Shown here: positions 1 through 32,000 of the stretch, in pieces
Layout: the number at the start of each line of letters is the position of its first letter
Position numbering within the stretch: the stretch's first letter is position 1
Origin: Metaclostridioides mangenotii
Lineage (GTDB): Bacteria > Bacillota > Clostridia > Peptostreptococcales > Peptostreptococcaceae
Assembly (NCBI RefSeq): GCF_018917235.1
Contig: NZ_JAHLOF010000005.1
Location: 185,129-217,128, forward strand
Direction: 5' to 3'
Length of the DNA: 32,000 nt
Made by a program: the position numbers and the translations under genes
Notes under the pieces: model-generated
The model's database searches: none
What the model saw: the letters and a program-made list of their open reading frames with translations, nothing else
Told to the model about the DNA's origin: nothing

Positions 1-231
1 TGCTACTCCTATCCTTATACCTGTAAATGAACCTGGACCAATACAAACTGCTAATAAATCTATTTCATTTACATCAATATCAGAAATTTTTAGCATTTCT
101 TCTATCATAACCATCAATTTTTGTGAATGTGTCTTTGTATCGTTAACTACAAATTCACAGATAAGTGTATCATCTTCTATCACAGCAATGCTTGCAGCCA
201 TGGAAGATGTATCTATTCCTAAGACTTTCAT
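1..231 (-). CDS. tsaB: tRNA threonylcarbamoyladenosine biosynthesis protein TsaB (YeaZ family); first 77 codons only, the gene runs off the left edge
   Basis: My own translation from the ATG at 231..229 gives MKVLGIDTSSMAASIAVIEDDTLICEF...LLAVCIGPGSFTGIRIGVA. It carries the GIDTS and GPGSFTGxRIG motifs of TsaB/YeaZ. The start overlaps the tsaE stop by 1 nt (TAATG), the usual tsaE-tsaB order. Confidence 0.85.
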   Translation of the reverse strand, partial: MKVLGIDTSSMAASIAVIEDDTLICEFVVNDTKTHSQKLMVMIEEMLKISDIDVNEIDLLAVCIGPGSFTGIRIGVA

Positions 232-683
232 TATTTTAACAACTCCTCAACAATCCTAATATACTCTTCTCCTTTTGGAGTCAGTATCATTTCTCTTCCG
301 TCTTCTACATATTTTAATTCTATACTTAAATACTCCTCAGGCAAGACATCTTCTATTAGATTTGCCCACTCGATTATACAAACTCCATCCGAATTTATAT
401 ATTCGTCGTACCCTATGTCGTACATTTCATCACTACTTCCAATTCTGTACACGTCAAAATGATACAGCGGGATTCTTCCATCGTATTCATTAACTATAGT
501 AAATGTCGGGCTTGTCACATAATCGTCAACACCTAAACCTTTAGCAAAGCTTTGTGTAAGCGTTGTTTTACCAGCACCTAAGTCGCCCAACAAACATATT
601 ATATTTCCTTTTTTAACTAACCCTCCTAATTTAAATCCATAACTTTTAGTCGCTTCATCATCTTTAAGGTAAACTTTATACAT
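231..683 (-). CDS. tsaE: tRNA threonylcarbamoyladenosine biosynthesis ATPase TsaE (YjeE family)
   Basis: 150-aa ORF with the P-loop GDLGAGKTT followed by SPTFTIVNEY, and the size typical of TsaE. A GGAGATGG Shine-Dalgarno precedes the ATG. It is translationally coupled to tsaB. Confidence 0.9.
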   Translation of the reverse strand: MYKVYLKDDEATKSYGFKLGGLVKKGNIICLLGDLGAGKTTLTQSFAKGLGVDDYVTSPTFTIVNEYDGRIPLYHFDVYRIGSSDEMYDIGYDEYINSDGVCIIEWANLIEDVLPEEYLSIELKYVEDGREMILTPKGEEYIRIVEELLK

Positions 684-1089
684 TTGTCCATCTCCATTAC
701 TCTATACATTTATCTAAATTATTTATTATTGTACTCAATTATAGCTATATTAATTATTATATAATAATATCTATGTATAATAAAGTTCTTATGACTATTA
801 TTACTTTATAATATCACGATTAATCTTGACTTTTAAACCATTTTAATAAATTCAATCCTAAGTACAAAGCAAAAAAGTTTGCACTTATTAAAGAGTAGAT
901 TTTAATTGTGAAAAAATAAATAATTTTTCTAATAGTATTTAATTATATTATTTATTTAGTTAATTTTTTAACTATAATTACTGAACTTTATATTGGATTC
1001 CGTTCTGCAAAAACTACTTTTCTAATAAATCAATAATAACCTACTTTCCCTATACGTATACATATATTAGGAAAGGTGGAGATAATAAT

Positions 1090-2307
1090 ATGTTAGACCC
1101 AAGCGCAGTTGATCCGATCTCATTGTTATTAAATGTATCATCATATCACGCAGTTGTAGGACACATAATCCAGTACGATCTAACAGTTTATAACAAAAGC
1201 GATACACCTGTTGAAAATGTAATTATCGTAGATACACTTAGTCCATGTTTAGAGTTTATAAACGGAAGCGTAAAGATCAATTCTGTAGAGTATAAGGATG
1301 CTGATATAGCTTCTGGTATTGAACTTGGCACTATTCAGCCAAAAGAAAGTAAGCTAGTGTCATTTCTTGTGAAAGTTATAAGCTCTGAAGACGAATGTAA
1401 TGCTATAAATACAGATATTACAATATTTTATAATTACAACTCTAGTAACAATAATGCTAATTTCAAAGGAAAAATCTCATCAAATCCTCTAACAATAAGT
1501 ATCTATGAAAATGATATTAACATAACTAAAAGAACTAGTTCTACAACTGCTTCTTTAAACGATGTAATAAAATTTACAATTTATCTGGACAACACAAGTC
1601 ATCTAGATGTTTATGATGTATTATTAGAGGATAATAATCCAAACTCAACAAGCTTGATAAATGGTACATTTACAGTAAATGGAGTGGTTATCGAGAATGT
1701 AAATTTAAATTATGGAGTAAATTTAGGAAATATCGGAGTCGGTCAAAGTTTAATCGTAGAGTATCAGGTTAGAGTTCTAACAGGAGATTGCAATGGAACA
1801 ATTCAAAGTACCTCTAGTACAACATACAATTATTTTTTACCAAATGGCTATACAGGTACACATATGTGCTATTCTAATATGGTCGATATTAAAATAAATT
1901 TATCTTACTCTAGAAATTTTGAATTGGATAATTCCGTATGTTTACCCAATCAATGTCCTGATATAGATCAAGTATATTGGATAAATGGCGACCTTAATAT
2001 TACTAATTGGAAGCCAATAAACTCAATCAGATGTGATTCAAAGTGCCCTAACACTATAAATGGTGTAAGAATACTTGTACAAGGTAAAATAGTATATAAC
2101 TTTGGTTATTCAACTTTTGATTCTAATCAAGAAATTAAGGCTGAAGGAATTGAAGCCCCCTTCGAAGGAACCATAGTCTTACTTTGTAATTATAATGAAG
2201 ATAATACAATTCAAGTAAACGGAAAAGTTATAGATGTCAAATACCAATCGTCAGATGAAAGATGCGTACTTTGCCAAACTAGTATTGAACTTATAGCTAA
2301 TGTTTAA
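1090..2307 (+). CDS. Hypothetical protein with two DUF11-type (conserved repeat domain) beta-sandwich repeats and a Cys-containing C-terminal SPOCS/DUF3794-like region; no signal peptide; possible spore-surface protein
   Basis: 405-aa ORF with a strong SD (GGTGGAG, 8 nt before the ATG). There are two internal repeats of the DUF11 pattern: VGHIIQYDLTVYNKSDTPVENVIIVDTLSPCLEFINGSVKIN and NDVIKFTIYLDNTSHLDVYDVLLEDNNPNSTSLINGTFTVNG. The C-terminal segment PDIDQVYWINGDLNITNWKPI...VRILVQGKIVYNFGY resembles SipL-type SPOCS domains. Domain calls come from pattern memory, not an HMM run. Confidence 0.55.
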   Translation: MLDPSAVDPISLLLNVSSYHAVVGHIIQYDLTVYNKSDTPVENVIIVDTLSPCLEFINGSVKINSVEYKDADIASGIELGTIQPKESKLVSFLVKVISSEDECNAINTDITIFYNYNSSNNNANFKGKISSNPLTISIYENDINITKRTSSTTASLNDVIKFTIYLDNTSHLDVYDVLLEDNNPNSTSLINGTFTVNGVVIENVNLNYGVNLGNIGVGQSLIVEYQVRVLTGDCNGTIQSTSSTTYNYFLPNGYTGTHMCYSNMVDIKINLSYSRNFELDNSVCLPNQCPDIDQVYWINGDLNITNWKPINSIRCDSKCPNTINGVRILVQGKIVYNFGYSTFDSNQEIKAEGIEAPFEGTIVLLCNYNEDNTIQVNGKVIDVKYQSSDERCVLCQTSIELIANV

Positions 2308-2341
2308 TGCCAGCAATTTAATGAAAAACACATTTATATTT

Positions 2342-2420
2342 GCCACCTTGCAGGGCTGAAATTTTATGGTAATCTTCCTTTTAAATTCTTATACTCCTCT
2401 GCAAGTTGGCTATTTTATAT
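2342..2420 (+). terminator. Long-loop hairpin followed by a T-rich tract, downstream of the DUF11 gene (possible terminator)
   Basis: GCCACCTTGCAG (2342..2353) pairs with CTGCAAGTTGGC (2399..2410), 12 bp with 1 mismatch and a 45-nt loop, followed by TATTTTATAT. The loop is atypically large, so confidence is low. Confidence 0.3.
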
Positions 2421-2439
2421 CATAGATTATGCCATTTGA

Positions 2440-2476
2440 TAGACTAACAGATTAATTGTTGTTATAATAACAACAA
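2440..2476 (+). promoter_or_regulatory. Putative sigmaA promoter (TAGACT-17-TATAAT) with a 21-bp perfect palindrome over the -10 box, upstream of the YkvI-family gene
   Basis: -35-like TAGACT is at 2440..2445 and TATAAT at 2463..2468, with a 17-nt spacer. The palindrome TTGTTGTTAT-A-ATAACAACAA spans 2456..2476. Confidence 0.4.
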
Positions 2477-2511
2477 AGATGAATATAAATATAACAAAGG
2501 AGATGTTTATA

Positions 2512-3666
2512 ATGAAAAGCAATAACTTAGATCCATCAAGTTCTAAACTTAATTGGAAGGGTATTTTTGGTGTTGCTTCAGTATGGTTTGGCGCTCATGT
2601 AGGTGGGGGCTTCGCTACAGGTAATCAGACAATGAATTTCTTTGTTAAAGAAGGTTGGTACACATTTTGGATGCCAATCTTAATTATAGGAATTATAGCT
2701 TTAGTTTATAGAGAAACGATGATTATGGCTAGAAACCATAAAGCATACGATTATAGAACTTTATCTAAAAAATTATATGAACCTTATGATAAAGTTCTTT
2801 CTATAGTATTTGAAATCTGCTATATAATTATCGTATTACTTGCTACAGGAGGTTCTATTGCAGGTGCTGCTGCTCTATTTGCCGATTTTGGCTTAAGTTA
2901 CAATTTAGGTGTCGTAATTACAGGAACTATTCTATTCATACTAACAATTTTTGGAGCTAATCTTATAAGAAGCGCTTCCTCACTTATGACAATAATAATT
3001 GTTATCTGCCTTACTCTAATCTGTTACATAGGAATATCTGCAAACTCTGGGAATTTCATTGAATTAACTACAACTCGCTACTCAACTGAATCAATTTGGC
3101 ATGCCCTGTGGCTGGGTCTTAAATATGCAGGATTCCAAGCTATAGTATGGTCAATAGTTATAAGTGTTTGCCAGCCGCTTAAAACAGATAAAGAGATCAA
3201 CCATACAACTATTGTTGGCTTTATTCTTAACAGCGTCATGATAGTATTAAGCTGTATGATGTTATTTGCATGGCTTCCTGGAACTACAGGAGAAACACTT
3301 CCAATACTTTATATTTGTAAGCAAATAGGCAAAGATTGGCTTGTATTTGTATATACAATTGTGCTTTTACTTGCATTTATATCTACAGGAATTAGCTGTG
3401 TGTTTGGTGCGATTACAAGATTCGAAAACCTTATAAAAGTCCCACAGAATATAACTGTAAGAAGAGGATTACTTTCTCTATGTTGTATGATCTTATCTAT
3501 GGCTATTTCTTTATTTGGACTTACAGCTATAGTTCAAATTGGATACGGCTATACTGGTGTATTAGGAATTTTCGTTGTAATTATACCAGTGCTTACTGTT
3601 GGACATATGAAAAACAAAAAATTTAAACAAGAGCATCAAGATTCTTTTGAAGGAGAAAATGTATAA
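2512..3666 (+). CDS. YkvI-family polytopic membrane protein (APC-superfamily-like transporter of unknown substrate)
   Basis: The ORF track gives 2479..3666. The ATG at 2512 (MKSNNL) is better placed behind the AAGGAG at 2497..2502. The N-terminal motif FGAHVGGGFATGNQTMNFF matches the YkvI signature VGAGFATGxE, and about 10-11 hydrophobic spans follow. Confidence 0.7.
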   Translation: MKSNNLDPSSSKLNWKGIFGVASVWFGAHVGGGFATGNQTMNFFVKEGWYTFWMPILIIGIIALVYRETMIMARNHKAYDYRTLSKKLYEPYDKVLSIVFEICYIIIVLLATGGSIAGAAALFADFGLSYNLGVVITGTILFILTIFGANLIRSASSLMTIIIVICLTLICYIGISANSGNFIELTTTRYSTESIWHALWLGLKYAGFQAIVWSIVISVCQPLKTDKEINHTTIVGFILNSVMIVLSCMMLFAWLPGTTGETLPILYICKQIGKDWLVFVYTIVLLLAFISTGISCVFGAITRFENLIKVPQNITVRRGLLSLCCMILSMAISLFGLTAIVQIGYGYTGVLGIFVVIIPVLTVGHMKNKKFKQEHQDSFEGENV

Positions 3667-3780
3667 ATTCTATTTAAATTTATTTAGTACTAAAAATACT
3701 AATATTCATCTTTTAATGCTGACTAAATTTTTTTATAACAAAATATATATACTTTATTTTTAAAAATAAATTAAATAAGA

Positions 3781-3813
3781 TCGGTCCTATCTTGAGATAG
3801 GACCGATTTTTTT
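3781..3813 (+). terminator. Rho-independent terminator of the YkvI-family gene
   Basis: TCGGTCCTATC (3781..3791), loop TTGA, GATAGGACCGA (3796..3806): an 11-bp perfect stem followed by T7 (3807..3813). Confidence 0.85.
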
Positions 3814-3952
3814 AATCAATAAATTTCCTGAATAGTATGTATATATAATTAAGATTTTATTAAGATTTAAATAAGCTTATATTAAAACATCGTATTTATA
3901 AATGTAGTTAAATAGTATTGTAAAAGATAATTTAACTACGGAGGACTCAATA

Positions 3953-4915
3953 ATGTCTAGAAAGAACATAAAACAACAGGAAAAACGAAAATCAAAACAA
4001 AAATTAAAATCAATTATTTTAATGGCTATCATTTTATTAAGTATTACTTTATTAGTTTATAGTACAGGAAAATTTACTGATTTAAAAAATATTACTGTTA
4101 ACTCACTTAGTCAGGAAAATAGTGAGATTGACAAATTAAAAAATATCCGAAGTAAAAATGCTATATTAGTTGATAATAAAAGTAGTGAAATCATAGCAGA
4201 AAAACACAGCAATACTAGATGCTATCCAGCCTCTCTTACAAAAATAATGACAACAATTGTTGCCATAGATGAATTAAACGATTTGGATGTGAAGATACCT
4301 ATAAGAAGTGGCATGTTTGAATCTCTTAGAAAATCTGGAGCTTCTATGACTGGATTTCTACCAGATGAAAAAGTTAAAGCTAAGGATGCTCTTTATGGTA
4401 TAATGTTACCTTCTGGAGCTGAATCATCAATTGCAATTGCAGAATATATATCTGGCTCTGAAGATAACTTTGTAAATCTTATGAATGAAAAAGCTAAAGA
4501 ACTAGGTATGAAAAACACTCACTTTACAAATGCAACAGGGCTTCATAATAATAATCATTATACAACAGTTTTTGATTTATCTTTACTGCTCGATTATGCT
4601 CTTGAAGATGAAATATTTAGAACTATATTTACAACAGAAAAATATTCGACATCTCCTACAAATTTAAATTCGGCAGGAATAACATTTAGCAGTTCTACAT
4701 TTGAGAAAATGGATGCAGAAAACTTTGTAAGAGGAAAAATAATAGGTGGTAAAACTGGATATACAGAAGAAGCAGGAAATTGTTTAGCAAGTCTTCTTGA
4801 AAATAATGGTAATGAATATATATTAATTACTACAGGTGCAAAAAAGACTGATAAAGAGCCCTCTTCAAATATAGTAGATGCCTTTAATATATACAATACT
4901 TATTTCACAAATTAG
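3953..4915 (+). CDS. Serine-type D-alanyl-D-alanine carboxypeptidase (peptidase S11, low-molecular-weight PBP) with an N-terminal membrane anchor
   Basis: 320-aa ORF with SD GGAGGA. The three PBP motifs are present: SLTK (SxxK), SGAE (SxN-type position) and KTGYT (KTG). The N-terminal KR-rich segment is followed by a transmembrane helix. Confidence 0.85.
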   Translation: MSRKNIKQQEKRKSKQKLKSIILMAIILLSITLLVYSTGKFTDLKNITVNSLSQENSEIDKLKNIRSKNAILVDNKSSEIIAEKHSNTRCYPASLTKIMTTIVAIDELNDLDVKIPIRSGMFESLRKSGASMTGFLPDEKVKAKDALYGIMLPSGAESSIAIAEYISGSEDNFVNLMNEKAKELGMKNTHFTNATGLHNNNHYTTVFDLSLLLDYALEDEIFRTIFTTEKYSTSPTNLNSAGITFSSSTFEKMDAENFVRGKIIGGKTGYTEEAGNCLASLLENNGNEYILITTGAKKTDKEPSSNIVDAFNIYNTYFTN

Positions 4916-4973
4916 GCTTAGTATAAATAGTAAGGTATTATATTGATATATACTTTAAAAGTAAGGTATTAAA

Positions 4974-5022
4974 AGAGACAATAAAGACAATCCAATACAT
5001 TCGGATTGTTTTTATTGTCTCT
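4974..5022. terminator. Bidirectional hairpin between convergent genes
   Basis: AGAGACAATAAAGACAATCC (4974..4993) pairs with GGATTGTTTTTATTGTCTCT (5003..5022). This is a 20-bp stem with one G-T pair and a 9-nt loop, with T-rich sequence after it on the plus strand. Confidence 0.7.
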
Positions 5023-5065
5023 TTCTTAATTTTTAATAATAATTAGTTATTTAAAGATGATTTAT

Positions 5066-5317
5066 CTAAACTTTATTCTTTTTTTTTATTGATTGTGTCG
5101 GACATGTTTTTATACAATCACCACATCTAATACATTCAATACTATTAGGGTTTTTGTATATTTGTATATTCATTTTACACTTCTGAGTACAGGCGTTACA
5201 ACTTGTACATTTATTTTCATCTATCTCATACTTTATAAAACTTACTTTATTAAATAACGAATAAAATGCACCTAACGGGCATAAATACCTACTAGATAAA
5301 TACAAAAGAAGAGGCAT
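5066..5317 (-). pseudogene. C-terminal remnant of a NapH/MauN-like 4Fe-4S polyferredoxin membrane protein (only the 2x[4Fe-4S] ferredoxin domain remains)
   Basis: The 83-aa ORF has CPLGAF followed by CTSCNACTQKC and CIRCGDCIKTCP. Full-length family members carry roughly 150-200 aa of N-terminal transmembrane region that is absent here. The apparent start codon and first 8 codons lie inside one arm of a 26-bp inverted repeat, and I see no SD or promoter. Confidence 0.55.
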
Positions 5318-5355
5318 CCTATATAATAAGATGCCTCTTCTTTTGTATTTATCTA
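5293..5355. repeat. 26-bp perfect inverted repeat (hairpin); probable intrinsic terminator of ribU on the minus strand
   Basis: TAGATAAATACAAAAGAAGAGGCATC (5293..5318), an 11-nt loop, then GATGCCTCTTCTTTTGTATTTATCTA (5330..5355). The GC-rich core GAAGAGGCATC/GATGCCTCTTC is followed by TTTTGTATTT on both strands. Confidence 0.75.
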
Positions 5356-5493
5356 TTAATTTGTTTAATTTTAGATATTATTTAAAAATAGTTATAAGAA
5401 TTGTTCATTTTATTTGTATTTATAAATTTTTTTTAATTACCAATTTTATTTAATATTTTTATTTTTTAGTTTATACCGTGCTATATAAAATAT

Positions 5494-6108
5494 TTATTTA
5501 TTATTGATTATGTGACCCATTTTCTTATAAAGAACTACACTACATATTGATAATAATGTTCCTTTTAGTATATTAAATGGGACTATCATCCACATAACGA
5601 AACTAAATAAATCCGTTATTCTATGATTTATAACTGATCCTAAATTTATAATAGCATCTAGACCCATAAGTTGACCGTAAAATGGAAGAGTTATAAAGTA
5701 GTTAACTACTGCCCCAACTATAGTCATTGACAGAGTACCCAGAATAATTCCCGCTATTACACCTTTGATGTCTGTGCTTTTTTTATAAATATAACAAATA
5801 ACAAACACATAAACTCCACCAATTAAGGCATTTGCAATTTCTCCTACTCCACCAGTCGTAGTTACTGTTATTGCGTGTACTATATTTTTTACGACTACTA
5901 TACCTACTCCGACTATAGGACTAAAACTCATACCACCTAAAATCGCAGGTATTTCTGATATATCTATCTTCAAGAAGTCAGGAAAAATCCCTGGAATTGG
6001 CATCTCTATATACATAAGAATAAATGATATTGTAGATAAAATTGCCATCATAACTAGTGTTCTAGTTTTCATAGAAGTTTGTCTATTTACTGTGTTTTGA
6101 TTTTGCAT
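5494..6108 (-). CDS. ribU: Riboflavin transporter, ECF-type S component RibU
   Basis: 204-aa membrane protein with about 6 hydrophobic spans and the S-component-like segment FLKIDISEIPAILGG. It lies directly downstream of an FMN riboswitch. Confidence 0.85.
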   Translation of the reverse strand: MQNQNTVNRQTSMKTRTLVMMAILSTISFILMYIEMPIPGIFPDFLKIDISEIPAILGGMSFSPIVGVGIVVVKNIVHAITVTTTGGVGEIANALIGGVYVFVICYIYKKSTDIKGVIAGIILGTLSMTIVGAVVNYFITLPFYGQLMGLDAIINLGSVINHRITDLFSFVMWMIVPFNILKGTLLSICSVVLYKKMGHIINNK

Positions 6109-6136
6109 TATAATTCCCCCTAATTTAATTTATTAG

Positions 6137-6335
6137 GAAAAATAAAAAACTCGAAGGTCTTATCTTCGAGTATTTGAATCAGTTTAAAACAAAATGCTTT
6201 TAAGCTTTTTCAATCTCTTCTCTCATCCAGACTTTACTGTCGGCTTTGGAATTTCACCAAATCAACTACTCTATGGTAGGTCGCGGGCTTTTACCGCCGG
6301 TAGGGAATTTCACCCTGCCCCGAAGATCTTCTGTA
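6137..6335 (-). promoter_or_regulatory. FMN riboswitch (RFN element) with a terminator-type expression platform
   Basis: The minus strand reads ...TCTTCGGGGCAGGGTGAAATTCCCTACCGGCGGTAAAAGCCCGCGACC...GATTTGGTGAAATTCCAAAGCCGACAGTAAAGTCTGGATGAGAGAAGAG, which matches the conserved RFN core. It is followed by CTCGAAG-N7-CTTCGAG (6150..6170) and TTTTTTATTTTT. Confidence 0.93.
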
Positions 6336-6358
6336 TTTATTATTTTCCTTACATATAT

Positions 6359-6387
6359 ATGATAGTTAATTTTTTTATAAAAGTCAA
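6359..6387 (-). promoter_or_regulatory. SigmaA-type promoter for the FMN riboswitch-ribU transcript
   Basis: On the minus strand, TTGACT (6387..6382), a 17-nt spacer, then TATCAT (6364..6359), about 25 nt upstream of the riboswitch P1. Confidence 0.6.
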
Positions 6388-6417
6388 GCACTACCGACCT
6401 TCATAAGATTAAAAATA

Positions 6418-7218
6418 TTAAAATATATCTCTAACTTTGAAGAAATCATCACCAAGCTCACGCTGCATAGCCTCTTTAAATATGCCAGCATTTTTGTAGA
6501 AGTACATATCATGTCTAACACATTCTGCAGCCAATACTATTAAAGGTCTACTCTCTGTCCATATCACCTCAACCGTTGATTCACTTATTATTTGTCCAAA
6601 GACAACTTCTTTCATATCAGATACAAGAGTTATCCATCTTCCGCCCATCTCCTTCAATTTCTCTTCTACTAAACCATGCCTACAGTACTTCTTTAAGGGA
6701 ACATTAGATTTATCATCATTGCTAAAATAAACAATACCCATTCTTATATTTTTATCCTCTAGAGCTTTTATCTCTGGCAATAGTTTTGGTAAATCTTCTT
6801 CCCAAATCTGAAGCAATAATTCCTTTTCTGTTCTCTGAAGAATCTCTTTACATTTAGCAAATACATTTGTGTTTTGACGTATATGCCATAGATAATCCAA
6901 ATCTGTATTAACTGGGAAGTCTTTTAATGATGTAGTGAGTTCCTCTAATACATTATCTGTTTCATATTTCACCTTTTTTTCTATTTCATCAATAGGTACT
7001 GCAGCGTATCTATTGTTATTTTCTTCTTCAGCATATATTATATAGCCCTTTATAGTCAAAGACTCTAGTATATTGTAAATCTTAGAACGTGGAACTGCAG
7101 AAATCTTACTCGCCTCATATCCAGACGCACTCCCATTTCTAAGCAGCGCTAAATAAACCTTGGCTTCAGAATCCGTCAATCCAAGCTTATTCAATAAGGA
7201 AATCTCTTTAGCAAACAT
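6418..7218 (-). CDS. TrmB-family transcriptional regulator (winged HTH plus C-terminal effector-type domain)
   Basis: 266-aa ORF. The N-terminus LGLTDSEAKVYLALLRNGSASGYEASKISAVPRSKIYNILESLTIKGYI is the TrmB-type HTH pattern. Confidence 0.8.
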   Translation of the reverse strand: MFAKEISLLNKLGLTDSEAKVYLALLRNGSASGYEASKISAVPRSKIYNILESLTIKGYIIYAEEENNNRYAAVPIDEIEKKVKYETDNVLEELTTSLKDFPVNTDLDYLWHIRQNTNVFAKCKEILQRTEKELLLQIWEEDLPKLLPEIKALEDKNIRMGIVYFSNDDKSNVPLKKYCRHGLVEEKLKEMGGRWITLVSDMKEVVFGQIISESTVEVIWTESRPLIVLAAECVRHDMYFYKNAGIFKEAMQRELGDDFFKVRDIF

Positions 7219-7375
7219 ATAAACATAACCTACTCTCTATTTTGATACTACTATTTTATCATAGACTAAATATTTTATTATATATACAATAAAACTAAGT
7301 AAGAAAATAATTAAAATTCTCTGTTAAATTAGAATATTATTTAATGTAATCAAACATTAGCTAATTTTAATTTAA

Positions 7376-7404
7376 AAAGGCGATAGATTAAGACTACCGC
7401 CTTT
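7376..7404 (-). terminator. Hairpin downstream of the IlvD/Edd-family gene
   Basis: AAAGGCGATAG (7376..7386) pairs with CTACCGCCTTT (7394..7404), 11 bp with one G-T pair, and T-rich sequence lies on both sides. Confidence 0.55.
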
Positions 7405-7428
7405 ATTTTTTCATTAATCTTTCTTATC

Positions 7429-9081
7429 TTACCAAGGTTGCATTGCTCCGCCTTCTTCTGCAGGCCTACAATTTTTAGCAAAAAGAGCTAGTAAACCTTT
7501 TGTCTCTTTTGGCTCAGGGCGAACCCAATTTTTTCTTCTTTTTGCAAGTTCTTCATCAGATACTTCTAAAGTAACTTCACCTTTTGGTAGATCTACTACA
7601 ATCATATCCCCGTCTTCAACTAAAGCAATAACCCCTCCGTCGTAAGCTTCTGGTGAAACATGGCCAACTATAGCACCATAATTAAATCCAGAAAATCTTG
7701 CATCTGTTACTAGACCTACACTTGTATGTAATCCTTTGGCAACTAAAGCATCTGTAGAAAGCATTACTTCCTTCATTCCAGGTGCACCTTTACATCCTTC
7801 GTATCTTATTACTATAACATCCTCTGGAACTATATCTCCAGATTCTATTGCTTTGAGTGCATGGAAGTCATTGTCAAAAGTTTTAGCTTTACCTCTAAAA
7901 TACTTCATTTCTTTTGGAACTCCTGTTGGTCTAACAATCGCTCCGTTTGGTGATAGATTTCCCCTAAGTACTTTAAGACCTGGTTCATCAAATAAAGGAT
8001 CTTTTAAACTTCTTATGATTTCAGAGCTTTCTGCTCTTACGTCTTTTAATACATCTTTCCATGTATTTCCCAACATAGTTGGGACATTTGTATGTAACTT
8101 ATCTTCTAGCATCTTCATTACAACGGGTATGCCACCGGCATAATGGAAGTCTACAACTGTATAAGATCCACTTGGGATAACACCACATATACACGGGATT
8201 TCAGATGCAAGTTCATCAAAATCCTTCATAGTAATATCTATATCTAATTCAACAGCCATACTTAAAATATGAAGCACTGCATTTGTAGAACCTGCTACTG
8301 CCATATCTACCATAATTGAGTTTAAAAGCGTCTCTCTAGTTATTAGGTCTGAAGGTTTAATTCCTTTTTTAACTAGCTCAACTACATAACTTCCAGCTTC
8401 TCTGGATTTTCTTATTTTTTGATTATCCGATGCCGGTATCGTTCCTGTACCTGGGAGCACTAAGTTAAAAACCTCACCTAACATTTGCATTGTATTCGCT
8501 GTTCCCATAGATGGACATGCACCGAATGATGGACAAACATGTTCTTCCATATCTGCAAGAGATTCTTCACTATCTCCTCTTAGTACTGCCACATCAAGCT
8601 CTGCTTCTACAACTTTCTTTCCTCGGTAATTCCCTGGTTGCATAGATCCACCAGTTACTATCATACTAGGTATATCAAGTCTAGCTGCTGCTAAGTATGT
8701 ACCAGCAATTATATTGTCACAAGAAGCTACCATAACCAAACCATCAAAGTGGTGGACTTTAGTAACAAACTCTATTGACATAGCTACTATATCACGACCT
8801 GCTTGTTCGTATTTTAATTCTTCTGCTCCGTTGGCGACATTCCCACAAGTTGCAGGTATTCCAAACTCAACAGGTATCCCACCAGCTGCCCAAATTCCTT
8901 GCTTTACAGCTTCAGCTATCTGTCTTAAGTGAGCACTTCCAGGTGAGCCTTCCATGAATGAGTTGGCAACTCCTATATGAGGTTTATTTTTAATCTCGTT
9001 ATCTGTATATCCTGAAGCTTTCAACATTACTCTTCTGTGTGCTGCCTTAGGTCCATTCCAATATTCGCGATTACTCTTCAT
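7429..9081 (-). CDS. IlvD/Edd-family dehydratase; divergent paralog, not clearly a canonical dihydroxy-acid dehydratase
   Basis: The 550-aa ORF has full-length IlvD/Edd architecture: CPSFGACPSMGTANTM, AGSTNAVLH, IRYEGCKGAPGM, TDARFSGF, GHVSPEA. It has ASCDNIIAG where the family has C-D-K, and GIPATCGNVANG where IlvD has xxDDGIAMG. SD is GGAGG. Confidence 0.75.
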   Translation of the reverse strand: MKSNREYWNGPKAAHRRVMLKASGYTDNEIKNKPHIGVANSFMEGSPGSAHLRQIAEAVKQGIWAAGGIPVEFGIPATCGNVANGAEELKYEQAGRDIVAMSIEFVTKVHHFDGLVMVASCDNIIAGTYLAAARLDIPSMIVTGGSMQPGNYRGKKVVEAELDVAVLRGDSEESLADMEEHVCPSFGACPSMGTANTMQMLGEVFNLVLPGTGTIPASDNQKIRKSREAGSYVVELVKKGIKPSDLITRETLLNSIMVDMAVAGSTNAVLHILSMAVELDIDITMKDFDELASEIPCICGVIPSGSYTVVDFHYAGGIPVVMKMLEDKLHTNVPTMLGNTWKDVLKDVRAESSEIIRSLKDPLFDEPGLKVLRGNLSPNGAIVRPTGVPKEMKYFRGKAKTFDNDFHALKAIESGDIVPEDVIVIRYEGCKGAPGMKEVMLSTDALVAKGLHTSVGLVTDARFSGFNYGAIVGHVSPEAYDGGVIALVEDGDMIVVDLPKGEVTLEVSDEELAKRRKNWVRPEPKETKGLLALFAKNCRPAEEGGAMQPW

Positions 9082-9113
9082 AATAATACCTCCACAACTA
9101 TAATTAATTTAAA

Positions 9114-10100
9114 TTAATTCCACTCTGTGCCTACCCCTACAGACAGTGCTTTGTCGTAAATATGCTTAGCTGTTACTAAATCCTGTGTTCCTATCCCTAC
9201 AGTTTTAAATACTATTATTTCATCATCATTTTCTCTTCCTACTATTTTACCTAATATTAAATCTCCTAGATCTCCTGTAAAATCGTCTTTCGTTATTGTT
9301 CCATCTGCAAGAGGAATAAGTATATCCCCTGCCTCTGATAAAACCGCATCTACTGAATCAAAGTATATCTTAGAAGCTTTAGTCAATACGACAGGATCCA
9401 TCTCTTGCATTTGTGGTTGATAAGATCCAACACAGCTAACTGTAGCTCCTTTTTTAACAATACTTGCATCAAATACAGGCTTTTCTGACGGTGTAACTGT
9501 TATTATTAAGTCCGCATCAGATACAGCTTCATCAGATGTTTTAACTGCTGTTATCTTTGTATTATATGATTTTAATTCTTCTTGCATGCTGTCAGCAAAT
9601 GCCTTAGTTCTTTCATAATTTATGTCATAAACCACAACTTCATCTAGGTTCCTAACTACAATCATAGCCTCTAGCTGTTTAGCTGCTTGTCCACCTGTCC
9701 CAATTAAAGCTCCCTTTTTACAATCTTTTTTAGCTAATAGATCAAAAGCTGCTCCAGAGGCTGCTCCGGTTCTAAGCTGAGTAACATATGTACCGTCCAT
9801 AATTGATGTAAATTCACCTGTCTTTCCATCCATTAGTACTACTGTGGCGGGTGCTGAAGGTATACCCATATCTATATTTCTAGGAAATATATTTACTAAT
9901 TTTAGAGATGCAATATCTAGTTCTTCAACATAAGCTGGCATTGATAAAAATGTACCCTCATATTTAGGAGCTGGTATTTGACCTCTTAATGGAACTTCAC
10001 TTTTTCCCTCAGAAAACAGTCTAAATGCTTCTTTTACACCTTCAATAGAATCTCTCATTGTAAACACTTTGTCGATGTCATTTCTTGATAATAGTAACAT
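9114..10100 (-). CDS. Ornithine cyclodeaminase / mu-crystallin family NAD(P)-dependent enzyme
   Basis: 328-aa ORF. The family pattern is present: LRTGAASGAAFDLLAKKD...LIGTGGQAAKQLEAM (Rossmann GxGxxA). SD is AAGGAGG. It lies 32 nt upstream of the IlvD/Edd gene with no terminator between them. Confidence 0.85.
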   Translation of the reverse strand: MLLLSRNDIDKVFTMRDSIEGVKEAFRLFSEGKSEVPLRGQIPAPKYEGTFLSMPAYVEELDIASLKLVNIFPRNIDMGIPSAPATVVLMDGKTGEFTSIMDGTYVTQLRTGAASGAAFDLLAKKDCKKGALIGTGGQAAKQLEAMIVVRNLDEVVVYDINYERTKAFADSMQEELKSYNTKITAVKTSDEAVSDADLIITVTPSEKPVFDASIVKKGATVSCVGSYQPQMQEMDPVVLTKASKIYFDSVDAVLSEAGDILIPLADGTITKDDFTGDLGDLILGKIVGRENDDEIIVFKTVGIGTQDLVTAKHIYDKALSVGVGTEWN

Positions 10101-10251
10101 AAATTAATTCCTCCTTATTTGTTATTATAATTTAAAAATTAGAATATCGTTTTTATAAATAATAGCTTTTTCAAGTTTTTTGTTATAAGGTATACCTCAA
10201 ATATATAATTTAAAAATAATATAAATTTTAACGTATACCCCTTTAGTAACT

Positions 10252-10279
10252 ATTATATATTTTGTTTATATTTTGTCAA
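10252..10279 (-). promoter_or_regulatory. Consensus sigmaA promoter for the OCD-family / IlvD-Edd-family gene pair
   Basis: On the minus strand, TTGACA (10279..10274), a 16-nt spacer, then TATAAT (10257..10252). This leaves a leader of about 145 nt before the OCD start. Confidence 0.65.
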
Positions 10280-10367
10280 TATTTAATACAGAATTTTAAC
10301 ATAGACAATTAATTTAATTTTATTAAAACACTAGATATCCAACCTTATTTGTAACGAAACCTATTAT

Positions 10368-10419
10368 AAATAAATAAAAAGACTATCATCTTTAAGAATA
10401 CTTTCTTAAGATAGTCTTT
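10368..10419 (-). terminator. Rho-independent terminator of the amidohydrolase gene
   Basis: AAAGACTATC (10378..10387) pairs with GATAGTCTTT (10410..10419), with an inner TTAAG/CTTAA helix. On the minus strand it is followed by TTTTATTTAT. Confidence 0.7.
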
Positions 10420-10455
10420 ATTTTATTTAAAATATTTATTCTATTATTAGGTAAA

Positions 10456-11625
10456 CTACTTCTCGTTGCTATATACTACCTTACCATCAATAATAGTACA
10501 AACTACATTGCTGTTTATCTCAAGTGGAGATCCATCCCAGATTACTAAGTCAGCATCTTTACCAACTTCAATAGATCCAACTCTGTTATCAATTCCCAAA
10601 ACTTTAGCTGGATTTATAGTTATTGATTCTAAAGCCCTCTCCTCAGTCATTCCATGTTTAACAGCGATACCAGCACACATCGGCAAGTACTGAACTGGTA
10701 TAACAGGGTGATCTGTCATAAGGCATACTTCAAGGCCTGCATTTGAAAGTTTTCCTGCTGTTTCAAATGTTAGGTTTCTTAGTTCGATTTTTGATCTTTC
10801 AGAAAGCGATGGCCCTACTATCACAGGATAGTTTTCTTCAACAAGCTCTTCTACTATTAAATGACCTTCTGTACAGTGATCTAATGTCAGATTTAGGTCA
10901 AATTCTTTGCCTATTCTTATCGCTGTAAATATATCATCCGCTCTGTGCGCATGGACTTTAAAAGGCACATCTTTTTTAAGTACAGGAAGTAACCCTTCTA
11001 ATTTTATATCGTATTCCGGTCTATCTCTATCGTCGTCCTCATCCTTTTCGTAAAGATCAATTTCTTCTAGATATTCTTGTGCTTTTTTTAGATTTTCTCT
11101 AAGCATAGCTGCTATAGCCATCCTAGTTTGAGGAGCTTTTTCATCTGATCCGTAGCAAGTCTTTGGATTCTCTCCAAATGCTATTTTTGCAGCTACTGGG
11201 TTTTTTATAATCATCTTATCTATTCTTTTTCCGTAAGTTTTGATTGCTATGCATTGACCGCCAATTACATTAGCGCTACCAGGGGTAACGCATACAGATG
11301 TAATTCCTCCAGAGTAAGCTTCTACAAAGGTTTTATCCATTGGATTTATTCCATCGATAGGGTTTAGATGTGGCATTATTGGATCTGTCTCCTCATTTCC
11401 ATCAGCACCTTCTGATCCCATTCCATCTTCCCATAATCCTAGATGCGTATGAGCATCAATAAAACCTGGATATATGAATCTGCCTTTTGCATCTATTACT
11501 TCTGCATCCAATGGAGCTACTAATCCATCTGATATCTCTACTATTCTACCTTCATCTATTAGAATATCTCCTACTATAACTCCATTTGTTATAGTATTTA
11601 TATTACCATTTTTTATATATATCAT
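10456..11625 (-). CDS. Metal-dependent amidohydrolase-superfamily protein (COG1228-like)
   Basis: 389-aa ORF with GFIDAHTHLG (HxH metal motif), a later HAHRADD, and a C-terminal VGKDADLVIW typical of the amidohydrolase fold. SD is GGGAGGAA. Confidence 0.8.
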   Translation of the reverse strand: MIYIKNGNINTITNGVIVGDILIDEGRIVEISDGLVAPLDAEVIDAKGRFIYPGFIDAHTHLGLWEDGMGSEGADGNEETDPIMPHLNPIDGINPMDKTFVEAYSGGITSVCVTPGSANVIGGQCIAIKTYGKRIDKMIIKNPVAAKIAFGENPKTCYGSDEKAPQTRMAIAAMLRENLKKAQEYLEEIDLYEKDEDDDRDRPEYDIKLEGLLPVLKKDVPFKVHAHRADDIFTAIRIGKEFDLNLTLDHCTEGHLIVEELVEENYPVIVGPSLSERSKIELRNLTFETAGKLSNAGLEVCLMTDHPVIPVQYLPMCAGIAVKHGMTEERALESITINPAKVLGIDNRVGSIEVGKDADLVIWDGSPLEINSNVVCTIIDGKVVYSNEK

Positions 11626-11719
11626 TACATTCCTCCCAAACCTTTTTAAATAAACTTCAAAAAACTACTAACAGTTAATCGATTCTTATGGCCATTTTTA
11701 TATTGTATATTTTTATAAT

Positions 11720-13861
11720 TTATTTTTCCATTGAAAGAGAAACTCTCTTCTTATCCATGTCTACTCCGATTACTTTTACCTCTACTATATCTCCAACAGA
11801 CACTATAGACATAGGATCCTTAACATATGAGTTACTCATCTTAGATTTGTGAACCAACCCATCATTTTTTATTCCAATATCAATAAATGCTCCGAAATCT
11901 ACTACATTTCTAACTGTACCAGTCAGATCCATTCCCTCTTTTATATCTTCTATTTTAAGAACATCTACTCTAAGTATTGGCTTAATACCTTCTTCCCTTG
12001 GATCTCTTCCAGGCTTTTTAATCTCTAGTATTATATCTTTTAAAGTTACTTCACCAATGCCTAATTCTTCACTTAAATTCTTGATACCGATATTTTCAAT
12101 TCTATCATCGATATCTTCAATATTTTTAGATTTTAAATCATTTAATGAATATCCAATTTTTTCTAACATAGCTTTGCATATATTGTAACTTTCAGGATGG
12201 ACACCTGTATTATCCAGAGGATTTTTTGCATCCAATACTCTCATAAATCCAGCACATTGCACAAAAGCCTGAGGCCCAAGTCTTTTAACTTTTTTTAACT
12301 GAGCTCTCGACGTAAATTCTCCGTTTTCTTCTCTGTAAGCAACTATATTTTTAGCTATTGTTTTACTTATACCTGCAATATGCTCAAGTAATGAATATGA
12401 GGCTGTATTCAAATCTACTCCTACTATATTGACTGAATCTTCAATAACTCCATCTAGAACTTCTTCAAGTCTTTTTTTGTTTAGATCATGCTGGTATTGT
12501 CCTACACCTATGCTTTTCGGATCTATTTTAACTAACTCTGCAAGCGGATCTTGAAGTCTTCTTGCTATTGAGATAGCACCTCTTATAGATACGTTTATGT
12601 CTGGGTGTTCTTCATTTGCAAGCTCTGATGCTGAATAAACCGATGCTCCCGCCTCGTTTACTATTACATATTGTACTTCTCTATCTACTTCTTTAAGTAG
12701 CTCGGATACAAATAGCTCGGATTCTCTAGATGCTGTACCATTTCCAATTGAAATAATATCTATTTGATATTTTTCGATCAATGCCTTTAAAGTTTTTTTA
12801 GATCCTTCAACATTGTTTTGAGGCTCTGTTGGGTATACAGTAGTGTAATCTAGTAGCTTTCCATTTTTATCTACCACTGCAATCTTGCAACCAGTTCTAA
12901 ATGCAGGGTCAAATCCCATTACAACTTTTTCTTTTATAGGAGATTGTAAAAGTAAACTTTTTAGATTTTTACCAAAAACACTTATAGCTCTCTCTTGTGC
13001 TATTTCTGTTAGGTGATTTCTTATTTCTCTCTCTATTGATGGGAATATAAGCCTTTTGTAAGAGTCCTCGATTGCTTCTACAATTATTTCCTTATTTTTT
13101 CTATTGTCATTATTTATATATTTATCCTCAATGTTTCTTTGTATTTTATCTGTATTTATATCTAGCTTTACTTTTAAGAATTCTTCTTTTTCTCCTCTAT
13201 TAATTGCAAGTACTCTATGTGGAGCTATTGATTTAACAGACTCGCTGTAATCGTAATACATATCATATACAGATTTCTCATCGGTAGTATTTTTTACTAT
13301 CAAAGTCCCTTCTTTTAGAGCTAAAGTTCTTATAAACTTTCTAATTTCTGCATCATCAGACACCATTTCAGCTATTATATCTCTCGATCCTTTTAACGCA
13401 TCATCTACATTTAAAACTTCTTTTTCTTCGTTTATATAAGAACTAGCCTCATCACCTAAATTTGAGATACTATGCTCTAATATTGATAGAGCAAGATCTT
13501 CAAGTCCTTTTTCTTTGGCCATAGTAGCCCTTGTTCTCTTTTTCTGCTTATAAGGTGCATAAATATCTTCTACTTCTTGAAGAGTATTTGCATTCTCTAT
13601 ATTTTTAACTAATTCACCAGTAAGTTTTCCCTGCTCATCTATAAGCCTTTTTACATCATTTTTTCTCGACTCTAGATTTCTTAAATACATAAGCTTCTCA
13701 TGTAACTCTCTTAAAGTTACGTCACTCATCTCACCAGTCATTTCTTTTCTATATCTTGCTATAAAAGGGATAGTATTCCCCTCGTCTATAAGTTTTATAG
13801 TGTTATTAATTTGCTCATCCCTAAGCTTAAATTCTCTTTTTAAAATATCATATATTTTCAC
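11720..13861 (-). CDS. tex: Tex-like transcription accessory protein (YqgF/RuvC-like, HhH and C-terminal S1 domains)
   Basis: 713-aa ORF with a GTG start. The N-terminus NTIPFIARYRKE, the central GxDPAFRTGCK, and the C-terminal S1 domain (GTVRNVVDFGAFIDIG...HKS) are all present. Confidence 0.92.
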   Translation of the reverse strand: MKIYDILKREFKLRDEQINNTIKLIDEGNTIPFIARYRKEMTGEMSDVTLRELHEKLMYLRNLESRKNDVKRLIDEQGKLTGELVKNIENANTLQEVEDIYAPYKQKKRTRATMAKEKGLEDLALSILEHSISNLGDEASSYINEEKEVLNVDDALKGSRDIIAEMVSDDAEIRKFIRTLALKEGTLIVKNTTDEKSVYDMYYDYSESVKSIAPHRVLAINRGEKEEFLKVKLDINTDKIQRNIEDKYINNDNRKNKEIIVEAIEDSYKRLIFPSIEREIRNHLTEIAQERAISVFGKNLKSLLLQSPIKEKVVMGFDPAFRTGCKIAVVDKNGKLLDYTTVYPTEPQNNVEGSKKTLKALIEKYQIDIISIGNGTASRESELFVSELLKEVDREVQYVIVNEAGASVYSASELANEEHPDINVSIRGAISIARRLQDPLAELVKIDPKSIGVGQYQHDLNKKRLEEVLDGVIEDSVNIVGVDLNTASYSLLEHIAGISKTIAKNIVAYREENGEFTSRAQLKKVKRLGPQAFVQCAGFMRVLDAKNPLDNTGVHPESYNICKAMLEKIGYSLNDLKSKNIEDIDDRIENIGIKNLSEELGIGEVTLKDIILEIKKPGRDPREEGIKPILRVDVLKIEDIKEGMDLTGTVRNVVDFGAFIDIGIKNDGLVHKSKMSNSYVKDPMSIVSVGDIVEVKVIGVDMDKKRVSLSMEK

Positions 13862-13897
13862 TATATTAACCTCTTTTCTTTATCTTAACTATCCCAA

Positions 13898-13955
13898 AGG
13901 GGTGCCTTTAAACTGTCAAGAATATTTCTCTTAATCAGTTTTAAAGACACCCCCT
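13898..13955 (-). terminator. Long imperfect hairpin immediately after the prfB stop (probable terminator)
   Basis: AGGGGTGCCTTTAAACTG (13898..13915) pairs with CAGTTTTAAAGACACCCCCT (13936..13955) with two bulges. The T-tract on the minus strand is poor (CCCCTTTGGG). Confidence 0.45.
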
Positions 13956-13960
13956 ATAGT

Positions 13961-15074
13961 TTATTTGTTTATCGATTTGTTCATCTTTAAATATTCGTTT
14001 ATAAATAAATCTATATCTCCATCCATAACTGCATCTACATTTCCTGACTCTGCATTTGTTCTAGAATCTTTGACTAATTTGTATGGCTGAAACACATAAG
14101 ATCTAATTTGGCTTCCCCACGTTATTTGAGAGTACTTACCTTGTAAATCTTCTATTTTCTCTTTTTTTTCTGATTCCTTTAGTTCTATGAGTTTCGCCAT
14201 TAGCATCCTCATAGCTCTTTCTCTGTTTAGATGTTGGGATCTTTCGTTTTGGCATTGTACTACTATACCAGTAGGAATATGTGTTATTCTTACAGCGGAA
14301 TCAGTAGTATTCACGTGTTGACCACCAGCACCAGATGCTCTATAAGTATCTATTTTAAGATCAGATGGATTTATATCGACTTCAATACTATCATCTAACT
14401 CAGGTACTACATCAACAGAAGCAAATGATGTCTGCCTCTTTCCAGAAGAATTGTAAGGAGATATTCTAACAAGACGATGTACTCCCTTTTCTCCTTTAAG
14501 GTAACCATATGCATTGCTACCTTCTACAGATATAGTCGCTGTTTTAATACCCGCTTCTGGATCAGATATAATGTCTAGAAGTCTAACCTTGAACTCTCTA
14601 TCTTCAGCCCATCTTATATACATTCTGAGAAGCATCTGTGTCCAATCTTGAGCATCTAACCCCCCTGTACCTGCATTAAGTGAGAGAATAGCGTTGTTAC
14701 CATCGTATTCACCATCTAAAAGAGTCTTTATCTTAAGATCACCTAATTCTTTTTCAAGAGAATTTATAGAATCTTTAATCTCCTCATAGACTGAATTATC
14801 ATTTTCCTCTACAGCTAACTCTACTAATACTTCTAAATCCTCAATGGATTCTTTCATATTTTCATAATTCTCTATAGTTTCTTTTATATATTTTAATTCT
14901 TTCAAGACCTTTTGGGCATGATCGTTGTCATCCCAAAAGTCTTGTTTATTTATCTTTTTTTCATAGGTTATCAATTTTGATCTTAAGGTATCTAAGTCAA
15001 AGAGAAACCCTCAATTCTTCTAAATTTGTCTGCATATCTTCTATACTATGTTTAACTTCTTGTGTATTTAACAT
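13961..15074 (-). CDS. prfB: Peptide chain release factor 2, expressed through a programmed +1 ribosomal frameshift
   Basis: Frame 0 runs from the ATG at 15074 (SD GGAGG): MLNTQEVKHSIEDMQTNLEELRVSL, then an in-frame TGA at 14999..14997. Shifting +1 at CTT-TGA-C continues DLDTLRSKLITYEKK..., which joins the 337-aa ORF in the track. The GGQ motif (SGAGGQHVNTTDSAVR) is present. Reconstructed product is 370 aa. Confidence 0.95.
14996..15012 (-). promoter_or_regulatory. RF2 autoregulatory +1 frameshift site
   Basis: The minus strand reads G-AGG-GTT-TCT-CTT-TGA-C. An internal SD-like GAGGG lies a few nt upstream of the slippery CUU-UGA-C, the same layout as the classical prfB site. Confidence 0.9.
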
Positions 15075-15100
15075 TTATTCCTCCACTTACATTCTAGAGT

Positions 15101-17776
15101 CTATTTACCACAACAGTTTTTGTATTTTTTGCCACTTCCACATGGACAAGGATCATTTCTTCCTACTTTGTCGCCTTTAACAATAGTGTGAGTTTCATCT
15201 TCATCATCTGAAGTAGTAGCTGAAAGTTTTTCTACATCAACTACTTGTTTTCTCTCAACAGGCTCTTCTACTGTAATGTTGAATAGATATCTTACAGTAT
15301 CTTCTTTGATATTTTTGTTCATCTCTTCAAACATATCAAAACCTTCCATTTTATATGCAACAACTGGATCTTGTTGACCTATAGCTCGAAGTCCTATACC
15401 TTGGCGTAATTGATCCATGGCATCTATATGATCTATCCAATGATTATCAACAGCTTGAAGTAGTATAACTCTCTCTACCTCTCTCATTCTTTCGTTTCCA
15501 ATTTGTCCTTCTTTTAATGAGTATATCTTTTCTGCTACTTCGTATACCTTTTCAATAAGCTCAACAGAATTTAATTTATCCATTTCAGGTATTTCTAGGC
15601 TACCTTTTGGCATAAATAATCCATAAATATGATCTTTAAATGCATCTTCTTCAAAACCACGATCGGTAGTATACATATTAACAGAATCCTCTATCACAGA
15701 GTGAACCATACTTTGGATTTGATCTTGTAGATTTTCTCCTTCAAGTACTCTACTTCTCTCTGCATACATTACTTCCCTTTGCTTATTCATAACATCATCG
15801 TATTGAAGTACGTGCTTTCTTATACCGAAGTTTTTACCTTCAACTTTCTTTTGAGCACTCTCTATTGATTTAGTAAGAATCTTGTGCTCTATTGGCATAT
15901 CTTCCTCTAAACCTATTTTATCTACTACGCCTGATATTCTATCGCTTCCGAACAGTCTCATAAGATCGTCATCTAGGGCAATATAGAATCTTGAACTACC
16001 TGGGTCACCTTGACGACCAGCACGTCCTCTAAGCTGATTATCAATTCTTCTAGACTCATGTCTTTCGGTACCGATAATCGCAAGACCACCAGCTTCTATA
16101 ACTTTTTCTTGCTCTTCTTCAGTTTGCTTCTTAAACTTTTCAAATAGTCTTTCGTATTCTTTTCTAGCTTCAAATATTTCTTCATTTCCTTCTAAATCTA
16201 GTCCTTCAATAGGTGTATCTACTATATTTATAGTTTCATCACTGAAACCTGATCTCTTCATTTCTTTTTTAGTAAGTACCTCAGGGTTACCTCCTAAAAC
16301 TATATCCGTACCACGACCAGCCATATTAGTCGCTATTGTAACAGCGCCTAATCTACCTGCTTGAGCTATTATCTCAGCCTCTTTGTCATGATGCTTTGCA
16401 TTCAGAACCTCGTGTCTGACTCCCTTTTTCTTAAGAATTGCAGAAAGTAGTTCTGATTTTTCTATAGATACTGTACCAACTAGTACTGGTTGGTTCTTCT
16501 CATGTCTTTCAATTATATCTTGTGAAACAGCGTTAAATTTACCAATTTCACTTTTGTATACTGCGTCGGATTGGTCTTCTCTTATCATCGGTTTATTAGT
16601 TGGAACTTGAAAAACATCCATTTTATAAATGGCTTTGAACTCTTCCTCCTCTGTCTTAGCTGTACCAGTCATACCAGCAATTTTATTGTACATTCTGAAG
16701 TAATTTTGGAATGTTATTGTAGCTAATGTTTTTGATTCTCTTTGTATTTGTAGACTCTCTTTAGCCTCTATTGCTTGATGAAGACCTTCTGAGTATCTTC
16801 TACCAAACATAAGTCTACCAGTAAATTCATCAACGATTACTATTTCTCCGTCTTTATTTACATAGTCAACATCTCTCTTCATAATTGTATGCGCTTTTAA
16901 TGCTTGGTTTATATGATGATAAAGCTCTGTATGTGAAATCTCAGTTATATTTTCAACATTGAAATAAACTTCAGCCTTGTGAATTCCAGTCTCAGTCAAA
17001 GATACTGCTTTATCTTTTTCTTCTTTGGCATAATCTTCAGGCTTTAGAGTTAATACAAATGTATTAGCATCAGAGTATAAATGTGTTGATTTGTCCCCTG
17101 GTCCTGAAATTATAAGAGGAGTCCTTGCCTCATCTATAAGTATTGAGTCAACCTCATCGACAATAGCGTAGTTAAGCCCTCTTTGAACTCTTTCTTCTTT
17201 ATGAATAACCATGTTATCTTTTAGGTAGTCAAAACCGTACTCGTTGTTTGTACCATAAGTTATATCGCAATTGTATTGAGCTCTTCTAACTGCTGAGTCC
17301 TGTCCATGAACTATAACTCCAACAGATAAACCTAAAAACTCGTATATCTTTGCCATTTGATCTCTATCACGCTTTGCTAGGTAGTCATTAACTGTAACAA
17401 CATGAACTCCTTCACCTGTAAGCGCATTCAAATAAACAGGTGCTGTTGCAACTAAAGTCTTACCTTCACCTGTCTTCATCTCTGCTATTCTTCCTTGGTG
17501 TAGAACTATTCCCCCTACTAATTGAACTCTATAGTGTCTAAGGCCTAGGACTCTTTTAGAAGCTTCTCTAACCACTGCAAATGCCTCCGGTAATATCGAA
17601 TCAATACTTTCACCCTTAGCTAATCTATCTTTAAATTCAGTAGTCATGCTTTTTAATTCTTTATCTGACATGGCATCAAACTTAGGCTCAAGTGAATCTA
17701 TAATATCCACTGTCTTATTAAACTTTTTAAGTTCCTTTTTATCTGCCATATTGAACAAACTATCCATAAAACTCAT
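15101..17776 (-). CDS. secA: Preprotein translocase ATPase SecA
   Basis: 891-aa ORF. It has MKTGEGKT (Walker A), [19 protein letters not shown], and the C-terminal zinc-binding tail [15 protein letters not shown]. prfB follows 26 nt downstream, the secA-prfB operon arrangement. Confidence 0.97.
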
Positions 17777-17889
17777 TATATATATCTCCTCGTTCCTGTG
17801 TGTATTTATACTTATCTACATTTTAACATTAAGCATGTATCCAAATTCAAACTCTTATAATATCAAAGTTACAAGCAATATTAAAATAG

Positions 17890-17898
17890 TTATCCACA
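17890..17898 (+). promoter_or_regulatory. Isolated perfect DnaA box (TTATCCACA) in the secA upstream region
   Basis: Exact 9-mer match to the DnaA-box consensus. It lies about 115 nt upstream of the secA start, just downstream of a possible TGGAAA-17-TATAAT promoter on the minus strand (17939..17911). Confidence 0.4.
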
Positions 17899-18167
17899 AA
17901 TTATAAAACAATTATACTAGAGTTAAGTCTATTTTTCCAGTGACAAACCCGAATATGTATTATTATTTAAAAAGACAGCTATAAAAAAGCTGCCTAATAT
18001 TTATTATAGCATTATTTAGAGCTATTAATCACTGATTTTTTGATTTTTTGTTATCATTACTAAAATATCATAATTTTGTCAAAATATCTTTTAAAAATAT
18101 CCATAATAACTTTTATAATACGTTATATCATAGTTTTATTTATAAATATAGAAGGAGGTAATTTACA

Positions 18168-18204
18168 AATTAAAAAGGTTGCCCCAAACTTCAGAGACAA
18201 CCTT
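18168..18204 (-). terminator. Rho-independent terminator of hpf
   Basis: On the minus strand, AAGGTTG (18204..18198), a 16-nt loop, CAACCTT (18181..18175), then TTTAATTT. It lies 24 nt after the hpf stop. Confidence 0.55.
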
Positions 18205-18227
18205 AATATATTTTTCAAATTATTTAT

Positions 18228-18773
18228 CTAATCGTGCTCTATTATTCCATAACCTCCGTTGTTACGTTTGTAAACAACAGCAATTTCATCAGTATCAGTA
18301 TTTCTAAACATATAGAAATCGTGTCCGACTAAATCCATTTGAAGCACTGCCTCTTCTTCTGTCATAGGCTTTAAGCTAAATTTTTTACGTCTTTCTATTA
18401 CTAATTCATCATTGTAGTCTGAATCATCCTCAAAGCCGTCTTCTTCAGCTACATCTAAAAATCTTATACTCATATTATCTTGTTTTTTATCTTGTAGTCT
18501 TTTTTTATACTTTCTAATTTGCCTTTTCAACTTATCTGTAACTAAATCAATAGCAGAATATAAATCTTCTTGAGTATCCTCTGCTCTTATAACAGGTCCA
18601 TTTATTGTACGAATAGTAACCTCTATAGTTTGTCTATCTTTTTTTGCACTTACAGTCACTTTCACATCTGTATTTTGATCAATATAGTTTTCCAACTTAG
18701 ATAATTTGATCTCTATTTTCTCTTTTATTGCGTCAGTTAATTCTATTTGTCTCCCAGATATTATTATGTTCAT
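18228..18773 (-). CDS. hpf: Ribosome hibernation-promoting factor, long form (HPF/YvyD/RaiA family)
   Basis: The ORF track starts at 18800, but the ATG at 18773 (MNIIISGRQIELTD) sits 7 nt behind AAAGGGGA. There is an N-terminal S30AE/sigma-54-modulation domain, an acidic linker, and a C-terminal dimerisation domain (MDLVGHDFYMFRN...VVYKRNNGGYGIIE). Confidence 0.93.
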   Translation of the reverse strand: MNIIISGRQIELTDAIKEKIEIKLSKLENYIDQNTDVKVTVSAKKDRQTIEVTIRTINGPVIRAEDTQEDLYSAIDLVTDKLKRQIRKYKKRLQDKKQDNMSIRFLDVAEEDGFEDDSDYNDELVIERRKKFSLKPMTEEEAVLQMDLVGHDFYMFRNTDTDEIAVVYKRNNGGYGIIEHD

Positions 18774-18809
18774 AAAAACATCCCCTTTCATTTGTGACAA
18801 TATATAAAT

Positions 18810-18846
18810 AATTCCATTTGTATATTAATTCTATACAAATAGAATT
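18810..18846. promoter_or_regulatory. 15-bp imperfect inverted repeat in the hpf leader/promoter region
   Basis: AATTCCATTTGTATA (18810..18824), 7 nt, then TATACAAATAGAATT (18832..18846), matching 14 of 15. It lies 37-73 nt upstream of the hpf ATG. Confidence 0.35.
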
Positions 18847-18931
18847 ATCCCTTTGTTCATACAAATTAATATAATTTTTTTATAAAACTAATATTTTCTA
18901 ATTATGTAAAAGTGCATAAGTCTGTATATAA

Positions 18932-19197
18932 TGTGGACTATATCTCACACCATTCTGTGGATAATGTGGATTAAATTGTGAATAAGTTTAAATCCCTTAG
19001 TAAATAGCTTTTTTGTATTTATAAAATATCCACAATATAAGTCGTTATTTGTTATTAATTTGTGAATTAATTAAAATTAAGTAGATTTTGAGATTAATTT
19101 AAATATATTTAAACTTTACTGTTTTATCATGTAAGTTAAATAATATTTAACTAGTATCCCTTAATATTTTAATACCCGAATTCAAAGGTTATACACA
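18932..19197. promoter_or_regulatory. Cluster of DnaA-box-like 9-mers between the structured RNA and hpf
   Basis: Boxes: TGTGGATAA 18956..18964 (perfect, reverse orientation) abuts TGTGGATTA 18965..18973 (1 mismatch). TGTGAATAA 18977..18985 (1 mismatch). ATATCCACA 19026..19034 (1 mismatch, forward). TTATACACA 19189..19197 (1 mismatch). Weaker matches are TGTGGACTA 18932..18940 and TGTGAATTA 19061..19069 (2 mismatches each). Confidence 0.45.
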
Positions 19198-19235
19198 AAT
19201 ATTTGTTCAACTTTTGAAATTTAATGTTATTTATG

Positions 19236-19520
19236 CAAAAATTAGAAGGGGATACTTCAAAACATAAAATAAATTCATCTTATATCTCAAAGTATCCCCT
19301 TCTTAAAAATAATATTTAGTTGACCTGGTCTTTGCCCCCACACTCGCCTACTGGAGGGTTCGCTTGGGTTCGCCGCACTACTACTCTCTCTCGATTTTAT
19401 TATCGGTAGGACTTACTTCTAAGCCGCACCATGCTCATTAGCAACATTTTTATCGCTAACTTACGTGGGTCCTTTTGCCTGCGACTGGCATGGACTTTCA
19501 ACCACAAACCTAAATATTAC
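19236..19520 (-). ncRNA. Structured non-coding RNA between comFC and hpf; candidate raiA-motif RNA, with its own promoter and terminator
   Basis: About 200 nt of markedly GC-richer sequence sits in an AT-rich spacer with no ORF. Complementary segments include CCATGC 19429..19434 with GCATGG 19488..19493, TTAGC 19438..19442 with GCTAA 19455..19459, and CCCAC with GTGGG. A terminator follows on the minus strand: GAAGGGGATACTT 19302..19290 pairs with AAGTATCCCCTTC 19257..19245, then CTAATTTTTG. The comFC-[RNA]-hpf/raiA context is the one reported for the raiA motif. I have not run the covariance model. Confidence 0.6.
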
Positions 19521-19526
19521 TTGTTT

Positions 19527-19555
19527 AGTTTAATATCAAAATCAATTTTTGTCAA
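19527..19555 (-). promoter_or_regulatory. SigmaA-type promoter for the structured RNA
   Basis: On the minus strand, TTGACA (19555..19550), a 17-nt spacer, then TAAACT (19532..19527). It lies just downstream of the comFC stop. Confidence 0.5.
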
Positions 19556-19576
19556 CATACAGCTTTTTACAGTCTA

Positions 19577-20389
19577 TTAACAATCATTTTTAACATATTT
19601 TTCGCTACTTCTAGTTAAGAGTGTTATAACAATTACATCCTTAGCACCCGCAAGCTTTAATACTTTAGAGATCTCATTTACCGTTGCTCCAGTCGTAAAT
19701 ACATCGTCCAAAAGCAGTACTCTTTTGTCTTCAATACATCCAATATCTATATTTTCATTTAGTTTAAAGGCATCTCTTAACTCTTTGCCTCTTTCATCCC
19801 TTTTTAGTTTATACAGCATCTCAGTATTTTTATGCCTTACTACAAGTTCTATTAATGATACTCCTATCAGTTTTGATAAGTACTTTGCTATTTTTTCAGA
19901 TTGATTAAACCCCCTTTTTTTAAGTCTTTTTTTATGAAGAGGTACATATGTTAAATAATCAAATCCAATTCTTTCTATTTCCAATTTTTGTATCATAATC
20001 TGAGCAATATATTTACACATGTAAGTCTTAGAGCTATACTTAAGTCCTAATATAAATCTCTTACTTATGTCATTGTATTCTATACACGAAATTGCTCTGT
20101 CAAAATAAAACGTTCTATTATAGCAGAAATTACACTCACCTAAAAACTCTTTTTCCAAGGAATAATTTATTTTAAATTTTCCACATTTGCCACATCCATC
20201 TAATATAAAGTTAAGCTCATTAAAACAAGTTTTGCAAATAGAATACGAATTTGTCTTTTTTATAGGCCTGTCGCACAATATGCAACTTATATTTTGCGGA
20301 TATAAAATTTCCAAAAACTCTTTGTAGATCTCGTAAAGTCTGTCTTTAAAATTAAAAAAATCAAAATCTCTATCTTTGCTAAACTTCAT
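19577..20389 (-). CDS. comFC: ComF family protein (ComFC-like phosphoribosyltransferase-fold protein with N-terminal zinc ribbons)
   Basis: 270-aa ORF with N-terminal CxxC pairs (CILCDRP..CKTCFNE, CGKCGK..CNFCYN). The C-terminal PRTase motif VLLLDDVFTTGATVNE is present. Confidence 0.85.
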   Translation of the reverse strand: MKFSKDRDFDFFNFKDRLYEIYKEFLEILYPQNISCILCDRPIKKTNSYSICKTCFNELNFILDGCGKCGKFKINYSLEKEFLGECNFCYNRTFYFDRAISCIEYNDISKRFILGLKYSSKTYMCKYIAQIMIQKLEIERIGFDYLTYVPLHKKRLKKRGFNQSEKIAKYLSKLIGVSLIELVVRHKNTEMLYKLKRDERGKELRDAFKLNENIDIGCIEDKRVLLLDDVFTTGATVNEISKVLKLAGAKDVIVITLLTRSSEKYVKNDC

Positions 20390-20391
20390 TC

Positions 20392-22617
20392 TTAGCCGAT
20401 CAGCAACCCTTCTTTTTTAAACTTATTTAGTTTATAACCTAGATTAGAATGTCTATTATTTACTCTATTATTTTTTATCATATATTCTAAGTACTTAACT
20501 TCACCAACCAAAACAACAAGTTTTTTTGCCCTCGTAACCGCAGTATATAAAAGATTTCTACTAAGTAGCATCGGCGGTGCCCAAGTAATTGGTATTATTA
20601 CAACTGGGAATTCACTTCCCTGACTCTTGTGTATTGTCGTGCAGAAACTATGCTCTAATTCATCCAACTCATCGTACGAATACTCTACTATCCTTTCTTG
20701 ATCAAAAATTGCATACAAAATCTTTTTTTGTTTATCTATATGGTATACGTAACCTATATCGCCATTGTATATTCCTTCACCACTATCACTTTGGTCTTCA
20801 GTTTCCCACTTTTTTGTGTAGTTGTTCTTAATTTGCATAATTTTATCGCCTACTCTAAAAAGTCTCTTAGAAAAAGTTTCTTCTACTTTAAATTTTTCTT
20901 TTTTATTAAGATATTTTTGAAGTATTATATTTAAATTAGTAACTCCTAAATCTCCTTTTCTCATTGGTGATAAAACCTGAATATCCTTTAATTTATCCAC
21001 CCCATAAAATTTTGGAAGCCTTTCATTTATAAGCCCTACAATCTCCGCAACTATGTCCTCTGGCTCATCTTTTTTTATAAAGAAAAAGTCTTTTCCCTTT
21101 GAATTTAAATACAATGGTTGTCCGTTATTAATTCTATGTGCATTTACAACAATCATACTCTCTTGAGCTTGTCTAAAAATTTCAGTAAGTCTAACGACGT
21201 TTATTACATCAGAATCTATCATATCCTTTAATACATTTCCCGCTCCAACAGAAGGCAACTGGTCGCTGTCGCCAACTAGTATAACTCTTGTTCCAACCTT
21301 TATTGCCTTAAGTAAATTGTACATAAGTATTATATCAACCATAGATACCTCATCAACAATAACTACGTCAGCTGTAATTGGGTCTTCTTCACTCTTAAAA
21401 AACATAAGTTCGTCATCAGTAGAAAACCCCATTTCAAGTAGTCTATGTATAGTTTTAGCCTCTTTATTTGAAGTCTCACTCATTCTTTTAGCAGCCCTAC
21501 CTGTCGGAGCTGTCAAGATTACTTCTTTTTTATTCTTTTCAAATACTTTGATAATAGAGTTTATAGTGGTTGTTTTTCCCGTTCCTGGACCTCCAGTAAT
21601 TATTACCAACCCATTATCTACGCACTCTTTTATAGCAGTAATTTGATTATTTGCAAGCTCTATTTCCTCTTCATCTTCAACTTCTCTAATCTGCTCGTCT
21701 ATATCTACATTTAAATCTTCAAACTTATGCTCTGATAGCTTAACAATTTGCGAGCATACTCCATTTTCTGATAGAAAATATGACATCAAATATACAAGTT
21801 CACGGCCTTCTATCTTTTCAATGTGAATTTTCTTATTGTATACCAATTCGTAGATACATTCTTCTATAATTTTAGAGTCTATTCCTAGAAGTTTTACCGC
21901 ATCTTGTATAAGAGTATTTTTAGGTAAATATGTATGACCGTTATTTAAGGATAGATTTAATGTATAAATAATGCCCTGAGCCACTCTGTTTTTCGAATCC
22001 TTCTCCATACCAATTTTTTCAGCTATATTATCTGCTATCTTAAATCCTATACCCCTAATCTCATCAGCAAGTTGATATGGATTGTTATTTATTACTTCTA
22101 TCGATTTTTCTCTGTATCTTTTGTAAATTTTTAAACAGAAGCTTGGGGTAATTCCAAACGGCGATAATTCTATAATGATATTTCTGAGCTCTCTATCCTC
22201 TTCATAACTTTTTACAATTTGTTTTACTTTTTTCCTACCTATTCCATCCACTTCTTCAAGTCTTTCCGGCTCATTTTGAATTACATTTAATGTCTCAACG
22301 CCAAACTTATCTATTATCCTCTTGGCCATTTTTTCTCCGATTCCATTTATCATGCCAGAAGATAGGTAGACATAAATACCCTCAAGTGATGATGGAGTTA
22401 CAGGCATAAATGAATTCACTTCAAATTGTGTTCCATAAACTTTATGATTCACCCATTTACCTGAAACTTCTACGCTCTCTCCTACTGCTAAGGTCGGCAT
22501 ACATCCTACAATAACAACTTCATCTTTTTCATTTACTAAATGTGCTATAGTATATCCGTTATCTTCATTTTTAAATACTATATCACTTACCATTCCTTCT
22601 AATCTTTCCATATTCAT
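20392..22617 (-). CDS. recD2: RecD2-type SF1 ATP-dependent 5'-3' DNA helicase (RecD-like, YrrC family)
   Basis: 741-aa ORF. It has GGPGTGKTT (Walker A), VIVDEVSMVD (Walker B), the helicase motifs LVGDSDQLPSVGAGNV and TIHKSQGSEF, and an N-terminal OB/HhH region. The ATG at 22611 is better spaced from AGGAG than the one at 22617. It ends 2 nt before comFC. Confidence 0.9.
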   Translation of the reverse strand: MNMERLEGMVSDIVFKNEDNGYTIAHLVNEKDEVVIVGCMPTLAVGESVEVSGKWVNHKVYGTQFEVNSFMPVTPSSLEGIYVYLSSGMINGIGEKMAKRIIDKFGVETLNVIQNEPERLEEVDGIGRKKVKQIVKSYEEDRELRNIIIELSPFGITPSFCLKIYKRYREKSIEVINNNPYQLADEIRGIGFKIADNIAEKIGMEKDSKNRVAQGIIYTLNLSLNNGHTYLPKNTLIQDAVKLLGIDSKIIEECIYELVYNKKIHIEKIEGRELVYLMSYFLSENGVCSQIVKLSEHKFEDLNVDIDEQIREVEDEEEIELANNQITAIKECVDNGLVIITGGPGTGKTTTINSIIKVFEKNKKEVILTAPTGRAAKRMSETSNKEAKTIHRLLEMGFSTDDELMFFKSEEDPITADVVIVDEVSMVDIILMYNLLKAIKVGTRVILVGDSDQLPSVGAGNVLKDMIDSDVINVVRLTEIFRQAQESMIVVNAHRINNGQPLYLNSKGKDFFFIKKDEPEDIVAEIVGLINERLPKFYGVDKLKDIQVLSPMRKGDLGVTNLNIILQKYLNKKEKFKVEETFSKRLFRVGDKIMQIKNNYTKKWETEDQSDSGEGIYNGDIGYVYHIDKQKKILYAIFDQERIVEYSYDELDELEHSFCTTIHKSQGSEFPVVIIPITWAPPMLLSRNLLYTAVTRAKKLVVLVGEVKYLEYMIKNNRVNNRHSNLGYKLNKFKKEGLLIG

Positions 22618-22770
22618 TCTCCTAAAACGACTAGTATTTCTATACTCGACTCTTCATTCAATTAATATTCATTTTAGCAGAAATAAATTAAAAAGGCTAT
22701 CACTACAATGAGTTCTCAGTTAGCGATTATAGAAATAAAAAATTATATCTAATAATAAAAATATGTCCAT

Positions 22771-22829
22771 AAAAAAGAGATGTCTATTGATAAGGTTTAT
22801 TTGAAAAATCCTTAATCTTTAGACATCTC
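22771..22829 (-). terminator. Terminator of the cobalamin-regulated ABC operon
   Basis: On the minus strand, GAGATGTCTA (22829..22820) pairs with TAGACATCTC (22786..22777) and is followed by TTTTTTAT. An inner TAAGG/CCTTA helix shortens the loop. Confidence 0.65.
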
Positions 22830-22837
22830 AGTAAAAA

Positions 22838-23620
22838 TTAGATACTTTTTTTAAATTCACTTGTACTTTTCCATTTTTCTAAAGACTCTAACATAAATGA
22901 ACGTATATCTATATCATATATATTATTAAGAGTCTCACCGTCTAAAACTTTATTAGGTTTACCGCAAGAGACTAACTCTCCTCTGTGGATGATTGCCACA
23001 TTATCTCCAAAATACTGTACTAAATTCAAATCGTGTAGAACTCCAATAACTGTCTTATTATTTTCTTTCGCCCACTCCGTCAGATAATTTAGTAATTCTA
23101 TTTGATGTTTTAAATCTAAATGATTAGTAGGTTCATCTAATAAAATAATCTCTGGATCTTGTGCCAAAGTCCTTGCCAAGAATACCCTTTGTAGTTGACC
23201 TCCTGATAATTCATCGATCATCTTGTCTTTCATATCGTAGAGACCTACTCTATTTAAGACATCTATTATTATCTCTTTGTCTTCCTTAGTCAAGCTTTTT
23301 AGTACACCAGTAGAATGAGCATATCTACCCAACGAAACTGTATCATATACGCTATACGAAAAGTATAACTGTGACATCTGCCCCATAAGAGCTATTTTTT
23401 TAGCTAAATCTTTTCTAGAAAAATTTGAGACCTCTTTAGAGTCAAGTTTTATGCTTCCACTATAATCAATTACGTTACCAATCGCTTTTAAAAGTGTACT
23501 CTTTCCACTTCCATTAGGACCTACGATACATAGATTATCTCCCTTGCTTACGTTTAAATCCATGTTTTTTACTATATCATTTCCGTCGTAACCACAACAA
23601 AGATCTTTAATCTCTAACAC
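22838..23620 (-). CDS. ABC transporter ATP-binding protein, FecE/BtuD-type (probable corrinoid importer ATPase)
   Basis: 260-aa ORF with GPNGSGKST (Walker A), LSGGQLQRV (signature), ILLDEPTNHLD (Walker B) and an H-loop LHDLN. It is the last gene of a cobalamin-riboswitch-controlled operon. Confidence 0.88.
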   Translation of the reverse strand: MLEIKDLCCGYDGNDIVKNMDLNVSKGDNLCIVGPNGSGKSTLLKAIGNVIDYSGSIKLDSKEVSNFSRKDLAKKIALMGQMSQLYFSYSVYDTVSLGRYAHSTGVLKSLTKEDKEIIIDVLNRVGLYDMKDKMIDELSGGQLQRVFLARTLAQDPEIILLDEPTNHLDLKHQIELLNYLTEWAKENNKTVIGVLHDLNLVQYFGDNVAIIHRGELVSCGKPNKVLDGETLNNIYDIDIRSFMLESLEKWKSTSEFKKSI

Positions 23621-23628
23621 TTTATCAC

Positions 23629-24645
23629 CTATCTCTTTTTAAAATACACCCATGCAAAAAATGGAGCACCTATTATTGCAGTTATAGCTCCAACTGGTAA
23701 TTCAGACGGAGATACAATAGTTCTGGCAATAAGGTCTGTTATTACCATCAGGCTTCCTCCTACAATAAAAGACATTGGTATAACATACCTATGACTTGAA
23801 CCAACTATTTTTCTGGCTACGTGAGGTGCTATTAAATCAACGAACCCTATTGTTCCACTAAGTGATACCGCTCCACCTGTAAGTATTGAAGCAAATATAA
23901 AAAGTTTCTTTTTTACGATTTGTGTATCTACTCCTACAGATTTCGCCTGCTCCTCACCAAATGTCAAGATATCCATCTCTTTAGTAAATTTAAGGACACC
24001 GATAGTTCCAATTATAAAAAATGGAAGCACAAGTCGTACATATAACCAACCTTTCATTGCAAAACTCCCCATTTGCCAAAGCGATACGGCTTTTAACTCA
24101 TTTGAAAAAAGTGCAGTTAAAGTAGTAAGCAATGCATTTACGAAGAGTGAAAAAACCATACCGCAGAGAATTATAGTATTATTAGACATAGATTTATCTA
24201 TCTTATTTGAAAATACAATTACTAAATAAACGGTAGCTAAACCAAATAAAAATCCTACTATTGGCAAAGTAAAACCACTTATAATTGGAATAGATAATCC
24301 ACTTATAATAACAATCCCGGCCCCTAATGATGCTCCTGACGATACACCTAGAGTATAAGGAGATGCTAGTTGATTTTTTAGGATCGACTGTACCACAGCT
24401 CCACTTATTGATAGACAGCCTCCCACTATAAATGCAAGTAACACTCTTGGAAGTCTAAGTTTCCACACAATAGAAATATTTTTAGGATCTATATTATTAT
24501 TTCCTATTGATGTGTTAAATATTTTCTGAAGGATTATCACGACTGTATCGTATATACTAATATTGGAACTACCTAAAGAAGTCCCAATACAAATTATTAA
24601 AAATGCAAATGCAACACTAATTAAAAGTTTACTTCTATTTGTCAT
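23629..24645 (-). CDS. FecCD/BtuC-family ABC permease
   Basis: About 10 transmembrane spans with the family pattern RLPRVLLAFIVGGCLSISGAVVQ...NQLASPYTLGVSSGASLG. The start is uncertain: either the ATG at 24645 (MTNRSKLL, overlapping the binding-protein stop by 11 nt) or the TTG at 24687 used in the ORF track. Confidence 0.85.
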   Translation of the reverse strand: MTNRSKLLISVAFAFLIICIGTSLGSSNISIYDTVVIILQKIFNTSIGNNNIDPKNISIVWKLRLPRVLLAFIVGGCLSISGAVVQSILKNQLASPYTLGVSSGASLGAGIVIISGLSIPIISGFTLPIVGFLFGLATVYLVIVFSNKIDKSMSNNTIILCGMVFSLFVNALLTTLTALFSNELKAVSLWQMGSFAMKGWLYVRLVLPFFIIGTIGVLKFTKEMDILTFGEEQAKSVGVDTQIVKKKLFIFASILTGGAVSLSGTIGFVDLIAPHVARKIVGSSHRYVIPMSFIVGGSLMVITDLIARTIVSPSELPVGAITAIIGAPFFAWVYFKKR

Positions 24646-25543
24646 ATTTTTCTGGGTAAACAGCCTTTGCCATTTGTTTAAGAGCAAGGATTATATGATT
24701 AGATGGTCTAGAAGATGAATCAGTATCTATTTGATGAATATCCCCATTTTTTACTGCTGTGATGTTCTCAAATCCATCCCTGTTTTTAATTTCATCAACT
24801 GGATTATCTATATAGTTTACGTTTGTTAGTATTACATCAGGATTCTTATTTATTACTGCTTCTCCACTTGGAGATAACCAGCTCTTCTCATCCGCAAAAA
24901 CATTATTTGCTCCTATTATCTCTATCATTTCATTTAAAAATGTGCCCTCGCCAAAAGTATATAGGTTAGGAGCTGGAGAAATTTCAAAGTACACTGACTT
25001 CTTATCTTTGATTGTTGCTCCTACTTTAGATATATCATCTATTTGACGTTTCATATCACTTACAAGTTCATTTCCTTTATCCTTTACATCTAAAATATTT
25101 GATATAAATTCAATATCTTTGTATATACCACCTATACTATCACTACTTGGTAGATAAACTACAGGTATGCCTGATTCACTAACTAATTTAAATGGATCTT
25201 CACCAGAACCAGTTTTGTTGTGTCCTGAAGCTATTATAAGATCAGGCTCTAATCCTATTATAGCCTCTGAATCTGGATTCGAAAAATCAATCTTTGTTAC
25301 ATCTTTACTAACCCCTGCTATATTCTCTGAGTACTTATCCACTGCGACCAATTTATCTGCAAAACCTAAATTTGCTATTATTTCTGTATTTGATGGAGCT
25401 GTAGATATAATCTTTTCTATTTTATTAGGGACTTCAACTTTATTCCCTGCTCTATCAGTTATTTCTCTTTTTGTTTCCTGACTACACCCTACTAATATAA
25501 CCATTAGCATAGACATAATAATTGCTACCAACCTCTTTTTCAT
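24635..25543 (-). CDS. ABC substrate-binding lipoprotein, BtuF/FhuD class (cluster A-II periplasmic binding protein)
   Basis: The ATG at 25543 follows AAAGGAGAGAG. The signal peptide has a lipobox (MKKRLVAIIMSMLMVILVGC-S). The body is typical of corrinoid/siderophore binding proteins (PDLIIASG, NPDVILT). Confidence 0.85.
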   Translation of the reverse strand: MKKRLVAIIMSMLMVILVGCSQETKREITDRAGNKVEVPNKIEKIISTAPSNTEIIANLGFADKLVAVDKYSENIAGVSKDVTKIDFSNPDSEAIIGLEPDLIIASGHNKTGSGEDPFKLVSESGIPVVYLPSSDSIGGIYKDIEFISNILDVKDKGNELVSDMKRQIDDISKVGATIKDKKSVYFEISPAPNLYTFGEGTFLNEMIEIIGANNVFADEKSWLSPSGEAVINKNPDVILTNVNYIDNPVDEIKNRDGFENITAVKNGDIHQIDTDSSSRPSNHIILALKQMAKAVYPEKYDK

Positions 25544-25573
25544 ATGAATCTCTCTCCTTTTTTTCATAAATTA

Positions 25574-26080
25574 CTAGTAAACTCTACTTGTAAATTCTGT
25601 TTCCTCAAGACCTTGATCTTTGTTAAGCTTTAGTGCTAAAACAAAGAAATATCCTGAGTATAAATTTACAAAATCAAATAAAATATCATCAACACTATTA
25701 CCTTGCTCTTTGTGCCTACTCAGAAGTCTAACTAAAGACTTACATTTACTCCTGATTACATGGCAATACGAAGCTTGCGTACATCCTTGTGGAAGTACGA
25801 ACTTATTAAAAACATCTTTAACCTCTTCTTGAATATCGGTCACTTTTTTTGCAAGCCATGAAAGTTCTTCTTCAGTAACAGCAACTCTAGTTCTTAGAGT
25901 TGGATTGATATGATACATTATTTCATTGATTTTGCTTAAATCTTCCGTCAGATCTTCAACTTCGACCATTGATCTAAGTAGGCCTATCATGCTTGAAATT
26001 TCATCTGTTAAAATTTCAAAGTCACATCTTAGGTCTGAAGATTCATCATACAAAAAAGGATATGCTAAGTACTTATTCAT
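25574..26080 (-). CDS. PduO-type cobalamin adenosyltransferase-like domain protein that lacks the N-terminal ATP-binding motif
   Basis: Start is the ATG at 26080 (MNKYLAY), 7 nt after AGGAGG. KFVLPQGCTQASYCHVIRSKCKSLVR and FVNLYSGYFFVLAL align with PduO-family segments (F-I/V-LPGG....A.LH.AR...RRAER and NRLSDYLF). There is no KxGDxGxT-like motif near the N-terminus. Confidence 0.5.
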   Translation of the reverse strand: MNKYLAYPFLYDESSDLRCDFEILTDEISSMIGLLRSMVEVEDLTEDLSKINEIMYHINPTLRTRVAVTEEELSWLAKKVTDIQEEVKDVFNKFVLPQGCTQASYCHVIRSKCKSLVRLLSRHKEQGNSVDDILFDFVNLYSGYFFVLALKLNKDQGLEETEFTSRVY

Positions 26081-26087
26081 TTTGATT

Positions 26088-26325
26088 CCTCCTAACATAA
26101 TATTGTTAGGTAAAATGCTTAAATTTAAGACTAAAATTGTCTTTATTTAAGTCTAACATCCTACCCGCAGAAGATATTAGCTAATATATTAGGCAGTTCT
26201 CCCGGCTTAATTTCATCCTCGATCTTTCCTTCCCGATTTTACTCAGTGGTGTTTTAAGATCTCGTCCATATCACGGTTACTGGGTTAGCTTGGAATTTCC
26301 ATCCAATTCCCTATTAAGTCATATT
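26088..26325 (-). promoter_or_regulatory. Cobalamin (B12) riboswitch with an SD-sequestering expression platform
   Basis: The minus strand reads TTAATAGGGAATTGGATGGAAATTCCAAGCTAACCCAGTAACCGTGA..., and the B12 box AAGCCGGGAGAACTGCCT is the complement of 26191..26208. Downstream, CCTAACA (26110..26104) pairs with TGTTAGG (26097..26091), which overlaps the AGGAGG SD (26093..26088). Confidence 0.88.
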
Positions 26326-26427
26326 GACACCAAATATATTTTTAATCTCTATTCCAATTAAAAATTATCATATTTTTTTATTTTTAGCAAGTTATAAATT
26401 TTATCAAAATTTATATGTAATAATGGT

Positions 26428-26466
26428 AAAAATAAAACAGATACTGTAATGCAGTATCTGTTTTTT
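26428..26466. terminator. Bidirectional rho-independent terminator downstream of metK
   Basis: AAAACAGATACTG, a short loop, then CAGTATCTGTTTT (26434..26464), with T-runs on both strands. Confidence 0.8.
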
Positions 26467-26519
26467 GTTAATTAAAATTGAAAACCTTTTTAAAGTAAGA
26501 AATATATAATTTTAAATTA

Positions 26520-27713
26520 CTATTTTCCTAGCGCTTCTTTTTTAAGTATTTCTGCTTTGTCCGTTTTCTCCCAAGGTAAATCTATATCTGTTCTACCAAA
26601 ATGACCATATGCAGCAACTTGTTTATATATTGGTTTTTTAAGATCTAGATCTCTTATTATAGCTCCAGGTCTTAGATCAAAGTGCTTCTCTACTAGATCA
26701 ACAAGCTTAGATTCTGAAACTTTTCCTGTTCCAAAAGTATCTATGAAAATCGACAGAGGTCTTGCAACTCCGATTGCATATGCTAATTCTATTTCACATT
26801 TTTCTGCAAGTCCAGCCGCAACTATATTTTTAGCTACATATCTAGCTGCATAAGCTGCAGATCTATCAACCTTTGTAGGATCTTTACCTGAGAATGCTCC
26901 TCCACCATGTCTAGAGTATCCACCGTAAGTATCTATAATTATCTTTCTTCCTGTAAGTCCTGTGTCTCCTTGAGGTCCACCAATTACAAATCTTCCAGTT
27001 GGGTTAATGTATATTTTAGTCTCTTCATCAAGTAATTTAGCTGGTATTACAGCTTTTATTACATGTTCTATAAGATCCTTTCTTATCGTTTCTGCTTCTA
27101 TAGTTTCACAGTGTTGTGCAGATATAAGAACAGTGTGAACTCTTACAGCCTTATTTCCTTCGTATTCTACTGTAACTTGTGTCTTTCCATCCGGCCTTAA
27201 ATAATCCAACGTTTCATTTTTTCTTACTTCTGATAGTCTTCTCGATAATTTGTGAGCTAATGATATCGGTAATGGCATTAATTCAGGAGTTTCGTCGCAA
27301 GCGAATCCAAACATTATTCCTTGGTCCCCTGCTCCTACCTTTTCTATTTCCTCATTTGTCATCTCACCAGATTTACTCTCTAGACCCTCATCAACACCCA
27401 TTGCAATATCGACTGATTGTTCGTCTATAGATGTAATAACAGCACATGTGTCGCAGTCAAATCCGTACTTTGCTCTTGTATATCCGATATCTTGTACTGT
27501 TTTTCTAACTAACTTTGGTATATCTACATAAGCAGATGTACTTATCTCTCCCGCTACTAAAACTAATCCTGTTGTAACTGTAGTCTCACAAGCTACTCTT
27601 GAATTAGGATCTTTCCTTAATAATTCATCAAGAATCGCATCTGATATTTGATCACAGATTTTATCTGGATGCCCTTCAGTAACTGACTCTGATGTAAATA
27701 AATGTCTAGCCAT
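26520..27713 (-). CDS. metK: S-adenosylmethionine synthetase
   Basis: 397-aa ORF with [33 protein letters not shown], and [19 protein letters not shown], all hallmark MetK motifs. Confidence 0.98.
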
Positions 27714-27790
27714 TTTTATTCCTCCTCATTCTTATTTTTATCTTATCCAATTTCCTTATTCTAATGAATTATTTCTCACGATAGACAATT

Positions 27791-27958
27791 AAAAAACCTC
27801 TTCTATTATTCCACAGAAGAGGTTAATTACCGTAACAATGTACTAATTAACTGACCTCATCTCTCAAGACTAATCGTCTTGTAGGAATTAGCACCTTCTC
27901 CCATATGGGTGGTTGCTGGGCTTCACAGGGCCTGTCCCTCAGCCTCTCTTGATAAGGT
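27791..27958 (-). promoter_or_regulatory. SAM-I riboswitch (S-box) with a terminator
   Basis: The minus strand reads CTTATCAAGAGAGGCTGAGGGACAGGCCCTGTGAAGCCCAGCAACC...GAAGGTGCTAATTCCTACAAG...TTGAGAGATGAGG. It is followed by AACCTCTTCT-N11-AGAAGAGGTT and T6 (27824..27791). Confidence 0.93.
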
Positions 27959-27988
27959 AATCAAGAATTTAATTTTTTATACTATATA

Positions 27989-28017
27989 ATACTACTATTT
28001 TTACTTGAAACTGTCAA
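27989..28017 (-). promoter_or_regulatory. SigmaA-type promoter of the S-box-metK transcript
   Basis: On the minus strand, TTGACA (28017..28012), a 17-nt spacer, then TAGTAT (27994..27989). Confidence 0.6.
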
Positions 28018-28104
28018 TATTTTTATGGTGTATGATGTGCGAATTATGTAATATTATTTTGTAAATTTTTATAAGCATGTATATTTTGTGAATATATACA
28101 ATTA

Positions 28105-28668
28105 ATGGTATTTTATGCTTCAGATATTCATATATATCTTTTGAAGGGGGTGTTCCTATTGTATTTGACCAAAGTAAACTACATTGAGGAAAACGCAGTT
28201 GATCTCCTTAGTTCATCCCTCAAGGACATAATAGATGAAGACACCATTGTAGTTTGTATAGGAACAGATAGGGCTATCGGCGACACTCTCGGCCCTTTAG
28301 TTGGAACAATTTTAAAAAACAACAGTTATAAATACCCTGTCTACGGAACACTTGATAACCCTATTCATGCACTAAATATATATGAATCTTTAGATGAGAT
28401 TAAGAATAAACACCAAAATGGCAATTTTTTAGCCATAGACGCTTGTCTAGGATCTGAAAGCACTATAGGAAATATACAAATTAGAGAAGGACCCATACTC
28501 CCTGGAAAAGGTGTCGGAAAAAAACTCCCCCAGATAGGAAATTATTCAATTGTGGGAATTGTAGATAAAATAGATGAAAACAATAGGTTTTCGTTTAATA
28601 ATATACGTTTGAGCTTTATCTTTGATTTAGCTGAAGCTATCGCTCTTTCAATACTAGTATCGACATGA
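28105..28668 (+). CDS. yyaC: Spore protease YyaC-family protein (GPR/HybD-like fold)
   Basis: VVCIGTDRAIGDTLGPLVGT and AIDACLG are characteristic of YyaC. The true start may be the TTG at 28159, 8 nt after GAAGGGGG (28143..28150), rather than the ATG at 28105, which lacks an SD. Confidence 0.8.
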   Translation: MVFYASDIHIYLLKGVFLLYLTKVNYIEENAVDLLSSSLKDIIDEDTIVVCIGTDRAIGDTLGPLVGTILKNNSYKYPVYGTLDNPIHALNIYESLDEIKNKHQNGNFLAIDACLGSESTIGNIQIREGPILPGKGVGKKLPQIGNYSIVGIVDKIDENNRFSFNNIRLSFIFDLAEAIALSILVST

Positions 28669-28700
28669 TTATTTACATAACAGCAAAGGTAGGTGATATT

Positions 28701-28805
28701 ATGAGGAAGATGCTTAAATTCTTTGTTCCAATTGCACTAATAAGCATTGTTTTTAAAGTATTCTTATTTCCAATTATTTTAAGATATACAAATGATAAAT
28801 TCTAA
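28701..28805 (+). CDS. Unannotated 34-codon ORF encoding a small hydrophobic (single transmembrane span) peptide
   Basis: Own translation: MRKMLKFFVPIALISIVFKVFLFPIILRYTNDKF. AAAGGTAGGTGA precedes the ATG with about 6 nt spacing. It lies 32 nt after the yyaC stop and is followed by a strong hairpin. It is too short for the supplied ORF track. Confidence 0.45.
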   Translation: MRKMLKFFVPIALISIVFKVFLFPIILRYTNDKF

Positions 28806-28811
28806 CTAAAG

Positions 28812-28871
28812 AAAGGTGTATTTTGGAGTAAAGTTCTATAAAACTTTTCTCTCCCAAATACACCTTTTTTT
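28812..28871. terminator. Bidirectional terminator between the small ORF (+) and the 293-aa gene (-)
   Basis: AAAGGTGTATTTTGGAG (28812..28828) pairs with CTCCCAAATACACCTTT (28851..28867) with one bulge, then a T-run to 28871. Confidence 0.75.
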
Positions 28872-28873
28872 AT

Positions 28874-29755
28874 TTATCGTATTGTATTATCTTCGACCAA
28901 TTTTGCAACTCCATTTTTATCTAAGCTTCTTGAAATTATGTTCATCCCTGATATTTGTTTCTTATTCTGATCTCCTACAGTATATAATATCTCTGTATTA
29001 TATAAGCAGTTAAAAATATTTCTATCCAATTTAAATGGAACTTCGATTTCTTTTTTTTCTCCAGGTTTTATGGTAATACTTTTATCTAGTTTTTCTAGGT
29101 CTATTATATTATCATTACTTACTCTAATTGCTTTTATTACTACATCTTCTTTAACTTTATTTTGGATTTCTGTATAAAAGTAACTTTTCAAATAGTCCTG
29201 TGTTTCGCGATCTTTAATCTCATAAAAGTTCATAGAGGTTTCACCAATCATAAATTCTAAATCAGTACCAAATACATTCTTAGGGTAAATTGTTAAGTAA
29301 AACTTACCTAAATTTATTTTATGAGTACTTTTACTACCAGTTATTTCTATATTTAAATCATCAAATTTATATGTACCTTCATTTTTTGGAATTACATCAA
29401 TAAGTAGTGAATATGTCTGATAATATTTATTATACTTTCCTCCTCCATCCTCTAATTTTACTATCTGTATATTTTCAATATCTAAAGCATCATTATTATT
29501 TATTTTAGCAGTTGACCCTTCACTAAACTCATCATCAAAATCATAAATGTTCATCTGAATCAAAAATCTATCACCGACAGTTGAAATAACATTACTTGAC
29601 CATTTATTATCGATAATTAATTCTTTATTACTCGAAAGTAACCTTTTATTTTCAAAAGAGATTTTATCTTCTTGATTGTCAGTCTTAATAAACATACATA
29701 ATACTATTAAAGTTGCAGCAATTACTATTAACCTAGCTATTATACTTTTTGACAT
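28874..29755 (-). CDS. Hypothetical N-terminally membrane-anchored protein; no recognisable domain
   Basis: 293-aa ORF with SD AAAGGAGGAA. One N-terminal hydrophobic helix (IIARLIVIAATLIVLCMFI) is followed by a Lys/Asn/Asp-rich, probably extracytoplasmic, beta-rich body. I do not recognise any motif. Confidence 0.6.
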   Translation of the reverse strand: MSKSIIARLIVIAATLIVLCMFIKTDNQEDKISFENKRLLSSNKELIIDNKWSSNVISTVGDRFLIQMNIYDFDDEFSEGSTAKINNNDALDIENIQIVKLEDGGGKYNKYYQTYSLLIDVIPKNEGTYKFDDLNIEITGSKSTHKINLGKFYLTIYPKNVFGTDLEFMIGETSMNFYEIKDRETQDYLKSYFYTEIQNKVKEDVVIKAIRVSNDNIIDLEKLDKSITIKPGEKKEIEVPFKLDRNIFNCLYNTEILYTVGDQNKKQISGMNIISRSLDKNGVAKLVEDNTIR

Positions 29756-30067
29756 AATTTCCTCCTTTAGTATTTACTTTCTTATTGTAATATTTACCAA
29801 ATCTCTCTTGCAATCACTGTACTTGTACATATGTACTAGTCTTTAATTTTATTACATTCTCTTTAAGAGTATCTACAATTTGTAGTAATCATTTAGAAAA
29901 GAAAAGCTTACAGTTAATTCTAATAATACTGTAAAAAAGTAATTCCGAAAAGTACTAAAATAGCCAAATAATAAATTATCTAAATATTATATATCTGGTA
30001 TGGTATTTAATCTTTTATTATTAAGACAATTAAATTTTATTAATTTGACCATTTTAAAAAGTTTTTT

Positions 30068-30110
30068 AAAAAAACTGGCTCTAAAACGACTACAGTCGTT
30101 TTAGAGCCAG
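30068..30110 (-). terminator. Rho-independent terminator inside repeat copy A
   Basis: CTGGCTCTAAAACGAC (30075..30090), loop TACA, GTCGTTTTAGAGCCAG (30095..30110): a 16-bp perfect stem. On the minus strand it is followed by T7 (30074..30068). Confidence 0.85.
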
Positions 30111-30392
30111 TTATAGATTCTTTTGGATTTTTTCAGAAAACTATTTCGTACATTCTAATCTTAAAGCCGTGTCACCTAAAACTCTCTTCTATCAACTATT
30201 TAATTTTGTAGCATCAACTTGTATTCCGAACTTTGTATATTTTATAGGATTATTATTTAATTAGTGGAGTATTTCATCCACTAATATACTATATTCTATT
30301 AATGTACTTTTAGTTCGCATTTTGTCATAATTTGTACTTTATTATTTTTAAGTTAATATTTTTAATAAAAATAAAAAGTGATTTCATAATTG
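30068..30392 (-). repeat. Tandem non-coding module, copy A (about 325 bp), carrying its own intrinsic terminator
   Basis: It aligns to 30399..30721 with a period of 331 bp. Positions 30191..30354 are 100% identical to 30522..30685. It contains the hairpin TTAGTGGA-N8-TCCACTAA (30261..30284). No ORF is conserved between the two copies. Confidence 0.9.
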
Positions 30393-30398
30393 ATATAT

Positions 30399-30442
30399 AA
30401 AAAAACTAGCTCTAAAACGATCTGTAGTCGTTTTAGAGCCAG
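30399..30442 (-). terminator. Rho-independent terminator inside repeat copy B
   Basis: CTAGCTCTAAAACGA (30406..30420), loop TCTGTAG, TCGTTTTAGAGCCAG (30428..30442): a 15-bp stem with one A-C mismatch. T7 follows on the minus strand (30405..30399). Confidence 0.75.
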
Positions 30443-30721
30443 TTATAGATTCTTTTGGATTTTTTAAGAAGACTATTTCGTACATTTTCAATCTAAAAGC
30501 CGTGTCACCTAAAACTCTTCTATCAACTATTTAATTTTGTAGCATCAACTTGTATTCCGAACTTTGTATATTTTATAGGATTATTATTTAATTAGTGGAG
30601 TATTTCATCCACTAATATACTATATTCTATTAATGTACTTTTAGTTCGCATTTTGTCATAATTTGTACTTTATTATTTTTAAGTTTATATTTAATAAAAA
30701 TAAAAAGTGATTTCATAATTG
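30399..30721 (-). repeat. Tandem non-coding module, copy B (about 323 bp), directly downstream of fabZ
   Basis: See copy A. Differences from A are confined to the terminator loop, the roughly 90 bp next to it (several 1-3-nt indels) and the distal 20 bp. It begins 24 nt after the fabZ stop, with no other terminator in between. Confidence 0.9.
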
Positions 30722-30745
30722 TATTTTATTTTGTTGAATTATTAT

Positions 30746-31174
30746 TTACTTTTCAACTAGCGCAAACATAAGGTCTCCCTTGCACGCAAGTTCATCCCCA
30801 ACATATGCCTTAGCAGTTGCTTTACCAATATTTCTTCTTATTGAAATCATCTCTATTTCCATTGTAAGTGTATCACCTGGTCTTACTTCTTTCTTAAATC
30901 TAACATTATCTATCCCAGCAAACACACCTAATTTTCCTTTGTTCTCATCCATAGACATCATAGCTACAGCTCCAACTTGAGCAAGTGCTTCTATTATAAG
31001 AACACCAGGCATTAGAGGATATTCTGGAAAATGACCTTGGAAAAATGGCTCATTAGCAGTTACATTTTTTATACCGACAGCTCTTTTCCCTACCTCTAAT
31101 TCTATTATCTTGTCCACTAAAAGAAATGGATATCTATGTGGGATTATTTCTTTAATTTGATCTATATTTAGCAT
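30746..31174 (-). CDS. fabZ: 3-hydroxyacyl-[acyl-carrier-protein] dehydratase FabZ
   Basis: 142-aa hot-dog fold protein with [18 protein letters not shown], and [11 protein letters not shown], the canonical FabZ motifs. Confidence 0.96.
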
Positions 31175-31192
31175 ATTCCTACTCCTTAATCT

Positions 31193-32000
31193 CTATCTCT
31201 TAAATGATCCACCTGTCTCTAACAAATCAATAGATCCAAGAGCTATTCCTGTTCCTTTAGCTACACATGAAAGTGGTTCATCAGCTATTGTTACATTTAT
31301 ACCAGTACTTTGCACTATACGCTTGTCCAATCCGTAAAGTAAAGCTCCACCGCCAGTCATTATTATTCCAGTATCACCTATATCAGCAGCTAGCTCTGGA
31401 GGCGTTTTTTCAAGTACTGTATGCGTTGCAACAACTATTTGCTCTATACATTCATTTAATGCTTCTAGGGTTTCTGATGAATTAATTTCTACTGATACTG
31501 GTAGACCTGTTACAAGGTTTCTACCTGTTACTTTCATAGATACAACTTCTTCTCTTTCAAAAGCACTACCAACTTCAATTTTAATCTTCTCTGCTGTTCT
31601 CTCACCTATAAGAAGATTATGTTGTTTTTTCATGTATCTAGTAATCGCTTCATCAAATCTATCTCCGCCCACTTTTATAGATTCACTTACAACGATACCA
31701 CCTAATGAGATTACTGCCATATCGACAGTTCCACCACCTATATCTATAATCATAGTTCCATTTGGTTGTGCAATGTCTATACCAGCTCCTATAGCCGCTG
31801 CGATAGGTTCTTCAATAATATATACCTCTCGTGCTCCAGCCTCTCTTGTAGCCTCTTCTACGGCTCTTTTTTCTACATCTGTAACACCCGTAGGAACACA
31901 TACCATTATTCTAGGCATAAAAAATTTACCAAATCCTTTTTTCTCAGCTATCTGGTCTATAAAATACTTAAGCATTTTTTCTGTTACATCGTAATTTGAT
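31193..32000 (-). CDS. mreB: Rod shape-determining actin homolog of the MreB/Mbl family; C-terminal about 268 codons, the gene continues past the right edge
   Basis: The frame stays open upstream of the track's first Met (..SNYDVTEKMLKYFI). MreB motifs are present: VCVPTGVTDVEKRAV, IIEEPIAAAIGAG, DIGGGTVDMAV, IMTGGGALL. Its position next to fabZ resembles B. subtilis mbl. Confidence 0.93.
   Translation of the reverse strand, partial: SNYDVTEKMLKYFIDQIAEKKGFGKFFMPRIMVCVPTGVTDVEKRAVEEATREAGAREVYIIEEPIAAAIGAGIDIAQPNGTMIIDIGGGTVDMAVISLGGIVVSESIKVGGDRFDEAITRYMKKQHNLLIGERTAEKIKIEVGSAFEREEVVSMKVTGRNLVTGLPVSVEINSSETLEALNECIEQIVVATHTVLEKTPPELAADIGDTGIIMTGGGALLYGLDKRIVQSTGINVTIADEPLSCVAKGTGIALGSIDLLETGGSFKR

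Follow-up and report, generated by a model that had tools for sequence, protein, structure and literature searches.

A candidate non-coding RNA gene behind fabZ, tandemly duplicated in Metaclostridioides mangenotii

Tandem sibling sRNAs that arose by gene duplication are well documented, as with PrrF1/PrrF2 of P. aeruginosa, OmrA/OmrB of E. coli and AbcR1/AbcR2 of Agrobacterium and Sinorhizobium (PMC4211561), and sRNAs derived from 3' UTRs form the largest sRNA class of C. difficile (18 of 42; PMC8237595). As a case related to both, we considered the intergenic region that follows fabZ in a 32-kb stretch of the Metaclostridioides mangenotii genome (the window). Like the tandem siblings, this region holds two homologous head-to-tail units between the same two genes, each with a promoter-like site and an intrinsic terminator, and these units originate from a gene duplication; as in OmrA/OmrB, some parts of the two are identical and others have diverged, and copy number differs among relatives (one Omr in Yersinia, one unit in the sister species of the present host). 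By contrast, it has no sequence or Rfam relationship to those sRNAs, its predicted RNA is longer (about 227 nt against 80-150 nt), its host is a Gram-positive clostridium, and the upstream copy also terminates a protein-coding operon. The resemblance to 3'-UTR-derived sRNAs such as DapZ, CpxQ and SroC of enterobacteria lies in the position directly after a stop codon, on the same strand, with the sole terminator of the mRNA common to both, and a possible internal promoter right after the coding sequence recalls those of "type I". On the other side, C. difficile has no homologue of the element downstream of its fabZ, and copy A, because a full terminator separates it from fabZ, would be a free-standing gene.

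The unit is probably, though by no means certainly, a non-coding RNA gene of the M. mangenotii complex, of about 227 nt, that at the same time provides the 3' UTR and terminator of fabZ and that has been tandemly duplicated into sibling sRNAs. This reading draws on the restriction and position of the element, the constraint on its body, the compensatory changes in its terminator, its promoter-like site, the lack of coding capacity, the duplication of the whole gene, and the orthology and gene conversion of the copies. The RNA gene would have been inserted between fabZ and the convergent yyaC, and in each unit a sigma-A-type promoter-like site would lead into an AU-rich RNA with a short 5' stem-loop, a largely unstructured remainder and a strong terminator. 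Copy B would double as 3' UTR and terminator of mbl-fabZ transcripts, so the RNA may arise from its own promoter, by processing of the fabZ mRNA (as a 3'-UTR-type sRNA) or in both ways, and in the species of the window a tandem duplication of the whole gene, comprising AT-rich tract, promoter and terminator, would have produced two sibling RNAs. Support for a discrete RNA consists of the conserved promoter-like site, the moderate sequence conservation and the terminator; such an RNA may accumulate and may act in trans, by base-pairing or by binding a protein. If expressed, it would represent an sRNA family not described before, in a relative of C. difficile from the gut and the infant gut, and would show cleanly, in a natural case, how sibling sRNAs are born; otherwise it has no bearing on a long-standing open question.

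Both copies lie on the minus strand, in a 990-bp gap (29756-30745) which is, as originally described, the largest ORF-free gap of the window. Copy B, proximal to fabZ, occupies 30399-30721 and copy A, distal to it, 30068-30392; the head-to-tail arrangement stood up to re-examination, with a period of 331-333 bp, and the two are 95.7% identical over 327 columns (E 1e-149). Each is AT-rich and non-coding and consists of the same parts, namely an AT-rich 5' extension with A/T tracts upstream of the -35 element (30666-30721 in copy B, 30335-30392 in copy A), a promoter-like site, the RNA body and a terminator. The 5' extension is part of the duplicated unit and is absent in the single-copy sister species. 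The perfectly identical block, given as 164 bp in the original prediction, in fact measures 171 bp (30184-30354 in copy A, 30515-30685 in copy B, 100% identical), and in copy B it extends over the promoter-like site and the RNA's 5' half. The 8-bp hairpin TTAGTGGA-N8-TCCACTAA that had been reported is present, at 30261-30284 in copy A (-10.2 kcal/mol) and at 30592-30615 in copy B, where the minus-strand 5' stem-loop reads UUAGUGGA-N8-UCCACUAA; its inner 5 bp (GUGGA/UCCAC) are kept in 12 of 12 sequences.

Minus-strand hairpins followed by T7 had been claimed at the end of each copy and both were found again, with stems of 17-18 pairs and not the 15-16 announced. The intrinsic terminator of copy A (30068-30112) has an 18-bp stem (30112-30073), a 4-nt loop and U7 (-29.2 kcal/mol), and that of copy B (30399-30444) a 17-bp stem (30444-30404), a 7-nt loop and U7 (-23.4 kcal/mol); these are two terminator-like sites for 0.2 expected. 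Between species, six of the 17 pairs of the stem show compensatory changes and six show one-sided compatible changes, and pairing holds in 99.5% of the stem cells, dropping to 33-46% once the partner strand is slid. Pairing is kept between species and sequence is not, and selection evidently acts on the terminator stem. Covariation in the element was confined to this stem. The claim that fabZ has no terminator of its own also holds: fabZ, the last gene of the mbl-fabZ unit (30746-31174, minus strand), is separated by no hairpin from the copy B stem at 30444-30404, counting from its stop codon at 30746, and the same hairpin-free arrangement is found in L011, L107 and L116. The terminator of copy B is consequently the first after fabZ; transcripts of fabZ must run into copy B, which is necessarily their 3' end.

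The promoter-like site comprises a -35 element ATGACA, a 16-nt spacer and a -10 element TACATT, at 30632-30659 in copy B (-35 at 30659-30654, -10 at 30637-30632) and at 30301-30328 in copy A (-35 at 30328-30323, -10 at 30306-30301), on the minus strand, which would place the RNA start near 30625 and near 30294, respectively. The sister species has TTGACA-16-TACATT or, in strain TR, a -10 element GACATT. Homologues differ in spacer and discriminator but not in the 22 nt that follow, and between species homology sets in about 8 nt ahead of the -35 element. The site may be active as a sigma-A-type promoter; the match is weak (9/12, with a -10 element TACATT and a spacer of 16 nt), and the region contains 15 such matches for 12.6 expected, that is, no enrichment.

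The original prediction had raised the questions of whether the element always follows fabZ, whether its copy number varies and whether the duplication could be an assembly artefact. The element is restricted to the M. mangenotii complex, a range far narrower than the Peptostreptococcaceae, the family rightly named in the original prediction, and lies directly after the fabZ stop in every carrier (L011, L107, L112, L135, L115-L119 and L125-L127); in C. difficile, Romboutsia, Paraclostridium and other Peptostreptococcaceae, 55-115 bp separate fabZ from the convergent yyaC. Copy number does vary, from one in the sister species to two in the species of the window, and the sampled steps run from no element in other genera through one copy to two. 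Seven of the eight same-species assemblies that span the locus keep both copies intact, with promoter-like site and terminator, and since these seven are independent and contain two diverged tandem copies the duplication is real. The eighth, L127, has a single chimeric copy, possibly an unequal-crossover revertant. Orthologous B copies were recognized in the same-species strains L115-L119, L125 and L126, and orthologous A copies in L115-L119, L125, L126 and L134; comparison of these copies establishes that duplication of the whole gene predates strain divergence within the species.

The divergence between the two copies is unevenly distributed, as had been pointed out, and is non-random: with 12 events over 325 nt, a stretch of 171 nt or more would stay free of them with a probability of 0.0014. 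Selection and gene conversion had both been offered as causes. In the 3' region, we counted 5 events between the A copies of the window and of L116, 7 between their B copies and 12 between copies A and B of the window; in the core, the two copies of the window differ by 0 events, against 8 for the two copies of L116. The identical core is confined to the lineage of the window, and between species the core is less well conserved (about 85% identity) than the 3' part of the body (about 92%). Gene conversion is favoured because the 3' parts match their counterpart copies in other strains and the core is identical in the window lineage alone, and selection is not, as the core is less conserved between species and differs in sister strains. 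The 171-bp core is by this comparison a later gene-conversion tract and not a footprint of selection, and concerted evolution by gene conversion is here visible at single-nucleotide resolution.

Conservation of the body bears directly on the most serious alternative, which we consider unlikely without being able to treat it as negligible, namely that in this lineage a few hundred bp of AT-rich DNA came to lie between fabZ and its terminator, that the body is a non-functional spacer or passive 3' UTR of fabZ, that the terminator alone is functional, and that the whole was duplicated by unequal recombination or slippage and homogenised by gene conversion. For the two species-level lineages available, identity of the body amounts to 86-89%, with 25 differences over 231 columns; at neighbouring third codon positions it is 63-69% (fabZ) and 70% (3' quarter of yyaC), and at the 4-fold sites of fabZ, mbl and metK 59-69%. 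The body evidently diverges more slowly than synonymous sites, roughly a third as fast as third codon positions in the genes on either side (binomial P 3e-13 against 31% expected difference), and this, together with invariant stretches between species of up to 44 nt (and of 35 nt before the terminator), the intact state of both copies in seven of eight assemblies and a homology that starts precisely at the -35-like hexamer, speaks against a spacer. However, the 4-fold sites of yyaC are 85% identical between species and, were the local neutral rate as low as this, conservation of the body would be no more than marginal (P = 0.04); other intergenic DNA of the locus is 88-89% identical, about as much as the body. 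Within the species the copies diverge at about the rate of 4-fold sites, and the core tolerates deletions of 4-6 nt. Clustering of the body differences, a possible sign of motif-level constraint, is not significant (P = 0.055-0.09). Folding of the body gave no excess of structure over shuffled sequence (MFE z +0.42 and -0.08), and consensus folds of 5 and then of 12 homologues supported the terminator and no helix in the body. Duplex folding against the 28 translation-initiation regions of the window yielded no target (best -31.8, for a shuffle mean of -28.8 and a minimum of -37.1). These observations, with the weak and unenriched promoter match and the lack of covariation outside the terminator, are to be weighed against an sRNA gene, and the single chimeric copy of L127 would also agree with a spacer that is easily gained and lost.

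Within the sRNA-gene reading, a bolder proposal, speculative and in our opinion rather improbable, is that the element stands for a regulatory RNA of a new class, long (about 227 nt), AU-rich, for the most part without structure and confined to the M. mangenotii complex. It would be physically coupled as 3' end to the mbl-fabZ operon (cell envelope and fatty acids), and the element would have arrived along with an orphan protein that evolves fast and is anchored in the membrane. With gene conversion preserving part of their identity and the 3' halves drifting apart, the siblings might then control regulons that overlap without coinciding, or might together act on an RNA-binding protein as a sponge of doubled dosage.

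The orphan gene in question encodes 293 aa and lies downstream of copy A (28874-29755, minus strand). It is present in some strains of the species and absent in others, an exact look-up of its protein found nothing on record, and the AlphaFold model is of low confidence (pLDDT 64). In the window, L107, L112 and L135 it follows the element on the same strand and, tandem riboswitches being known, these repeated terminator-ended units could be taken for a cis-regulatory leader or attenuator that controls read-through into it. We hold this to be very unlikely, since, unlike tandem riboswitches and attenuators, the element contains no folded, covarying aptamer (z about 0) and has no Rfam match, and its consensus fold gave no alternative antiterminator pairing. 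The orphan gene has, moreover, its own promoter-like site (TTGCAA-18-TACAAT, 29813-29784), 28 nt upstream of its RBS; a second terminator-like hairpin intervenes between it and the element in L107 and L135; and in L109, which encodes a homologue of 33% identity, a search of the upstream region found no element-like sequence. Several carriers lack a same-strand gene downstream, either because it is absent or because the next gene is convergent, as in strain TR and in same-species strains, yyaC being this next gene in L011 and in L115-L119; retention of the element in TR and L115-L119 proves little against an attenuator, however, because the losses of the orphan gene there are recent.

Less credible still is a remnant or member of a MITE-like mobile or dispersed repeat family, although the insertion is lineage-specific, adjoins a gene cassette present in some strains and absent in others, and coincides with breaks in short-read contigs. 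The ends of the units show neither terminal inverted repeats nor a target-site duplication, the element occupies the same site, directly after the fabZ stop codon, in two species, and the contigs break exactly where the tandem pair alone predicts, Logan unitigs stopping precisely at the first 31-mer common to both copies. The 32-kb window holds no further copy of the unit, and 50,697 phage records, 72,556 plasmid records and IMG/VR returned low-complexity AT matches alone. A scan of the genome collection with the 21-mer GTTCGGAATACAAGTTGATGC gave 0 matches, a result of little weight, since the 21-mer falls on the part of the body that varies most, and a metagenome scan with GTTTTAGGTGACACGGCTTT gave 6 chance matches, all in one unrelated coding gene, this collection evidently being without contigs like the motif-bearing L127. 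The suspicion that the unit belongs to no known RNA family was borne out by Rfam, with no match at gathering thresholds over the whole window; the region, searched at E up to 10, and the element of the sister species matched sub-threshold hairpin look-alikes alone (Srn266, SpF25 and miRNA precursors), all on the terminator and none with a score close to the gathering cut-off of its family. A literature search on sRNAs of M. mangenotii found nothing relevant.

That the element encodes a peptide, be it a micro-ORF product, another small protein or a type I toxin, has hardly any likelihood. Its non-coding nature, argued in the original prediction, is upheld: no ORF of at least 12 codons is kept in frame between copies or species, and none has an SD. 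The 31-codon GTG ORF of copy A, which encodes a hydrophobic 31-aa antisense product, survives in the A copies of two strains. It lacks an SD, and the frame is disrupted in the B copies, as had been noted for the window, and in the sister species too. The remaining candidate is a micro-ORF of 6 codons in copy A (AUG-UAC-GAA-AUA-GUU-UUC-UGA, MYEIVF; 30133-30153, minus strand), conserved as M[YF]EI[VI]F in the A copies and in all single-copy homologues, where AUG/GUG, Y/F and V/I changes keep the frame open. However, no part of the body varies more than the patch that contains this micro-ORF, an SD-like motif (AGGUGA) comes no closer than 17-18 nt upstream, and the stop of the micro-ORF is lost in all B copies (30465-30485 in the window), with differing frames downstream; it is probably not functional. 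The database look-up of a spurious 35-aa ORF returned nothing on record.

An equally remote reading, in which the element is a candidate DNA-level binding region for a protein such as SpoIIID and the TGACAA box a binding site rather than a -35 element, could appeal to ATGACAAA, which fits the loose SpoIIID consensus WWRRACAR-Y, to the phased A/T tracts upstream in the unit and to the sporulation genes that ring the locus (spoIID, spoIIID and yyaC, SpoIIID being encoded two genes upstream), but so degenerate a motif occurs often in AT-rich DNA, and the conserved 180 nt downstream and the terminator would be left unexplained.

One arm of the copy B terminator (GTTTTAGAGCTAG) resembles type II-A repeats; a CRISPR or tracrRNA link was rejected, as the pairing of the stem is conserved between species but its sequence is not, and no array is present. 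On the practical side, short-read unitig assemblies all break at the fabZ locus because of the 331-bp tandem repeat.

Both copies of a non-coding unit of ~325 bp lie head-to-tail in the 990-bp ORF-free gap between fabZ (31174-30746, minus strand, preceded by mbl at 31975-31193, also minus) and the next gene, which encodes a 293-aa orphan protein (29755-28874, minus strand). Like the relevant genes of the locus, the unit is read on the minus strand, with copy A, distal to fabZ, at 30068-30392 and copy B, proximal to it, at 30399-30721. Past the orphan gene is the convergent yyaC (DUF1256; 28105-28668, plus strand), named "spore protease YyaC" by its sources, which has a terminator in common with the orphan gene, and beyond it come a SAM riboswitch and then metK. 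The copies are 95.7% identical, with a G+C content of 24-25% versus 31.6% across the 32-kb window, in which no further copy resembling the unit was found.

On the minus strand, copy A ends in a perfect hairpin of 18 pairs (-29.2 kcal/mol) and copy B in one of 17 pairs (-23.4 kcal/mol), each followed by U7; the scan for terminator-like sites returned 2 where 0.2 were expected, and no hairpin was found between the fabZ stop and copy B. The original prediction, of tandem non-coding copies with their own terminators and of a fabZ gene with none before copy B, was accurate except for two details: the block identical between copies measures 171 bp (30184-30354 = 30515-30685) rather than 164 bp, and the stems have 17-18 pairs rather than 15-16. 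Although the terminator sequence has strongly diverged between species, a comparison of 12 sequences revealed compensatory changes at 6 of the 17 stem pairs and one-sided compatible changes at 6/17, with 99.5% of the alignment cells paired as compared to 33-46% when the partner was slid. The hairpin is clearly under selection as a structure. The 3' arm of the copy B terminator (30399-30416, minus strand) reads GTTTTAGAGCTAG, an exact match to the opening 13 nt of S. pyogenes-type II-A CRISPR repeats and of the sgRNA scaffold; this likeness was judged coincidental, since only the stem pairing, not the sequence, is conserved between species and no CRISPR repeat array lies nearby.

The FabZ of the window is identical to WP_216467533.1, annotated Clostridioides (Metaclostridioides) mangenotii; DNA identity to M. 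mangenotii strain TR (L011) is only ~88%, and the window therefore belongs to a different species-level lineage from TR. In C. difficile, Romboutsia, Paraclostridium and other Peptostreptococcaceae, 55-115 nt separate the fabZ stop from the end of the convergent yyaC, space for one common terminator and nothing more. The element is adjacent to fabZ in all carriers and varies in number, with a single copy directly after the fabZ stop in TR and in three metagenomic relatives (L107, L112, L135) and two tandem copies in seven independent assemblies of the window's species (L115-L119, L125, L126; 98% DNA identity to the window, 92-96% at 4-fold sites). Logan unitigs of this species, from both the fabZ and the orphan-gene sides, end exactly at the first 31-mer common to both copies. 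Together, the loci of the relatives, the seven assemblies and the unitig breakpoints indicate that the element is an insertion specific to this lineage, always at the same site, and that the duplication is real and species-wide, which disposes of the assembly duplication against which the original prediction had cautioned. A JGI contig of the same species (L127, 3807-4135) has just one copy, a chimera that is B-type at its 5' end and A-type from there on, with the switch falling within a 46-nt stretch common to both copies; it is either a deletion allele produced by unequal crossover or a collapsed assembly.

In the 3' body and terminator, copy A of the window is nearest to the A copies of its sister strains (5 events) and copy B to their B copies (7), versus 12 events between A and B within the window, and the orthologues have diagnostic states in common (GAAGAGAG in A copies versus GA--AGAG in B copies; UUUUCUG versus UCUUCUU). 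The duplication is therefore older than the split between these strains. The core follows another pattern: A and B do not differ in the window and differ by 8 events in the sister strains, and the core of the window's copy A carries B-derived states. The uneven divergence first noticed between the copies is significant, the ~12 differences being clustered (P = 0.0014 for an event-free run as long as the 171-bp block), and had been attributed to selection or gene conversion acting on the core. Because the block is identical only in the window, contains B-derived states and is less conserved between species than the 3' body (~85% vs ~92%), it is, on these comparisons, a gene-conversion tract and not the footprint of stronger selection; the earlier interpretation, supported in part, stands for conversion, non-coding character and terminators, and falls for selection on the core. 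Similar mosaics occur elsewhere, the A copy of L118 having a B-type deletion and that of L134 the B-type variant of L118.

Homology between species starts ~8 nt upstream of a hexamer whose sequence is ATGACA in the window but TTGACA in the sister species, and which is followed by a 16-nt spacer with 3-4 positions differing between species, TACATT (GACATT in TR), a variable 7-8 nt and then 22 invariant nucleotides. Such a pattern is as expected from a sigma-A promoter and transcript start, and a start near 30294 or 30625 would yield an RNA of ~227 nt; given a modest match, of a kind that is not enriched in AT-rich sequence here, we treat the promoter as inferred. The window's species also has, upstream of the -35, some 60 nt of additional AT-rich sequence containing A/T runs; this tract lies within the duplicated unit, and therefore the whole putative gene was copied (tract, promoter-like site, body and terminator). 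The order of events, an insertion, then a whole-gene tandem duplication, then gene conversion, is well resolved.

We propose that each unit is a gene whose product is an AU-rich RNA of ~227 nt that opens with a stem-loop at its 5' end and closes with an intrinsic terminator. Since mbl-fabZ transcripts must also end in copy B, the RNA might have its own promoter, be processed from the operon transcript, or arise in both ways. The element has the same architecture as 3'-UTR-type sRNAs, the largest class of mapped C. difficile sRNAs (18/42; PMC8237595), and the tandem pair fits what is known of sibling sRNAs that arose through gene duplication, such as PrrF1/2, OmrA/B and AbcR1/2 (PMC4211561). 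A duplex search for targets among the 28 start regions in the window performed no better than shuffled controls. On balance we lean slightly towards each unit encoding a functional RNA, and the element is a candidate for a new, narrowly distributed sRNA family.

In the main rival reading the terminator alone is of consequence, and the body (which starts at the promoter-like site and stops just short of the terminator) would be passively carried 3'-UTR DNA that happened to be duplicated. Identity of the body between the two species is 86-89%, with 25 differences over 231 columns, compared to 63-69% at adjacent third codon positions of fabZ, 70% at those of the adjoining quarter of yyaC and 59-69% at 4-fold sites of fabZ, mbl and metK. 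Against an expected difference of 31% this gives P = 3e-13, but other intergenic stretches of the locus are likewise 88-89% identical, the body is marginal (P = 0.04) against the rate of the unusually similar 4-fold sites of the whole yyaC (85%), and within the species the divergence rate of the copies is close to that of 4-fold sites, with deletions of 4-6 nt tolerated. A passive body is argued against, though not decisively, by a divergence slower than that of synonymous sites, by two copies having stayed intact across strains and by a conservation pattern shaped like a promoter. As for yyaC itself, its 4-fold identity to L011 10927-11490 is 0.85, versus 0.59-0.69 in its neighbours, and falls from 0.94 at the 5' end to 0.70 at the 3' end; this silent-site similarity and gradient suggest an interlineage recombination tract ending inside or just beyond yyaC.

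That the element is a leader or attenuator of the orphan gene is unlikely, because that gene has its own promoter-like site (TTGCAA-18-TACAAT, 29813-29784), is absent from TR and the seven two-copy assemblies, and is separated from the element by a second hairpin in L107 and L135, and because the element is missing upstream of a 33%-identical homologue in a more distant lineage (L109); as the losses of the gene are recent, such a role keeps a small probability. The gene is present in the window and the three metagenomic relatives. Its protein, for which 5.8 billion proteins contain just two clusters of homologues, evolves very fast (55% identity between species, compared to 92-95% for the neighbouring proteins). 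An AlphaFold model of low confidence (pLDDT 64) has a TM helix at the N terminus and all-beta domains after it, and the Pfam matches, DUF1573 and BatD, are weak. The ~1.2-kb cassette (gene and upstream region, 28874-30067; compare L116 4511-4760) is strain-variable within one species, the 98%-identical assemblies being without it; the gene is split into ORFs of 105 and 187 aa in L097 and measures 273 aa in L100. In L109 (6694-8448; yyaC 85% identical) the homologue adjoins yyaC and is transcribed divergently from a sigma-70 gene of the ECF type; L109 lacks the fabZ-linked element.

The 5' stem-loop keeps its 5-bp core GUGGA/UCCAC in 12/12 sequences, with a single change, U-A to U-G. For the rest of the body, predicted folding is no stronger than in shuffled controls (z = +0.42 and -0.08) and the homologue alignment has no covariation, which argues against a riboswitch-like domain. 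Rfam 15 gave nothing near threshold for the element of the window or of the sister species, in agreement with the initial failure to recognise a known riboswitch or sRNA family, and the weak matches fall on the terminator, whose hairpin they resemble; nothing similar occurs in the phage, plasmid and IMG/VR collections. Coding had also been rightly rejected: no ORF of at least 12 codons is common in frame to the two copies, to different strains or to the two species, and none of that length in the unit has a Shine-Dalgarno. The sole recurrent frame, a 6-codon micro-ORF (M[YF]EI[VI]F), is regarded as incidental, lying in the element's most variable patch, with the nearest SD-like motif 17-18 nt off and its stop gone in all B copies.

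Elsewhere in the window, Rfam families above gathering score, all on the minus strand, are raiA RNA (19311-19518; 182.5 bits), an FMN riboswitch (6211-6331), the SAM riboswitch upstream of metK (27854-27958) and a cobalamin riboswitch (26175-26349). In L111 (2843-4739), from the window's species, yyaC is truncated to residues 75-187 in one sample; right before it come a large serine recombinase of 509 aa (Resolvase and Recombinase domains) and ~4 kb of HTH-type and unknown genes, an arrangement that resembles the recombinase-bearing intervening elements, skin-like, that interrupt sporulation genes.
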